Positions 1 through 64,000 of a stretch of 64,000 nucleotides of DNA are shown one piece after another. The notes under the pieces are model-generated. The model saw only the letters and a program-made list of their open reading frames with translations, searched no databases and had not been told where the DNA came from. The position numbers and the translations under genes were made by a program. Position 1 is the stretch's first letter, and each line of letters opens with the position of its first letter. Source of the stretch: an uncultured delta proteobacterium (GTDB lineage Bacteria; Desulfobacterota; BSN033; UBA1163); assembly GCA_963827685.1 (NCBI GenBank), contig CAWHBU010000002.1:224001-288000 (forward strand). Direction: 5' to 3'.

Positions 1-2128
1 AGGTAACCTCGTAGTGAAACAGGGTGCCGCTCGGTAGCCCCGTATCCGTGTATGTCTCGTGGGCTATTGGAACAGTATTCAAGAGAACCCCATCGCGGTA
101 GACCATGTATCCGCCAAAATAGAATCGGACCGCCGCGTCCCATTGCAGGGTAATGGAGGTCTTGGTGGATGTCCCTCTCAGATTCCTTGGAATGGTAAGG
201 GCTTCTTCAGCCGTCCCTTCGAGGACCGTGAGGTTCGCTGATATCGTATTATTGGTTTCATCGGCCTCTGAAATCAGATTCTGGGGGTCAACCACCATTG
301 TGATCGTGTGCGTTCCCTTGGCAAAAACGTGCTGGAAGGAAACGGGTCCCTTCTGCCCAGAATCAAGAATGGGAATTGTTGTGCTGAATATCCTGTTCAT
401 GGCATTAGAGGGATCGCCATCAAAGAAATCGACCGCAATGTTCGTCGTCCCATAAGTTCCGTTGTTCTGCACCATAGCTGCAATCAAGACAGGACTACCC
501 TCCTGTGGTAAACCAGGAGAAAACGAAAAGCTGTTGGGCACGGCAACCAAATCAATTCCTTGAACAGGCGGGGCTACGGAATTGAGCAGCCGGAAGGCCT
601 GGTTGTTATCTTCCTTCGATTCTGATACCTGATTCAGAGGATCAACCTTTACCGTAATCCGATCCACCCCTTGTGCTACGGTCCACGGAATTTGGAAGAT
701 GCCAGAGCCTCCACCGGACAAATTAGTATAAGTGGCCTCACCTATCTTCAGCCCTCCCTGATCCGGATCGCCTGCATAAACCCAGACCACAAAATTCGAA
801 GCCAGGCTCTCGCCCTGATTGCGGACCCTAACCGAGATGGTAATCGCTTCTCCGATCTTTGGAGGATCAGGATTAAAGCTGATGTCGGTAGAACCAAGGG
901 TAAGATCCGGTAAATTAGGTGAAGTGATGCTCTTAGAGGCTATGTTGTCGGTTTCATCCAGTTCATCGATTGAATTTAAGGGATCTACGTTTACAAATAC
1001 CTTTCGGGATGACGCAGTTGGAATGGTCCAAGAGACACTCGCCTGAGAGCTTCCGTAAGCAGGTATAGATGCAATGGTTACTGTGCCAATGAATGCCCCT
1101 CCTACCGATGGGTCTCCATCGAAGAATCGGACGACAACGTTATTGGCAGCCGCTGGGCCTTCGTTATGAATTATCGCTGTGATAGTGATCGTATCGCCCA
1201 CCTTTGGAGCGGAGTTTGAGAAGGTGATGTCCGAAGATGATACCGAGAGATTTGGTTTCACATTTGCCAACGCCCGAAGCGCCAATGCCGTCGAATAGGG
1301 ATCATCATTCCAGGAGCCGTCTGGAAGCTGGGTGGAGGTGAGATAATTGATTGCCTGAGGAGCCATTGATGAAAGATCAGTGCCACTCTCAACCAGTGCC
1401 AAAAAAGCAAGGGCTGTCTCATAGACCGTAGAAGGGCTTGTCCCAAACCCCCCATCCGGATTCTGTTTTGTGAGCAGATAAGCCACTCCATTATTGATTG
1501 CTGTCTCAAGGTTATAGATGGTTTTGAATTGTGAAAGGGTTTGAAGAACTATCGCCGTCATATAAACATCACTTGGATCAGCCTCACAATTTGAGCACGC
1601 CGACGGATAAAATCCCCACCCCCCATCAGGATTTTGGGTGGAAAGAAGAAACCCCAGAGCAGTACTGATCGTATTTTGGTCGGAGTAGTTGGCCTCCTTC
1701 AACGCCTGAAGAGCAAGGGTGGTGTCAATAACATCCCTTACAAAGGACTCCGTGATTCCCCACGCAGACTGCGATATGTCACGCAGTGAGAGTAAGCTAT
1801 CTAATTCACTTGATAAATCAATATGGTTTTGCGCAAGCAGGATTATCTTTCTTGCCAACATGTCAACATCTTCGGCAAGGTATGAACATATCCACTGCAA
1901 ACCATTCTGATAGCTTGAATCCACCTTATTAAAAATCTTAAACGCATCGAGCACATGAAATGTGCTATAAGAATCTGTTGTAATATTTCCACTCCAAGCA
2001 CCGTCTGGCTTCTGGGAAACAGATAAATAATTGAGCCCATTAAGTATTATATAATTTTGAGCGATTACGGTATGTCCAGCTACTGAAAAAGCAATAATCA
2101 TCACAACTATTTTCAAGATTTTTTTCAT
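1..2128 (-). CDS. Large secreted protein: signal peptide, prenyltransferase/squalene-cyclase-like repeats, three CARDB domains, FN3 domain (runs off window start)
   Basis: Manual translation from ATG at 2128 (RBS GAGGT): MKKILKIVVMIIAFSVAGHTVIA; QNPDGGWG, QNPDGGFG and QLPDGSW repeats; CARDB-type VDPxNxIxExDETNN motifs; FN3-like SITLQW..GYMVYRDG..YTDTGL. Not in the ORF track because there is no stop in the window. Confidence 0.85.
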   Translation of the reverse strand, partial: MKKILKIVVMIIAFSVAGHTVIAQNYIILNGLNYLSVSQKPDGAWSGNITTDSYSTFHVLDAFKIFNKVDSSYQNGLQWICSYLAEDVDMLARKIILLAQNHIDLSSELDSLLSLRDISQSAWGITESFVRDVIDTTLALQALKEANYSDQNTISTALGFLLSTQNPDGGWGFYPSACSNCEADPSDVYMTAIVLQTLSQFKTIYNLETAINNGVAYLLTKQNPDGGFGTSPSTVYETALAFLALVESGTDLSSMAPQAINYLTSTQLPDGSWNDDPYSTALALRALANVKPNLSVSSSDITFSNSAPKVGDTITITAIIHNEGPAAANNVVVRFFDGDPSVGGAFIGTVTIASIPAYGSSQASVSWTIPTASSRKVFVNVDPLNSIDELDETDNIASKSITSPNLPDLTLGSTDISFNPDPPKIGEAITISVRVRNQGESLASNFVVWVYAGDPDQGGLKIGEATYTNLSGGGSGIFQIPWTVAQGVDRITVKVDPLNQVSESKEDNNQAFRLLNSVAPPVQGIDLVAVPNSFSFSPGLPQEGSPVLIAAMVQNNGTYGTTNIAVDFFDGDPSNAMNRIFSTTIPILDSGQKGPVSFQHVFAKGTHTITMVVDPQNLISEADETNNTISANLTVLEGTAEEALTIPRNLRGTSTKTSITLQWDAAVRFYFGGYMVYRDGVLLNTVPIAHETYTDTGLPSGTLFHYEVT

Positions 2129-2162
2129 AACTATACCTCACGCTTTCTCAAGAGCAATAACA

Positions 2163-2546
2163 TTAAATGCCAGCGTTTCGGAATAAACGCCACGCGAATC
2201 CCAATAGGACATAAATAAAAATCCCAATAGTGATTACTAAAATATAGGATTTGAAAAGCATCAAACTACTTAGAAAGATAATAGTCATAGTGATGCCCAA
2301 TATAATAGATGCCTTCCTTAATATTTTATTTGGTTCAAATACGATCCCCAAAATAAACCATAAAACTATCGATCCTATAGCTGCAGCTAACCAATAATTT
2401 ATAAAGAAACAACCAATTGTTTGAGGTGGAGGGATTCTTCTAACATAAAAACAAACAGCTATTGAAATCATTGAGAGGTTTGCAATAGCTGTTCCCACAA
2501 AAACTACAATGAAAGGTATTCTCCCCAATGATATTTTCGGCTTCAT
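2163..2546 (-). CDS. Small AT-rich multi-pass membrane protein (candidate immunity protein)
   Basis: ATG at 2546 overlaps the upstream stop (ATGA); 127 aa with about 4 hydrophobic segments. Confidence 0.65.
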   Translation of the reverse strand: MKPKISLGRIPFIVVFVGTAIANLSMISIAVCFYVRRIPPPQTIGCFFINYWLAAAIGSIVLWFILGIVFEPNKILRKASIILGITMTIIFLSSLMLFKSYILVITIGIFIYVLLGFAWRLFRNAGI

Positions 2547-5504
2547 GATAAGTCCCACCACCTTACCAACTTCTTTTGACCGAAGGCGATTCTTGAAGAC
2601 CCCCTGTTTGCTTCGTCTAATTGTGCGGTGGATAATGATATAATGCAGAGATCGATGTAAATTAATAACAGAGCTACAAGGAATAAAATAAATGCAAGGA
2701 TGGCTATAATTGCAAGGTAACCAAGGAGGCCAACAGTCATCATGGCGGCCACTATGGCTGGAAATTGATATATACCTGCAAGTAGCGCGGCTGCGATTAT
2801 TAAGGCAGGAACAATGAGAAATGCGCATGCCAAACCTTTACCCTCTTGTTGGTTAGTAATATCATTTACTCCCAGAGGTTGCGTGGTGCTCCCACCTGCA
2901 ATTCCCCCACTGATAAGGTACGCTCCTGCACCCGTAACAGGATCGGAAATAACATACCCTGCACCACTCCAATCATTGACCTGAATTTCTCTTTGAGGAA
3001 TAATTATCTCCTTGCCAGCATTTATTGCATTAATTATATCGGCCTTAACTTCATCAGAAACCTCAAGGAATGGAAGCACCGCAGACAGGTTTGCACTACT
3101 AACTATATATATTCTTAACCCTTGCTGATTAGCCAAATAAACGGCTTTGGCTGCTGAAATTCCTTGAACCCGGTAAAGCTGTTCCATTACTCCGTGTTCT
3201 AAACTCGACCCGATTATCCCAGCTGTCATCATAAAGCTCTTAAGGGATTGCGAATCACCTGTCCGTGACGAAAGGAGATACAATGACCGATCTATATCAA
3301 TATTTGCCCCTGTTACATTCACCCATCTCGGCACTCCAAACATGGTGACCACATTGAGTGATAACCCAAAAATTCCTTCCCCGGGTTGCTTCCCATATAC
3401 TATATTTTGCGATGCGGCAACAACATCTATTTGCCTATCGACTTCAAAGAAATAGCACATGACACTAAGGTAAAGTTGTTCGCCTATACCTGCGTCTGAT
3501 AGACGATCGCCTCCTGTTTTTGCAAAATTCTCAAGTTGTTGAGCCCGTTCTCTAAGAACCGAAGAAAAATGGGAAGACAGTCGATCGGGAACAAAGCCCA
3601 AAGCATAATAGCCTCCTGCCACAATATTATTTTGAACTTCGTCCGATCCTAACCCGGGAGATACGAAGCGTATAGTAAAATGCTGGATAATTCCCATTCC
3701 TCCTGAAATTCCTTCCGTCTTAACTATAGCTTCAACTCTAAGTTGTGACTTAACGTTGATAAGATAAGCGGGGGTATTGAAGAGACCTCCATACATGTTG
3801 ACCGTTTGCTGATCTGTTGAGGTTGCAGGCGCATAACTCAGTGTTACCCTTTTCCCGATCAGTTCTGGTAGGCTGGACGCGAAACTCAGATTCGGGCCGG
3901 ATAAACTCTCTGTATCTAATTCGAAAACGACATTATGCCGTAAACTGTCGGGAATAGCACAAAACTTGCTTCCAGTTGCTATTGTCTTATAGGGTAGTGT
4001 GATGGGTAAGGTAGAAAATTCTTGAGGAATAATTCCCTTTTTTCCAATGAGGTCTTCTATTGTACCGTTCGGTAGATTGTTATTGACATAATTTTCAATA
4101 CGGTTCTTAAGGTCATCAAATTGTGTCCGGATTAGGGCCCCGTCTACATTTGATATAAATCCCTCTTGTTCATTAATCGTAGCGGTAACCTTCAATTGAT
4201 TCACAAGTCCCTCAGCATCAAATGGAACTGCTGTTTTTATGTCAATCCCTTGTGTATAGGCAAACTGCTTGTACGATGGATCAAGGGGAACCCAAGTATC
4301 TCCTTGTCCTGTTTTATGTCTTGCACCCCTTGAAGGAATGTAATCAACCCACGCCTCGACCCATACATGTTCCAATCTTGCTTTTGTGACTTTGCCGCCT
4401 GAGATAATGCCTGTGACTGGGATTCCGCCACTCGCGATAAAATCAAGGGCGGCATTGGCATCGGTAAATCCTCCCACCCAGTTCATAACCTTATCTATTG
4501 GGAGTTCGATGGTTACCATAAACATACCGGGCGGGGATGTTAGAAGCACGAAGCAGTGCAGTCAGCAAAGAGGTCGTATCAAAGGCATTGCCTTGTTTGG
4601 TGAGCAAGGTCATATGGGCTCCTTGAATGGAGCCATAGGTGGGTACAAATTCGATGTTATTTCTCACCCAGTTGTAGATCTTTACAGGGTTGTTTCCAAG
4701 TTCCTGTGCTTTTGCAATTATTTCCGGTGTGAATTGGACTTCTATGTTCTCAGCGAGATCATCTGGAGTGGGAGGATTGGTCGCTTGTGCAACCATCAAG
4801 TTTGGAGTATTTGGTTCATAGTTCATAGTTCCTTGTTCATCGTTGGGCGATAAAAGACCTTTTAGAGACCCAATCGATGCAACAAGAATTGGTTTCCTCT
4901 GTGCTTCTGCCTTTTTCTGTTTTATGAAGTCTTTCTCAAAATCCTCTTTCTTAAGCCGGGGTTCCTTCCTTTCAAGCTTTTGGGTTCTATTGGGGAGCTT
5001 GTTTGGGTCTAACGGAATGTGTTTCTTGGGTGGTTTTACCTTTTCAAGATGGGCTCTAATTTTTTCGGCCCAAACCTCTGTCCCCGCTTTCTCAAATGCA
5101 TCAAGGTTGCCCTTCAGTTCAGTCACATTATCTTCATAATGCTTTACAAATTTATGATGCCTCTGCAATATCTCACTAGGAAGTCCTGCATCTCTTAACT
5201 TCTTCTCTGTCTCTGCAAACTGCTTTCTAATCTCCGTATCAAGGTTCTCTATTTCCGCTCTTTTTGCCTTTACCTTGGCGGCCTTTGCCTCTCTGTCAAT
5301 AACAGGATTCTCAAGAATCTCTGCGATTTCCTCGATTGCTTTCTGAAACCTCTCCTCTGATTTCGGAGTTCTTGAAGGCTGATTTTGGGGAGCGGGATCT
5401 TTTAGATTATCAACGGCATAAGCAAAGCTCGATATCCCAGCGAAGGTCCATGAAAAGAAAAATAGAACAACAATGGCCAATTTTTTTAAGAATTTATGAT
5501 TCAT
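2543..5504 (-). pseudogene. Transglutaminase-like domain secreted protein, split by a 1-bp frameshift near 4513 (pseudogene or sequencing error)
   Basis: ORF 4491-5504 (signal peptide; IYNWVRNNIEF..GNAFD..IPARYVYG) continues in another frame as TIELP..HVWVEAWVD..WVPLDPS (ORF 2543-4549). GGT-A-ACC-ATC-GAA contains one extra A. Confidence 0.8.
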
Positions 5505-5541
5505 TTAGTCCTCCGTCTAATTTAATTATGCTCAATAAAAC

Positions 5542-5582
5542 AAAAGCCCATCCCCAGTCATTTTGACTGAAAATGGGCTTTT
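5542..5582 (-). terminator. Intrinsic terminator-like hairpin in the leader of the transglutaminase-like gene
   Basis: Minus strand AAAAGCCCAT..CAGTCAAAATGACTG..ATGGGCTTTTGTTTT, about 40 nt before the start codon. Confidence 0.6.
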
Positions 5583-5670
5583 CGATTTAACCCTTTTTCG
5601 TTCTTCATCCGGCCCCCCCCAAGATTTTAGCCTTCTGTTGCACTTCCGATACAGAGGTTTGTTGCACAAA

Positions 5671-5699
5671 CCCATACCACGGTAAAAACTGGTTGTCAA
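5671..5699 (-). promoter_or_regulatory. Putative sigma70 promoter
   Basis: TTGACA-N17-TATGGG with an upstream TG, on the minus strand. Confidence 0.4.
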
Positions 5700-6060
5700 G
5701 AAGATAAGTTTCAGATAAGTTTCAGAATGTCGAAAAGTCAATGGGTAAACTGGTGGGCATATATATCACAGAACAGGTAACAGATTGGATACAGATTCGA
5801 AAAAAAATGAAAAAATTCTTAAAGGGGGAGATGAGGTTCTTAGCGCAAACCGAGGACGAGTAGTGAAGAAACTGACTAAAATGTCAATAATTACTTAATC
5901 TGGTTAGATTCCTATGGGCAGAGATAGGGGAAGATTAGGAGTCTCCCATTGTAAAGGGGGATTTAGAGGGATTTTTCTATCCGATGCTTAACAGGACTTT
6001 GACGGGGCCATGAGCGTGGCCAGTTATAAGGTGAAAGGTCAGAAGTGACAGGTAACGATA

Positions 6061-6597
6061 TCAGACGTGGTCTATCTTTTGGTACACGACCATTTCATCT
6101 TTTTTGAACAGGTCTTCAGGGTGGTATTTCGGAATGGGTAGCTCCAGTTGTTTGAATCGAACGGGTGAGACTTTCTTATCCACCAGACCCAACGCCACGG
6201 CTACGCCATACAGGATAGCTTCCGGTCGGGGTGGACAGCCGGGGATGTAGAAATTGACAGGAATGACCTTTTCGACCGGCCCGATCACATTGTAGGTATC
6301 ATACCAGATACCTCCGCCACAGGCGCAGGAGCCAATGGCAAAGACCAGTTTGGGTGCGGGTATTGCTTCGTAGGCTTTTTTTAGCGCCTTGGCAGTAGCG
6401 CGGGATGCCGGTCCCTGGCAGAGCATAACGTCGGCATGACGGGGAGAGCCAACCAGTTTTATGCCGAAACGCTCGGCATCATAGTACGGTGTTAATACGT
6501 TCAGCACCTCGATATCGCATCCGTTACACCCTCCGCTGTTGGCGTGGTACACCCACAGGGAACGGGGAAACATCTTTTTGCACAGGTTCTTAAGCAT
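6061..6597 (-). CDS. Group 4 [NiFe]-hydrogenase small subunit (HycG/NuoB-like)
   Basis: SGGCNGCDIE, SPRHAD, AIGSCACGGG and IPGCPPRPE motifs. Confidence 0.93.
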   Translation of the reverse strand: MLKNLCKKMFPRSLWVYHANSGGCNGCDIEVLNVLTPYYDAERFGIKLVGSPRHADVMLCQGPASRATAKALKKAYEAIPAPKLVFAIGSCACGGGIWYDTYNVIGPVEKVIPVNFYIPGCPPRPEAILYGVAVALGLVDKKVSPVRFKQLELPIPKYHPEDLFKKDEMVVYQKIDHV

Positions 6598-6641
6598 TCG
6601 CAATTCTCCTCACTCCGAATTCTCCGTAATGTTTTACTGAG

Positions 6642-6806
6642 AAGGCGGTTGGGTGTGCTTTCCAACATTTACAAAGCGATTTTTGAGATGTCTTATGGGC
6701 AACATGCAATATTGCCTGAGATGATTTGGGCAATACAATTGGAAAGACAGTAGCAAACGATTTAAAGGTACCGCTGTAAATGTTTTCCAACACACCCAAC
6801 CACCTT
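6642..6806. repeat. Imperfect 32-bp inverted repeat inside the hydrogenase operon
   Basis: AAGGCGGTTGGGTGTG-ctttcc-AACATTTACA (6642-6673) versus the reverse complement of 6775-6806. Confidence 0.7.
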
Positions 6807-6862
6807 GTCGAACGCGTTAATTTAGCTGTAAAGACCTCTCCAAACATTATCCATGCCTTCCC

Positions 6863-7387
6863 TTAGTCAAGCTCCAGGTCGATGTCTTTCACTACCGGTT
6901 CTTTGTCGAGGTAGGCCTGAGATGTATAGACCCATGCGTCTTTCTCCAGGTTATCGAAGCGGTAGCCTTTCATCATCAGCGCCTCCAGTGGTCTCTGTCC
7001 GCTGTAACAGCGGCCACAGCGCTGGCAGGTGCCCATGAAGATTTCAAGGTTCTGCTGAATGTCGTGGATATCTCCGGTGGCGTTTTCAAACTCCTTGCTC
7101 ATGGTGATCGCCCCTTCGGGACAGACATCCGCGCACCGACCGCAGTAAGTGCAGCGCCGCCCGATGTACTTGATGATGCGCACCTCCTGGCAGGGATCGA
7201 ACACCAGGATTTCACGGGCAGGGCAGTTGTTGGCGCACCCGGCACAGCCGATACACTTTTCTGGATGAAAGATCGGACGGCCACGGAAACGTTCCGGCAC
7301 GGGCTTGGCCTCGAAGGGATAGGGCAGGGTAACCCGACCTGCATTGAGACAGATGATCACTTCTTTAATCTTACTGAGCAGCGACAT
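6863..7387 (-). CDS. 2x[4Fe-4S] subunit (HycF/NuoI-like)
   Basis: RFRGRP, CIGCAGCANNCP, CTYCGRCADVCP and CQRCG motifs. Confidence 0.92.
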   Translation of the reverse strand: MSLLSKIKEVIICLNAGRVTLPYPFEAKPVPERFRGRPIFHPEKCIGCAGCANNCPAREILVFDPCQEVRIIKYIGRRCTYCGRCADVCPEGAITMSKEFENATGDIHDIQQNLEIFMGTCQRCGRCYSGQRPLEALMMKGYRFDNLEKDAWVYTSQAYLDKEPVVKDIDLELD

Positions 7388-7400
7388 AGTCACCTCAGAG

Positions 7401-8324
7401 TTAAAATCCACTCACGGCAAACACCAATGCCACGAGTGCGAGTCCGAACAGCCCTGCATAGTATCGGATCGCCTGATCAATACGGTAGCGGGCGTGCGTG
7501 GCTGCAACGAGCGTTACCAGCAAAACCAATACCGTTACTTTTACGAGAAAGATGATCACATCCAGTGGGTAAAAGCCGGTTTGGCCCCATGGGACGAAGA
7601 GCGCAACAAAGAGGGCGGTGTATACAAATAATTTCACCATGCGGGCATACTTGAATAGAGCAAGTTTCGGTCCCGAATACTCAATCATCGGTCCTTCCAT
7701 GATTTCTGTTTCCGCCTCAGCGGTATCGAACGGCATCCGGCCTACGAAAGCCTGTAGTGCAAACAGGATAATCCCCAGTATGATCAGCCCTGCCACTGGA
7801 AACACGCCGGAAGTATAGACCGATCCATTCAGTACCTGATTGAGCCTGAGCGTGCCGGTGTGCACCGCGCCGATCACGATGGCAACGGCGAGAAGCGGCT
7901 CCAGGGTCATCATGGCCATCATCTCCCTGCTCATGCCGATGAGCGAATAAGTTGAACCGGCAGCCAGCGCTGCCAGCAGGGTCGATATACCCGAGAGCGT
8001 GAGAAGGTAAATCAGAAGAATGACATCACTCTGGCCGCCTAAGGGAGCTTGTCCCCCCATCGGTACCTGCACGGCAACGGTGAGCACCGTCGCCAGCGAA
8101 AGCAAGGCAGCAAACCGCTGCATCCTGGGGGATTGGCCGGATTCGATATCCTCCTTGCCGAGTAGCTTCAGCAAATCAAAATATGGCTGCAGGATAGGGG
8201 GACCTTGCCGGGACTGGATCCGTGCTGTGATTTTCCGGAGGATGCCCTCAAACAATGGGGCCAGCCCAAGGGCGAGCACCACATTGATTGCTCCAAGAAT
8301 GATCGCTGATATATTTAGCTGCAT
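7401..8324 (-). CDS. Membrane subunit (HycD/NuoH-like)
   Basis: ARIQSRQGPP, DLLKLLGKE and RMPFDTAEAETEIMEGPMIEYSG motifs. Confidence 0.93.
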   Translation of the reverse strand: MQLNISAIILGAINVVLALGLAPLFEGILRKITARIQSRQGPPILQPYFDLLKLLGKEDIESGQSPRMQRFAALLSLATVLTVAVQVPMGGQAPLGGQSDVILLIYLLTLSGISTLLAALAAGSTYSLIGMSREMMAMMTLEPLLAVAIVIGAVHTGTLRLNQVLNGSVYTSGVFPVAGLIILGIILFALQAFVGRMPFDTAEAETEIMEGPMIEYSGPKLALFKYARMVKLFVYTALFVALFVPWGQTGFYPLDVIIFLVKVTVLVLLVTLVAATHARYRIDQAIRYYAGLFGLALVALVFAVSGF

Positions 8325-8342
8325 CTCCCTCTCATCTCCGTA

Positions 8343-10019
8343 TTACCCGTTTCGTTGCCGCACCAGTTGTAACAATTCTTCTTGAGAGTAGACCCGTATT
8401 TTTCCGGAGCGGATGTCCACAATTTCCATGCGGTCTGTGCAGGAGAAGCATGGATCGATGCTGCCGAGCGAGATCGTCATGTCCGCCAGTTGCTGGTCCT
8501 TGATCATCGCCGGGATGCCCTGCAGATTTTGATAGGTCGGTGCACGTACCCGCCACCGGTCAGGACGGTTGTTTTCACCTGTGACGACGAAGTGGTGCGA
8601 CTCGCCGCGCGGCGCCTCTACAGAAGAGAGCCCAATGCGGCCGGCAGGGAGTTCATCGTTGATTGGCAGCTGGATGGAACCTTCCGGCATCTTTTCCAGA
8701 CACTGGTGGATGATGCGGATGGATTCAAATACCTCCAGGACACGGACAATCAGCCGTGACCAGACATCGCAGCCGTCTTCGACTATCACATCAAAATCCA
8801 CACGGTCATAGGCAGCGTAGGGGAGATCGCGGCGGCAGTCGATGGGGACACCGGAAGCCCTGGCGAGCGGACCCACCAGGCCTGCGTCTTTGACCAGTTC
8901 TTTATCGGCGATACCCACGCCTTTGGTCCGTGCCTTAATATTCCGATCGCCTTTGACTGCGTTGGCAACCTTCACCCATTCCTTTTCCAGGGTGTCGAGC
9001 ACCCCCTGCAGTTCTTTCTTCAACTCTGTGGTGATATCCCAGCGCACACCGCCGACGACACAGAGTGAGTACGTTTTACGGTTGCCGGTGAGCTTTTCAG
9101 CGATCCACATGATCGGCTCACGGATCCGCCAGCTCTGCATAAAGAGCGTGTCAAAGCCAAGGATGTGTGATGCCAATCCCACCCACAGGGGATGGCTGTG
9201 CAGACGTTCGAGCTCAAGCATGATGGTGCGGATGAACTCAGCGCGGGGAGTCGGCTTGATCCCCGCGGCCTGCTCGACGGCCTGAATGTATGCCACGCTA
9301 TGTACACAGCCGCAGATTCCGCAGATCCGCTCTGCGAGCATCGGTATTTCATTGTAGGTTAGGACGGAGTCAGCCAGTTTCTCAATGCCGCGGTGCACCA
9401 TGAATCCACGGTACTCGCACCCGCGGACAATTTCTCCTTCTACGTAGAGGCGGAAGTGAGCGGGTTCATCCAGGGTGGGGTGAAAGGGGCCAAAGGGAAC
9501 GACCATGCACCCCTCCGGGACCTCGTCAAAATTGTATTCTTTGTTTTCGTCGAAATTGGATGGAACGTGGTTCCACGGTACATCCTTACGCAGGGGATGA
9601 ACTCCCTCTGGCCAGCCGTCCGGCAGAATCAGCCGCTTGGGGTTGGGACAGCCAATGGATTCAATCCCCAGAAGATCACGCATCTCCCGTTCAGCCCAAT
9701 TCGCACCAGGCACTACGTCGGAGATACATTCCACCCTGGGCTGGCTGGCTGGCACCTGGACCATGATGCTCGCCAGCACGTTCTCTCGGTCAAAAGAGAA
9801 ATCGTGCGCGACGATGAAACGGTTGGAGCGCTGCCGGTCATCTATGCCGATGCTGATGACATAGCGGGCATCAAGGTTGCGGAACACATAACGGCAGACC
9901 TCTTTAATCATCTCAGGCTGGACGTAAAGATATAATCGGTTATCTGCGGGTACATCCACGCGTTGGATGACCCCGTCAAATCGTTTCTTGATGCTGTTTA
10001 GTACATCACGTGCTGGCAT
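8343..10019 (-). CDS. Group 4 [NiFe]-hydrogenase large subunit (HycE-like, NuoC+NuoD fusion)
   Basis: L1 motif ERICGICG, L2 motif DPCFSCTDR followed by a cleavable C-terminal extension; N-terminal NuoC-like AEREMRDLLG..HPLRKD. Confidence 0.95.
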   Translation of the reverse strand: MPARDVLNSIKKRFDGVIQRVDVPADNRLYLYVQPEMIKEVCRYVFRNLDARYVISIGIDDRQRSNRFIVAHDFSFDRENVLASIMVQVPASQPRVECISDVVPGANWAEREMRDLLGIESIGCPNPKRLILPDGWPEGVHPLRKDVPWNHVPSNFDENKEYNFDEVPEGCMVVPFGPFHPTLDEPAHFRLYVEGEIVRGCEYRGFMVHRGIEKLADSVLTYNEIPMLAERICGICGCVHSVAYIQAVEQAAGIKPTPRAEFIRTIMLELERLHSHPLWVGLASHILGFDTLFMQSWRIREPIMWIAEKLTGNRKTYSLCVVGGVRWDITTELKKELQGVLDTLEKEWVKVANAVKGDRNIKARTKGVGIADKELVKDAGLVGPLARASGVPIDCRRDLPYAAYDRVDFDVIVEDGCDVWSRLIVRVLEVFESIRIIHQCLEKMPEGSIQLPINDELPAGRIGLSSVEAPRGESHHFVVTGENNRPDRWRVRAPTYQNLQGIPAMIKDQQLADMTISLGSIDPCFSCTDRMEIVDIRSGKIRVYSQEELLQLVRQRNG

Positions 10020-10090
10020 AGTTTAACCTGCTAAATAAATTTCGTTTGTTCCCATATTGGCAATAAAAATTTTCTCATACCTTGGGGAAC

Positions 10091-10300
10091 GAAGCACCAA
10101 ATTCCAAGCACCTGCCTCCGCCGGAGCGGCTTCGCGCAGGCAGGCCAAATAACAAATAAATTCCAAAGGACCAAATTCGAAACCACAAGCGTCCTCACCC
10201 TTCCCCTCTCCCCCGAGGGGAGAGGGATGGGGTGAGGGGTGGTCATTGGAACTTGAAATTTGGAGCTTATTTGGAATTTGGGATTTGTCATTTGGAATTT
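10091..10300. repeat. Nested intergenic repeat cassette: CCAAAT-type arms enclosing two GC-rich palindromes
   Basis: Left arm CCAAATTCCAA/CCAAATAACAAAT, right arm TTGGAATTTGGGATTTG; CCTGCC..GCAGGCAGG at 10111-10144; CCTCACCC..GGGTGAGG at 10193-10237. Confidence 0.8.
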
Positions 10301-10341
10301 TTCCTTCTAATCCTCTTTTGTTTGTCGGCAAAGCCGAGAAT

Positions 10342-12276
10342 CTATTCTTTCGTCTCCGTTTTTATTGTTTCTTTATGGGGGTGACGCGGCATTCCACCGA
10401 CCCAGTGAAAGTAACGCTTCACTTCGGTGTAGAGGTTATGGGCACCATAGCGGTATGCGTCCGCGTCACGGACGTAACCACAGAGCCAGATGTCCGCTGT
10501 GCGTCTCTCTGCCGCCCCCAGCCGGGAGATGAGTCGGGCGATCAGGAGCATGAGCAGCAGAACGGCTCCAACTGTCAGGGGTGCCAGGATGGCAGCGTTG
10601 CTGCCCGGAGGAAGCGCGATGACAAGGCCTGTCTGTGCCGGTGCGGCACTCAGCAGCTTTGCAGCGAGACCCTGGTTGCTGGCTGCCAGAGACAGGTGGA
10701 TGAGACGGTACGCCAGTCCCGGTGCGAGGCCCAGCAGGATGCAGAGCAAGGCGAGCAGGACCTGAGGGATCTGCATGGTCGGCGTGACCTCCAGGGACAT
10801 ATTCTTGGTTGCTTTCTCTTGTACCAGCTTGCTCGCGCGGGAGAGAAAACTCACACCGAAGAACTTCATGAACGATGCCAGTGTCAGGGCACTGGTGACG
10901 ATGCCGAAGATGCCGCAGAGGGCCAAATAGCCCGCATGGCGGCTGCCGAGGATTGTCGCAACGTAAATGCTCCACTTGCTCGCAAATCCATTGAACAACG
11001 GCACACCTGCGATCGAGAAGGAAGCCACCAGTGCAGTGATGGCGGTCAAGGGCATGTATTTCATCAGTCCACCCAGCCGATTTAGGTCTTGAGTTCCGGT
11101 GGCGTAGAGCATGGAGCCGGCGTTCAGAAACAAGAGGCTCTTAAAAAGGCCGTGGTTCACTGTATGGAAGAGCGCGCCGTAAAAACCGATGACAGCCAGC
11201 GCCGTCAGGCCCGCGGAGTCTTTTCCTGGAGACAACAGTGCCAGACAAGCACCGAGGCCGAGGAGGATGTAACCAATCTGTCCGATGCTGTGAAAGGCCA
11301 GCAGACGTTTGCTCTGTTCCTGCTTCAGTGCCTGCATGGTGCCGAAGAACAGAGTAATTGTACCGAGCAGGGCGAGTGCTGTACCCCACATTCCGGGGGA
11401 ATACCAGTCACTCCCGTGCGAAGGCATCAACCAGATGAAGGAACGCATCAGGCCGTAGACGCCCGTTTTAATCATGACACCGGAGAGGAGCGAGCTGACC
11501 GGCGAGGGAGCTGCAGGGTGGGCATCGGGAAGCCACATCTGGCCAAAGGGCCACATGCCTGCCTTAATTCCAAAACCGATCAGGAGCAAGAGGAGCGCGA
11601 ATGTGCCCGTTCCGGCGGGAAGGGCTGCCAGCGTGCTGGCATGTTCGCGAATCGCATCGAAGTCAAAACGCATGAGCGTCTCGCCTCCAATGGTCACTGG
11701 CGCTGTGCCGGCCAGCAAATATGATGCCAGCATGACGAGTGCGCAGGATATCTCCATCATCACCAGGTATTTATTGGCAGCGCGAACATTATCACGCTGT
11801 TTGAATTCATAGCGGATTAGCGCAAAGGAGGGCAGGGTCATGAGCTGCCAGAAGAAGCAGAAGAAGACCATGAGGTCGGTTGTGGCTACGATGCCATACA
11901 TGCCGGCGATGAAGAACTGAAAGTATGGATAGAAGCGACCGACGCCATAGTCGTGGTAGTGGGTCATGTAGCGGATGGAATAAAATGAGGAGAGAATTGC
12001 GATTGTAGCAATCAGTCCCAGAAATACCGCACTTAGGCCATCTATAGAAATTCGTAAGGCAGATCCGTACTGGGGCAGGGCATAGATCGTCACAGCCGCG
12101 GTCGAACCGTGTAGCAGGGTCATCGCAGCCCCGTACAGGACCAGGGTGCCGGAAGCAGCAGTGATCAGGAAGTTGATCCAGCCGGCCAGGACCTTATTGC
12201 GGGAGAAGAACCCGACCAGGAGGCCTCCAGCGCAGCTCATTCCAATGGCATACAGGACAGTTTCTGTTGGTGTCAT
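10342..12276 (-). CDS. Proton-translocating antiporter-like subunit (HycC/HyfB/NuoL-M family)
   Basis: Many TM helices; KAGMWPFGQMWLPDAHPAAPSPVS, KRLLAFHSIGQIGY and HGLFKSLLF motifs. Confidence 0.92.
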   Translation of the reverse strand: MTPTETVLYAIGMSCAGGLLVGFFSRNKVLAGWINFLITAASGTLVLYGAAMTLLHGSTAAVTIYALPQYGSALRISIDGLSAVFLGLIATIAILSSFYSIRYMTHYHDYGVGRFYPYFQFFIAGMYGIVATTDLMVFFCFFWQLMTLPSFALIRYEFKQRDNVRAANKYLVMMEISCALVMLASYLLAGTAPVTIGGETLMRFDFDAIREHASTLAALPAGTGTFALLLLLIGFGIKAGMWPFGQMWLPDAHPAAPSPVSSLLSGVMIKTGVYGLMRSFIWLMPSHGSDWYSPGMWGTALALLGTITLFFGTMQALKQEQSKRLLAFHSIGQIGYILLGLGACLALLSPGKDSAGLTALAVIGFYGALFHTVNHGLFKSLLFLNAGSMLYATGTQDLNRLGGLMKYMPLTAITALVASFSIAGVPLFNGFASKWSIYVATILGSRHAGYLALCGIFGIVTSALTLASFMKFFGVSFLSRASKLVQEKATKNMSLEVTPTMQIPQVLLALLCILLGLAPGLAYRLIHLSLAASNQGLAAKLLSAAPAQTGLVIALPPGSNAAILAPLTVGAVLLLMLLIARLISRLGAAERRTADIWLCGYVRDADAYRYGAHNLYTEVKRYFHWVGGMPRHPHKETIKTETKE

Positions 12277-12794
12277 GAGACCCTACACTCCACTTCAGCC
12301 GGTATCCCCTGATGATGATTGAGGGTGTCCGGAAGGAGCTCTTTCAAGATTTCTACGGCTGTTTCCACAGGTTTACTTAGACCGGTGCCTTGCCGTAAGG
12401 TCGCTGGCTGAATGCCCAGGAGCCAGACTCGGGTGGGACCTTCCGCTTCGATCAACCGTGCCAGCATGCCGAGTGCAACCTTGTGAGTGGATATCTGGGG
12501 AAAACGGTTCTTTAGCTCACCCGAATCGAGGAATACCACCGAACCAGGTTCAGCACCGATGTTCACGGCATCCAAGAATACCACGTTGTCAAATTCTCCA
12601 TGAGCCAGGGTCGCAATGTGGTTCTCAGGCACCATGTGTGTGATCAAGACATCAGTCAGCCCAGCACCAGCCAATGCCTCTGCCAGACGCACGCCAAACC
12701 CATCATCGCCGAGGTCCACATTCCCGATGCCGACGAGTGCTGTTCGGCCGGTCAACGTTTCGCAAAGTGTCGTATGTAAGTCCTTATGGTTCAG
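12273..12794 (-). CDS. Hydrogenase maturation protease (HycI-like)
   Basis: VGIGNVDLGDDGFG, VPEN, FLDAV and STH motifs; start uncertain (possible CTG overlapping the upstream stop). Confidence 0.85.
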   Translation of the reverse strand: MNHKDLHTTLCETLTGRTALVGIGNVDLGDDGFGVRLAEALAGAGLTDVLITHMVPENHIATLAHGEFDNVVFLDAVNIGAEPGSVVFLDSGELKNRFPQISTHKVALGMLARLIEAEGPTRVWLLGIQPATLRQGTGLSKPVETAVEILKELLPDTLNHHQGIPAEVECRVS

Positions 12795-13636
12795 ATTTCT
12801 TCTCCGAGCTTCCGGATTTGCTCCAGCGTGAATACAGGCCCATCCGTGCACACATAGGCGAGACCGATACAGCAGTGACCGCACTTGCCCACGCCGCACT
12901 TCATATACCTTTCGAGGGTTGAAACCATGTTTCTGTCGTCATACCCCATGCCCTTGAGGTCAGCCAGGACAAACCGGAACATAATCGGCGGTCCGCAGAT
13001 GAAGACCGTCGTATTCTCCAAGGGCATTTCCACGCCGGGCCTTTTGAAAAGTGTGCCGACTACGCCCGTATGGCCTTTCCAGCTTTGATCACCCTGGTCC
13101 ACGGTCAGGTAACACCCAAATCCTTTGTCCTGCTGCCACTCGTCAAGGTTTTCCACGTACATCAGATCCTTCGGTGTGCGCGCGCCGTAGAACACCTGAA
13201 TTTTTTCGTAATGGTTGCGGTTGTGAAGCGCGTAGATGATTACGGAACGGAGTGGAATGAGCCCAATGCCGCCTGCAACGATGATCAAGTTCCGGCTAAC
13301 GTACTCCTTCATTGGAAACCCATTGCCGTAGGGGCCCCGTACCCCGAAGCGGTCACCCGACTTCAGCTGATGCATTGCTTCGGTCACATGCCCAACCTTT
13401 CGAGTCGTAAAGAACAGCCGGTCTTCTGTCGGGCTGGGTGGGAGGGACAAGGGGATCTCCCCAACTCCAAAAATCGAAACCTGTGCAAACTGTCCAGGCA
13501 TAAACGCACGGAACGCCTTCTGATCGTCCTTGTTCTCAAAATGCCAGTAAAAGGTCTTAACGTCTTGGATTTCATCCCGCACTTCTTCCAAGACGGCTAT
13601 CTTCGGTTCATAGAGGTTCCGAGGCTGATGCGTCAT
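12791..13636 (-). CDS. FAD/NAD(P)-binding 2Fe-2S subunit (AsrB / sulfhydrogenase gamma-like)
   Basis: GPYGNGF, VAGGIGLIP, CGPPIM and MKCGVGKCGHC motifs. Confidence 0.92.
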   Translation of the reverse strand: MTHQPRNLYEPKIAVLEEVRDEIQDVKTFYWHFENKDDQKAFRAFMPGQFAQVSIFGVGEIPLSLPPSPTEDRLFFTTRKVGHVTEAMHQLKSGDRFGVRGPYGNGFPMKEYVSRNLIIVAGGIGLIPLRSVIIYALHNRNHYEKIQVFYGARTPKDLMYVENLDEWQQDKGFGCYLTVDQGDQSWKGHTGVVGTLFKRPGVEMPLENTTVFICGPPIMFRFVLADLKGMGYDDRNMVSTLERYMKCGVGKCGHCCIGLAYVCTDGPVFTLEQIRKLGEEI

Positions 13637-13637
13637 C

Positions 13638-14714
13638 TCATTTCCTCTCTGCTGCTGCCGTTTCCCTTCGCAGGATCTCCACGACGTGTGGCATGCCGAC
13701 GTCACCGTGGCAAACGCTGACACAGCGCCCACATCCTACACAGGATGGCATCAGCTCACGTTGGATGAAGTAGTACCCAAGCTTGCGGAAGAAACGGCGA
13801 TTACGGCGATCGTGCACGGCGCGGCGCGGATTATGACCGCCTGCCATCCGGGTGAACCCACTCAGCGCACAAGCATCCCACATCCGGACCCTCTCTGTTT
13901 CATTCGGACCGATTGTGCGATCAGTCACAGTGAAGCAGGTACACGTGGGACAGACGTAACTGCAGCCACCACACTCCAAACAGCGATCACCGACCTTCTT
14001 CCATGTTTCCTCGGTAATTTCGCCCTGAGTGATGAAGCGGGTAGCGGCCGAGTACCAGCTCGTCGCCAGCTTAAAACGCTTGCGGACTTCATTAAGAATC
14101 TCGCGGCGTCGGGTTACGTGTTCCGGTTTTGCTTTGGTGAAGAAGGGCAAGGCGAACAGGGCTTCGCCGCGGGGTGACCCGGCAACCGCCATGAATTCGC
14201 CACGGTCATTGTGCATGTCCATGAGCTGGAGGTCAAAGTTCTCACGAGCAGCCGGACCGGTATCCGCACAAACACAGAAACAATCGTCATCCACGTCCAC
14301 CGTTGCATCCGAACAAACGACATTGACAAGAAAGGTGCTGTTCCTGAACTCCTCGTAGTAGTTATCTTTGAAGGTATTTCCAAGGTAGAATCGATCCAGG
14401 TGGAAAATGCCGGCCACATCGCACGAACGGATGCCAAAGACAGCCTGTTTCTTTCCTTCCTTCATCGGCTCAATGGTAGGATGTTCGCCGGTACGGATCG
14501 TAAAGAGCTTCTGGATGTGTGGAAACACGTACCGCTTGGGCGGATAGTATGGATTCGGCAAGTGGATTTGTACGGCATCGCGGTTTGCGTCGGTCACCCT
14601 GTCGAAGTAGGTGTCTCGGTCTCGCCCGTAAAATGGCGCATAGACTTCATGTTCTTTCCGGAGCTCATCGACAAGATTCAGGAGATCGTCTTTCTGTATC
14701 AGTCGTGCACGCAT
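13638..14714 (-). CDS. 4Fe-4S dicluster subunit (AsrA / sulfhydrogenase beta-like)
   Basis: GIRSCD, CFC, CLECGGCSYVCPTCTCF, RMWDAC and CVGCGRCVSVC motifs. Confidence 0.92.
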   Translation of the reverse strand: MRARLIQKDDLLNLVDELRKEHEVYAPFYGRDRDTYFDRVTDANRDAVQIHLPNPYYPPKRYVFPHIQKLFTIRTGEHPTIEPMKEGKKQAVFGIRSCDVAGIFHLDRFYLGNTFKDNYYEEFRNSTFLVNVVCSDATVDVDDDCFCVCADTGPAARENFDLQLMDMHNDRGEFMAVAGSPRGEALFALPFFTKAKPEHVTRRREILNEVRKRFKLATSWYSAATRFITQGEITEETWKKVGDRCLECGGCSYVCPTCTCFTVTDRTIGPNETERVRMWDACALSGFTRMAGGHNPRRAVHDRRNRRFFRKLGYYFIQRELMPSCVGCGRCVSVCHGDVGMPHVVEILRRETAAAERK

Positions 14715-14715
14715 G

Positions 14716-16743
14716 TTATGCCTTTTCCACCTTTATATAAACGGTGCGACTACCGGCTCGGTATTCCGTGCGGGCAGGGCCGAGAATCTGCCTGGCAATA
14801 TCCTCCATGTAATAAGGCACGAAGATCGTCCCTTCCCGGATCTCATTGGTCACGCGGGCATAAGTGGCCGCAGAACCGATGTCGGAGATCAAACGGATCT
14901 TCATGCCATCACGAATATTCAGGGCTTTGGCATCTTCAGGATTCATCTCTACAAATCCGTTTGGGTAGTCAAGCAGGAGGATTCCATATTCTCGCTTCAA
15001 TGTTTCACTGTGCTGCACCATCGTATTTTGGTGCCAGTAATAAAGGGATCGACCAAAAACGAGCACGAAAGGAAATGCTGTGGTCGAGGGGCTGGCCGGA
15101 GGCGACTGGTGGATAGGGATAAAAGAGAATGGCCGCCCTGCATTCTGATCTACAACGAGATAGGGAGTGCCCAAAGGACGATCATGCGTGCACGGCCACT
15201 GCCTTCCGTAATGGCGTGCCAGGTTCTCGTAACTCGCCCCCTCATAATATGGGATGACACGTCCGATCTCCTTCATTACATCGGAGGAGCTTTCGTAGTT
15301 CCATGTCACACCTAGGCGTTTGGCAACCTCCACGACCTGACACCAAGCCGAGGTGAGACCGGACGGAGGCTCAATGGCTTTCTGAGCCAGTTGAATACGA
15401 CGCTCTGAGCTCGTGAAAGTCACTGTTTCTTCACCGTAAGCTACTGTTGGCAGGATGACGTCCGCATATTGCGCGGTAGGTGTCATGAAGAGATTTTGGA
15501 GTACGACAAATTCCATTTTTTTCAGTGCCGCACTCGCGTCACAATATGCGGTGGAGACAACAGGATTGTGGCGATCAAGCCAAAGTGCCTTTAAGTTTCC
15601 CCTGGCACCAAGCATGGTGCTGGAATCCATTCCCCACCGATCAGGGAGCGGTCTCATCCATATCTCTTCGAAATGCTTTCTTCCTTTAAGATCTCGAACA
15701 GGGACATAACCTGGTAGGGAGCTTGGAAACATTCCAACATCACAACCGCCCTGTAGATTGTTATGTTCAGCCAGTGGCATGATACCCGCCCCTGGCTTGC
15801 CGATATTTCCGGTGAGAAGGGTCAGGTTCGCCATGGAGTGGATCTGATCCCTACCGCTGGCCTCAGCACCTGTAGAATAGAGGATCATCGCCTTGGAAGC
15901 CTTCGCGTAGGTGATGGCTGCCTGTTCAATCACGTCCGGTGAAAGTCCACAAATGGATGCGGCCTGAAGGACATCGAACGACTCGATGTTTTTCAAAAAT
16001 AATTCAAAGGCATTGCATCGCTGACGTACAAACTCCAGGTTCATCAGTCCGCGGTCGACAATCACCTTGGCCAATGCACCATAAAGAAAAACCTCTGTTC
16101 CCGGTATGGTCTGTAAAAGGTAATCGGCATGCTCTGCGACGGGATGTCGACGAGGACCGATGCAGATGAGCTTTGCCCCGGCCAGTTTTGCACGAATCAC
16201 CCATCCGCCAATTGTGGGCAACTGACGTCCCAGATCAATCTGGCTGACGATGATGACATCGCTCTCCATCAGCTCGGCGATCGAATTGGTTGCCGCTGGT
16301 ACCCCTATCGTATCACGCAAGGCCCTGATGCTGTTGGAGTGGTAAAACGTGGTTCCCTGATCTACATTGTTCGTACCAATCACGGCACGGGCGAATTTCT
16401 GGAGGATGTAACCATCCTCATTGCCACAGTGGGAAGAATTTAAAAAGCCGATGGCATCCGGTCCGTATTGCGATTTGATCTCTGTGAGTCGTTTGGCAAC
16501 GAAATCATAGGCCTCACTCCAGGACACAGGTTGAAACGTATTGTCTTTCTTAATAAGAGGTTGTTTCAGGCGGTCAGAAGCGCTTGCGACTTCATGGGCG
16601 TGCCACCCGCGGATGCAGATGCGCCCACGGTTCGCAGGGTGTGACATGCTTGGGTAGGTGCCGATGATTTTATTACCTGATGTTTCCAGGTAGATCCCGC
16701 AGCCAACACCACAGAAGGTACACGTTGTCAGTGTGTGCGACAT
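14716..16743 (-). CDS. FdhF-like molybdopterin oxidoreductase family protein with degenerate active site
   Basis: CTFCGVGC..C 4Fe-4S motif, FARAVIGTNNVD, NLTLLTGNIGKPGAG, ADVILP, TSSERR; Sec/Cys position is Tyr. Confidence 0.88.
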   Translation of the reverse strand: MSHTLTTCTFCGVGCGIYLETSGNKIIGTYPSMSHPANRGRICIRGWHAHEVASASDRLKQPLIKKDNTFQPVSWSEAYDFVAKRLTEIKSQYGPDAIGFLNSSHCGNEDGYILQKFARAVIGTNNVDQGTTFYHSNSIRALRDTIGVPAATNSIAELMESDVIIVSQIDLGRQLPTIGGWVIRAKLAGAKLICIGPRRHPVAEHADYLLQTIPGTEVFLYGALAKVIVDRGLMNLEFVRQRCNAFELFLKNIESFDVLQAASICGLSPDVIEQAAITYAKASKAMILYSTGAEASGRDQIHSMANLTLLTGNIGKPGAGIMPLAEHNNLQGGCDVGMFPSSLPGYVPVRDLKGRKHFEEIWMRPLPDRWGMDSSTMLGARGNLKALWLDRHNPVVSTAYCDASAALKKMEFVVLQNLFMTPTAQYADVILPTVAYGEETVTFTSSERRIQLAQKAIEPPSGLTSAWCQVVEVAKRLGVTWNYESSSDVMKEIGRVIPYYEGASYENLARHYGRQWPCTHDRPLGTPYLVVDQNAGRPFSFIPIHQSPPASPSTTAFPFVLVFGRSLYYWHQNTMVQHSETLKREYGILLLDYPNGFVEMNPEDAKALNIRDGMKIRLISDIGSAATYARVTNEIREGTIFVPYYMEDIARQILGPARTEYRAGSRTVYIKVEKA

Positions 16744-16827
16744 ATTCCCTGCTCGAAAATTAATTCCTACACAACTTGTTAATAACGATAGATTGTGTTC
16801 ACGCTAACGCTTACTGATCTTAGACGC

Positions 16828-16873
16828 TGTACAATTTTTCACATATTTTAAAAGATGAGAATACCTTTGTCAA
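16828..16873 (-). promoter_or_regulatory. sigma70 promoter of the hydrogenase operon with an adjacent Rex-like operator
   Basis: TTGACA-N17-TAAAAT followed by TGTGAAAAATTGTACA. Confidence 0.6.
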
Positions 16874-17137
16874 GCTTTTTTAGAGAAAATTTCTTTAGAT
16901 AGCTTCCAAATTAACTAATAACTAATATAATATATTGAAATTATTGTATTTTTGGTATGATTTTGAATTCACATTTTTAGAAAAAATTGTGACCTTTTTG
17001 GATCAGAAGAGAAAGAGTCGGTTGGAATAACAAGCTTCAAGGGGGAGAGAGGTCGAGGATTCAGGCGAGAAGTTTGATTTCGAGATCCTAAGGGCTAACA
17101 AACCCAGGCCTTCATCTTATGATAGTCGAATGATAAG

Positions 17138-17566
17138 CTATTTTTTCATTTTTTTAACGCGGTCGATTTCAGCCTTTATATGGTCCACAAGGCTTTCGCC
17201 TCTTAACAAGTTTTTAAGTTCCTCCTGAAGGTTGGAAGGGCTGATCTTACATATCCATCCCTTTTCATAGGGGCTCTCATTGATCAGCTCAGGGTTTTCC
17301 TCAAGGTCCTGGTTAGCCGATTGCACTTTTCCAGAGACCGCAGCATAGATCCTTCCCACCCACTTGCCAGACTCCATGGAGCCACAAGGCTTTCCCTGTT
17401 CGACCTCCTTGTTCACAGAAGGCATTTCGACGTAAACGATCTGTCCTGCCAATTTTTGAGCAAAATCATTTGTACCCATGACGACAGTATCCCCTTCAAC
17501 TCTGGCCCAAAAATGCTCTTTATGGTAGTATAAATTATCCGGGAAAAGGTATCCTTCGATTTCCAT
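17138..17566 (-). CDS. Glycine cleavage H-like lipoyl carrier protein (GcvH/LbpA type)
   Basis: YHKEHFW, GTNDFAQKLAG, CGSMESGKWVG (lipoyl Lys) and INESPYEKGW motifs; RBS AAGGAG before ATG 17566. Confidence 0.9.
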   Translation of the reverse strand: MEIEGYLFPDNLYYHKEHFWARVEGDTVVMGTNDFAQKLAGQIVYVEMPSVNKEVEQGKPCGSMESGKWVGRIYAAVSGKVQSANQDLEENPELINESPYEKGWICKISPSNLQEELKNLLRGESLVDHIKAEIDRVKKMKK

Positions 17567-17725
17567 TCTACCATCTCCTTTCTGATTTATTATGCTATGT
17601 ACTATAAAACCGATCGAATAACAAGTCATTTTAGGAAGCTTTTTCTTGACACAGTTCTTGAATTGGTGATAATAGATGTAGCAAAAAGCACACAAACAGC
17701 CTCGATTTGAAAGGAGGAGATTCCT

Positions 17726-19303
17726 ATGACAATTAGTAAGTGGATGACTGTAGGAACAGTCCTTAAAATGATGGCGATGCATTACCCGAATAAGGAAGGG
17801 GCAGCGGACAAATTTCGGAGGTTGACGTTCAAGCAGTGGAATGAGAGGAGCTGTCGTTTAGCCAATGCACTGAACAAAATGGGTGTCCAAAAGGGAGATC
17901 GCTTTGCTATATTGGCCTACAATTGTATTGAATGGTTAGAGATCTATGCGGCGGCTGCAAAAGGGGGTCAAATCTGTGTGCCGATTATGTTTCGTCTTGC
18001 CCCTCCCGAAATGGAATATGTGATCAACCATGCAGAATGCAAGGCCTTTCTTGTTGCAAAGGATTTTGTTCAGACGGCCAATACCATTCGTGGAAAACTT
18101 ACCACTATTCCGAAAGAAAATTTTATCTATTGGGGAGATGATAAAACGCCAGAAGGATATCAGCACTACGAATCCATCATCGCCAAAGCATCCCTTGATG
18201 AACCAGATGTTGTTGTAGACGGAGAAGATATCTGGACTTTTATGTACACCTCAGGAACCACTGGTAAACCCAAAGGGGTGGTTCGAACCCACGAAAGCAA
18301 CCTCGGTCAGTACCTGTTGAGCGATCTCTGTATGGGCGTCAGGCCCAGTGATTGCGTTATGCTCGTCATGCCTATGTGTCACGTCAACTCAATTTTTTAT
18401 TCTTTTGCTTATACCTACGTAAGTGCAAAGTGCTTCGTCTATAACATGGTCAGCTTTGATCCGGAGGATCTGCTGAAAACGATTGAAAAAGAGAAGATTA
18501 CCTATACCTCCCTCGTTCCCACGCACTATATAATGATGCTTTCCCTCCCCGATGAGATTAAGAAGAACATCAATGTCAGTTCAATTCGACAACTCTTAAT
18601 CTCCTCCGCACCCGCCCGGAAGGATACCAAATCGGCCATCATGGAATATTTCAAAAATGCAGAACTCTGGGAGGCCTATGGTTCAACAGAAGCAGGACTC
18701 GTAACACTGCTCAGACCAGAAGAACAATTTAAAAAATTGGGCTCCATCGGGAGGGAGATCTGGGGAACGGACCGGATCAAGATTTTGGATGAAAACGGAA
18801 ATGAAGTGCCGAGAGGGCAGGTGGGAGAGCTTTACTCACGGACAGCATCTATTTTTAGGGAGTACTGGAAAGATCCCGAAAAGACGAAATCCGTTTTCCG
18901 GGGAGAATGGTTCTCAGCAGGGGATATGGCTTATCAGGATGAAGATGGATATTTTGTTTTAGTGGATCGAAAAGCAAACATGATCATCACCGGAGGTGAA
19001 AATGTCTTTCCCTCAGAGATTGAAAATGTATTGGGGTCCCATCCTGCCGTCAAATATGTGGCAGTGATTGGGATCCCCCATGAAAAATGGGGTGAGTCGG
19101 TAAAGGCTGTGGTAACCCTGCATCAAGGAAAGACAGCCACTGAGAAAGAACTCATCGACCATTGCAGAGGGAAGATCGCAGGATATAAGATTCCGAAATC
19201 AGTCGATTTCATCAAGGATGAAGAAATGCCCATGACTCCCACAGGGAAAATCCTCCATCGTATTCTAAGGGAGAGATATGGAAAATGGAGTGATGTGAAG
19301 TAG
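17726..19303 (+). CDS. Acyl-CoA synthetase (AMP-forming, long-chain fatty acid-CoA ligase family)
   Basis: YTSGTTGKPKG, YGSTE, SAGD, DRKANMIITGGENV and TGKIL motifs. Confidence 0.93.
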   Translation: MTISKWMTVGTVLKMMAMHYPNKEGAADKFRRLTFKQWNERSCRLANALNKMGVQKGDRFAILAYNCIEWLEIYAAAAKGGQICVPIMFRLAPPEMEYVINHAECKAFLVAKDFVQTANTIRGKLTTIPKENFIYWGDDKTPEGYQHYESIIAKASLDEPDVVVDGEDIWTFMYTSGTTGKPKGVVRTHESNLGQYLLSDLCMGVRPSDCVMLVMPMCHVNSIFYSFAYTYVSAKCFVYNMVSFDPEDLLKTIEKEKITYTSLVPTHYIMMLSLPDEIKKNINVSSIRQLLISSAPARKDTKSAIMEYFKNAELWEAYGSTEAGLVTLLRPEEQFKKLGSIGREIWGTDRIKILDENGNEVPRGQVGELYSRTASIFREYWKDPEKTKSVFRGEWFSAGDMAYQDEDGYFVLVDRKANMIITGGENVFPSEIENVLGSHPAVKYVAVIGIPHEKWGESVKAVVTLHQGKTATEKELIDHCRGKIAGYKIPKSVDFIKDEEMPMTPTGKILHRILRERYGKWSDVK

Positions 19304-19494
19304 GGAACGTATTAAACCTCTCTAAGTCGTTTATCTTTACTCTTGAACATTAGCCCCCCACCTTTTCCCCCATGGGGGGGAGGGGGGTAATTTTTTCTTG
19401 CAAAATACCTTGGCATGGGATATGTTAAAAGTCACCAAGGGTTCAAGCCGCCCTTGGTTTCATTTTGTTAGGGCGATGTGAAGAGGAGCTTCGC

Positions 19495-21087
19495 ATGTTA
19501 AAGAGTCTGAGGTGGAAAGCAATACTATATGGGGCCATCGCTGTTTTTGCCATTGTTCTTCTTGTGCCCACTGTGACTTCTCAATTGCCCCAATGGTGGA
19601 GTAAGGTCCTGCCTTCTGAGAAAATCCATCTTGGTCTCGATCTGCAAGGGGGAATGTATCTTCTCCTCGGGGTACAGGAAGATAAGGCCGTTGAAAGCTA
19701 TGTGGAGCAGATCAAGAATAATCTGAAAGACGACCTGAAGGACCAGGGAATTCCGGTTGGAAAATTGGAAACAGAGAAAGACCGCATCCTTCTAGAATTC
19801 TCAGGAGCCAAAGAAAAAGTAGATAATCTTCTGAGCCGGCAGTTTACCATGCTCCGTGAACTGTCTTCTTCCGGGGAAGGAGGGATATGGAAATACCAGT
19901 TGCTTCTCGACAGTAAGGAGACAGAAAAGATTAAGAAGAGAGCGATTGATCAGGCCCTGGAGATTATCCGGAATCGAATCGACCAGTTCGGCGTTTCAGA
20001 ACCCGAAATTACCCTTCAAGGGACGGATCAGATCTTGGTCCAACTTCCTGGTATCAGGGATCCCCAGAGGGCCATCAATCTGATCGGCCAGACAGCCTTG
20101 TTGGAATTCAAGCTGTTGGATGAAGAGGGAAACATCGACGAGGCATTAAAAGGGAATATTCCTCCCGAGGACAATATCCTGTACCGGAGGTCTGTGGACT
20201 ACAAGACAGGAGCCGTGAGAAAGGAACCTTTCCTGCTTAAAGAGAAGACTTTGATGACCGGTGAGTTTATAAAGGATGCCCGGGTGACCCTCGATTCACA
20301 ATTCCACCAACCTTATGTGGCCTTTGAGCTTACCGATGTTGGGGGGAAACTTTTTGAGCAGATCACCGGCGCAAATGTAGGGAAACGTTTGGCCATCATT
20401 CTTGACAATAATGTCTATTCGGCGCCCGTTATAAAGAATAGAATCCCAGGGGGCAAGGCCATAATCGAAGGCACCTTTACAACCGATGAGGCTAATGATC
20501 TGGCGGTCGTTCTCAGATCAGGCGCACTGCCCGCGCCCGTTAAAATCCTTGAGCAAAGGACCGTGGGACCCTCCCTCGGACAGGATTCGATCCACAAAGG
20601 AATTGTCTCCACTTTGATTAGTGCGGCTCTGGTTGTTCTTTTTATGGTCGTCTACTATAAGTTCTCAGGGATGATTGCAGATGTCGCCCTCGTTTTGAAT
20701 ATTATCATCACGCTGGCAGTCCTCGCTCTCTTCCGTGCAACCCTTACCCTTCCAGGCATTGCCGGTTTAGTCCTTTCGGTTGGAATGGCAGTTGATGCCA
20801 ATATCCTGATCCATGAGAGGATCAAAGAGGAGCTGAGGTTCGGAAAGACGGTTCGAGCAGCGATCGATCAGGGCTATCATCGGGCTTTCTCTGCTATTAT
20901 CGATTCTAATTTAACGACGTTTATCTCGGGGATTATCCTTTATCAGTTTGGGACAGGGCCGGTGAAAGGATTTGCCGTCACCCTGAGTATTGGCATCTTG
21001 GCCAATCTTTTCACCGCTGTTTATATTACAAGGGTGATCTTCGATTACGTCAGCCTTAGACCAGGAGTCAAAAAACTTAGTATTTAG
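19495..21087 (+). CDS. secD: Protein translocase subunit SecD
   Basis: LGLDLQGG, RIDQFGVSEP, VGPSLG and AVDANILIHERIKEE motifs. Confidence 0.97.
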   Translation: MLKSLRWKAILYGAIAVFAIVLLVPTVTSQLPQWWSKVLPSEKIHLGLDLQGGMYLLLGVQEDKAVESYVEQIKNNLKDDLKDQGIPVGKLETEKDRILLEFSGAKEKVDNLLSRQFTMLRELSSSGEGGIWKYQLLLDSKETEKIKKRAIDQALEIIRNRIDQFGVSEPEITLQGTDQILVQLPGIRDPQRAINLIGQTALLEFKLLDEEGNIDEALKGNIPPEDNILYRRSVDYKTGAVRKEPFLLKEKTLMTGEFIKDARVTLDSQFHQPYVAFELTDVGGKLFEQITGANVGKRLAIILDNNVYSAPVIKNRIPGGKAIIEGTFTTDEANDLAVVLRSGALPAPVKILEQRTVGPSLGQDSIHKGIVSTLISAALVVLFMVVYYKFSGMIADVALVLNIIITLAVLALFRATLTLPGIAGLVLSVGMAVDANILIHERIKEELRFGKTVRAAIDQGYHRAFSAIIDSNLTTFISGIILYQFGTGPVKGFAVTLSIGILANLFTAVYITRVIFDYVSLRPGVKKLSI

Positions 21088-21146
21088 TCTCCGCTTCCTT
21101 CCCTTCATAGACAGGGGTTGCGGGGGATTAGAGGCGCAGAACTTTT

Positions 21147-22061
21147 ATGGAATTAATCCCACACGATACCCGTTTCGATTTTATCGGGAAAAAGAAGATT
21201 ACGCTTTGGATCTCAACGCTGGCTATCCTTATAAGCTTCGGATCCATTCTGTATCACGGAGGATTGAGATATGGAGTCGACTTTTCAGGAGGTCTGGTGG
21301 CTGAGATCAAGTTCTCGAAGCCCATTGATATCTCCGAACTTCGGAATGCCACGGATGCAATAGGTCTAAAGGATGCAGTGGTTCAAAAATTTGGAGGGGA
21401 GAATGAGTTCTTGATTCGGATAGAAAAAACTTCCAGCGATTTGGAAGCGATGTCAAAATCGATTCAAACCTCTCTTCAGGAGCAATTCAAAGGCAAGCCC
21501 CTGGAAATTCGGAGAGTGGAAGTGGTGGGTCCGAAGGTCGGAAAAGATCTGAAGGAGAAAGCCATGTGGGCTGTGGGCTTAGCTTTCGTGGCCATCCTCA
21601 TCTATGTGGCGTTCAGGTTTCATGAATTTTCCTATGGGCTTGGGGGCATCGTTGCCCTGTTCCACGACGTGGTGGTGACATACGGTGCTATCTCCGTCTT
21701 CAATATAGAATTTTCTCTAAATGTTTTGGCTGTTATTCTGACGATCATCGGTTTTTCAATCAATGATACGATCGTCATTTTCGACCGGGTCAGAGAGAAT
21801 ATCAAGAAGATGAGAAAGGAAGACCTAACGACGATTTTTAATGTGAGCATCAATGAAACGCTCGGAAGAACCATTCTTACTACCGGAACGGTCATGATGG
21901 TGGTCTTGATCCTCTTCTTCTTAGCAGGAGAGGTGATCCATGATTTCACGATTGCTCTGATTGTCGGGTTGATTACCGGGACTTATTCTACCGTCTATAT
22001 CGCGAGCCCTGTTGTTCTGTTTTGGGAACAAAATATTTCAAGAAGAAGGAGAAGAAGCTAA
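21147..22061 (+). CDS. secF: Protein translocase subunit SecF
   Basis: GVDFSGG, VGPKVG and GFSINDTIVIFDRVRE motifs; follows secD. Confidence 0.97.
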   Translation: MELIPHDTRFDFIGKKKITLWISTLAILISFGSILYHGGLRYGVDFSGGLVAEIKFSKPIDISELRNATDAIGLKDAVVQKFGGENEFLIRIEKTSSDLEAMSKSIQTSLQEQFKGKPLEIRRVEVVGPKVGKDLKEKAMWAVGLAFVAILIYVAFRFHEFSYGLGGIVALFHDVVVTYGAISVFNIEFSLNVLAVILTIIGFSINDTIVIFDRVRENIKKMRKEDLTTIFNVSINETLGRTILTTGTVMMVVLILFFLAGEVIHDFTIALIVGLITGTYSTVYIASPVVLFWEQNISRRRRRS

Positions 22062-22167
22062 GCTGATAGGTGGCCAATTTGCACCGCCACCTGAGTTAGG
22101 CGGCGCCTTGTCACTATTGACACCAGTGAGATCATTGTCTTAAACTGAATATTTTTAAGGTGACGGA

Positions 22168-22596
22168 ATGAAAACTTATCAAGCCAAAAGAGAAGAGTTG
22201 GACCATAAATGGTACCTGGTAAATGCCGAGGGTAAGGTTTTAGGGAGACTGTCTACCGAGGTGGCAAAAATACTGAAAGGAAAGAATAAGCCCACTTATA
22301 CCCCCCATCTGGATACGGGGGATTTTGTGATCGTAGTAAATGCAGGGAAAGTGACATTAACTGGAAAGAAGATGAAAGACAAGATCTATTATCATCATAC
22401 AGGTTATCCGGGTGGGATTAAAGAGATGAATGCTGAGAAACTCCTAGCAAAAAAACCCACAGAGATGATCCGGATGGCGGTAAAGGGAATGCTTCCTAAA
22501 ACCAGTTTGGGCCGTCAGATGCTCAGAAAGCTGAAAATCTATGCGGGCCCGAATCATCCGCATGAGTCGCAGAAACCTGTATCCCTTGAGATTTAA
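22168..22596 (+). CDS. rplM: 50S ribosomal protein L13
   Basis: [17 protein letters not shown] and HTGYPGG motifs. Confidence 0.98.
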
Positions 22597-22602
22597 TCTT
22601 CT

Positions 22603-22700
22603 TCCTCCCTCCCCAATGACGAGGGAGGGTTGCGGGTGGGGGTGAAAAAAGGAATTTGTTCCCCCTCCCCTCTATCCCCTCCCACCAAGGGAGGGGAGAT
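22603..22700. repeat. Paired C-rich/G-rich palindromic repeats (REP-like)
   Basis: CTCCCTCCCC..GAGGGAGGG..GGGTGGGGGTGA and CCCCTCCC..GGGGAGGGG; similar copies near 19352, 39680, 42232 and 59690. Confidence 0.65.
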
Positions 22701-22734
22701 GGTGATTAAATTTGACTGAAGGAGAGAGAAGAAA

Positions 22735-23124
22735 GTGACAGAACCCATTTATGCTACAGGCAAAAGAAAGACCTCCATCGCAAGGGTTTGGCTTGAACCC
22801 GGAGAAGGGAAGTTCGTTATCAACGAAAGGGCATTGAAAGAGTATTTCGGAAGAGAAACCAGCGAAATGGTCATCTTTCAGCCCCTTGATATTACAGGAA
22901 CTCGAAATCAATTCGATATCACTGTCAATGTTCACGGGGGAGGGGAGTCCGGGCAGTCCATTGCCATCCGCCATGGGATTGCAAAAGCCCTTCTCCAGTA
23001 CAATGCCGATTTTAAGGATTCTCTAAAAAAAGCCGGATTTCTCACACGTGATTCAAGAGTCAAAGAGCGGAAGAAATATGGGAGGAGAGGAGCGAGGCGA
23101 AGACCGCAGTACTCTAAGAGATAA
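22735..23124 (+). CDS. rpsI: 30S ribosomal protein S9
   Basis: [21 protein letters not shown] and PQYSKR motifs. Confidence 0.98.
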
Positions 23125-23150
23125 TTCCATGATCCTATTGGACTTGTTTG

Positions 23151-23182
23151 AAAAGGGAGGTCATGGTGCCTCCCTTTTTTTT
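23151..23182 (+). terminator. Intrinsic terminator after rpsI
   Basis: AAAAGGGAGG-loop-CCTCCCTTTTTTTT. Confidence 0.85.
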
Positions 23183-23191
23183 GTAATTTCT

Positions 23192-23288
23192 GTAGCGCTC
23201 CCATTTATTGGGGGCGAATAACCGTCGGCAGTAAATGCCGACGCTACATCATTTGTATGGAAAGTAGCGTCCCCATTCACCGGGGACG
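23192..23288. repeat. GTAG-type REP cluster (BIME-like)
   Basis: GTAGCGCTCCC..GGGGGCG; inverted copy GTCGGCA..TGCCGACGCTAC; GTAGCGTCCCC..GGGGACG. Confidence 0.65.
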
Positions 23289-23306
23289 AAATAGAAAAGG
23301 TGACCT

Positions 23307-24347
23307 ATGAAAACGAAAGTGGGTATCATTGGGGCAACGGGTTATACAGGGGTGGAGCTCCTCCGCCTTCTCCTTCATCACCCTCAGGTGGAGGTCACCG
23401 CGCTAACCTCACAGAAATATGCTGGAGTTCCAATTGACCAAGTTTTTCCGTCCCTGGCAAAACATCTCCAATTGAAGTGTGAAGAACTTACGGTTGACCA
23501 AATTTCGAAGAAAACAGATCTTATCTTCGTAGCGGTTCCTCATAAAACAGCCATGGAAATCGTCCCATTATTTTATCGGCAAGGGAAGAGGGTGGTTGAC
23601 CTGAGTGCAGATTTTCGATTCAAGGATGCTGGCGTCTATGAACGGTGGTATCAGAAGCATACCTCGGCAGATTTACTCTCGGCATCTGTCTATGGTCTCC
23701 CTGAACTTCATCGAGAGGAGATCCGAAATGCAAAAATTGTTGGGAACCCAGGATGTTATCCAACCGGAGCCTTGATTGGTCTCATTCCCCTGGTGAAAAA
23801 AGGGATAATCTCGCTTGAAAATATTGTGATTGATTCCAAATCCGGGGTCAGCGGCGCGGGGAGAGATGTGGTTTTGGAATCTCTTTTCTGTGAGATCAAT
23901 GAAGGTGTAAAGGCTTATAAAGTATTTGACCATAGGCACCTCCCTGAGATCGAGCAAGAACTGAGTGAAATGGTCGAGAAAAAAGTGGCGGTGACCTTTG
24001 TACCTCATCTTATTCCAATGGATCGAGGGATTTTGACGACCCTGTATCTTGTCCTGACAAAAAAGTGGAAGACAGAGGAAGTTTTAAACACCTTTCAAGA
24101 GCATTATCAAAAAGAACCCTTTATTCGAATTTGCCCGAAAGGCAAACTTCCCAATACAAAAGATGTCCGAGGTTCAAATTATTGTGATATCGGAGTGAAG
24201 GTAAACGAGTCAGCTAGTCGGGCCGTTGTTGTCACGGCGATTGACAATTTGGTCAAGGGCGCTTCCGGCGAAGCCGTCCAAAATATGAATATCATGCTGG
24301 GATATCCTGAGACCATGGGACTGGATGTGTTGCCGCTCTTTCCCTGA
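23307..24347 (+). CDS. argC: N-acetyl-gamma-glutamyl-phosphate reductase
   Basis: GATGYTG, DLSADFR, NPGCYPT, SGVSGAG and DNLVKGASG motifs. Confidence 0.97.
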   Translation: MKTKVGIIGATGYTGVELLRLLLHHPQVEVTALTSQKYAGVPIDQVFPSLAKHLQLKCEELTVDQISKKTDLIFVAVPHKTAMEIVPLFYRQGKRVVDLSADFRFKDAGVYERWYQKHTSADLLSASVYGLPELHREEIRNAKIVGNPGCYPTGALIGLIPLVKKGIISLENIVIDSKSGVSGAGRDVVLESLFCEINEGVKAYKVFDHRHLPEIEQELSEMVEKKVAVTFVPHLIPMDRGILTTLYLVLTKKWKTEEVLNTFQEHYQKEPFIRICPKGKLPNTKDVRGSNYCDIGVKVNESASRAVVVTAIDNLVKGASGEAVQNMNIMLGYPETMGLDVLPLFP

Positions 24348-24515
24348 AGCACAGAGTGCATGGTGTAGGTCTTGATTCACAATTCATAACTCATAACTCT
24401 GAAGCCTTAAATCCTCACTCCCAAACAAAGAGTCTAAATTCCGCAATCCGCGTTCCGCAATTCTGGTTTCTTTCCATTTTACAACCCCACCGGATTCTGT
24501 TAGATTATTTTTGAA

Positions 24516-27122
24516 ATGACGACGAGACCTTTGACCCCCGTGATCAAACAATATCTCCAGATTAAGAGTCAATATCCAGATTCCATTCTTTTCTTCAGAA
24601 TGGGCGACTTCTATGAGATGTTCTTTGAAGATGCCCGTGTGGGTTCTCGAGAACTGGACATTGCGTTAACCTCAAGGGATAAAGGGCAAAAGGATAGCGT
24701 CCCTCTATGCGGGGTTCCTTATTTTGCGGCCGAAACCTACATCTCCAGATTGTTACAGAAAGGATATAAAGTTGCCCTCTGTGACCAAGTAGAAGACCCA
24801 AAGTTCGCCAAAGGGATTGTCAAAAGAGAAGTGGTCAGGGTTTTTACTCCAGGCCTGGTGATCGATACCATCCAATTGGGGACTGGAGAAAATAATTACT
24901 TGATGGGGTTTTCCGCGGAAGGGGAGGTTTTCGGGCTTGCCTTCTTGGACATTTCGACGGGCGAACTGAAAGCCTGTCAAATCTCAGGATTTGAGCCCTT
25001 TCTGAGCGAAGCCCTTCGAAACGAACCGAAAGAGATTTTATCCCTCAAAAGATTTCAGGAGCATCCCTGTCTTGAAGGATTTAAAAAGAATTTTGGGAAT
25101 GGTTTGATTACCTATTTGGACGATCCAAAATTCGATGCCATCCCTTCTTTGAAGCAGAACGAATGGAGTGCGATCCTCCGGAAAGCACCTTTAGCTGCCC
25201 AAGCCGTGGCCATGGTCCTTCATTACGCAGAGGAGAACCAGAAAAAGCCGCTCTCCCACATCCGTCCCCTCTCTTTCTATCAGGTCCAGGATTTCATGGT
25301 CATCGACGAAGTGACGAAGAGAAATTTGGAACTGACGCAATCCCTCTTTGATCAGGGGAAGAGAGGTTCTCTCTTCTGGTTTTTAGATGAAACGATCACC
25401 CTGATGGGAAGTCGGACATTGAAGCAGTGGTTAAATTACCCGTTGATCGATATCAAGGAAATCGAGCACCGTTTGGAAGGGGTCTCCGAACTGAAGGAGA
25501 AGAAGATAGAAAGGAAACAACTGAGAGAATCCTTGAGAGGGATTCAGGACATCGAAAGATTGACCTCCCGAATCTTCCTTGGACATGCCAATGCTCGGGA
25601 TCTCATCGGATTGAAAAATTCACTCCAAAACTTACCCCTTCTTAAAGCAAATCTTCAGCCCTTTGACACCTCCCTCATCAGAGAGTTTGCATCGGAAATT
25701 GAGAACTTCGATGATCTTGATCAACTTCTCGAGTCCTCCATCGTAGATCATCCGCCCCTGACGATTAAAGAAGGAGGCATGATCAAGCCGAGCTATGATA
25801 AGGAATTAGATGCTTTAAGAGAGATTGGTCGGGAGGGAAAAGGATGGATCCTTCAGTTGGAAGCAGAGGAGAGGAAGAAGACAGGAATTTCCTCCTTGAA
25901 GGTTCGATATAACCAAGTCTTTGGATATTATATTGAAGTGACCAAGAGCAATCTTCACCTCGTTCCAGACCATTATATTAGAAAGCAGACTTTGGTGAAT
26001 GCTGAACGATTTATAACCCCGGAACTCAAGGAATTTGAAACTAAGGTGTTAGGGGCTGAAGAGGCAATCTGCCAGCTGGAATACAGGCTCTTCGAAGAAA
26101 TCCGGAAAAGAGTCTCAGACGAAACCCCGAAGCTTCAAAAAACAGCTTCTGCCATTGCGGTCATAGATATTCTGGGCTCCATGGCAGAGATTGCAGATCG
26201 GTATGATTATGTCCGACCCATTGTGGATGAAGAGGATGAGATACTGATCCTGGACGGAAGGCATCCTGTCCTGGAAAGAATGGGGCTTTCGGAAAGATTT
26301 GTTCCCAACGATACTCAAATGAATAGCCAAGAGCATCAGCTTCTCATTATCACGGGGCCGAATATGGCGGGTAAATCAACTTATTTAAGACAAGTCGCCC
26401 TTATCGTTTTGATGGCGCAGATGGGGTGTTTTGTTCCGGCGAGTGAGGCAAAGATCGGTGTGGTGGATCGGATCTTCACCCGAATTGGTGCCCTGGACAA
26501 TATCATGAGAGGCCAAAGCACCTTCATGGTGGAGATGACGGAGACGGCTCGCATTTTAAATCAGGCGACCTCGAGAAGTCTTGTCGTTTTGGATGAGATT
26601 GGAAGAGGGACCAGTACTTTTGATGGATTGAGCATTGCCTGGGCCGTAGCTGAATATCTCCACGACCTTCCCTTGCTCAGGCCGAAGACCCTTTTTGCAA
26701 CGCACTACCATGAATTGACGGAGCTGGCTCTAACAAAGGAGAGGGTCAAAAATTATAATGTGGCAGTAAAGGAGTGGGGCGGAGAAATTATCTTTCTCAG
26801 AAAGATTGTGGAAGGAGGAACCAACCGTAGTTATGGTATTCAAGTGGCTCGATTGGCGGGCCTCCCCCAAAAAGTGATTGATCGGGCAAAAGAGATCCTT
26901 TCCAACCTGGAGAAAGGCGAATTGGATGCAATGGGGATGCCAAAAATCGCAACGACAAAAATACCAACCTCGAAGCCCAAACCTCCTTTACAACCTTCAT
27001 TGTTTGCTCAGCCCGATCGCATCCGATCTGAGTTGAAGAAGATCAGGCCCGATCAGTTAACTCCTCTCGAGGCCTTAAATATTCTGGATGAGTTGAAGAA
27101 AAAGGCTGAAAAGGAAGAATGA
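24516..27122 (+). CDS. mutS: DNA mismatch repair protein MutS
   Basis: FRMGDFYEMF, GPNMAGKSTYLRQ, DEIGRGTST and SYGIQVARLAG motifs. Confidence 0.98.
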   Translation: MTTRPLTPVIKQYLQIKSQYPDSILFFRMGDFYEMFFEDARVGSRELDIALTSRDKGQKDSVPLCGVPYFAAETYISRLLQKGYKVALCDQVEDPKFAKGIVKREVVRVFTPGLVIDTIQLGTGENNYLMGFSAEGEVFGLAFLDISTGELKACQISGFEPFLSEALRNEPKEILSLKRFQEHPCLEGFKKNFGNGLITYLDDPKFDAIPSLKQNEWSAILRKAPLAAQAVAMVLHYAEENQKKPLSHIRPLSFYQVQDFMVIDEVTKRNLELTQSLFDQGKRGSLFWFLDETITLMGSRTLKQWLNYPLIDIKEIEHRLEGVSELKEKKIERKQLRESLRGIQDIERLTSRIFLGHANARDLIGLKNSLQNLPLLKANLQPFDTSLIREFASEIENFDDLDQLLESSIVDHPPLTIKEGGMIKPSYDKELDALREIGREGKGWILQLEAEERKKTGISSLKVRYNQVFGYYIEVTKSNLHLVPDHYIRKQTLVNAERFITPELKEFETKVLGAEEAICQLEYRLFEEIRKRVSDETPKLQKTASAIAVIDILGSMAEIADRYDYVRPIVDEEDEILILDGRHPVLERMGLSERFVPNDTQMNSQEHQLLIITGPNMAGKSTYLRQVALIVLMAQMGCFVPASEAKIGVVDRIFTRIGALDNIMRGQSTFMVEMTETARILNQATSRSLVVLDEIGRGTSTFDGLSIAWAVAEYLHDLPLLRPKTLFATHYHELTELALTKERVKNYNVAVKEWGGEIIFLRKIVEGGTNRSYGIQVARLAGLPQKVIDRAKEILSNLEKGELDAMGMPKIATTKIPTSKPKPPLQPSLFAQPDRIRSELKKIRPDQLTPLEALNILDELKKKAEKEE

Positions 27123-27127
27123 GAGAT

Positions 27128-27280
27128 GCAAGTCCAAATGCCAAAGTTCAAATGCCAAATGAATGTCAAAGTTCCAAATCCAGGTTAAGGTTAAGGCTAA
27201 GGTTTAGGATTTTGTTGTTCAACCCTTGACCTCAACCTCAGCCTCAACCTTTATCTTGCGGTTTTGGTTTTTGACATTTT
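27128..27280. repeat. Nested inverted short-tandem-repeat cassette
   Basis: Outer arms CCAAAT/AATGTCAAA and TTTGG/TTTGACATT; inner arms (GGTTAA)n and (CCTCAA)n. Confidence 0.8.
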
Positions 27281-27299
27281 ACGTTTCCGGTTGAGAAGG

Positions 27300-27947
27300 A
27301 TGGTTGATTTCTCGAAGGCAAGATTGAAGATGGTGGAGGAGCAGATCGTCTCCAGAGGAATCAAAGATGCCAAGTTGATCGCTGCCATGAAGAAAATCCC
27401 TCGCCATCTCTTCGTAGAAGAAGCTCTCCAAAACCAAGCCTACAGCGATCATCCTCTGCCCATTGGGGAAAAACAGACCATTTCTCAACCCTATATGGTC
27501 GCGTTGATGACCGAAGCATTGCTGCTAACCGGGAAGGAAAAGGTGTTAGAGATCGGTACGGGATCTGGATATCAGACAGCGATTGTAGCTGAATTGTCTG
27601 AGAAGGTCTTCTCTGTAGAAAGGATTCGTCCCCTGGCCATTCGGGCAAGAAAGTTACTCTATGAATTGGGGTATTTCAATGTTGAAATTAAGATCTTTGA
27701 TGGGACCTTTGGATGGATGGCAGAGAGTCCGTTTGATGCAATTCTTGTTACAGCAGGATCTCCTGACATTCCACAAACTCTGATCGATCAACTGGCGATG
27801 GGTGGAAAGTTGGTCATTCCTGTGGGAGATGCTTTTGTCCAAGATTTGTTTCGGGTGACTAAGACAGAAGAAGGAGTAAAAAAAGAAGACTTAGGCGGTT
27901 GCCGATTTGTCAAGTTGATAGGGAAATATGGGTGGAAAACCGAATGA
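27300..27947 (+). CDS. pcm: Protein-L-isoaspartate O-methyltransferase
   Basis: [24 protein letters not shown] and FVKL motifs. Confidence 0.96.
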
Positions 27948-28650
27948 AAAATTTTTTTTAGCGTTATTTTTTGTTTCGACGGTCTTCTTCTTGAATACTT
28001 GTGCTCGTCACAGGACCCCGGTCGAAAAACCACCTTCACCTCCAAAGACAACACGAGTTTATCATGTGGTGGAGAGGCACCAAACCCTCTACCGTATCTG
28101 TAAAACCTATGGGGTCGACCTCAAAGAGGTTGCCTCTTTAAACAAAATTGCGGATCCAAGCAAGATTGACACCGGTCAACGGATTTTTATACCAGGGGCG
28201 AAGAAAGTTTTGAAAGTTGAGATCTATATTGACGATGTGGCAGCAGAACAGGGGGAAAGGGCAAAGATTGCTTACAGAAAACTTGATTTCATCTGGCCTG
28301 TTGAAGGGAAAATTACCGACGTTTTTGAAGGGGCGGAAAGCAGAAGGCATCAGGGAATTGACATCGCCTGTCCCACCGGGACACCGATTAAGGCTTCAAA
28401 TGCGGGGACGGTTATGTACTCCAATAACACCATCAAAGGATACGGGAACCTGGTCATTATTCGCCATTCCGAAGAGTACGTCACGGTTTATGCCCACAAT
28501 CAGGTGAATCTGGTAGAGGAGAGGACATGGGTGGAAAAGGGGCAAATTGTCGGGAAGGTGGGCCAAACAGGAAGGGCATCAGGTCCCCATCTCCATTTTG
28601 AAATCCGAAGAAATAACAAAGCCATAGACCCCCTATTATTTTTAAAATAA
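27928..28650 (+). CDS. LysM + M23 peptidase lipoprotein (NlpD-like)
   Basis: Lipobox-like LNTC, LysM domain, HQGID, YAH and GPHLHFEIR motifs; follows pcm. Confidence 0.9.
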
Positions 28651-28684
28651 ACACATCCACGGTCATATCTTCATATATCATGAG

Positions 28685-29305
28685 TCAGGTTTTGTGAGGC
28701 AGATCCCTCAGGAGATTTTTCAGATCATCAATGGTATCGATGTCCCTCAAAGGTTGCAGGGTATGAACCGTAAGCCTTTCTTGTTTCAAAACTTTCATGG
28801 TCTCTTTAAAAACCCTCTTCGTGCTCCAGGGGATTCCCTCAAATACCCTAAGGGAGAAGTTCTTATCCTTAAAACCAATGAGGTAATATCCGCCATCAAA
28901 GGAAGGACCGATGACACCATCCTTCTCCTCGAGAGAAGTAAACGCTTCTTCGATGAACTCCAGCGGCAGATCAGGAATGTCACTTCCAATAAGGACTACT
29001 CTTTTGAAGTTCATGGCAAAAGCTTCTATGAAGCCGTTCTTCATTCTTTCACCAAGATTTTCCCCGGTTTGAGGCATATAGAGGTAATCGTCTCCTAACC
29101 AACCTTTGAGATCGGTCAGAGAATTCTCTTGGGAGAAGCATAGATAGAAAAGAAAGGTTCCCCTATTTAACGTGGACAGTATTTCAAGCAGAAAACGCCT
29201 GTAAAGCTTCACTGCCATCTCATCACCGACCGCAGAGGCCAGTCTTGTTTTGACTTGGCCTTTTTCTGGATTCTTTATAAAGAAGAGCAAACACCGATCA
29301 TCCAA
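28685..29305 (-). CDS. DUF2064/TIGR04282-type glycosyltransferase-like protein
   Basis: VKTRLA, QTGENLGERM, LIGSDIP, GPSFDGGYYLIG and DIDT motifs. Confidence 0.88.
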   Translation of the reverse strand: MDDRCLLFFIKNPEKGQVKTRLASAVGDEMAVKLYRRFLLEILSTLNRGTFLFYLCFSQENSLTDLKGWLGDDYLYMPQTGENLGERMKNGFIEAFAMNFKRVVLIGSDIPDLPLEFIEEAFTSLEEKDGVIGPSFDGGYYLIGFKDKNFSLRVFEGIPWSTKRVFKETMKVLKQERLTVHTLQPLRDIDTIDDLKNLLRDLPHKT

Positions 29306-29347
29306 TAGAATGCTCCTTATCGAGTTGCTTCAATATTCAAACCCTTC

Positions 29348-29444
29348 ACCCCGTTAGAAATGATACCCCTCTGCCCTGCAATGGGGTTAGGTCCCTGAAT
29401 AATTCCGGAGGGGTTTGATGCCCCGTTGGAATTTCTAACGGGGT
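29348..29444. mobile_element. 97-bp MITE-like element with 14-bp terminal inverted repeats
   Basis: ACCCCGTTAGAAAT ... ATTTCTAACGGGGT, abutting the stop codon of the desaturase gene. Confidence 0.65.
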
Positions 29445-30287
29445 TCACTCTGTCCCTGGACTCCTTGTCATCGGGTACTTCCCCAGCTTGCCGATGAAGG
29501 GCAGGACGATCAACCACGGTAATGTTAATTTTTGGGGTTCTTTGTATTGGTCAAGGCCAATGGTCATTTCTAAGTGTCCTTTTGCGGGCTGATTCCGGTA
29601 GGTTCCAAACAGTCTATCCCACCACGGGAAGTTAAAACCGAGGTTGCTGTTTGTTTCCCACCGTATGGTTGAGTGATGGACACGATGCATCTCCGGTGTT
29701 ACCACTAAGAGGCGAAGAAAGGAATCGATTTGTTGAGAATACCGAACATTGCCATGATTGAACATGGAGGTTCCGTTCAGGAGGACTTCGAAGATCAAGA
29801 CGGCTATGGCAGGAGCGCCAATCAGGATGACAACGATTATCTTGATCATCATTGAAAGGAGGATCTCAATTGGATGAAAGCGAACTCCTGTGGTGACATC
29901 AATATCCATGTCTGAATGATGCACCATATGGAGCCGCCAGAACAGGGGAATGGAATGAAACATGACGTGCTGAAGATAAATGGCGAGGTCAAGGATCAAC
30001 ACACCGAGGATGATTTTTAACAGGTAGGACAGCTCAAATTGATTGAATACACCCCACTCCCGTTGCTGAACCAGGAGAGCAGCGCCAACCAAAGCTGGTG
30101 GAAAAACCAGGCGAACCACAATGGAGTCCATTAGGACTAGGCTAAGATTGCTGAACCACCGTCGTGTTTTCGATGTGGTTAAAGGGCGGCGAGGAGCGAT
30201 GAGCTCCCATAGAAACATGATGACGAGAATGCCAAAGAAAAATCCAAGTCTGATCATCGGTTCGTATTTGTTGGTCAGAAAGTCCAT
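29445..30287 (-). CDS. Sterol desaturase / fatty acid hydroxylase family protein
   Basis: His boxes HVMFH, HMVHH and HRVHH; WDRLFGTY. Confidence 0.9.
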   Translation of the reverse strand: MDFLTNKYEPMIRLGFFFGILVIMFLWELIAPRRPLTTSKTRRWFSNLSLVLMDSIVVRLVFPPALVGAALLVQQREWGVFNQFELSYLLKIILGVLILDLAIYLQHVMFHSIPLFWRLHMVHHSDMDIDVTTGVRFHPIEILLSMMIKIIVVILIGAPAIAVLIFEVLLNGTSMFNHGNVRYSQQIDSFLRLLVVTPEMHRVHHSTIRWETNSNLGFNFPWWDRLFGTYRNQPAKGHLEMTIGLDQYKEPQKLTLPWLIVLPFIGKLGKYPMTRSPGTE

Positions 30288-30290
30288 CTT

Positions 30291-31010
30291 TTAGGCCTCA
30301 CTCCTTCCTCTGCGGTAGCTACTCTTGTAAAAGGTTGCCAGTTTATGAGGTGAGATGCCAAGGACATAAAGAGCTTGCAGGGTCCAATTTCTGAGAATGC
30401 AGTAAATCACTCCCTCTTTTTCCCACCTTCTTGGAGAGGTCCTCACTCGATCATAGAAAATCCGTATCTTATGTCCTGATTTCTTGATACGTTTCATCAA
30501 TTCTACATCTTCCATTAAAGGGATCTCTTGGTAGCCACCTATCTTGTTGAAATATTTCCTTCGGATAAAAATGGCCTGATCTCCATATGGAATTCTATTC
30601 AGACGGGAGCGTAAAGAAGCTAAGAATGCAATGATCTTGTAAATCAACTTATCTGACTTGATGTCCAGATCAAAAGCCCCAGCAACGTATCCCTCTTGTT
30701 CCATGACAGCACTGATCTTTTCAAGGGCCTGGATAGGCAGTTCTGTGTCAGCATGAAGAAAGATTAGAATTTCTCCCTTGGCAATAGAAGCCCCGGTGTT
30801 CATCTGCTTTGCCCGACCCTTTTCAGATGAGACTTTAATGGCATGGTTACTATGAACAGCCCTCAAAGTATCCCTTTCCGGGGCCCCATCCACAATGATT
30901 ATCTCAACATTTTTCTCGGAATCTAAATGATTGAGATAGTTGATCAGGTCATTGATCATTTTTCCTTCTTGAAATACAGGCACAATGATTGAAAATTTAG
31001 CAGAATTCAC
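30291..31010 (-). CDS. GT2 family glycosyltransferase (TIGR04283-type)
   Basis: SIIVP, GRAKQMNTGA, FLHADT, PYGDQ, MED and TSPRRW motifs. Confidence 0.9.
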   Translation of the reverse strand: MNSAKFSIIVPVFQEGKMINDLINYLNHLDSEKNVEIIIVDGAPERDTLRAVHSNHAIKVSSEKGRAKQMNTGASIAKGEILIFLHADTELPIQALEKISAVMEQEGYVAGAFDLDIKSDKLIYKIIAFLASLRSRLNRIPYGDQAIFIRRKYFNKIGGYQEIPLMEDVELMKRIKKSGHKIRIFYDRVRTSPRRWEKEGVIYCILRNWTLQALYVLGISPHKLATFYKSSYRRGRSEA

Positions 31011-31179
31011 AGTTTGATTTCTCCAAAACGGGGTTCCCGAGCCGTTAAAGCAGGAAGAACTCTATAAAAATAGATTAAGGTGTCACTTTCTTCCCGTCAA
31101 GACTTTTTTGCATTCATTTGTTTACGCAGGAAACCGCGGCCTTGGCCGTGGAGGATTCGTAACTCTGGATAGGAACCTT

Positions 31180-31300
31180 CCAGCGAAGGTGAAGGAGAGG
31201 CGATTGACCCAGGTGATGATAGCAGAGATGATGGGGGTAACGGATCGAGATGCCTGGAGGATCCTTGAGAAGGTTCGAGAAAAAGGAACTAAGTATTGCC
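31180..31300 (+). pseudogene. Possible transposase N-terminal HTH remnant
   Basis: VKERRLTQVMIAEMMGVTDRDAWRILEKVREKG resembles the N-terminus of ISNCY/IS481-like transposases; no catalytic domain follows. Confidence 0.4.
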
Positions 31301-31694
31301 CCCTATGTCTTGAATTCCTTGAGTATGGTAGAGATATAGCTTCCTAAAGCCCTCTATATATCGCTCGGTTTTACATCAATTATAAGATTCATCTTGCTTT
31401 TTAAAAAATTACTCTTGTCCAAATTAGATTTTCGAAGAAACCTATATTTTGGATACCAAAATGGATCAATAAAAAAGAAACGGTAAACCTGGTTATGAAA
31501 ACATGTAGAACTTGTCCAAATTGGTAATAATTCAAGTCACTTTTGAAAATCTCAGCTAATTTAGACAGCAACGTTAAAAAATGGTGAATTTTTTTGGACA
31601 TTTAAGAAAATTTTTTCCTATTCAGATCCATTTGAAAATATTGAGTTTGTTAGAAATCTAAATAAAATTAATTAATTACAAATATATCGACTGT

Positions 31695-31710
31695 TGGCAT
31701 TAAAATTGCT
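31695..31710 (+). promoter_or_regulatory. sigma54 (-24/-12) promoter
   Basis: TGGCAT-TAAAA-TTGCT in an AT-rich upstream region. Confidence 0.7.
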
Positions 31711-31750
31711 CAATCACATCATGACTAAGTATAAGAAATTGTAGAAAAAC

Positions 31751-32668
31751 ATGGAAAAGGATTTCTTTTTTGATTTTTTAGACCAGAACCCTCCGTTTAC
31801 ACCGCCTGCAAGTAAGGGTGAAACAGAATCCCCCCTAGCCAAAGAGAATATCATTCCCAATGAGCGAGTAGCCTTCCTCTTGTTTCCCTTTTTTATGGAA
31901 TTGGTCGATCAATTTAAGCATACTCTGAATAACCTCAGAAATTTTGCGCGAATTTTTCAAGAGAAATACGGCGATAAGGAGTTCGGTACCTATCTCAAAC
32001 GAATAATTACCGAGGATATCAAGAGGATCGAATTGGTTCAGAATAGCCTTCTCAATTATATTCGGATCAACACCCCTATTATAAAAAGAAATACCGTAAA
32101 CACCCTCATCGAAGAGGAGCTAAAGAAATATCAAGTTGAGGTGGAAGAAAAAAAGATTAGGTTATTTAAGACACTTGAAAAGAATCTCCCTGAAACCGCT
32201 GTTCCTGATGACCAGCTAAGGTATATTTTGAGCTGTGTTCTGCAGTATGTAATGGCCTTGATTCCTACCAACGGGAATTTAGGGTTATTTACCAAATACT
32301 TTGCTCTTCGGAAGGAAATAGGTGAAGATCAGGAAGGGAGGTTTATTGAGATCTTAATGGTTTATACGGGTTATAAGAAACCGATGGACCAACTTGGATC
32401 GCCATTGGGAATTTCCGGTCATCAAAAAGAAAGGATTTTGGATCTTGCTTTAAGGCTGGTTGATGAGATTGTACAAAGAAACCGTGGAATGATGAAATTC
32501 GAGGAGGATGAAAAGAAGACAAAGACTAGTGTCTCCTTGAGATTCCCCGTGGAAAGAAGAAAAGTGGTCTATTATCAGCAGCCAAGCGAATTAGCTTCAA
32601 ACCTGCATGAATCTAAGAGCACCTTCGAGAAACTTTCATCCCTTGAGGAGATGAAAAAGGGGGGTTAA
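31751..32668 (+). CDS. Degenerate histidine kinase-like protein
   Basis: HisKA/HATPase-like layout (LLNY, DQLRYIL, LALRLVDEIV..G) with H-box and G-boxes eroded. Confidence 0.65.
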   Translation: MEKDFFFDFLDQNPPFTPPASKGETESPLAKENIIPNERVAFLLFPFFMELVDQFKHTLNNLRNFARIFQEKYGDKEFGTYLKRIITEDIKRIELVQNSLLNYIRINTPIIKRNTVNTLIEEELKKYQVEVEEKKIRLFKTLEKNLPETAVPDDQLRYILSCVLQYVMALIPTNGNLGLFTKYFALRKEIGEDQEGRFIEILMVYTGYKKPMDQLGSPLGISGHQKERILDLALRLVDEIVQRNRGMMKFEEDEKKTKTSVSLRFPVERRKVVYYQQPSELASNLHESKSTFEKLSSLEEMKKGG

Positions 32669-32833
32669 CCCCCCTTCAATACCTTCCCCCCATTTTTGCT
32701 TTAGGTTAACAACTTTTGTGCCTTCGAAATGCTTTTTCGAGGGCTTTTTTTATCTTTTTTTTTGCATCCATTGGTATTTTGAGGTATCTTTTCTGCTAAA
32801 GAAGATAATGGTTCGAAGGGACACGTAAGATTA

Positions 32834-33853
32834 ATGAAAGTATTGGCGATTGAGACGTCTTGTGATGATACAGGGGCGGCTGTCGTTTTGGATGGGAGGA
32901 GGATTCTCTCTAATATCGTTTCTTCTCAAGTTTCGATCCATCAGAAATATGGGGGGGTTGTTCCAGAACTGGCCTCAAGAAGACATATCGAATCGATTGT
33001 GCCCATTGTGACAGAGGCATTGGAAAGAGCTAAAGTTAGTTTAAAAGAAATCGACGGCATTGCCGTGACCCAGGGCCCGGGCCTGGTGGGATCCCTGTTG
33101 GTCGGCCTCTCCTTCGCAAAATCCATAGCGTTTGCCACAGGATTACCATTCATCGGAGTCAATCACATCGAGGCGCATCTTTCAGCGATTTTTCTCGAAG
33201 AGAAACCCCCAAGATTTCCTTTCATTGGATTGGTCGTCTCCGGAGGCCACACCTCTCTTTTTCGTATGGATGGCTTTGGAAAATATCAACCGTTGGGACA
33301 GACTCGAGATGATGCAGCAGGGGAGGCCTTTGACAAGGTGGCAAAGCTTTTAGGCCTGGGATATCCGGGCGGACCGATCATTGATGAACTCTCAAAAACA
33401 GGGAACCCTAAAGCGATTCGATTCCCGAGGCCTGTCCTCTCAAAGAATTCTTTCGATTTCAGTTTCAGTGGGCTGAAGACGGCTGTCGTCAATTATGTAA
33501 AGGCGCATCCTGAACCCCAAAAGGGTTATTCAAATGATCTCATCAAAGACATTGTCTCCAGTTTTCAAGAGGCCGTCGTCGAGGTATTGGTGAAAAAAAC
33601 AGTTCACGCCGCTCAACACCAGGGACTGAAAAGGATTGTCCTTTCAGGAGGGGTGGCAGCTAATCAACGCCTTCGGCAGAGGATGAAGGAAGAGGCCGGC
33701 GAACATAAATTGAAAGTCTATATTCCTTCCCCTTCTTTTTGCACAGACAATGCCGCGATGGTTGGGGTGGCTGGATATGAATATTTAAAACGAGGGATTC
33801 GATCACCGTACTCTCTGAATGCATTTTCAAATTTACCTCTAGATGGAACGTAG
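32834..33853 (+). CDS. tsaD: tRNA N6-threonylcarbamoyltransferase TsaD
   Basis: IETSCDDT, GGVVPELASR, HIEAH, VSGGHT and CTDNAAM motifs. Confidence 0.97.
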   Translation: MKVLAIETSCDDTGAAVVLDGRRILSNIVSSQVSIHQKYGGVVPELASRRHIESIVPIVTEALERAKVSLKEIDGIAVTQGPGLVGSLLVGLSFAKSIAFATGLPFIGVNHIEAHLSAIFLEEKPPRFPFIGLVVSGGHTSLFRMDGFGKYQPLGQTRDDAAGEAFDKVAKLLGLGYPGGPIIDELSKTGNPKAIRFPRPVLSKNSFDFSFSGLKTAVVNYVKAHPEPQKGYSNDLIKDIVSSFQEAVVEVLVKKTVHAAQHQGLKRIVLSGGVAANQRLRQRMKEEAGEHKLKVYIPSPSFCTDNAAMVGVAGYEYLKRGIRSPYSLNAFSNLPLDGT

Positions 33854-33950
33854 AGAGTGGAGAGTGGAAGGTCGTTATTTTTTCCAACTTTTCACGTTCT
33901 ACTTTCCACCCTCTGAACGAATACGGACACGCGACACGGTCACGGTCACG
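33849..33950. repeat. Empty inverted heptamer-repeat cassette plus (CACGGT)n tract
   Basis: GTAGAGAGTGGAGAGTGGAAG and TTTTCACGTTCTACTTTCCACCCT arms; then GACACGGTCACGGTCACG. Confidence 0.7.
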
Positions 33951-33966
33951 TTTTTTGAGTGGACCT

Positions 33967-34794
33967 ATGGCATCCATACGAAAAGAATTAGCGGAATATG
34001 GTCTATTCCCCAAGAAAAGACTGGGGCAGCATTTCCTTGTTGATCCAAATATCTTAAATAAAGTGATCCGAACCTCCCGGGTTGGAAGAGAGGATGTGGT
34101 TCTTGAGGTGGGCCCTGGTCTTGGAGATATGACTCTTGCCCTTGCTCGGTTGGCTAAACAGGTGATCGCCGTTGAGATCGACCCGAAATTGGTGACGATA
34201 CTAAGAAAAAAGATGGAAGATCTTCCGAACGTGGAGGTGATTAGAAGTGATATTTTGAAGTTGGACTTCAATCACTTGTTTAAGAGGGAAGGACAACCGA
34301 TTAAAGTGGTGGCCAATCTGCCCTACCAGATCTCGACACCTCTTCTCTTCCGCTTCATTGAATCAAAGGACGCGTTTTCTACATTCACTTTAATGCTTCA
34401 AAAAGAGGTTGCAGAGAGGATGGTAGCTCCTCCAGGTCGAAAAGAATATGGTCCGTTGTCGATCTTCATACAAATGTTTTTAGATGTCTCAATCTGTTTC
34501 TTCATCAAACCCTCTGCCTTCTTTCCACCCCCAGGGGTTGAATCAGCCGTGGTTCACATGGTTTGGAAAGAAAAGCCTCTGATCGAAACCAAAGATGAAG
34601 AATGGTTCAAGAGAGTAGTGAAGGCCTGTTTTGGCTACCGAAGAAAGACATTGAGCAATGCCCTGAGACATTCAGAACTTTCTCTCCCCGAACCCATCGG
34701 ATCAAGCATGGAGAAAATTGGAATTGACCCCAAAAGAAGACCAGAAACTCTGACGATCCAGGAATTCGCCAAACTGGCAGAAGTCTTAAAATAA
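33967..34794 (+). CDS. rsmA: 16S rRNA m6,2A dimethyltransferase RsmA/KsgA
   Basis: LGQHFL, EVGPGLG, ANLPYQI and MLQKEVAER motifs. Confidence 0.97.
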   Translation: MASIRKELAEYGLFPKKRLGQHFLVDPNILNKVIRTSRVGREDVVLEVGPGLGDMTLALARLAKQVIAVEIDPKLVTILRKKMEDLPNVEVIRSDILKLDFNHLFKREGQPIKVVANLPYQISTPLLFRFIESKDAFSTFTLMLQKEVAERMVAPPGRKEYGPLSIFIQMFLDVSICFFIKPSAFFPPPGVESAVVHMVWKEKPLIETKDEEWFKRVVKACFGYRRKTLSNALRHSELSLPEPIGSSMEKIGIDPKRRPETLTIQEFAKLAEVLK

Positions 34795-34859
34795 TTAGAA
34801 AATTCTATTTGCAAAACCCCGAGAAGATGATTATTTTTAAGGATAGTTGAACAGGGGGA

Positions 34860-37460
34860 GTGAATAAAATGGACATAGAGAAGTTTACGTTGAAGGCTCA
34901 GGAAGCTTTGCAAGAAGCCAAATCCATCGCAGAGCGAAAGCACCATCAGCAGATAGATGTGGAACACCTTTTGTTGGCCCTCCTTGAACAGAAGGAGGGG
35001 ATTGTCATCCCTATCCTCCAAAAATTAGGGGCAAACCCGGATTTAATCCATTCGCAGTTAGAGAGTGAATTAAACCGGATTCCTCAGGTGACAGGAAAAG
35101 GGGCAGGCCAGGTTTACTTATCCGGCCGGGCCAATGAAATTCTGAACATGGCCTGGAAAGAAGCTGAAGCATTGACGGATGAGTACCTCTCCACAGAGCA
35201 TCTCCTCATCGCCATTGCCGATGAGAAGCAGGGAGCATCTTATCAAATCCTCCAGAGAAACGGGGTGACCAAGGATGCGATTTTCAGGGTGCTCCAGGAA
35301 ATCCGGGGGTCCCAGCGGGTGACCGATCAGAATCCGGAGGACAAATACCAGGCTCTAAAGCGCTACAGCCGGGATCTCACGGAAGAGGCGAGGAAAGGAA
35401 AGCTCGATCCGGTGATCGGGAGAGACGATGAAATCCGAAGGGTGATCCAAGTTCTTTCAAGGAGAACGAAGAACAACCCCGTATTGATTGGCGAGCCAGG
35501 CGTCGGTAAGACAGCCATTGTGGAAGGACTGGCGCAGAGAATCGTTAAAGGTGATGTTCCTGAGACATTGAAAAATAAAAAGCTGGTTGCCTTGGATCTG
35601 GGGGCCATGATTGCAGGGGCCAAATTCAGGGGTGAGTTCGAAGACAGGCTGAAGGCTGTTTTGAAAGAGATTTCCAATGCGGCAGGCAATATCATCCTTT
35701 TCATTGATGAACTTCATACGTTAGTGGGGGCGGGTGCAGCAGAAGGTGCCATTGATGCCTCCAATATGTTGAAGCCCGCCTTGGCTCGTGGGGAACTCCG
35801 GTGTGTGGGTGCCACGACCCTCAATGAATATCGGAAGTATGTGGAGAAGGATGCGGCTTTAGAGCGACGGTTCCAACCGATCTATGTCAACCAGCCCTCC
35901 GTCGAAGATACCATCGCCATTTTAAGGGGATTAAAAGAGCGCTACGAGGTCCATCATGGCGTGAAAATATTGGATTCCGCCATCATTGCTGCCGCCATGC
36001 TTTCACATCGATACATTTCAGACCGCTTCCTTCCCGACAAAGCCGTGGATCTGATTGACGAGGCAGCGTCAAAACTTAGAATTGAGATCGACAGTGTCCC
36101 AATGGAGATCGATGAGGTTCAACGGAAGATAATGCAACTTGAGATTGAACGTCAGGCTCTGAAAAAGGAGAAGGACAAAGCCCCTCTCGAGCGGCTGAAA
36201 AAGCTCGAAAAAGAACTCGCTGATCTGAAAGAGGAAGTCGCCGAAAAGAAAGTCAAGTGGGAGAATGAGAAGAAGTCTATTTCACGGATCCATCAGATCA
36301 AAGAGCAGATCGAAAAAACGAAACAGATGATGAAAGAAGCGGAGCGAGAGGTGAATTATTCAAGATTGGCAGAGCTGCAATATGGGGAGATGGCAAGACT
36401 CGAAAGTGAATTGAAGAAAGAGGAAGAAAAACTTGCCGAACTTCAAAAAAACGAAAAGATGTTAAAAGAAGAAGTGGATGAAGAAGATGTTGCGGAGGTG
36501 GTCTCTAAATGGACCGGAATCCCTGTTTCAAGGATGTTGGAAGGAGAGGTCGAAAAGCTGATCCACATGGAAGAGAGGCTCAAACAGAGGGTAGTGGGTC
36601 AGGACGATGCCATCCTTGCCGTCTCCAACGCGGTGAGAAGGGCAAGGGCGGGATTGCAGGATCCCAATCGGCCCATCGGTTCCTTTATCTTCATGGGCCC
36701 AACCGGTGTTGGAAAGACAGAGCTGGCTCGAGCCCTGGCTGAGTTTCTGTTCGATGATGAACAGGCCATGGTAAGAATCGATATGTCAGAATACATGGAA
36801 AAACACTCTGTGTCCAGATTGATCGGTGCGCCGCCAGGGTATGTTGGATACGAGGAGGGTGGTTTTCTGACTGAGGCGATTCGAAGAAGGCCTTATTCCA
36901 TTGTGCTGATGGATGAGATTGAGAAGGCACACCCAGAAGTGTTCAACGTCCTCTTGCAGATCTTAGACGACGGAAGGCTGACCGACGGTCACGGCCGGAC
37001 CGTTGATTTCAAAAATACAGTGGTGATCATGACTTCCAATATTGGAGGCCAATGGATTACGGACTTAGGTGAGAAAGACTATGAGGAGATGCGGCGTCGA
37101 GTGATGGATGCTGTCAAAGCCCATTTCAAACCAGAATTTTTAAATCGTATTGATGAGTTGATTATCTTCCACAGTCTTGCTTTGGAGCAGATCAAGGCGA
37201 TCGTTGAGATTCAAGTTAAAAAGCTGGAGCAGCGTCTTTTGGAGAAGCGAATACAACTTAAAATGACTGAGAAAGCAAAGGACTGGTTAGCAAGGGAAGG
37301 GTTTGATCCTGCTTATGGAGCTCGGCCACTTAAGCGAGTGATTCAAAAGGAGATTCAGGACAAACTAGCAATGAAGCTATTAGAAGGAAAATTTAAGGAA
37401 GGCAGTACGATCACTGCTGATATGGACGATAGGAAAGGGGAATTAGTATTCAGGGCATAG
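34860..37460 (+). CDS. clpB: Chaperone ClpB
   Basis: Two AAA modules ([16 protein letters not shown]), coiled-coil M domain, GAPPGYVGY. Confidence 0.98.
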
Positions 37461-37567
37461 AGTTGTAACTTAACAATTTTCTTGACAATATTCGAAAAAC
37501 CTGTTATGGATACAACGTTTTTCCAAAGTCTGCCTGCTATGTATAGTGGCAGGCAAAGGAGGCCTGA

Positions 37568-37642
37568 AGGCACGTAGCTCAGGGGGAGAGCGCTACCTTG
37601 ACGCGGTAGAAGTCTGGGGTTCAAATCCCCACGTGCCTACCA
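37568..37642 (+). tRNA. tRNA-Val(GAC)
   Basis: Acceptor AGGCACG/CGTGCCT, anticodon arm CTACC-TTGACGC-GGTAG, GTTCAAAT T-loop, CCA end. Confidence 0.95.
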
Positions 37643-37781
37643 TTAAAACCAATTTATTAAAAAGTGAAACATAAGTTATTGAAGAAGCAGACATTTTAAT
37701 GAGAACAAAACGGAGAGGCATCATTCAGATTTATTTTGAGTGATGCCTCTCCATTTTCAATTCAGGTGGACGAACGGAGAG

Positions 37782-39677
37782 ATGGGAGAGCAGGTGATTA
37801 TCACCATGCCCGATGGTGAGAAAAAGCCGATTCCAAAAGGCACGAAACTTAAGGAGTTGATTGGCCAGCGGGATAAAGAAGCCGTCGCGGCGCAAGTGGA
37901 TGGGACCCTCCTTGACCTCAGTAGGACATTGGAGAAAGACGCTGCCATTTCATTCATTTCCATCCATTCAAAAAAAGGGTTGGAGATATTACGCCATTCT
38001 GCTGCTCATGTCATGGCCCAGGCCGTGAAGGAAATCTTTCCAACCGTTAAACTCACCTTTGGTCCTTCCACTGAAAATGGTTTTTATTATGATTTCGATT
38101 ACGATCGAACTTTTACGACTCAAGATCTCGAGATGATTGAAAAAAGAATGTCAGACATTGTTGCGAAGGACGAGCCTTTTATCCGGAAGGAGGTTTCAAA
38201 AGAGGAAGCCATCAAAACATTTCAAGGAATGGGTGAAACCTATAAAATGGAGCACTTGGAAGAACTTCCAGATCATGTTTCTCTCTATCGGCAAGGAAGT
38301 TTCTTAGACCTCTGTGAAGGCCCCCATATCCCTTCGACAGGGAGAATCAAGGCCTTTCGGCTTTTGAATGTTTCGGGAACTTATTGGAGAGGGGACGCTC
38401 GAAATAGGGTCCTCCAAAGAATTTATGGAACTGCATTTCCGGCCAAAGAGGCATTGGAGGAATTTCTCCATATGCTTGAGGAGGCTCGTAGACGGGACCA
38501 CCGAAAACTGGGAAGAGAACTCGATCTCTTTAGCCTTAGCGAAGAAGCCGGCCCAGGTTTGGTGATCTACCATCCCAAAGGCGCTATGCTCCGGACGATC
38601 TTAGAAGATTTTGAAAAGAAGGAGCATCTGAAGCGAGGTTATCAGATCGTCATCGGTCCTCATCTCCTCCGGCTCGATCTTTGGAAACAATCCGGCCATT
38701 TCGAGAATTATAGAGATAAGATGTACTTCACAAAGGTGGAGGATGCAGAATATGGGATTAAACCGATGAATTGTCTCGCCCATATGCTGATCTATAAATC
38801 TCAAATTCGAAGTTATCGAGATCTCCCGATCCGATATTTCGAATTGGGAACGGTGTACCGGCACGAGAAATCCGGGGAACTGCATGGGCTTCTTCGGGTG
38901 AGGGGGTTTACTCAGGACGATGCCCATATCCTCTGCCGGCCTGACCAATTGAATGATGAGATTTGCTCGATCATCGAATTTGTGGATGATGTGATGAGGA
39001 TTTTTGGATTCGAATATGAGATGGAGCTCAGCACCCGACCAGAAAAATCGATTGGCGCAGATGAAGATTGGGAAAGGGCTACCCAAGCCCTTATAAATGC
39101 TCTTAAAACAAAAAGGCTTCCTTATGACGTCAACGAAGGGGAAGGAGCCTTTTATGGTCCGAAGATTGATGTCAAGCTAAAAGATGCACTCAACCGAAGG
39201 TGGCAGTGTGCCACGATTCAGGCGGACTTTGCTATGCCCGAACGATTTGACCTGACCTATGTGGGAAGTGACGGAGAAAAGCACAGACCGGTCATGCTCC
39301 ATCGCGTCATCCTCGGAGCCATGGAGAGGTTTATCGGGGTATTGGTTGAGCACTATGCCGGGGCATTTCCTGTTTGGCTTTCGCCTACCCAGGCCATTCT
39401 GATGACGGTTACAGATCGGCAGATTCCATATGCAGAAGGTGTTTACAAGCAATTGGCCCAAAAGGGAGTGCGAGTCGAGAAGGATTTCCGTAATGAGAAG
39501 TTAGGGTTCAAGATTCGAGAAGCCCAGGTTCAGAAGATTCCCTACATGTTGGTCATCGGAGATCGGGAGGTGAAAGAGGGAACTATTTCTCCTCGAAAAC
39601 GAAGCGGCGAAACTCTAAAGTCAATGTCCGTTGAAGATTTTGTGAAACAGATTGAATCAGAATATCCATCGTTATGA
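37782..39677 (+). CDS. thrS: Threonyl-tRNA synthetase
   Basis: HSAAH, DLCEGPH, RDHRKLG, KPMNC and GAFYGPKID motifs. Confidence 0.98.
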
Positions 39678-39744
39678 TAATCCCCCACTTGCCCCCCTTT
39701 AATAAAGGGGGGTGGGGGGGATTTTAAAAAAGGAGGTGATGTCT

Positions 39745-40269
39745 ATCGCAAGAGATGTTCGAATTAATCGAGAAATTCGAGCGAAGGAAGTGAGGGTCAT
39801 CGACCCCGAAGGGAAGCAATTGGGAATTTTACCAGCGTCAGAGGCGCTTCGTTTAGCCGTTAATTATGAGTTAGACCTGGTAGAGGTTTCTCCGAAATCG
39901 GAACCGCCTGTCTGTCGCATCATGGACTACGGGAAGTTCAAATATCAACAGAGCAAGAAGGCCCATGGAGCAAAAAAGAAACAAGCCGTTGTTCATGTCA
40001 AAGAAGTGAAGATGAGACCGAAGACGGAGGAACATGATTTCCAATTCAAGCTTCGTCACATCGAGCGTTTCTTAAAGGAGGGAAATAAGACCAAGGTGAC
40101 CATTGTTTTTAGAGGAAGGGAGCTGGCCCACCCGGATTTAGGGAAAAACATGCTTGGCAGGGTTACTGAGGAGACAAAGGAGTGGGGAAAAGTTGAGCAG
40201 GCTCCCAAATTTGAAGGAAGAAACTTTATCATGGTCTTAGCTCCTCTCCTGAGTCAAAAAACAACTTAA
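39745..40269 (+). CDS. infC: Translation initiation factor IF-3 (probable ATC start)
   Basis: INREIR, PPVCRIMDYGKFKY and FRGRE motifs; SD AAGGAGGT is correctly spaced to ATC at 39745. Confidence 0.96.
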   Translation: MARDVRINREIRAKEVRVIDPEGKQLGILPASEALRLAVNYELDLVEVSPKSEPPVCRIMDYGKFKYQQSKKAHGAKKKQAVVHVKEVKMRPKTEEHDFQFKLRHIERFLKEGNKTKVTIVFRGRELAHPDLGKNMLGRVTEETKEWGKVEQAPKFEGRNFIMVLAPLLSQKTT

Positions 40270-40276
40270 GAGATTG

Positions 40277-40345
40277 ATGTCAGTGTCAGTGGTCGGTGTC
40301 AGTTCTTCTTGTCCCTACTAACACTGTTCACAGACACTGTCACTA
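40277..40345. repeat. Empty inverted hexamer-repeat cassette
   Basis: (GTCAGT)n and ACTAACACTG..ACAGACACTGTCAC arms. Confidence 0.7.
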
Positions 40346-40366
40346 TTAATTAAAGGAGAAGAACAC

Positions 40367-40564
40367 GTGCCAAAATTGAAGACCAATCGGGGAGCAGCAA
40401 AAAGGTTCAAGAAGACCGGGACAGGAAAGATAAAGGCCAAAAAGGCATTTGCCCGGCACATTCTGACAAAGAAACCGACCAATCGAAAACGAGGTCTCAG
40501 GAGGCCTAAGCTCGTCGAGAGAACGGACTCCAAGGGGATAAAAAAGTTAATACCATATTTATAA
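40367..40564 (+). CDS. rpmI: 50S ribosomal protein L35
   Basis: [20 protein letters not shown]. Confidence 0.97.
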
Positions 40565-40566
40565 AA

Positions 40567-40752
40567 TTGTGATTTGTGAGTGGTGAATGGTGAATCGTGA
40601 AAATACAATAAATCAAAAACCTGAATTATAAAACTATTGAACAAAACGGCGAATCACCAGCATCAATCAACAAATTCGTGAGTCGTGAATAGTGAATCGG
40701 GATAATACCTGGATGACGAATCCCCAATTACCAACACGAATCACCAATCACC
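40567..40752. repeat. Two tandem inverted heptamer-repeat cassettes
   Basis: (GTGAAT/C)n followed by (AATCAC/CAATCA)n, twice, between rpmI and rplT. Confidence 0.75.
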
Positions 40753-40771
40753 CAAAGGAGGATGATCAATC

Positions 40772-41143
40772 ATGCCGAGGGTAAAAGGAGGACCGAAAAC
40801 AAGACAAAGACGAAAGAAGGTCCTGAAAATGGCGAAGGGTTATAGGGGAGGACGAAGCCGGCTCTATCGAACGGCTGTTGATGCGGTCCATCGGGCTTTG
40901 GCTTATGCCTATCGAGACCGAAGGGCCAGGAAAGGAGATTTTAGAAGGCTTTGGATTACTCGCATCAATGCTGCGGCAAGACTTCATGGTCTCTCTTATA
41001 GCCGCTTAATGGAGGCACTGAGGAAGGCTCATATAGAGTTGGATCGCAAGATATTAGCCGATTTGGCTGTGAATGATCCTAACGCTTTTTCCAAAATTGC
41101 CGAGATAGCAAAGACGAAAGTTGTTGCGAGCAAGAAACAATAG
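40772..41143 (+). CDS. rplT: 50S ribosomal protein L20
   Basis: MPRVKGG, AYAYRDR and [12 protein letters not shown] motifs. Confidence 0.98.
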
Positions 41144-41211
41144 GCGGATATCAGAAGCGAAGCTCTCGGTCCTGAGGACAGGGAGCTTCACAGTCATAAG
41201 GAGTTCCCTCC

Positions 41212-42228
41212 GTGTTAGAGGAATTGGAAAAAATTGAAAAGGAAGCATTGGCTTCCCTATCTGATGCCAAGGCCGAAAACGAGGTCTCCGAAATCCGTGT
41301 GAGGGTTTTGGGAAAGAAAGGGAGCCTAACGCAGGTTCTCAAGCGGCTGGGGACCCTCCCTGAATCAGTTCGTAAAGAGACAGGCAAAAGAGCAAATCAG
41401 ATTAAAGAAGATCTTGAGAAGAGGATTGAAGAAACCCTTCTGAAGATTCAAGAGCGAGAGAGAAGAGAGGGTTTAGAAAAAGAGAGAATCGATGTCACGC
41501 TTCCGGGCAGGCAAATTCCTCTCGGAAAGAAGCATCCTCTCACGCAAACTCTCGAGGAAATTATCGATATTTTCTATCACCTTGGCTTCGAAGTGGTGGA
41601 AGGTCCGGAAGTGGAGCTGGACTACTACAATTTTGAAGCCCTTAATATTCCAAAAGGGCATCCTGCCAGAGAGATGCAGGCTACCTTCTTTATTTCAGAT
41701 GGCGTCGTTTTAAGGACTCATACCTCACCCGTTCAGGTGAGGACGATGGAGAAGAAGCGGCCACCCGTTCGAATGATTTGTCCTGGGGTGGCCTACCGCT
41801 GCGATTCAGACCCCACTCATTCCCCCATGTTCCATCAGGTAGAAGGGCTCTTGGTCGATCAAGGGATTACCTTTGGAGATCTAAAAGGGGTCTTAACCGT
41901 CTTTGTTCACCAGATGTTTGGCAAAGAAACAAAACTCCGATTCCGGCCGAGCTTCTTCCCTTTCACAGAGCCCAGTGCGGAAATTGACATCGAATGTTTC
42001 ATTTGTGGGGGAAAGGGATGCGGGGTCTGTTCCAAAACAGGATGGTTAGAGATCCTGGGATCTGGAATGGTGGACCCGGCGGTTTATAAGTTTGTAAATT
42101 ATGATCCTGAAGAAGTCACCGGCTTTGCATTTGGAATGGGCATCGAACGAATCGCCATGCTCAAGTTTGGAATTAATGATATACGACTCTTCTTCACGAA
42201 TGATTTGAGGTTTTTGAAACAGTTTTAG
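41212..42228 (+). CDS. pheS: Phenylalanyl-tRNA synthetase alpha subunit
   Basis: [20 protein letters not shown] and [10 protein letters not shown] motifs. Confidence 0.98.
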
Positions 42229-42300
42229 AATGCACCCCCACCCACCCCTCCCCCTTCAGGGGGAGGGTGAGGGAGGGGGGAAATCCGCAATTGGAGAACC

Positions 42301-44709
42301 ATGAAGGTTAGTCTGAATTGGATCAAGGATTATGTTGAGATTCAGATGGATTTAAGCGAACTGACCCATGTTCTGACCATGGCTGGTCTGGAGGTCGAAG
42401 GGGCCACTTCCGTGGGAGAAGGGTTGGAGAAGGTGGTCGTGGCAGAGATCCTTTCTATTCGAAAGCACCCTAATGCGGACCGGCTTACATTAGTGGAAGC
42501 CAAGACCCGTCAGGAGACTTTCTCTGTTGTCTGCGGTGCGACTAATATTCGGGAGGGGCAGAGAGTTCCTTTAGCCCTGATCGGCGCCCGGCTCCCGAAT
42601 GGGATTGAAATCAAGAGATCTAAGATCAGAGGAGTCACCTCTGATGGAATGCTCTGTTCGGAAATAGAGCTTGGCCTTGGTCAGGATGCTTCTGGCATCA
42701 TGATCCTTTCCCCCCATGTTCCGCTGGGGGTAGAGTTAGGCGAGGCGCTGGGTGTGAAAGACACTGTTCTTGATATCAGCATTACCCCCAATCGTCCGGA
42801 CTGCCTCTGTGTGATTGGAATAGCACGGGAGATTGCAGCTTTAACTCACCGGAAGATGAGGTATCCGATTTCTTCTTTGACGAATCAAGGAAAAGAAATC
42901 CACCAAAAAACTTCTGTGAAGATTTTAGATCCCGATCTGTGTCCCCGTTATGTGGCAAGGATGATTGAAGATGTGAAGATCGGTCCTTCGCCCGATTGGA
43001 TGAGAGCCCGATTGGAAAAAGTAGGGATGCGTTCCATCAACAATGTGGTTGATGTGACCAATTATATCATGATGGAATATGGCCAGCCCCTCCATGCCTT
43101 CGATTTCGATTTTTTGGAAGAGGGCCGAATTGTTGTTCGGAGAGCCATGGCGGGTGAGGAATTTGTTAGCCTGGATGGAGTGACAAGGAGCCTGGATGGG
43201 GAGATGCTCATGATCTGCGACGGTGTAAAACCCGTTGCCATTGCAGGTGTTATGGGTGGCCTCAATTCAGAGATCAAAGGGGATACCAAAAGAGTCCTTC
43301 TGGAAAGCGCCTATTTCGAACCGGTCGGGAATAGAAAAACTTCAAAAAAGCTTGGTCTGGAAACGGAAGCAGCCTATCGATTTGGAAGAGGGATCGATTA
43401 TGAAGGATGCCTTCCTGTAGCGAACCGGGCTGCGCAGCTGATTCAGGAATTGGCAGGGGGAAGGGTTGTGGAGGGGGTGGTAGATGTCTACCCCATACCG
43501 ATCAAGCGGAGTCCCATCCGTTTGAATATCGGGAAAATTCATCAGGTATTAGGAACCGAGGTTCCTTTCGAACAGGTGATGAATTACCTGGAAGATCTGG
43601 AGTTGAAAGTCCAGAGAGAGAATCATGATGCCTTTGTGGTGACCCCTCCATCATTCCGGGGGGATTTGGAACGGGAGATCGATCTTATTGAGGAGATTGC
43701 CCGGTTGAACGGCTATGATCGGATTCCGATTACTCTTCCCAAGAGTCCTCCTTCTGACGAGAGAATAAGCAAAGAGTTTCTTTTAGCAAAGAGGGCCATG
43801 GAGGTAATGACCCACCATGGTTACCACGAGGTGATCACTTACAGTTTCACGTCTCCCACCTCATCGGACCTCATCAATCTCGGCCCTGACGATCCAAGGA
43901 GACAGCACCTCCGGATTCTCAATCCTCTGACAGAAGATTTTTCTGCCATGAGGACGACACTGATTCCGGGTCTGATGGAAATTGTGCGCTATAATCTCTC
44001 TCGAAAAAATACCAATCTCAAACTCTTTGAATTAAGAAGAGTATTTCTTCCACAGGGGGAGGAGAGGCTTCCGAAAGAAGTAAAATTTCTGGCGGGGTTG
44101 GCCATGGGGTTCGACAGGGATCCCCATTGGGCCTTTTCTCCGAGGTCTGTTGATTTTTATGATATCAAAGGTTGTCTGGAAGATCTTTTGGATACCCTGC
44201 AAATTAAGGAAGCTAAATTTGTTAAAGTAGATGATATTCCTTATCTTCATCCGGGAAAGGCGTCGAAGATCGTGCTTGGTGATGAGGTTTTGGGGGTGTC
44301 AGGAGAAGTCCATCCACAGGTGTTGGGTCATTATGAAGTTCACGGAAAGGTTTATCTATTTGAAATGGACTTTAGCAAAATGGTGAAATGGGGAGGAGGG
44401 GAGAAGCGGTTTCAGCCGCTGCCAAAATTCCCGGCGGTTTACAGAGACCTTTCTCTGGTGGTCGAAAAAGCCTTAGAAGCCGAAAGAGTGATGGAAACGG
44501 TTCGGACCTTCGAGCAACCCTTTGTCGAAGAGGTCACCCTCTTCGATATTTATCAAGGGCCCCCTATCCCAGAAGGAAAGAAAGGGATTTCTTATCGAAT
44601 CCGATACCAGGCGAATGACCGGACGTTGACCGATGAAGAGGTGAATCAATACCATGAAAAGGTCCTCTCCAGATTAAAAGGGGTCTTTCAACTCGATTTA
44701 AGGCAATAA
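42301..44709 (+). CDS. pheT: Phenylalanyl-tRNA synthetase beta subunit
   Basis: HPNADRL, TPNRPD, GQPLHAFD, DLIEEIAR and RTLTDEEV motifs. Confidence 0.98.
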   Translation: MKVSLNWIKDYVEIQMDLSELTHVLTMAGLEVEGATSVGEGLEKVVVAEILSIRKHPNADRLTLVEAKTRQETFSVVCGATNIREGQRVPLALIGARLPNGIEIKRSKIRGVTSDGMLCSEIELGLGQDASGIMILSPHVPLGVELGEALGVKDTVLDISITPNRPDCLCVIGIAREIAALTHRKMRYPISSLTNQGKEIHQKTSVKILDPDLCPRYVARMIEDVKIGPSPDWMRARLEKVGMRSINNVVDVTNYIMMEYGQPLHAFDFDFLEEGRIVVRRAMAGEEFVSLDGVTRSLDGEMLMICDGVKPVAIAGVMGGLNSEIKGDTKRVLLESAYFEPVGNRKTSKKLGLETEAAYRFGRGIDYEGCLPVANRAAQLIQELAGGRVVEGVVDVYPIPIKRSPIRLNIGKIHQVLGTEVPFEQVMNYLEDLELKVQRENHDAFVVTPPSFRGDLEREIDLIEEIARLNGYDRIPITLPKSPPSDERISKEFLLAKRAMEVMTHHGYHEVITYSFTSPTSSDLINLGPDDPRRQHLRILNPLTEDFSAMRTTLIPGLMEIVRYNLSRKNTNLKLFELRRVFLPQGEERLPKEVKFLAGLAMGFDRDPHWAFSPRSVDFYDIKGCLEDLLDTLQIKEAKFVKVDDIPYLHPGKASKIVLGDEVLGVSGEVHPQVLGHYEVHGKVYLFEMDFSKMVKWGGGEKRFQPLPKFPAVYRDLSLVVEKALEAERVMETVRTFEQPFVEEVTLFDIYQGPPIPEGKKGISYRIRYQANDRTLTDEEVNQYHEKVLSRLKGVFQLDLRQ

Positions 44710-44836
44710 GCATTGCCTAGAAAATAAATCATTATCCAACTCCCTCATTAAGGGGGAGGATAATACCCGGTAATTGTCATAGTAAGTGGGTGATAAAGTC
44801 ATCATGTAAAATTGCTAAGAAAGGAGGAGGTAAGAG

Positions 44837-45133
44837 ATGACGAAAGTAGATATCGTTGAGAACATTTATGAAAAGGTGGGGTTTTCTAAGAAAGAGGTGG
44901 CTAAGATTGTGGAGTATATTTTTGACATCATCAAAGATTCTTTGATCAAGGAAGACAAGATCAAGATCTCCGGATTTGGAAATTTCGTGGTTCGAAAAAA
45001 GAGGTCAAGACGGGGCCGAAACCCGCAGACAGGGAGCGACATCGAGATTACGGCAAGGAGGATCTTGACTTTCAAGCCAAGTCAGGTATTAAAGGGAGCC
45101 CTCAACCGCAAGGAGCCCCCTCCATCATCATAA
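44837..45133 (+). CDS. ihfA: Integration host factor alpha subunit
   Basis: KISGFGNF and GRNPQTG motifs; position after pheT. Confidence 0.93.
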   Translation: MTKVDIVENIYEKVGFSKKEVAKIVEYIFDIIKDSLIKEDKIKISGFGNFVVRKKRSRRGRNPQTGSDIEITARRILTFKPSQVLKGALNRKEPPPSS

Positions 45134-45265
45134 GGGTGTAAACGTATCGTATGGGTGGATAGCGGACGGGAACAATATTTGAAGAATGGCAAGTAAGATA
45201 TATTCTGTACCATGAGTCACGATTCACAAAACACGAATTGTCAAGTTATACTGAGGTGAAAAAAC

Positions 45266-45661
45266 TTGGCCAGAGCACTCAAAAGGCGCGAGATTGAGAA
45301 CGCCATCTCTCACGAAAGGCTCTATTATCGGATTGGAGAGGTGAGCCGTATTACGGGTCTTAAGGCTCATGTGCTTCGTTATTGGGAGTCGGAATTTAAG
45401 GTCATCAGACCTCACAAAGGAGGATCTTTGCAGCGGCTCTACCGGAGGAAAGACCTGGACCTCATCCTCAAAATCAAAAAACTCCTTTATGAGGAGGGGT
45501 TTACCATCGCTGGAGCAAAGAGAAAGATCCGGGATCTGGAGAGATTGGAAAACAAACAGACGAAATTGAAACTGGTAGAGAAGGGATCCGATGGAAAAGC
45601 TGATGAGTTGCTGAACGCCCTTCAGGAAGAACTGAAGGGGATCAGAAAGATGCTGGAATAG
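45266..45661 (+). CDS. MerR family transcriptional regulator
   Basis: YYRIGEVS..HVLRYWESEF..EGFTIAGA; typical ihfA-merR-tRNA-Pro synteny. Confidence 0.92.
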   Translation: MARALKRREIENAISHERLYYRIGEVSRITGLKAHVLRYWESEFKVIRPHKGGSLQRLYRRKDLDLILKIKKLLYEEGFTIAGAKRKIRDLERLENKQTKLKLVEKGSDGKADELLNALQEELKGIRKMLE

Positions 45662-45723
45662 TCGAACTTCATTTAGAAATCACTTAAAGATTTATTTTTT
45701 ATACAGCATTAAAAAGAGAGAGT

Positions 45724-45879
45724 ATGTCTAAAGTCATCATTGCCTTGCTCATTCTTGTATTTCTCGCCATCTTTCTCCTTCTATTTTGGATCATCGTCCT
45801 GGCCCTTGCCCTCCTGATCTTTCCAAAAAAGGGGAAAAAGAGAAGAACCCTTCTTCCAGAAACAGGGGGAGGTGAGTAG
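45724..45879 (+). CDS. Small single-pass membrane protein (51 aa)
   Basis: MSKVIIALLILVFLAIFLLLFWIIVLALALLIFPKKGKKRR..; AG-rich RBS. Confidence 0.45.
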   Translation: MSKVIIALLILVFLAIFLLLFWIIVLALALLIFPKKGKKRRTLLPETGGGE

Positions 45880-45949
45880 AGGAGGGCTGACGCATCTGTG
45901 ATTAAGACATTAAGGCTATAGACCTCAGACTTTAGGTTGAAGAGGGGAA

Positions 45950-46045
45950 ATGGCGAGAGATTATAAAAAGATAAAGGCATGCCAGCTGGCAGAGAAACTG
46001 GCACTCTTGGTATATACGAAAAAATTTCAAAAAAGTGAAATATAG
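45950..46045 (+). pseudogene. Four-helix-bundle (IVS-protein/Avd-like) gene remnant
   Basis: MARDYKKIKACQLAEKLALLVYTKKFQKSEI* matches the family N-terminus (Y/FxxLxxWQ..VY..FPxxE); RBS GAGGGG. Confidence 0.65.
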
Positions 46046-46215
46046 AGTTAGAGGAGTTTGATGTCTAACGTCTGAAGTCCGGTGTCTGAATTGCAGGTCG
46101 ATTAAGGTGAAGCTGGACTTTTGAAAGAAAATTAACTATATTAAAAGTTAATTTGGGAATTTTGGGATTCCTAAATCCTCAATCCCTTAATTCTTGAATT
46201 GAAAATTCTGATTAT

Positions 46216-46292
<77 letters not shown>

Positions 46293-46583
46293 TCTTTCCC
46301 CAATCTTTTCAATATCTTGTGATTTAGCCTCCACTATTAACTGATTATTAACCTTTTTTTTACCTCTCATGATGTCTACCAATCTACCTGTTCGATAGTC
46401 CGCATATCTTTGAGTCGTTGCAATACTTGAATGACCATAGACTTCCTTTAGTTCATCCAAATTATAACCATCATCCAACCGCTGCATCCCAAAAGAATGT
46501 TTTAGCCCATTATACAGATTGATTATTTTCGTTTTGTACTTTTTGTTAGCCAGTGAGCTTGCTCTATGCCAAATCTTTCTCAT
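46293..46583 (-). pseudogene. Tyrosine recombinase/integrase C-terminal fragment
   Basis: [28 protein letters not shown] (box II and catalytic Tyr); N-terminal part missing; the frame runs into the tRNA. Confidence 0.8.
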
Positions 46584-46728
46584 CTTTTAGTCTCATCTTT
46601 TTTTCTGTACTTTGCAACAAAGGGCGACTTCTTATCAGGAAGACTTTTGCGATTTCAAGAGATTTCTAGATTTGAAGGATCTATTTTAGCAAGGTTCCGC
46701 GTCTTCATTGTCGGAGAAAGGAGGGAAC

Positions 46729-47028
46729 ATGTTACACAGAAAAACAATCTGTTTGCTCGTGGTCGTCTTTTTATTCCCTATTATTTCTTGCACCCGAATT
46801 TCCGAAGGGCCGAGCGAAAAGACCGTAGTATTAGGGCACGAAAAACTGCCCGCCTTAGACTCCATCCCTTTGGAATGGGGAAAATTGGTTTCAGTGACCA
46901 CGCCCCCAATTTATGAGGGTATTTCCCAACTTTGGTTCCAGGACGAGAAGGGCAAAGTTCGAATGGTAACGTTCGACATTAAGAATAGGTGTTTATTTCC
47001 TAATGCCGTAGTAATTTCTCGTAAGTAA
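46729..47028 (+). CDS. Hypothetical lipoprotein
   Basis: RBS AAGGAGG; signal peptide ending IISC. Confidence 0.7.
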   Translation: MLHRKTICLLVVVFLFPIISCTRISEGPSEKTVVLGHEKLPALDSIPLEWGKLVSVTTPPIYEGISQLWFQDEKGKVRMVTFDIKNRCLFPNAVVISRK

Positions 47029-47038
47029 GGAGGGAAGA

Positions 47039-47269
47039 ATGATGCGACAATTGACGAGCATTATGTGTCGGCTTCTATTGATGGTAGCATTTTTGTTGGC
47101 TGGCCTTTCTGGCTGGGAGAAGCTAGCCCAGCTGTTTGGATATACGATTCTTAGAGATTCTTACCAGCCATGGCGACTGTTGGAATTTTCAGCCATTGCC
47201 TTGCTTTTTGTTATAGCTCTCCAGTTGAGGGAGATCAAGATGTCATTGCGTGGACGAGGATCCGATTAG
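47039..47269 (+). CDS. Small two-TM membrane protein
   Basis: RBS AAGGAGG; two hydrophobic helices. Confidence 0.7.
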   Translation: MMRQLTSIMCRLLLMVAFLLAGLSGWEKLAQLFGYTILRDSYQPWRLLEFSAIALLFVIALQLREIKMSLRGRGSD

Positions 47270-47479
47270 AAATCAGTTCCTGCAGGATTTGCAAACGAGC
47301 CGCGATCACGCTCTGCTTTCGCGTGTTCCTAATTTGAGGGGCTAACCTCGTTTTCCAGTGTGACCTCTAAAATAGGACGGGGGCTTGAAACTCTGTCTTT
47401 GGTTGCTCCCATCCCGCTGCGAAGGCTTCTTGTCAGACTCTCCCCTGGAGGGCTGAAGTTTATTTTGCCCTCAGGATAA

Positions 47480-47829
47480 TTGAAGCAGAGATCGACATCA
47501 AACCTGAAAATTGCCCAAACAGCATCAACCCCAAGAGCATGGGTAAACTCCCCGTTGCCATCCTGTCTACGGAAGGCTTCGATGCTCCTAATCAGCTTAA
47601 CCCCAACTCCCTCACCTTCGGGTCCACAGGGGATGAGCCAAGGTTAGCCTTCTGCAACCCCAAGGGAGAAGATATTAATGGAGATGGCTTGACAGATCTG
47701 GTCTGCCATTTCAACACTCAATCCACTGAGTTTGTATGTGATGATACAGAGGGTATTTTAAAAGCCCAAACAAAGGACGGCACGTCTATCGAGGGGAGTG
47801 ATTCGGTTAGGATCAATCCATGTAAGTAG
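47480..47829 (+). pseudogene. Orphan C-terminal domain of an extracellular protein (DIKP..INP..PVAILS..DxNGDG)
   Basis: EIDIKPENCPNSINPKSMGKLPVAILST..EDINGDGLTDLVCHF; no N-terminus or clear start. Confidence 0.55.
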
Positions 47830-47853
47830 TCTGAATCACCTTCTTGAAGCTTG

Positions 47854-47886
47854 AAGGCAGGGTCAGAAATGGCCTTGCCTTTTTTA
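47854..47886 (+). terminator. Intrinsic terminator
   Basis: AGGCAGGGTC-AGAAAT-GGCCTTGCCT-TTTTT; near copy at about 48878-48906. Confidence 0.7.
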
Positions 47887-48519
47887 CTTATTTCAATCGC
47901 AAATTTTCAATTCGCCCTGTCGTGTGGAGCTGCGGACTTGTAGATGAAGTGTTCAATCGAGACTTATTCTGACGCCGTGTGTCAAATCAAGTACTGGCCA
48001 GGAAATGGTGAGTGAATCATCGGTCTGGTTTTATGAACTCACTATGAACTGAAATTCTCTTCTCTTGTAACTTTTTGAATATGTTACATTTATCTCTGAA
48101 GGGGCAAAGGTTCAAATCCTCTCGCCCCGACCATTTCCCTTTTATTTCGCTACTTTCATTTTTCTTTCTCCTATCGTTATTCAAGATCAAAGATTTTCAT
48201 GGATCGGTACAGGAAACCACACCTGTGTAACGTAATACCCGTCTGCGCGAAGCCCCGCCTCCAGAACCTCGCGCGGAAGGGCGGGTGTCCCGACAAAGGC
48301 AGGTAATTCGGCGTGTACGCGCGTACCCGTCCATCGGGTACATCCGGAAGTCAATAAAAAATGGAAATATTTTTCACTTTTTTAAATAAGCAATTCGGGA
48401 CTTATGTGAGAATTATTTCCCATTCTAAAGAGGGTGGTTTTCTACAAACGTATGTTTTGAAGCCAGCAATTTGTTGATAAGTTTAATAGGTTCTGATATG
48501 CTTCTAAAAAGAGATTTGC

Positions 48520-48535
48520 TGGTATAAAATTTGCT
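48520..48535 (+). promoter_or_regulatory. sigma54 promoter
   Basis: TGGTAT-AAAAT-TTGCT; IHF-consensus site (reverse TATCAACAAATTG) about 45 bp upstream. Confidence 0.6.
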
Positions 48536-48653
48536 TCATGAACATGTGGAAGGGTTTACCCATCCCCAACCCGCCACCATGCTCATCCTGGGCTACGGCC
48601 CAACCGGCTTGGGAATCGGGGGTAAGCGAAGAAAATAAGGAGAGGATTACAGC

Positions 48654-48836
48654 ATGGTAGCCTACGAGTTCTACTGGCGCGACGAAGCAGAGAGAATCCA
48701 CTTTATAGGATTACTCCCGGAGAGAAGAAAAAAACCAGAGAGAATAACAGAAGAATCTATCCTGAATTGGGGGAAGAAGGTTGTAGGTGACAATTCGGGT
48801 GTCGATGATCTCTATTTCGTTCAGGTAGAATTTTAA
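48654..48836 (+). CDS. Small hypothetical protein (MVAY family, copy 1)
   Basis: RBS GGAGAGG; 60 aa. Confidence 0.75.
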   Translation: MVAYEFYWRDEAERIHFIGLLPERRKKPERITEESILNWGKKVVGDNSGVDDLYFVQVEF

Positions 48837-48988
48837 CAACCAAGAAATAAATTGATGCATCTAATTGTCATAAACGAGGGTAGGGTCAGAAATGTCTCTG
48901 CCTTTTCTATCTATCTTTTGGCCGATAATCTCTAAGGGACAAGGTTCTATTAGAGTAAAGATAGTAGTGGATTTAAGCGGGTGATGAC

Positions 48989-49297
48989 ATGGTGGCCTAT
49001 AAAGTTTTTTGCAAGAATTATGAGCTTAAGAAAGGCGAGTTTATGGGTATGTTGATCGAAGGAAGGAAAGACATGAAGGGAAAGACCCAGATTGAATCTG
49101 GGTTAAGATGGGCAAGGTTGACATTTGGCCGTACGGTGAAAGATCAGGGGGCGATCTTCATCGTGCCCAATGATTTGAAGATGGGAAGCGATACCCAGTG
49201 GCTTATAGAGAAGGGGGTATTAACCAAACAAGAGTTACTTGGGATGGTTGAACTGATCGATCAAGAGATGAAGAGAAAAAGGGAAGTAGGGATGTAA
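48989..49297 (+). CDS. Small hypothetical protein (MVAY family, copy 2)
   Basis: Shares MVAY..G.L.E.RK....T....L.W with 48654-48836. Confidence 0.7.
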   Translation: MVAYKVFCKNYELKKGEFMGMLIEGRKDMKGKTQIESGLRWARLTFGRTVKDQGAIFIVPNDLKMGSDTQWLIEKGVLTKQELLGMVELIDQEMKRKREVGM

Positions 49298-49382
49298 TCA
49301 TTCTCTTCCTTCAATATCCTATTTCAAGTAGTGATCGATAAAATAAAGGGGTATTTTGAAAGGATTTCCGTTTCTCCAATAT

Positions 49383-50915
49383 CTACGATGGCGGGTGTGA
49401 TTTCCGCAATAGGTCATCAACGGTCTTGACTGGATTGAAGGTCTCAAGAGGAACTTCTACAAAGACGGTATTCCAGAGGGCCATGGACCCATTCCACAGA
49501 CCGGGCAGTTCCAGCACCTTGAGTTCTCCATTTTCATGGGGTTTTGTGGAGATGGATACTGCACCCCTGTTAGCATAAAGGTTCAAATCAAACTTTTCAC
49601 TCCGGTAGTTTCTGACCCCACATACCAGGTCGACGGGATTGAAATGCGTGGAGTTTCTCCAAATATCTTGTTGTCCTTCCGAGTGTGGGTCTATTTGGTT
49701 TTGTTCTACAATCTGGAGTGACTGGGTTCCGTCTGTATCCTCGATCCAGAAAGGGCCTCCGCCAGGTTCACCCTCGTTTCTAACCATGCCGCAAACTCGG
49801 AGTGGTCTGTTTAACTTCTGGAAAATATGTTCTCTCTGGATGGATGCCGACTGATTCCTAAATCCATCGGGGAAGGACATGAATAGCTCTTCCCGGCAAA
49901 ACCGGATGATCTGTGATAGCTGCGCATCATCCACGCTTCCCCCATCCAGGAGATTTAGCATCCGGAAGATCTTATCCTGTAATCGGACAAGATATCCCCC
50001 AAGGATCTTCTTATAAAGAACCGTGATATCTTTCAGGCGGTCAGGAACGACATTGTCGATGTTCTTTAAAAAGATGATGTCACCGTCTATCGCATTGAGA
50101 TTTTGAAGAAGCGCACCGTGGCCTCCGGGCCTGAATAAGATTCTGCCGCTCCCGTTCCGGAAAGGTCTACTCTCCATGTCCGTGGCTATCGTATCCGTGG
50201 AACGAGGCTGTAGGGTTACAGCAACTTCATAATTTACCCCGAAGAGATTTTCGTAATCACCTCTTACCTGGTGGAGCAAACCCTTGAACTGAGATTCGTG
50301 CTCTCCAGAAATAGTGAAATGGATCTTGCAGACGTTCCTGTTATCTCTGACATAGAAAGCTGCTTCGACAAGATGTTCCTCCATGGCGGTTCGATTGTGA
50401 CCAGGATAGATGTGGAATTTTAGCAGTGCCTTGGGAAGCCAGGCGTAGTTAAGGCCCTTCGGGGTGAGGATATACTCCAGGATATCGGCGCACTTCTTAT
50501 CACGAACAAAGCCTCCAACATCCTTTCCGTCAGAGGCCATGACGTGCTTCAAGTTGTCGTAGAAGGCAAACTTGACGATATCCTGAAGAAATTTTGCAGC
50601 ACTTTCGTCCGAATCGAATCTCCCCCGACGGTAACAGCTTTCCCAGTCCTTGAACATGCGGCTGGCAGCACCTGAAGCCGGCACAAACTTGAGCATCCGT
50701 CCTCTCCTGGCAGCCTGGTTATGAAGGGAAACGAGGGGTTCCTTCTCCTCCTGGATTACCTGTACGATGCCATCCCCGATTCGAGCAGGCCTTATCAATT
50801 TGATGGGCTCCACTCCCCTACGGAAGATTTCGAGCTGTCTCAAGATCTCGGTGTGATGAATCCCTTTGGCCGCGATCGCTTTTAAATCCTCTTCTGAAAA
50901 AAACCTGAATGACAT
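49383..50915 (-). CDS. DUF4301 family protein (nucleotidyltransferase-like)
   Basis: KFVPASGAASRMFK, FRPGGHGAL, KNIDNVV, NEGEPGGGPF, ELPGLWNG and FNPVKTV motifs. Confidence 0.88.
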   Translation of the reverse strand: MSFRFFSEEDLKAIAAKGIHHTEILRQLEIFRRGVEPIKLIRPARIGDGIVQVIQEEKEPLVSLHNQAARRGRMLKFVPASGAASRMFKDWESCYRRGRFDSDESAAKFLQDIVKFAFYDNLKHVMASDGKDVGGFVRDKKCADILEYILTPKGLNYAWLPKALLKFHIYPGHNRTAMEEHLVEAAFYVRDNRNVCKIHFTISGEHESQFKGLLHQVRGDYENLFGVNYEVAVTLQPRSTDTIATDMESRPFRNGSGRILFRPGGHGALLQNLNAIDGDIIFLKNIDNVVPDRLKDITVLYKKILGGYLVRLQDKIFRMLNLLDGGSVDDAQLSQIIRFCREELFMSFPDGFRNQSASIQREHIFQKLNRPLRVCGMVRNEGEPGGGPFWIEDTDGTQSLQIVEQNQIDPHSEGQQDIWRNSTHFNPVDLVCGVRNYRSEKFDLNLYANRGAVSISTKPHENGELKVLELPGLWNGSMALWNTVFVEVPLETFNPVKTVDDLLRKSHPPS

Positions 50916-51162
50916 GAGGTGGCCTCCTTCTGGGTACGATCGTAGGTTTTTCTCTTCATTCCATATATATAACAAGATGGAAGATCGGACAAGGGGATCA
51001 GTCTTACCTGATTGCACCGTGAAACTTGAATGCGGCAGCAAGATCCTTGCCTAAAGTAATTTCAGAGACACAACCCTCGTTATTTGGTCTAAATTCCTAT
51101 AATTCTTCACCTATCATTTTTCAGTTGAACAAAACAAAATTTTGTTCTAATATTCATCGCAT

Positions 51163-52257
51163 ATGGAAACTGCGGGAAGAAAAATCTTAATTGTTGATGA
51201 CAACGCAGAATTTGCTGGTTTAATTAGAAAAATTCTGGAAAGAAAAGATTTTCAGGTCTCTGTTGCCTTGGATGGAAAGACGGCCATCGAAAAAGTAATA
51301 TCCAATATTCCCGAACTGGTTCTCCTCGATCTGAAATTGCCTGATATCCCGGGGGAAGAGATATTATTAAGAATCAAAGAAATTGACAAAGATATCGCCA
51401 TTGTCGTTATTACTGGCCATGGGGGAGAACAGGTAGCAGTCGATATGATGAGAAAAGGTGCAATTGATTTCCTCTCGAAGCCCATTGAACACGAAGTTCT
51501 TCTATCATCTATCAAGAATGCCTTAGAAATTCGTGACGCCCAAATTGAAGATAGACGGTTTGATCGGTATCCCTCCCTCGAAAGATTCTTTCCGTTTCTG
51601 GCACACGAGATTCGAAATCCGCTCCACGCCATTTCCGGAGCTCTTGCTATCATTCAAAGGCGATCGGATTTGAAGGATGAGATTCTGGCCCAGTCAATAA
51701 AAATTATAAATGAAGAGGTTCAACATTTAAACGAGTTCGTACAGGAATGTCTAAATTTTGTTCGGCCTCCCAATGTTGTTCGCTTGATTGGAGTGGATAT
51801 CAATGAGCTCATTTCTGTCGTGATGAATATTGTTTCACATATGTTTGAGTCAGAATCAAAAAAAGTCCAGATTATTAAGAAGGTAGATCCTCGGCTTCCA
51901 AAACTTCATGCCAATTATGAAGAGATCAAACAGGTCTTTTTGAATATTGTGAAAAATGCTTTTGAAGCCATGCCCGAGGGGGGACAATTTACCATAGAGG
52001 CTTGCCTTAAATCCGATTCTCAAGAAAATATGGAAATTACTTTTATCGATGATGGAATAGGCGTCAAAAAGGAAAATTTAGGCAGGCTTTTTAACCCCTT
52101 TTTTACCACCAAAATTAGGGGAACCGGTTTGGGATTAGCCGTCTGCCGCAGAATTATTGTCGAACGACATCATGGGAAAATTTATATTGAGAGCGAAGAG
52201 AATAAAGGAACGACGGTCAAAGTAGAATTACCGGTAGGCCGCCGGTCAGGAGATTAG
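51163..52257 (+). CDS. Hybrid response regulator receiver-histidine kinase
   Basis: REC (IVDD, LLDLKLP, KP), AHEIRNPL, N box, DDGIG, FFTTK and GTGLGL. Confidence 0.93.
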   Translation: METAGRKILIVDDNAEFAGLIRKILERKDFQVSVALDGKTAIEKVISNIPELVLLDLKLPDIPGEEILLRIKEIDKDIAIVVITGHGGEQVAVDMMRKGAIDFLSKPIEHEVLLSSIKNALEIRDAQIEDRRFDRYPSLERFFPFLAHEIRNPLHAISGALAIIQRRSDLKDEILAQSIKIINEEVQHLNEFVQECLNFVRPPNVVRLIGVDINELISVVMNIVSHMFESESKKVQIIKKVDPRLPKLHANYEEIKQVFLNIVKNAFEAMPEGGQFTIEACLKSDSQENMEITFIDDGIGVKKENLGRLFNPFFTTKIRGTGLGLAVCRRIIVERHHGKIYIESEENKGTTVKVELPVGRRSGD

Positions 52258-52260
52258 GGT

Positions 52261-53664
52261 ATGGTAATTCGTCCATCCATTTTAGTTGTCGATGATGAAC
52301 CCAATTCCCTTTTTGGGATTTGTCAGGTTTTAACCGATGAAGGATTTCAAACCATTCCAGCAAAAGATGGGAGAGAAGCGTTAGAAAAACTGAAAACCGA
52401 TTCAGTCAGTCTTATCATCACAGATGAAAAAATGCCTGACCTGAGTGGGATGGAGCTTCTTTCAGAGGTTAAGAAAACACATCCGCACATTCCATTGATT
52501 CTGATCACGGCTTATGGTTCAGTTTTCATGGCTGTCGAAGCGTTGAAAAAGGGCGCCTTTTATTTCTTCGAAAAGCCTATCTTTGATAAGCTGGAAAGGT
52601 TTTTTATCATCATCCGGCAGGCCCTCAAAACGCAAGAGATGGAAAGGGAGATCGACTCTCTTCGAAAGGAAGTCACTGAGAAATATTCTTTTCCCAACAT
52701 CATCGGAAGACATCCCAAGATGCTGGAGGTTTTTGAGATTATTAGCAGAGTTGCGGAAACGGATACGACGGTTCTGATCCAGGGGGAGAGTGGGACCGGA
52801 AAAGATCTCATTGCAAAAACCATCCATTACAATAGCATGAGAAGAGAAAAACCCTTGGTCACAGTCAATTGCGGAGCCTTGACGGAGAGCCTTCTCACCA
52901 GTGAACTATTTGGTCATAGGAAGGGAGCATTTACAGGTGCTGTCAGGGATACCATCGGTCGCTTCCAGGCTGCAGATGGAGGAACAGTGGTCTTAGATGA
53001 AATTGGTGAGATTCCGGTCAATCTTCAAAAGACACTTTTAAGGGTGATTGAGGAGAAAGAGTTCGAAAGGGTCGGAGATAGTCAACCGACAAAAGTTGAT
53101 ATTCGAATCATTTCTACTACCAATCGAAATCTTCAGGAGGAGGTAGCCAAAGGGAATTTCAGAGAAGACCTTTATTATAGACTGAGTATCGTTCCCATGA
53201 CCCTTCCACCCTTAAGAGAACGCACTTCGGATATTCCTTTATTGGTCAACTATTTTCTTAAGAAATTCCAGGAGGGGAGAACTCCCGTTAGGATCGAAAC
53301 AGAAGTGATTGAACAATTGAAAACGTTTTCTTGGTCTGGAAACGTAAGGGAGTTAACTAATATTATTCAGCAAATGGTGGTGTTCTGTAGAAGAAATACC
53401 ATTACTATCGAAGATCTTCCACCCCATCTTTTTCTAAAAGAGGGGAGTATTCAAAAGGGAGAGGGGGGGAAGGTCCAATTGATTAAGATGGTTTCTGACC
53501 TCGAAAAAAAGTGGATTGTCAGCAAGCTGAAAGAAACCGATTGGAACCAGGAAAAAACAGCAAGACTTCTCGGAATTACCCGAAAAATGCTTACTAATCG
53601 AATTAATAAGTACCATATCAAACAACAAAAGAATAGATGGTCCAATCCTAAAATTTGGCAGTAA
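52261..53664 (+). CDS. NtrC-family sigma54 response regulator
   Basis: REC, GESGTGK, GAFTGA, LDEIGE, FREDLYYRL and HTH. Confidence 0.95.
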   Translation: MVIRPSILVVDDEPNSLFGICQVLTDEGFQTIPAKDGREALEKLKTDSVSLIITDEKMPDLSGMELLSEVKKTHPHIPLILITAYGSVFMAVEALKKGAFYFFEKPIFDKLERFFIIIRQALKTQEMEREIDSLRKEVTEKYSFPNIIGRHPKMLEVFEIISRVAETDTTVLIQGESGTGKDLIAKTIHYNSMRREKPLVTVNCGALTESLLTSELFGHRKGAFTGAVRDTIGRFQAADGGTVVLDEIGEIPVNLQKTLLRVIEEKEFERVGDSQPTKVDIRIISTTNRNLQEEVAKGNFREDLYYRLSIVPMTLPPLRERTSDIPLLVNYFLKKFQEGRTPVRIETEVIEQLKTFSWSGNVRELTNIIQQMVVFCRRNTITIEDLPPHLFLKEGSIQKGEGGKVQLIKMVSDLEKKWIVSKLKETDWNQEKTARLLGITRKMLTNRINKYHIKQQKNRWSNPKIWQ

Positions 53665-53671
53665 ATTTGCA
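53656..53671 (+). promoter_or_regulatory. sigma54 promoter overlapping the stop codon of the NtrC-family gene
   Basis: TGGCAG-TAAAT-TTGCA, 12 bp before ATG 53684. Confidence 0.55.
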
Positions 53672-53683
53672 GTGAGATTTCCC

Positions 53684-54559
53684 ATGCCTGATAACTGGAT
53701 TCTATTAATAGACCCGTTTAAGAACCTCCTAAATGCTTATCGCATGATCTTAGAAGAAGAAAAATATTTGGTCGAGACGGCACTCAATTTAAAGGATGCA
53801 TATGAACTTCTTAAGAAGAAGCAATATTCTGTTATTATTACGGAATATTGCCCTCCATTTGATACGACCGATTATATGATACAATGGGTGAAAAAGAATG
53901 CTCCTGGAACCTATATCATCATTGTTACCAACGCTATCGTCGACGAAGAGACTTACGGAAAACTTTTTGATATAGGGGTTGATGATTTTATTTTGAAACC
54001 CTATTCTCCAGAGAGGATTCTCGTCCATGTGAAGAAAGGTTTAAAACAAAGGGATTTTATTATTCGGATGCAAGAATTGGAAAAGCTTAGCCTGCTTGAG
54101 CCAATCACTCAAAAGATCCAAGGGCTTATATTCAATGCAATCTTTTTTAAAAGGTGCCTTCGTCAAGAAATTAAGAAAGCAAAGCGTCATCACCATCCGT
54201 TTTCACTATTAATCATGCGAATGCCGAACAAGGAAAGAATAGGTGATCGCTTTGACAGTTTTTACATGGAACTTGTAAAAATTGTCAAAAGTCATACAAG
54301 AGAAGAAGATATGGTTGGTAAAGACAATGGTGAAATAGGTATCATTCTCCCCGAGACAGACCAAATCGGATCTGAGGCTTTAATGCAAAGGCTGTTGAAC
54401 TTAATTTATACCTCCCCCCAATTCAAATCCGACAACGTTATAAGACCCTACATTCAAGCCCTCTCTTTCCAATCCTTTACATATCCGAATCAGTTTTCCA
54501 TTCCTGATAGTCTAAAGACTGTTTTGGAGGAGGTAGATAAAGCATCCCTACCTCATTGA
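53684..54559 (+). CDS. Atypical REC + degenerate GGDEF protein
   Basis: REC with IITEY and DFILKP; GGDEF-like fold with REED (RxxD) but no GGDEF motif. Confidence 0.8.
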   Translation: MPDNWILLIDPFKNLLNAYRMILEEEKYLVETALNLKDAYELLKKKQYSVIITEYCPPFDTTDYMIQWVKKNAPGTYIIIVTNAIVDEETYGKLFDIGVDDFILKPYSPERILVHVKKGLKQRDFIIRMQELEKLSLLEPITQKIQGLIFNAIFFKRCLRQEIKKAKRHHHPFSLLIMRMPNKERIGDRFDSFYMELVKIVKSHTREEDMVGKDNGEIGIILPETDQIGSEALMQRLLNLIYTSPQFKSDNVIRPYIQALSFQSFTYPNQFSIPDSLKTVLEEVDKASLPH

Positions 54560-54720
54560 TCCATCCTTAATGAATCCCTTTTAGCTCAACGATAAAACCA
54601 ATAGAAATTATTTAGCAATTTAGGCACCGTGAACCTTTTGGCTCAATGATTGTGCCAAAGGGTCAATTTTAATAAAATTGAAAAATTTATGATGGCCCCT
54701 CCCGTAAAATAATCTTTTAA

Positions 54721-54774
54721 AATCAATGAGTTAAAAAATTGGATAAAATATCGTTAGTTGGTATAGTAATTGCG
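54721..54774 (+). promoter_or_regulatory. IHF site plus sigma54 promoter
   Basis: AATCAATGAGTTA (WATCAANNNNTTR) then TGGTAT-AGTAA-TTGCG. Confidence 0.65.
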
Positions 54775-54811
54775 TTACTGATTGAAATTTTGATTTCTAA
54801 CGATTACCTTT

Positions 54812-55306
54812 ATGCCGAAAGAAACGATTCTCATACTGGATAGAGAATTTCACGCCCAATGGACGTTAAAAACAATATTGGAAAGCGAAAAATATATTGT
54901 CCTATCTGTAGATACAATTGAAAGAGCCTTACAAAATTTTCAAGAGTTTGAAGTGTCCGGCCTGATCACCGAGTATCGAATTGATCAAGCCTATACTCCT
55001 AAAATCATTCGAGAACTAAAAAAGAGTTTTCCGGAGCTCTATGTCATGATGCTGACGCATGAAAATTTAGAAGAGAACGAATATGGGAAAATCATGAGTT
55101 CTGGTACCGATGATTTTTTTCTAAAGCCAATCTCGAGCGAAAAGATTCTAATCCATCTGGAGAAGGGGCTGAGACAGCGCAAAATCCTTCTTCAAAAAAG
55201 GCACTTGGAGCAAAGATTGAATGAAATAAAAACGAATGGAAGTGGTCGAGAGGACGTTCTGAGTACAAATGGTCTGTCTCACAATAAATCGTTCACTGCA
55301 AGATAG
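54812..55306 (+). CDS. Atypical single-domain response regulator
   Basis: ILILD, LITEY, MMLT and DFFLKP motifs. Confidence 0.8.
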   Translation: MPKETILILDREFHAQWTLKTILESEKYIVLSVDTIERALQNFQEFEVSGLITEYRIDQAYTPKIIRELKKSFPELYVMMLTHENLEENEYGKIMSSGTDDFFLKPISSEKILIHLEKGLRQRKILLQKRHLEQRLNEIKTNGSGREDVLSTNGLSHNKSFTAR

Positions 55307-55331
55307 AAAATTAACTATTGGGGGTAAGAAA

Positions 55332-57041
55332 ATGGAATTAAGTATCCTACCAAAGAGATCTGAGATATCCTCTAAAGTTCTCTATCCGCTTGATAAGAAG
55401 AGTAGAGCCTATACACTTTTTCAGAAGGTTCAAGGAGCGATGCATAATGTCCCTAATTTTGGTGAAACTTGCAGAGCCATTTTGGATGCTGTGATGGATG
55501 AAATGGATGCGGAAAACTGTTCTCTGATGTTGAAAGATCCGATCTCCGGCGATTTAACTATCTGTGCGGCCCGTGGAAAGAATGAAGGGAAGAGTGTTTT
55601 TTACCCTGATCGATCAGGCAATGGGAGAAGATTTAAGTCAGGAGAAGGGGTTGCAGGGTGGGTTCTGAGAGAGGGACAAGCCGTAATGCTGAATGACGTC
55701 CGTCAAGAACCTCGTTTTGTAAGTGTGGCAGGACTGAATGACAATGGTAGTAGTAATAATAAGGTTAATTCCCTAATCTGTTTTCCGATACGAGAGAGGG
55801 ATCAGGTTGTCGGAGTTTTCAACCTCAGTCATTCTAAGAAAGGAGCTTTTAATGAAGGGGATAAATTGGCTCTTGCCTATATTTCCAACCAAGTGGGGGC
55901 TGCCCTGACCTCCGCCCGTTTCTTTTTGGAAATCAAGGAAGTGAACCGGTTGATCAGGGATTCCAGGGAAGTTTTTTCAAAAGAAAAAGTTGTTCCAATC
56001 TCTCCTACTTCCTCTTCGACTTTTATTGAGGTAGGCGAAGTAACTCGAGAGGAAGGGATCTTTATTTACACCAGTGACAAGATGCATCGAATTAAAGAGA
56101 TCGTTGACCAGATAGCCAATACCGATGTTACGGTGCTCGTCCAAGGCGAGAGCGGGGTGGGTAAAGAGGTGGTGGCACGTTCTATTCACCTCAATTCTTT
56201 TCGCAGAGAAAGACCATTTGTTAAGGTGAATTGTGCTGCTCTACCTCAGGAACTTCTGGAAAGCGAGCTTTTCGGTTATGAAAAAGGTGCGTTTACAGGG
56301 GCCTATCGTCAGAAACCGGGGAAATTTGAATTGGCCAATGGTGGGACGATTTTCTTGGATGAAATTTCAGAGATGAGCCTGTCTCTCCAGGGGAAACTTC
56401 TCCAGGTTCTTCAGGACGGAGAGTTTTCGAGATTAGGGGGGAAGAAGGACGTCCGAGTGGATGTGCGAGTATTAGTAGCGACGAATAGAAACATGGAAGA
56501 GGGCGTCAAGAATGGTCGATTCCGTGAAGATCTTTATTATCGGTTGAATGTCGTCAATATCACTATTCCTCCCTTGAGAGAGAGGAGAGAGGAGATCCCG
56601 ATCTTTGTTGAGTATTTTTTGGATAAATTTGGTAAGAAATATCAAAAGAAGGTAACCCCGTTATCTGATAAGATGATGAAGGCTTTTTCCCAGCACTATT
56701 GGTCAGGAAATGTGCGGGAGTTGGAGAATATGATCCAACGGTTTGTTGTCTTGGGGAATGAAAGGGCAATCATTGAAGAATTGACTCCTGCGGCCCGGGA
56801 AGATTCTATCCCGGAGAACAATAAAAAGATGGTTCCGGCAAAAAAGGTTTGGCCTTCTTTGAAGGAGGTTCATCAGGAAGCCAGTAAAAAGGCCGAGTCT
56901 GAGATCATGCTTAGAGCTTTGGAGATGACCAATTGGAACCGTAAGAAGGCAGCCGATATATTAAATATTAGTTATAAAGCCCTTCTCTATAAAATTAAAG
57001 AAACCGGTCTCGATAAGCGATTTATTCCCCAAGCATCGTAA
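55332..57041 (+). CDS. GAF-domain sigma54 enhancer-binding protein
   Basis: GAF (GEGVAGWV, EPRF, SLICFPI), GESGVGK, GAFTGA, FLDEISE and HTH. Confidence 0.93.
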   Translation: MELSILPKRSEISSKVLYPLDKKSRAYTLFQKVQGAMHNVPNFGETCRAILDAVMDEMDAENCSLMLKDPISGDLTICAARGKNEGKSVFYPDRSGNGRRFKSGEGVAGWVLREGQAVMLNDVRQEPRFVSVAGLNDNGSSNNKVNSLICFPIRERDQVVGVFNLSHSKKGAFNEGDKLALAYISNQVGAALTSARFFLEIKEVNRLIRDSREVFSKEKVVPISPTSSSTFIEVGEVTREEGIFIYTSDKMHRIKEIVDQIANTDVTVLVQGESGVGKEVVARSIHLNSFRRERPFVKVNCAALPQELLESELFGYEKGAFTGAYRQKPGKFELANGGTIFLDEISEMSLSLQGKLLQVLQDGEFSRLGGKKDVRVDVRVLVATNRNMEEGVKNGRFREDLYYRLNVVNITIPPLRERREEIPIFVEYFLDKFGKKYQKKVTPLSDKMMKAFSQHYWSGNVRELENMIQRFVVLGNERAIIEELTPAAREDSIPENNKKMVPAKKVWPSLKEVHQEASKKAESEIMLRALEMTNWNRKKAADILNISYKALLYKIKETGLDKRFIPQAS

Positions 57042-57335
57042 ATTTTACCCCTTACTTCAAACTTTGTGGGAGAAGAACGATCAAGGAATCGCAGCGGATC
57101 ATAATTTATTATTAACGGTTTCATTTTTGGCGGAGAGAATTTGAGGGAAGAGAATCAAATTTCTGCTTTCGACGAAGAATGAATGAAAGTGGAACTGATT
57201 TTCCACTTTTTCCAACTATTTTTCTACGTTTTCCCCCCTATTTCTTAAGAGGCCAAGAAGCTTTTTCACAATCGAGGCAAGAAAAATCTGTTAATTTTCA
57301 AGGGATTAGTCAATATGTAAGAAACTATCTTTTAT

Positions 57336-57351
57336 TGGCATATAGATTGCT
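57336..57351 (+). promoter_or_regulatory. sigma54 promoter
   Basis: TGGCAT-ATAGA-TTGCT, 15 bp before ATG 57367. Confidence 0.7.
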
Positions 57352-57366
57352 CTTTTTCTGATTCTG

Positions 57367-58395
57367 ATGAAGGACATTTACCCAATCATTTTCTCTAATA
57401 GTTCTAAGATGACTAAAATCAAGGCGATCGCTGATGAAATCGCTAAGACCGATATTACGGTTTTGATTAAGGGTGAGAGTGGGACAGGGAAAGAGCTACT
57501 GGCCCAGACCATCCATCTGGATTCTCACCGGAGGGATAAACCCTTTGTTAAAGTAAATTGCGCAGCCATCCCTAAAGGACTCCTTGAAAGTGAGCTCTTT
57601 GGGTTTGAAAAAGGGGCCTTTACAGGAGCCCATTTAGAAAAACCGGGGAAGTTCGAATTGGCTAATCGTGGGACGATCTTGCTGAACGATATCGGCGAAA
57701 TAGACATTTCCATTCAGGCAAAACTATTGCAAGTCCTTCAAGATGGAGTGTTTTCCCGTTTAGGAGGGAATGGAGATGTGACGGTGGATACCCGTGTGAT
57801 TGCTACCACCAAAGATCATTTAGAAAAGACGATGATGGAAGGGCGTTTCCGCGAAGACCTATTTTTCAGGATCAATGTGATCAACATCACCGTTCCACCT
57901 TTGCGGGATCGCAAGGAGCAAATTCTTCCCCTTTCCCAGTATTATTTCAATTTTTACAAAAAGAAATATGGAAGAGAAGCCCCGCCGTTATCATCAATGA
58001 TGATCAATGCGTTTAATGAATATGATTGGCCTGGGAACATCCGTGAATTAGAAAATATGATAAAACGGATCGTCCTATTTGGTGAAGAGGAATCGGTCCT
58101 ACATAGCGTTTCGGGTGAAAGGGTGGATGACGGAAGTAATCCTGAGTCCAACGGAAGTTTATTACCCAACGCCTCAGCAGAAAATAAATCATTGAACTTG
58201 AAAGAGGTTGGGAAAAAAGCGGCTGAAGTTGCAGAAAAAGAGATTATTCAAAGCACGTTACTAGAGACACATTGGAACCGAAAAAAGGCCGCTAAATTAC
58301 TACGCGTGAGTTATAAGGCATTGCTGTATAAGATTCAAAAATACCATTTAGATGATCTGAGAGCATATCGAACGGTGGAAGAAGAGGCCGGTTGA
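57367..58395 (+). CDS. sigma54 enhancer-binding protein lacking a regulatory domain, with atypical Walker B
   Basis: GESGTGK, GAFTGA, LLNDIGE, WPGNIRELEN and HTH. Confidence 0.9.
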   Translation: MKDIYPIIFSNSSKMTKIKAIADEIAKTDITVLIKGESGTGKELLAQTIHLDSHRRDKPFVKVNCAAIPKGLLESELFGFEKGAFTGAHLEKPGKFELANRGTILLNDIGEIDISIQAKLLQVLQDGVFSRLGGNGDVTVDTRVIATTKDHLEKTMMEGRFREDLFFRINVINITVPPLRDRKEQILPLSQYYFNFYKKKYGREAPPLSSMMINAFNEYDWPGNIRELENMIKRIVLFGEEESVLHSVSGERVDDGSNPESNGSLLPNASAENKSLNLKEVGKKAAEVAEKEIIQSTLLETHWNRKKAAKLLRVSYKALLYKIQKYHLDDLRAYRTVEEEAG

Positions 58396-58457
58396 AAAAT
58401 TGGAATAGGATTATTTCAAGCATAGGTTGAGAATTGGAGCATGAGGGAGAGCCGGGG

Positions 58458-58919
58458 ATGGAAAATCGGGGGGGTAGGTTTCCAAGCGGATCAGAGGAAA
58501 CATTCGGCAGAATTCTGAATCGAGATTTATTCCTTTTCCTTTTAGACCTCGAGGTGAAGCGTGGGCGACGTTATCAGAATTTTCTCTGCCTGATGCTCCT
58601 AAAAATTAAACAATTTTCACAAGAGGGTGATGGGGGAGGTTTACGGGCTTGCAACCGGACACTAAGTCATCTATTAGCGGAAGAGATACGTGAAAGTGAC
58701 ATCATCGGCTCTATTGAATTAAATAAATTAGCGGTCCTTCTTCCTTATGCGGATGAGAAAGCGGGAGCTTCGGTCAAATCGCGATTCGAAGATACGCTGA
58801 AATATTATGACTTTAAAAGTAAAGGGTTTGAAATCATGATCGATCAAGTCTGTTTCCCAGTTAATGGGACGGATGCGTTAGACCTTATTAAAAAGGCACT
58901 TGGTGGAGAATCTGCGTAA
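58458..58919 (+). CDS. Stand-alone degenerate GGDEF-like protein
   Basis: LNRDLF..EVKRGRRY..IRESDIIG..LLPYAD; RxxD present, GGDEF absent. Confidence 0.7.
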   Translation: MENRGGRFPSGSEETFGRILNRDLFLFLLDLEVKRGRRYQNFLCLMLLKIKQFSQEGDGGGLRACNRTLSHLLAEEIRESDIIGSIELNKLAVLLPYADEKAGASVKSRFEDTLKYYDFKSKGFEIMIDQVCFPVNGTDALDLIKKALGGESA

Positions 58920-58997
58920 GTTAATTAACTATTTGAAAAGCCCTCCTGCCGCAGACAGGCAGGCTTAACCAGACTTTAAATGGCAAGGAGTGATAGG

Positions 58998-59612
58998 ATG
59001 AGAAAATTATTGAATATCGGAGTGATGGTGGCATTGATATTATTAATAATGACCAACATGGGCTACCCTCAAACGGATAATGAAACTCCTCCGAAAAAGG
59101 AAGCCCAGGCTGAAATAACTCCTGACAGCGGCAGTTACGTGATTGGCCCTGAAGATGTTCTGTACATCCATGTTTGGAGAGAAGAGACCTTATCGAGAAC
59201 TGTTCCGGTAAGAGTGGATGGAAATATTTCCCTTCCGATCATTAATGAAATTAGGGCGGCTGGGCTAACGCCTCTTCAATTGAAGGAGGCATTGACCGTG
59301 AGATTAAAAGAATTTATTGAAAGCCCAAATGTTTCTGTGACCGTGATGGAGGCCAACAGTTTCAAGGTCTATGTTTCCGGGCAAGTCAGGACTCCGGGAG
59401 TCTATCGCCTTCGAAGTGAGACGACTGTCCTGCAGATCATCCCTATGGCGGGCGGGTTTACAGAATGGGCCAACCAAAAGAAAATCCTAATCATTCGGAG
59501 AGAAAACGGTAAGGAGAAGCGAATCACTGTTAATTACAAAAAAATTATGAAAGGTGACGATGCAGGTTCCAACATTACGTTAAAACCGGGCGATACGGTT
59601 ATTGTCCCATGA
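58998..59612 (+). CDS. Polysaccharide export protein (Wza/SLBB family)
   Basis: YVIGPEDVL, VRVDGNISLP, GQVRTPG, AGGFTEWA and LKPGDTVIVP motifs. Confidence 0.92.
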   Translation: MRKLLNIGVMVALILLIMTNMGYPQTDNETPPKKEAQAEITPDSGSYVIGPEDVLYIHVWREETLSRTVPVRVDGNISLPIINEIRAAGLTPLQLKEALTVRLKEFIESPNVSVTVMEANSFKVYVSGQVRTPGVYRLRSETTVLQIIPMAGGFTEWANQKKILIIRRENGKEKRITVNYKKIMKGDDAGSNITLKPGDTVIVP

Positions 59613-59885
59613 CAGAAGCACGCAAAGCGCATAGAGCATGGCGTAATGAAGACCCGTTAGGCGTAAGGGGAAGTAACCCAAAACCCTGCCTTCCCTCCCA
59701 CTTGACGGGGACACAAAACTTTCCCTCCCACTTGACGGGGGAGGGTGAGGGTGGGGGTGAGAGCGTAGCCTCGACGTTCCTGCCCCGCGGCAGGCAGGCA
59801 CTGCCGACGGGTCTTAAGAAGAGAAAGGGGTAGAAACCCAATGAACCCAATAGACTCAAAGAACCCAATGAACTTAACAAACCGA
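59612..59885. repeat. Composite intergenic repeat tract
   Basis: Duplicated CTTCCCTCCCACTTGACGGGG, CCTGCC..GGCAGGCAGG palindrome, 9-mer tandem (AACCCAATG)n. Confidence 0.7.
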
Positions 59886-61217
59886 CTAACCTGGTTTGGT
59901 AGGTTTATTTTTATTTTATTAATCTTATTGGCCCCTTCGATGGTTTATGCGGATTGGGGGGATATGCTCTCCAGATTTCAATTTTATGGCACTGTCCAGG
60001 AGACATACGATAACAACGTCAACCTTACGCCGAGGGACAAGAAGGATGATTTTATCACCACAGTTTCCCTCGGGTTAAGATTCTCCACGCTGCCGCGGTC
60101 TGAGACGACCGGTGGATTTCTGCCCCCTTCTGCTACTGAAGAGACAAGGTACGGGATCTACTTAGACTTTCTTCCTAGCTATCTCTTTTACGCAAAAGGC
60201 ACGAGTGACAATTATCTCAGTCTCTCCGGAAACCTGAACGCCTGGTATACGTGGGATAGAAAGCTGACGTTCCGAGTCAGAGATTATTTGATCCGATCTG
60301 AAGAACCTTTGGAGAGAAATTTCTCCGCCGACGCTTTACCAGGCCAAATCCTCCTCGGAAGCCAAAGGGGAAGGCCCATCTATATCCGAAACGTGGCCGA
60401 ACCTTCTCTCGAATATCGGTTTGGCAGGGAAGACATCATCTCGGTCAATTACTTGAACAATGTCTACAGAAATCAAGAGAGTTCCCTTTTCGAGGATAGC
60501 ACGGAAAACTACATCAACCCTAAGATCACTTACTGGTTCAATATTAGGCATGGGGTGTCTTTAGAATATGCCCTCGACCTGGGTGATTTTCATCGTTCTC
60601 CTGACATGACAGGGAATCTGGGTAAGGGCCGTTACACCTATCGTTTTGACCCGAGGGCCTCGGTTTTTGGAGAATACACCTTCCAGAGACGAGAATTTGA
60701 AAAGCAAGTTTCGGTACCTACCTTGGATTACGATATCCACGCACCGGCGATTGGCTTCGAATATGCTTTTAGCCCGACTCTCTCTCTTACCGCAAAATTC
60801 GGCTATTTCTGGCAAATCGTACAGAGAGGATCGAATGAGGCCGGGCCGCTTTACGACATCCTTATCACACAGCGCGCTCAAAAAACCACCTATACTCTCG
60901 GCTTCCGAGGCGGATATACCGAGGACTACTTTACAGCTCAGAATCTTGGGTTTGCGAAGTACAACCAGGTGATCGGAACGATCACCCACCAACTCATGGA
61001 AAGATTGGCTGTAACCTTTTCAGGCCGTTATCAAAGGCCTAAGTTTAATGACGGACGGTTAGACAACATATGGGGCGTCACAACGGGTGTCTCTTATCGA
61101 ATCCTAAGATGGCTGACCCTTGGCCTCGATTTCTCCTATACAGAAGATCATTCGAATAGAGAAGTAAATAATTATACCGATTTTATGGGAATTTTTCGGA
61201 TAACAGCCACATACTAA
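59841..61217 (+). CDS. Outer membrane beta-barrel protein, exopolysaccharide-associated
   Basis: Signal peptide, ETYDNNV..DDFITT, alternating beta pattern, C-terminal ITATY; start may be 59868. Confidence 0.8.
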   Translation: MNPIDSKNPMNLTNRLTWFGRFIFILLILLAPSMVYADWGDMLSRFQFYGTVQETYDNNVNLTPRDKKDDFITTVSLGLRFSTLPRSETTGGFLPPSATEETRYGIYLDFLPSYLFYAKGTSDNYLSLSGNLNAWYTWDRKLTFRVRDYLIRSEEPLERNFSADALPGQILLGSQRGRPIYIRNVAEPSLEYRFGREDIISVNYLNNVYRNQESSLFEDSTENYINPKITYWFNIRHGVSLEYALDLGDFHRSPDMTGNLGKGRYTYRFDPRASVFGEYTFQRREFEKQVSVPTLDYDIHAPAIGFEYAFSPTLSLTAKFGYFWQIVQRGSNEAGPLYDILITQRAQKTTYTLGFRGGYTEDYFTAQNLGFAKYNQVIGTITHQLMERLAVTFSGRYQRPKFNDGRLDNIWGVTTGVSYRILRWLTLGLDFSYTEDHSNREVNNYTDFMGIFRITATY

Positions 61218-61326
61218 TGTGACTGGTATAGTCATTTATAGGATAAATAAATGGACTCAAGTAACCCAATAGACACAAGTAACTCAATGAACTTTGCAGC
61301 AGCACAGCAACACTGAGGAGTAAACT

Positions 61327-62883
61327 ATGCCTGAACAAAAACCTTTTAACATTCATGACTATTTAGAGATGGGTCTACGCCGAAAGTGGTACATCGTTAT
61401 TCCATTAGTTCTATGTGTTCTGGTTTCCTTCGGTGTTTATAAACACCTCCCCAAGGTCTATAAAGCGACAACCCTGATTCTCGTTCAGCCACAAAGGGTT
61501 CCGGAAAGTTATGTCCGGGCGACCATCACGGATTCTGTGGCAGGCCGATTAAGTACGATTGGTCAGGAAATTTTGAGCCGCACGCGATTGGAAAAAGTTA
61601 TTCAGGAATTTAACCTCTATTCAGAGGTTCGAAATGACGTTCCCATGGAAGGGATCGTCGAAATGATGAGACATGCAGTTGAAGTAAAGGTTCAAGTCAG
61701 TCCTCAAAATGAACGGACACAAAACTCTTTTTCCATCTCTTTCGAGGGCAAAGATCCCAAGACAGTGATGATGGTGACAAACAAGCTGGCGTCTCTATTT
61801 ATTGAGGAAAATTTGAGAGTCCGTGAATCGCAGGCAGAAGGGACTGCTGAATTCCTTAGTAAGGAACTGATGGAAATGGAAGACCGATTAAAGCAAAAAG
61901 AGTACGCTATGCGGAATTTTAAAGAGCGGTCAATGGGTCAACTCCCCCAGCAGCTTGATGCGAATTTGAGAATCCTCGAACGGCTGCAGCAACAACTCCA
62001 GACGACCAGTGAAAACATGAGAGCTGCAGAAGACAGGAGCATGCTGCTCCAAAATCAAATTGAACAGTTGAGGACACGGGGACAATTCTCAATGTCGCAA
62101 AGGCCTCATGGAGATACAGGTACAGGGACGGAAGGCATAGGCAGGCAAGGCATTCCCGAAGATCCATTAATCAACGAATTGAATAATCTAAAACGAGAGT
62201 TAGCAAGCGCACAATCTAAATATAAGGAATCCCATCCAGATGTGATCGATCTCAAGAAAAAAATAGCAAACCTTGAGCTCAAGGTGAAGAAATTATTCGA
62301 AAGACAAGAGGCTGAGAGAACGGGGACAGAAAGGAATGGTCAGGAAGGGGTTGGTGAGGAGAGTCTATCTTCATTCACTTTGGACCCCAATACGGCAAGA
62401 CTCGTTGCTCAATATAGAGAACAATATGACAGTGCAGTGCTCGAAGCGAAGCGCGCAAAGGAAGAGGCAAAGAATTTAAAAGAGCAAATCAGCATCTATC
62501 AAAAAAGAATCGAAGATACGCCAAGGCGGGAGCAAGAGATAGCACTTTTGACAAGAGATTACGACCTCTTAAAGACCAATTATCAATCTCTTATGGGAAA
62601 AAAGATGGAGGCCCAGATGGCGGAGAATCTCGAACGGAAACAGCAAGGTGAACAATTTAAGATTTTAGACCCGGCCCGCGTTCCTGTAAAACCGGTCAAG
62701 CCCGATCGCAATAAAATTTTACTGATGGGAGGTGGCATCGGACTTGTGGCAGGATTGGGGTTGGCCTGGTTTCGAGAATCAATGGATCAATCTTTCCATG
62801 CCGTCTCGGACCTGGAAGACTATTTGGGAATACCCGTTATAGCCACCATCCCAAATCTCAAAGAAGAGAGGAAAGCAGCTTAA
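61327..62883 (+). CDS. Polysaccharide chain-length determinant (Wzc/GumC-like, PEP-CTERM-system type)
   Basis: RRKW, LPKVYKA, YKESHPDV, coiled coil, FKILDPA..PVKP, two TM segments. Confidence 0.9.
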   Translation: MPEQKPFNIHDYLEMGLRRKWYIVIPLVLCVLVSFGVYKHLPKVYKATTLILVQPQRVPESYVRATITDSVAGRLSTIGQEILSRTRLEKVIQEFNLYSEVRNDVPMEGIVEMMRHAVEVKVQVSPQNERTQNSFSISFEGKDPKTVMMVTNKLASLFIEENLRVRESQAEGTAEFLSKELMEMEDRLKQKEYAMRNFKERSMGQLPQQLDANLRILERLQQQLQTTSENMRAAEDRSMLLQNQIEQLRTRGQFSMSQRPHGDTGTGTEGIGRQGIPEDPLINELNNLKRELASAQSKYKESHPDVIDLKKKIANLELKVKKLFERQEAERTGTERNGQEGVGEESLSSFTLDPNTARLVAQYREQYDSAVLEAKRAKEEAKNLKEQISIYQKRIEDTPRREQEIALLTRDYDLLKTNYQSLMGKKMEAQMAENLERKQQGEQFKILDPARVPVKPVKPDRNKILLMGGGIGLVAGLGLAWFRESMDQSFHAVSDLEDYLGIPVIATIPNLKEERKAA

Positions 62884-62931
62884 CTTAATAAAGCGTAAGG
62901 GGGAAGGCGTAAAGCGCAAGGGGTAAGGAGT

Positions 62932-63323
62932 TTGGAGAAACCGCGTAAGAAGTTGGATGTTTGGCAAGCAGCAATGAAAGCAGCAACAATGATATATAAA
63001 TTAACAGATAGATTTCAGGAAGAGGAAAAGTTCGGACTTGTCTCACAAATGAGGCGTGCATCAATCAGCATTCCTTGTAACATCGCTGAAGGCGCGGCAA
63101 GACAAGGGAAAAGAGAGTTCAAGAATTTTCTTAGCATGGCCCAGGGGTCTCTAAGCGAATTAGATACTCAACTAGAACTCGCTATCCTGCTCGGGTATAT
63201 AAGCACTGGAGATCTCCGAGAAATAGGGATCAATTATTAAGGATTGACAAAATGCTTTCAGGGTTAATTCGTAGTCTTACAAATAGGACTATAAACAACA
63301 AGGAGAAACGCTCTCGCGCCTAA
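62932..63323 (+). pseudogene. Four-helix-bundle protein (23S rRNA IVS protein / Avd-like), frameshifted near 63227
   Basis: KLDVWQ..EKFGLVSQMRRASISIPCNIAEG..FLSMAQGSLSELDTQL; last helix DQLLRIDKMLSGLIRSL lies in another frame after ATAGGGAT. Confidence 0.88.
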
Positions 63324-63455
63324 CGCCTTGCGACCGGGCGCTACGCAGGGTCTTGGTACCTGATTTAGCACCTTTCGCCTTGCGCTTTACGGTTTTTTTA
63401 GAAATGTTTAAATGACGCTCTCGCGCCTTGCGACTAACGACTGACGGTCTTTGTT

Positions 63456-64000
63456 ATGTACGAACAATTTTACGGCCTCAGAGAAAACCCTTTCAGTGTG
63501 ACACCAAACCCCGAGTATATCTTTTTGGGGAAGCACCATCGAGAAGCCCTGGCTCAATTACTCTACGGGGTGAGGGAGAAGAAGGGATTCATTGTTATCA
63601 CCGGCGAGGTGGGCACTGGGAAAACAACCCTGGTCCGCTATCTTCTTGATAAATTGGATGATAATGGTCATACAAAAACGGCCTTCGTATTTAACCCGAA
63701 ACTGGCTGTAAACGATTTCATCCAATACATATTGAAAGATCTTGGGGTAAGAGTTCAGGGACAAACGAAGGGTGAGCATCTTCATAACCTGCATCGGTAT
63801 TTACTCAACGCTTATCAGAAGGATGAAAGAGTGATCTTAATAATAGATGAAGCCCAGGGGTTAAAACCAGAGCTGCTTGAAGAGATCAGGCTCCTTTCAA
63901 ACCTTGAGACCTCAAGATCGAAATTGCTTCAAATTGTGTTAGTCGGGCAACCGGAATTTGATAAAACACTCTCGCTGCCGGGATTTCGCCAATTGAGACA
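63456..64000 (+). CDS. ExeA-like AAA ATPase (partial)
   Basis: MYEQFYGLREKPFSVTP, HREALA, ITGEVGTGKTT, IIDEAQ, RLLSNLE and LVGQPE motifs. Confidence 0.92.
   Translation, partial: MYEQFYGLRENPFSVTPNPEYIFLGKHHREALAQLLYGVREKKGFIVITGEVGTGKTTLVRYLLDKLDDNGHTKTAFVFNPKLAVNDFIQYILKDLGVRVQGQTKGEHLHNLHRYLLNAYQKDERVILIIDEAQGLKPELLEEIRLLSNLETSRSKLLQIVLVGQPEFDKTLSLPGFRQLR

What the first reader, a model, noticed from the sequence alone, without database searches (positions are those of the whole stretch)
62890..63450. Four-helix-bundle gene framed by complementary heptamer-repeat arms: a candidate hairpin-bounded mobile cassette
Seen: an IVS/Avd-like four-helix-bundle gene sits between wzc and the ExeA-like gene. 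Its left flank is a degenerate tandem of (GGCGTAA/AGCGCAA) and its right flank a tandem of the complement (CGCCTTG/CGCTTTA). They include a perfect 14-bp inverted pair, CGTAAAGCGCAAGG (62908-62921) and CCTTGCGCTTTACG (63378-63391). Known: members of this family are encoded in 23S rRNA intervening sequences removed at a stem by RNase III, and the Avd homolog is an RNA-binding DGR accessory protein. Inference: this is an mRNA-level counterpart, a gene looped out by a long stem, which spreads into operon junctions with no transposase or RT inside the cassette.
Basis: partly seen in the sequence, partly recalled or inferred. Interest (0 to 1): 0.85.

Follow-up and report, generated by a model that had tools for sequence, protein, structure and literature searches.

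The report
Small gene cassette with hairpin arms
A small gene of the kind known from insertions inside ribosomal RNA sits here between two operon genes, framed by mirror-image seven-base repeats; its relatives in many bacterial phyla are framed the same way, so it looks like a movable selfish cassette and may help explain the many seven-base repeats in bacterial genomes.

Summary
Window 62932-63240 encodes a PF05635/TIGR02436 four-helix-bundle protein. This copy is decaying: it has a TTG start and a 1-nt frameshift. It lies between a Wzz/GNVR gene and an AAA_22 ATPase gene and is flanked by complementary arms (21 nt, 90%).

The pattern is general:
- All 18 of 18 paralogs in this genome exceed the 99th percentile of 1500 random-position controls.
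- 62 of 75 relatives from about ten phyla exceed the 99th percentile of shuffles.
- 50 of 93 loci have complementary tandem units (45 of them period 7; 42 distinct units).

Four copies at four unrelated sites share homology exactly from the left arm to the right arm.

Orthologous junctions in relatives are variously filled, empty, reduced to relics, or occupied by a different paralog (33% identity). Flanking ORFs run the same way as the gene in 73 of 85 loci. Five orthologs keep a 26-pair closing stem, with compensatory changes in 9 pairs. ORF-less hairpin derivatives exist, including a 62-copy family.

My reading is an IVS-type, promoterless selfish cassette living in operon junctions. RNase III excision is inferred from the Coxiella 23S IVS and is not shown here. 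How the cassette moves is unknown. My searches found no paper describing this general architecture.

The parts
61327..62883 (+). No kinase domain was hit.
   Evidence: PF02706, PF13807.
62886..62931 (+). Left arm. A degenerate purine-rich tandem of ~7-nt units. It includes a 21-nt direct repeat (62889-62909 and 62910-62930) and the 5' half of the best inverted pair (62908-62928).
   Evidence: D3, I1-I5. It aligns with the clean heptamer arrays of the orthologs. It lies in the closing stem of the MFE and centroid folds.
62932..63240 (+). PF05635/TIGR02436 four-helix-bundle ORF with a TTG start, 102 aa. It is truncated by a 1-nt deletion near codon 97.
   Evidence: hit with 1 TAA inside; gap relative to four orthologs.
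63210..63323 (+). The displaced C-terminal part of the same gene, in another frame. It matches the C-terminus of the intact 130-aa ortholog L022:3142-3531.
63308..63334 (+). Right arm, proximal copy (pyrimidine-rich, complementary to the left arm). It overlaps the end of the shifted reading frame.
   Evidence: D1, I3, I5. Columns 469-497 of the conserved closing stem.
63335..63370 (+). Probable relic of the right arm and outer flank of an older cassette of the second paralog type. It is similar to the sequence that follows the arms in L022, L028 and L029.
   Evidence: Read by eye from the junction sequences printed. This is inference.
63371..63391 (+). Right arm, second copy. This is the 3' half of the best inverted pair and is followed by a T-run.
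   Evidence: I1, I2.
63415..63441 (+). Right arm, third copy (81% identical to the proximal copy).
   Evidence: D1, I4.
63456..64000 (+). Downstream host gene: an AAA_22 'ExeA-like' ATPase that runs off the end of the window.

Best explanation
The locus is a decaying copy of a promoterless selfish cassette. It is built like the ORF-bearing intervening sequences of 23S rRNA, but it lives in junctions between protein-coding operon genes.

THE UNIT. The cassette consists of a left arm of about four tandem ~7-nt units, a Shine-Dalgarno sequence, a ~120-130-aa PF05635 four-helix-bundle ORF, and a right arm made of the reverse-complement units.

SHOWN HERE.
- The arms travel with the ORF.
- The arm units differ between lineages but stay complementary to each other.
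- Cassettes are gained, lost, replaced and internally deleted at orthologous intergenic sites.
- They sit overwhelmingly in the sense orientation between co-directional genes.
- Intact copies are under purifying selection.
- ORF-less hairpin derivatives exist and can be multi-copy.

INFERRED.
- The cassette is transcribed by read-through from the host operon.
- The arms then pair into a ~26-30-bp stem that loops out the ORF.
- That stem is an RNase III substrate, as shown in vitro for the Coxiella 23S IVS. Cleavage would cut the cassette RNA out of the polycistronic transcript.
- Having the G-rich arm at the 5' end would keep a C-rich, Rho-loading stretch from being exposed while the loop is transcribed.

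UNKNOWN. How a new copy is inserted is not known. There is no transposase or RT inside the cassette, and I found no target-site duplication. The encoded Avd-like protein is the obvious candidate for an element-specific factor.
For: FAMILY. PF05635 E=4.8e-35. The ortholog scores 122.1 bits on TIGR02436 against a cut-off of 24. The ortholog matches PDB 2GSC at E=4.8e-32.

ARMS ARE GENERAL.
- 18 of 18 paralogs in this genome exceed the 99th percentile of 1500 random positions.
- 62 of 75 loci from Desulfobacterota-like MAGs, Acidobacteriota, Bacteroidota, Planctomycetota, Verrucomicrobiota, WOR-3, Chloroflexota, Gemmatimonadota and Proteobacteria exceed the 99th percentile of shuffles. 68 of 75 exceed a complement-not-reversed control.
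- 4 of 4 cyanobacterial plasmid loci inspected show the arms.

UNITS. 50 of 93 loci have complementary TRF consensus units. Of these, 45 are period 7, 4 period 8 and 1 period 6, with 42 distinct units.

BOUNDARIES. Four copies of one paralog type sit at four unrelated sites. They align from the left arm to the right arm and not beyond.

TURNOVER.
- 18 of 30 cassette loci from two congeners map to this genome. 10 of those are filled here. The other 8 (7 sites) are short here: one is cleanly empty and four hold hairpins of a different unit type.
- Same-site genes are often only 42-67% identical at the nucleotide level.
- One same-site pair is 97.3% identical (dS 0.076), while the 50-nt windows of its flanks are mostly 0.76-0.92 identical.

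SELECTION ON THE PROTEIN. dN/dS is 0.14, 0.18 and 0.20 in the three clearly orthologous pairs.

ORIENTATION. The flanking ORFs are (+,+) in 73 of 85 loci and (-,-) in 3.

NO OWN SIGNALS. No convincing + strand promoter or terminator was found in the cassette.

STEM.
- The long-range arm stem appears in both the MFE and centroid folds, z=-2.57, with 2 of 100 shuffles folding as well.
- RNAalifold on 5 orthologs predicts a 26-pair closing stem.
- That stem is 86% paired, against 32-52% when slid by 1-3 columns. 9 pairs change on both sides (3 of 500 shuffles reach this). The covariation score is 0.315 against 0.192 (0 of 500 shuffles reach it).

DECAY AND DERIVATIVES.
- 5 of 18 copies look broken.
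- Some hairpin loops hold N-terminal ORF remnants.
- A 62-locus hairpin family has halves that align to the two ends of a relative's cassette.

PRECEDENT. The Coxiella IVS has the same gene family, a 28-bp stem, in-vitro RNase III cleavage and 5' tandem heptamers of variable copy number (PMC4990558). 18 genes of this family were reported inside cas operons (PMC3936711).
Against: - No RNA evidence was obtained (see Tried and rejected).
- Mismatches in the arm cores show no sense-strand wobble bias. There are 84 sense-G.U-type against 113 antisense-type among 441 mismatches, so pairing at the DNA level is not excluded.
- The 5'-G-rich polarity (68 of 71 loci) looks the same from either strand. 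It therefore says nothing about which strand matters.
- No target-site duplication or sharply defined end was seen.
- No near-identical copies at different sites were found within this genome, so there is no sign of recent transposition here.
- Most strong heptamer arrays in this genome are not in cassettes or hairpins: 143 of 232 are solo. Such arrays therefore also exist independently.
- 13 of 75 loci from other phyla do not exceed the shuffle threshold. 43 of 93 loci lack TRF-level complementary units.
- The window copy itself has degenerate arms and a broken gene.
- The covariation test rests on 5 related sequences and on a structure derived from the same alignment.
- The orientation test used a crude longest-ORF proxy rather than gene calls.
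Confidence: 0.6

Rival explanations
1. A DNA-level hairpin element. The arms fold in single-stranded DNA, during replication or transfer, and are acted on by a host or trans-acting enzyme such as a Y1 (IS200/RAYT-like) transposase, or by replication slippage. On this view the ORF is cargo, and the RNA stem is incidental.
For: - There is no sense-strand G.U bias in the arm mismatches.
- The genome holds 25 Y1_Tnp hits, 21 of them near-identical.
- ORF-less hairpin derivatives are multi-copy, with 62 loci in one family. This means they amplify without the ORF in cis.
- The arm polarity is symmetric between the strands.
Against: - The IS200-like element has its own subterminal hairpins, which are unrelated to the heptamer arms.
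- The arm sequences differ between loci (42 distinct units in 50 loci). That fits poorly with sequence-specific Y1 recognition.
- The loops are ~400 nt, which is long for DNA snap-back.
- The sense orientation within operons is strong: 73 (+,+) against 3 (-,-).
- The homologous rRNA element is processed as RNA (PMC4990558).
Confidence: 0.2
2. A host-serving operon module. The four-helix-bundle protein and its stem act as an mRNA processing or stability device that tunes expression across operon junctions. It is inherited vertically and often lost, and it is not mobile in any active sense.
For: - Intact copies are under purifying selection (dN/dS 0.14-0.20).
- The cassette sits tightly, in the sense orientation, between co-directional genes.
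- Copies recur in polysaccharide and cas operons.
- No recent copies were found within this genome.
Against: - Different paralogs (33% identity) occupy the same junction in close relatives.
- One paralog type is found at four unrelated sites, bounded by its arms.
- A clean empty site exists.
- Many copies are pseudogenes.
- One cassette is 97% identical between genomes whose flanks are ~85% identical.
Confidence: 0.1
3. The arms are generic intergenic heptamer arrays that were already there. The gene merely targets such arrays, or is retained between them, so the arms are not part of what moves.
For: - This genome has 232 strong period-7 arrays, 143 of them solo.
- Several loci have layouts such as [A][A'] gene [A'], which look like an insertion into one arm of an existing hairpin.
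- Tandem heptamers are reported to be the most abundant intergenic tandem repeats across prokaryotes (PMC6344855).
Against: - Homology among copies at unrelated sites includes both arms and stops at their outer edges.
- The clean empty site has no array.
- Arm units co-vary with the paralog type at the wzc-exeA junction.
Confidence: 0.1

Closest known systems
ORF-bearing intervening sequences (IVS) of 23S rRNA (Leptospira, Coxiella)
   Same: - The same protein family (S23p / PF05635).
- An ORF looped out by a terminal inverted-repeat stem of ~28 bp.
- Tandem heptamers at the 5' end, with variable copy number.
- Sense orientation within a host transcript.
- Sporadic distribution that suggests horizontal transfer.
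- A tendency of the ORF to decay.
Source: PMC4990558, passages read. Ralph & McClelland 1993/1994 are known to me only as cited in that paper.
   Different: - The element here lies between protein-coding genes rather than in a 23S helix. This genome's 23S has no ORF-bearing IVS.
- There are many paralogous copies per genome, 18 here.
- The ORF is under purifying selection, whereas the Coxiella authors conclude that S23p is probably not made.
- Excision by RNase III is untested here.
Avd, the accessory protein of diversity-generating retroelements
   Same: A homologous four-helix-bundle fold. PF05635 is the commonest Pfam family next to DGR RTs (PMC10053308). There is a weak match to the Avd model.
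   Different: - The score is below the Avd equivalog cut-off (28.5 against 80 bits).
- The only RT hit in the genome is hundreds of kb from any copy.
- I looked for no template or variable repeats.
MITEs and REPIN/RAYT systems
   Same: - Short intergenic hairpin elements in many copies, together with a few gene-bearing 'master' versions.
- ORF-less derivatives whose two halves match the ends of the gene-bearing element.
- Insertion polymorphism between relatives.
   Different: - The arms are tandem repeats whose sequence differs between lineages, not a conserved terminal inverted repeat or REP sequence.
- The gene inside is not a transposase or a Y1 enzyme.
- No target-site duplication was seen.
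- The orientation bias with respect to host transcription is strong.
Intergenic tandem heptamer repeats (cyanobacterial STRR, Beggiatoaceae TAACTGA repeats, the pan-prokaryote heptamer excess)
   Same: - The 7-nt period and the intergenic location.
- The taxa are the same ones that are rich in this gene family: Cyanobacteria, Bacteroidetes and sulfur bacteria (PMC4679880; PMC6344855).
- 4 of 4 Nostocales plasmid genes of the family that I inspected are framed by such arrays.
   Different: The published repeats are described as direct repeats of unknown function. The TAACTGA sets include only 1 inverted set among 170. No link to this gene family is made in the passages I read. In this genome 143 of 232 strong arrays are solo.
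Integron gene cassettes
   Same: Promoterless single-ORF cassettes, expressed in the sense orientation from an outside promoter, with imperfect inverted repeats that fold as hairpins. This comparison is from established knowledge and was not tested here.
   Different: There is one arm on each side of the ORF, rather than a single attC at the 3' end. The copies are scattered in operon junctions, not stacked at an attI site next to an integrase. I did not search for an integrase.

Membership tests
PF05635 / TIGR02436 four-helix-bundle protein (23S rRNA IVS protein) | Profile score above the curated cut-off | tested here: met
   The window ORF scores 120.4 bits against a cut-off of 33.8. The intact ortholog L022:3142-3531 scores 122.1 bits on TIGR02436 against a cut-off of 24.
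PF05635 / TIGR02436 four-helix-bundle protein (23S rRNA IVS protein) | Conserved R..S...N..E core motif (published as GxxRxxxSxxxNxxE; PMC3936711) | tested here: met
   S46, N50 and E76 are invariant in 13 paralogs. R42, S46, N50 and E53 are invariant in A3. The window ORF carries the same stretch.
PF05635 / TIGR02436 four-helix-bundle protein (23S rRNA IVS protein) | Four-helix-bundle fold that assembles as a pentamer | tested here: inconclusive
   This rests on sequence similarity only. The ortholog matches chain 2GSC_A (XCC0516) at E=4.8e-32 over residues 2-119. No model was built and the oligomer state was not tested.
DGR accessory protein Avd | Score above the Avd equivalog cut-off (NF033474) | tested here: not met
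   28.5 and 24.5 bits against a cut-off of 80. A third paralog gave no hit.
DGR accessory protein Avd | Adjacent reverse transcriptase | tested here: not met
   The single RVT_1 hit is at C4:393223-393885. The nearest family copies on that contig are at 128670 and 715292.
23S rRNA intervening sequence (IVS) element | Inserted in a helix of 23S rRNA | tested here: not met
   The cassette lies between two protein-coding genes. The genome's 23S (C7:12618-15662) has only small expansions and no PF05635 hit.
23S rRNA intervening sequence (IVS) element | Terminal inverted repeats that close the element into a stem of >=20 bp | tested here: met
   21-nt arms that are 90% complementary. The stem appears in the MFE and centroid folds. 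There is a 26-pair consensus stem with covariation in 5 orthologs.
23S rRNA intervening sequence (IVS) element | Tandem heptamers at the 5' end (Coxiella) | tested here: met
   The arrays are clean in the orthologs and in 45 of 93 family loci. They are degenerate in the window copy.
23S rRNA intervening sequence (IVS) element | Excision from the transcript by RNase III | not testable with these tools
   No RNA run was listed. This needs end-mapping in wild type against an rnc mutant.
MITE / terminal-inverted-repeat transposon | Target-site duplication flanking the element | tested here: inconclusive
   None was evident at four copies of one type or at the filled-versus-empty site. The genomes compared are ~15-20% diverged, which could hide a short duplication.
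MITE / terminal-inverted-repeat transposon | Multi-copy, with insertion polymorphism between relatives | tested here: met
   There are 18, 17 and 14 copies in three congeners. 7 sites are filled in a relative and short here. An ORF-less family has 62 loci.
REPIN/RAYT system | A Y1 (RAYT) gene flanked by its own REP hairpins | tested here: not met
   The gene between the arms is PF05635, not Y1. The Y1 elements of this genome carry unrelated hairpins.

The most novel reading that the evidence does not exclude
Tandem heptamer arrays are reported to be the most abundant intergenic tandem repeats across prokaryotes, and their function is unexplained (PMC6344855). The boldest reading my evidence does not exclude is that a large share of them are the arms, half-arms and relics of one pan-bacterial class of IVS-type cassettes. 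On this reading the Avd-like four-helix-bundle protein recognises the repeat stem of its own transcript. It promotes the spread of the cassette through an RNA intermediate into exposed spacers of other transcripts (operon junctions, rRNA spacers, rRNA helices). The element would carry no transposase or RT of its own.
Probability: 0.2. Interest if true: 0.95.

Novelty: new variant of a known kind. Interest (0 to 1): 0.8.

Why it matters
PF05635/TIGR02436 is a very common bacterial 'hypothetical' family. In a sample of this phylum, 73 of 121 genomes carry it, with up to 18 copies each. Its only understood member is the DGR protein Avd.

Showing that its free-standing members come as arm-ORF-arm cassettes would do four things:
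1. It would give the family a biological context, as a selfish element of transcribed spacers.
2. It would tie the long-puzzling ORF-bearing rRNA intervening sequences to a much larger population of elements in mRNA operons.
3. It would offer a testable origin for part of the unexplained excess of 7-nt tandem repeats in prokaryotic intergenic DNA (PMC6344855).
4. It would warn annotators that these small genes inside polysaccharide, cas and other operons are probably passengers, not pathway components (PMC3936711).

It also raises the question of how a cassette with no recombinase moves.

Tried and rejected
CHANCE REPEATS: rejected.

DGR MEMBERSHIP: rejected.

ANTI-PHAGE DEFENCE ANNOTATION: no PADLOC hit for 3 of 3 proteins tested.

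KNOWN RNA FAMILY: none. The only Rfam hit over 62700-63600 is at chance level (E=0.79, below the gathering score).

OWN PROMOTER OR TERMINATOR: nothing convincing on the + strand.

RNA EVIDENCE: no RNA holder was listed for window 62300-63900.

SENSE VERSUS ANTISENSE STABILITY: RNAduplex over whole 160-nt flanks was too noisy to be useful (49 against 43 of 93 loci). I replaced it with mismatch typing in the arm cores, which showed no sense-strand bias.

SWAP CONTROL: swapping right flanks between loci turned out to be contaminated by units shared between loci. I replaced it with shuffles and a complement-not-reversed control.

ORF-BEARING IVS IN THIS GENOME'S 23S: not found.

PHAGE CARRIAGE: no match in the phage collection.

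Y1 TRANSPOSASE LINK: the IS200-like ends are unrelated to the arms.

LITERATURE. Nine searches found no paper describing complementary heptamer arms around chromosomal PF05635 genes. One search was swamped by an unrelated clinical abbreviation. The library holds open-access papers only. Ralph & McClelland 1993 and Vioque 1997 are not held; I saw only their titles in reference lists. Supplements are closed. The supplementary tables of PMC4679880, which list the genes next to TAACTGA repeats, could bear on the proposed link to published heptamer repeats.

NOT DONE: structure prediction, complex prediction, protein database searches beyond Pfam/NCBIfam/PADLOC/PDB, and a genome-by-genome correlation of heptamer arrays with family copy number.
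Full report
WHAT IS AT THE LOCUS

Window 62932-63240(+) is a 102-aa ORF that matches PF05635, the 23S rRNA intervening-sequence protein (E=4.8e-35). It lies 48 nt after the stop of a Wzz+GNVR chain-length-determinant gene (61327-62883). It ends about 215 nt before an AAA_22 'ExeA-like' ATPase gene that starts at 63456.

The flanks pair. Positions 62908-62928 are 90% complementary to 63371-63391, and four more left/right pairs exist. The left flank is a 21-nt (3 x 7) direct repeat. The right flank holds three related 27-nt copies.

The flank-against-flank score is 32. In 1500 random positions of the same genome the mean was 17.0 and the 99th percentile 25.

The RNA fold of 62884-63396 closes the cassette with this long-range stem in both the MFE and centroid structures (z=-2.57; 2 of 100 shuffles fold as well).

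This copy is decaying. It starts with TTG where orthologs have ATG. A 1-nt deletion moves the last ~30 codons into another frame. TRF no longer calls its arms as arrays.

I found no convincing + strand promoter or terminator and no Rfam family.

THE PATTERN IS GENERAL IN THIS GENOME

The window is C2:224001-288000 of a 5.2-Mb, 14-contig assembly. The genome has 18 PF05635 hits.

Printing their flanks showed tandem 7-8-nt units on the left and the reverse complement on the right. The units differ from locus to locus.

All 18 of 18 exceed the 99th percentile of the random-position control, with scores of 27-43.

Five of the 18 copies look broken: one frameshift, in-frame stops in two, one truncation, and one with no standard start.

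THE PATTERN IS GENERAL ACROSS PHYLA

A scan of one genome per species with a three-sequence alignment confirmed 584 relatives among 598 candidate stretches. The best 80 loci were kept. They come from MAGs and isolates labelled Deltaproteobacteria/Desulfobacterales, Acidobacteriota (many Pyrinomonadaceae), Bacteroidota, Planctomycetota, Verrucomicrobiota, WOR-3, Chloroflexota, Gemmatimonadota, Gallionellaceae and Wenzhouxiangella.

- Of the 75 loci with both 200-nt flanks, 62 exceed the 99th percentile of shuffles. 68 exceed a control that keeps composition and repeat structure but not orientation.
- All 14 diverse examples I printed showed complementary arrays with their own units.
- TRF on 93 loci (18 own plus 75) found arrays on both sides in 72.
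- 50 of the 93 have complementary consensus units with at most one mismatch. Of these, 45 are period 7, 4 period 8 and 1 period 6, with 42 distinct units.
- Typical arms have about four units. The median core is 30 nt.
- In the plasmid collection the family occurs in 32 records, mostly Nostocales. All 4 loci I inspected have the same framing. One lies between cas6 and cas4, and one lies antisense between nrdB and nrdA.
- No phage record matched.

THE ARMS BELONG TO THE UNIT THAT MOVES

Four copies of one paralog type sit at four unrelated sites, three in one congener and one here. They align from the first left-arm unit to the last right-arm unit. Outside that span the sequences are unrelated. 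No target duplication is evident.

Five orthologs of the window's cassette give an RNAalifold consensus with a 26-pair closing stem. On that stem:
- 86% of cells pair, against 32-52% when the partner is slid by 1-3 columns.
- 9 pairs change on both sides (3 of 500 shuffles reach this).
- The covariation score is 0.315 against 0.192 (0 of 500 shuffles reach it).

For example, one unit position is C:G, A:U or U:A in different orthologs.

These counts rest on only five related sequences and on a structure derived from the same alignment.

GAIN, LOSS AND REPLACEMENT

I recovered the wzc-exeA junction in 12 genomes. Two further loci, L023 and L025, end at a contig edge. The junction states are:

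| State | Loci |
|---|---|
| The window's paralog | 4: own, L022, L024, L026 (84%, 87% and 69% protein identity to the window ORF) |
| A full-length second paralog, 33% identical, with different arm units | 2: L020, L027. L020 has a 1-nt gap near codon 10 |
| The second paralog, interrupted by a ~190-nt insert | 1: L028 |
| The second paralog, internally deleted | 2: L030, L021 |
| Only a right-arm stump in a 76-nt spacer | 1: L029 |
| Arms of a third type around a ~100-nt remnant | 2: L031, L032 |

The two closest relatives by Wzz identity (87-88%) carry the second type, not the window's type. The window's right flank and both flanks of L022 still show pieces of the second type's arms. I read this by eye.

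Going the other way, I took 30 cassette loci from two congeners, which have 17 and 14 hits, and mapped their flanks to this genome.
- 18 mapped with both flanks and 12 did not.
- 10 of the 18 are filled here.
- The other 8 (7 sites) are short here.
- One of these 7 is a clean empty site, where the stop codon is followed directly by the next ATG.
- Four hold ORF-less hairpins whose unit type differs from the relative's cassette.
- One holds an unrelated C-run/G-run palindrome, and one holds another hairpin.

Among the same-site filled pairs, several genes are only 42-67% identical at the nucleotide level, so they are different paralogs. Three pairs are clearly orthologous, with dN/dS of 0.14, 0.18 and 0.20.

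One cassette, arms included, is 97.3% identical between genomes (dS 0.076), while the 50-nt windows of its flanks are mostly 0.76-0.92 identical. This suggests recent exchange. Unusually strong nucleotide-level constraint is not excluded.

ORIENTATION AND POLARITY

I used the longest ORF (>=70 aa) in each 700-nt flank as a crude proxy for the neighbouring gene. Both neighbours run the same way as the cassette gene in 73 of 85 loci, and both run opposite in 3. Random insertion orientation would make these two classes equal.

The 5' arm has more G than C in 68 of 71 loci with a good arm core, and its mean purine fraction is 0.67. This polarity is identical when read from the other strand. It is therefore a property of the hairpin, not of the gene's orientation.

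My inference, which is untested, is that a C-rich arm transcribed first would sit unpaired for the whole loop and could load Rho. A G-rich arm transcribed first avoids this.

DERIVATIVES AND THE WIDER HEPTAMER POPULATION

The genome has a marked excess of period-7 arrays. At TRF score >=40 there are 234 of period 7, against 17 of period 6 and 57 of period 8.

After merging, the 232 strong period-7 arrays divide as follows:
- 14 lie within 300 nt of a family gene.
- 34 lie in one hairpin family.
- 41 lie in other hairpins.
- 143 have no complementary partner within 700 nt.

Some hairpin loops keep the first ~12-15 codons of a family ORF.

The hairpin family has 62 loci of ~110-130 nt. Its two halves align to the left and right ends of a gene-bearing cassette in a congener, with scores of 82 and 87. 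It is therefore an ORF-less derivative that has multiplied.

Three ORF-less heptamer hairpins also sit in the transcribed spacers of the rRNA operon.

WHAT IT IS NOT

- It is not a DGR Avd. It scores 28.5 bits against a cut-off of 80, and the single RT in the genome is far from every copy.
- It is not in PADLOC.
- It is not an rRNA IVS in the strict sense. The 23S gene has no ORF-bearing insert.
- It has no evident tie to the 21-copy IS200-like element, whose hairpins are unrelated.

COMPARISON WITH THE LITERATURE

- Warrier et al. 2016 (PMC4990558; passages read) describe the 428-nt Coxiella 23S IVS. It has an S23p ORF and a 28-bp terminal stem that RNase III cuts in vitro. Its 5' region has a possible SD followed by three tandem GACAGAT heptamers whose number varies between strains. 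The 5' cut falls at the start of the first repeat. They conclude that the protein is probably not made, and they relay the older idea that the ORF served mobility.
- Zhang et al. 2013 (PMC3936711; passages) found 18 genes of the family inside cas loci.
- MacGregor 2015 (PMC4679880; passages) catalogued TAACTGA direct repeats in Beggiatoaceae, Cyanobacteria and Bacteroidetes. The terms S23, four helix and intervening do not occur in its text.
- Mori et al. (PMC6344855; passages) state that tandem heptamers are the most abundant intergenic tandem repeats across prokaryotes, with 'no clear clue' to their function.
- I saw the title of Vioque 1997, on STRR sequences inside cyanobacterial RNase P RNA genes, only in a reference list.
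- Nine full-text searches found no description of complementary heptamer arms around chromosomal members of this family. The library covers open-access papers only, and supplements were closed.

VERDICT

The locus is one decaying member of a widespread class of arm-ORF-arm cassettes. These are related to rRNA intervening sequences and sit in the sense orientation in operon junctions.

- Mobility in the evolutionary sense is well supported.
- Pairing and cleavage at the RNA level is the most economical reading, but it is inferred.
- The insertion mechanism and the role of the protein are open.

Results that weaken the reading:
- There is no sense-strand wobble bias.
- There is no target duplication.
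- There are no recent within-genome copies.
- Most heptamer arrays are solo.
- 13 of 75 distant loci fall below the threshold.
- There are no RNA data.

Noticed in passing
window 59612-59841: The spacer between the Poly_export gene and the beta-barrel porin gene of the same polysaccharide operon holds what looks like a left arm of the second paralog type. It is followed by an ATG and by other nested direct and inverted repeats. This is probably another cassette relic.
   Followed up: partly
window 27182-27250; 40565-40752; 24384-24459; 10269-10300; 4814-4844: Further short-period arrays and hairpins in the window. They include a complementary AGGTTA/ACCTCA pair and an AATGGTG ... AATCACC pair with a ~118-nt loop.
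   Followed up: no
G000 C7:12360-16100 (L159): The rRNA operon carries three ORF-less heptamer hairpins in transcribed spacers: one between the two spacer tRNAs, one just upstream of the 23S 5' end, and one between 23S and 5S.
   Followed up: partly
G000, 62 loci, e.g. C2:121885-122015: A MITE-like hairpin family of ~110-130 nt with CCAAAT-type heptamer arms and an inner palindrome. Unlike most cassettes, its C-rich arm comes first.
   Followed up: yes
G000, e.g. C4:636157-636519 (L161-L164): A compact IS200-like element (545-bp conserved block) in about 21 near-identical copies. One copy is inserted inside a member of the hairpin family.
   Followed up: partly
L028 (relative G003), wzc-exeA junction: The family ORF there is interrupted by a ~190-nt insert, flanked by a short direct repeat. 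It looks like a different small mobile element.
   Followed up: no
G000, e.g. C1:165440-165490, C2:121995-122030: A separate GC-rich palindromic element (a '...GCCTGCCTGCGCGAAGCCGCTTCG...' type) is repeatedly found abutting members of the hairpin family.
   Followed up: no
L009 (G000 C2:294228-294539): In this copy the ORF reads on into the right arm, which gives the protein a C-terminal tail of short peptide repeats encoded by the heptamer array.
   Followed up: no
G000 C3:846860-868374 and C5:160286-161718: Cassettes cluster. Three lie within 22 kb on C3, next to sugar-nucleotide epimerase-like genes, and two lie ~870 nt apart on C5. Congeners also show adjacent pairs.
   Followed up: no
window 57367-58395: A sigma-54-type activator-like ORF and a small ORF upstream of the export genes suggest that this is a regulated exopolysaccharide locus.
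   Followed up: no
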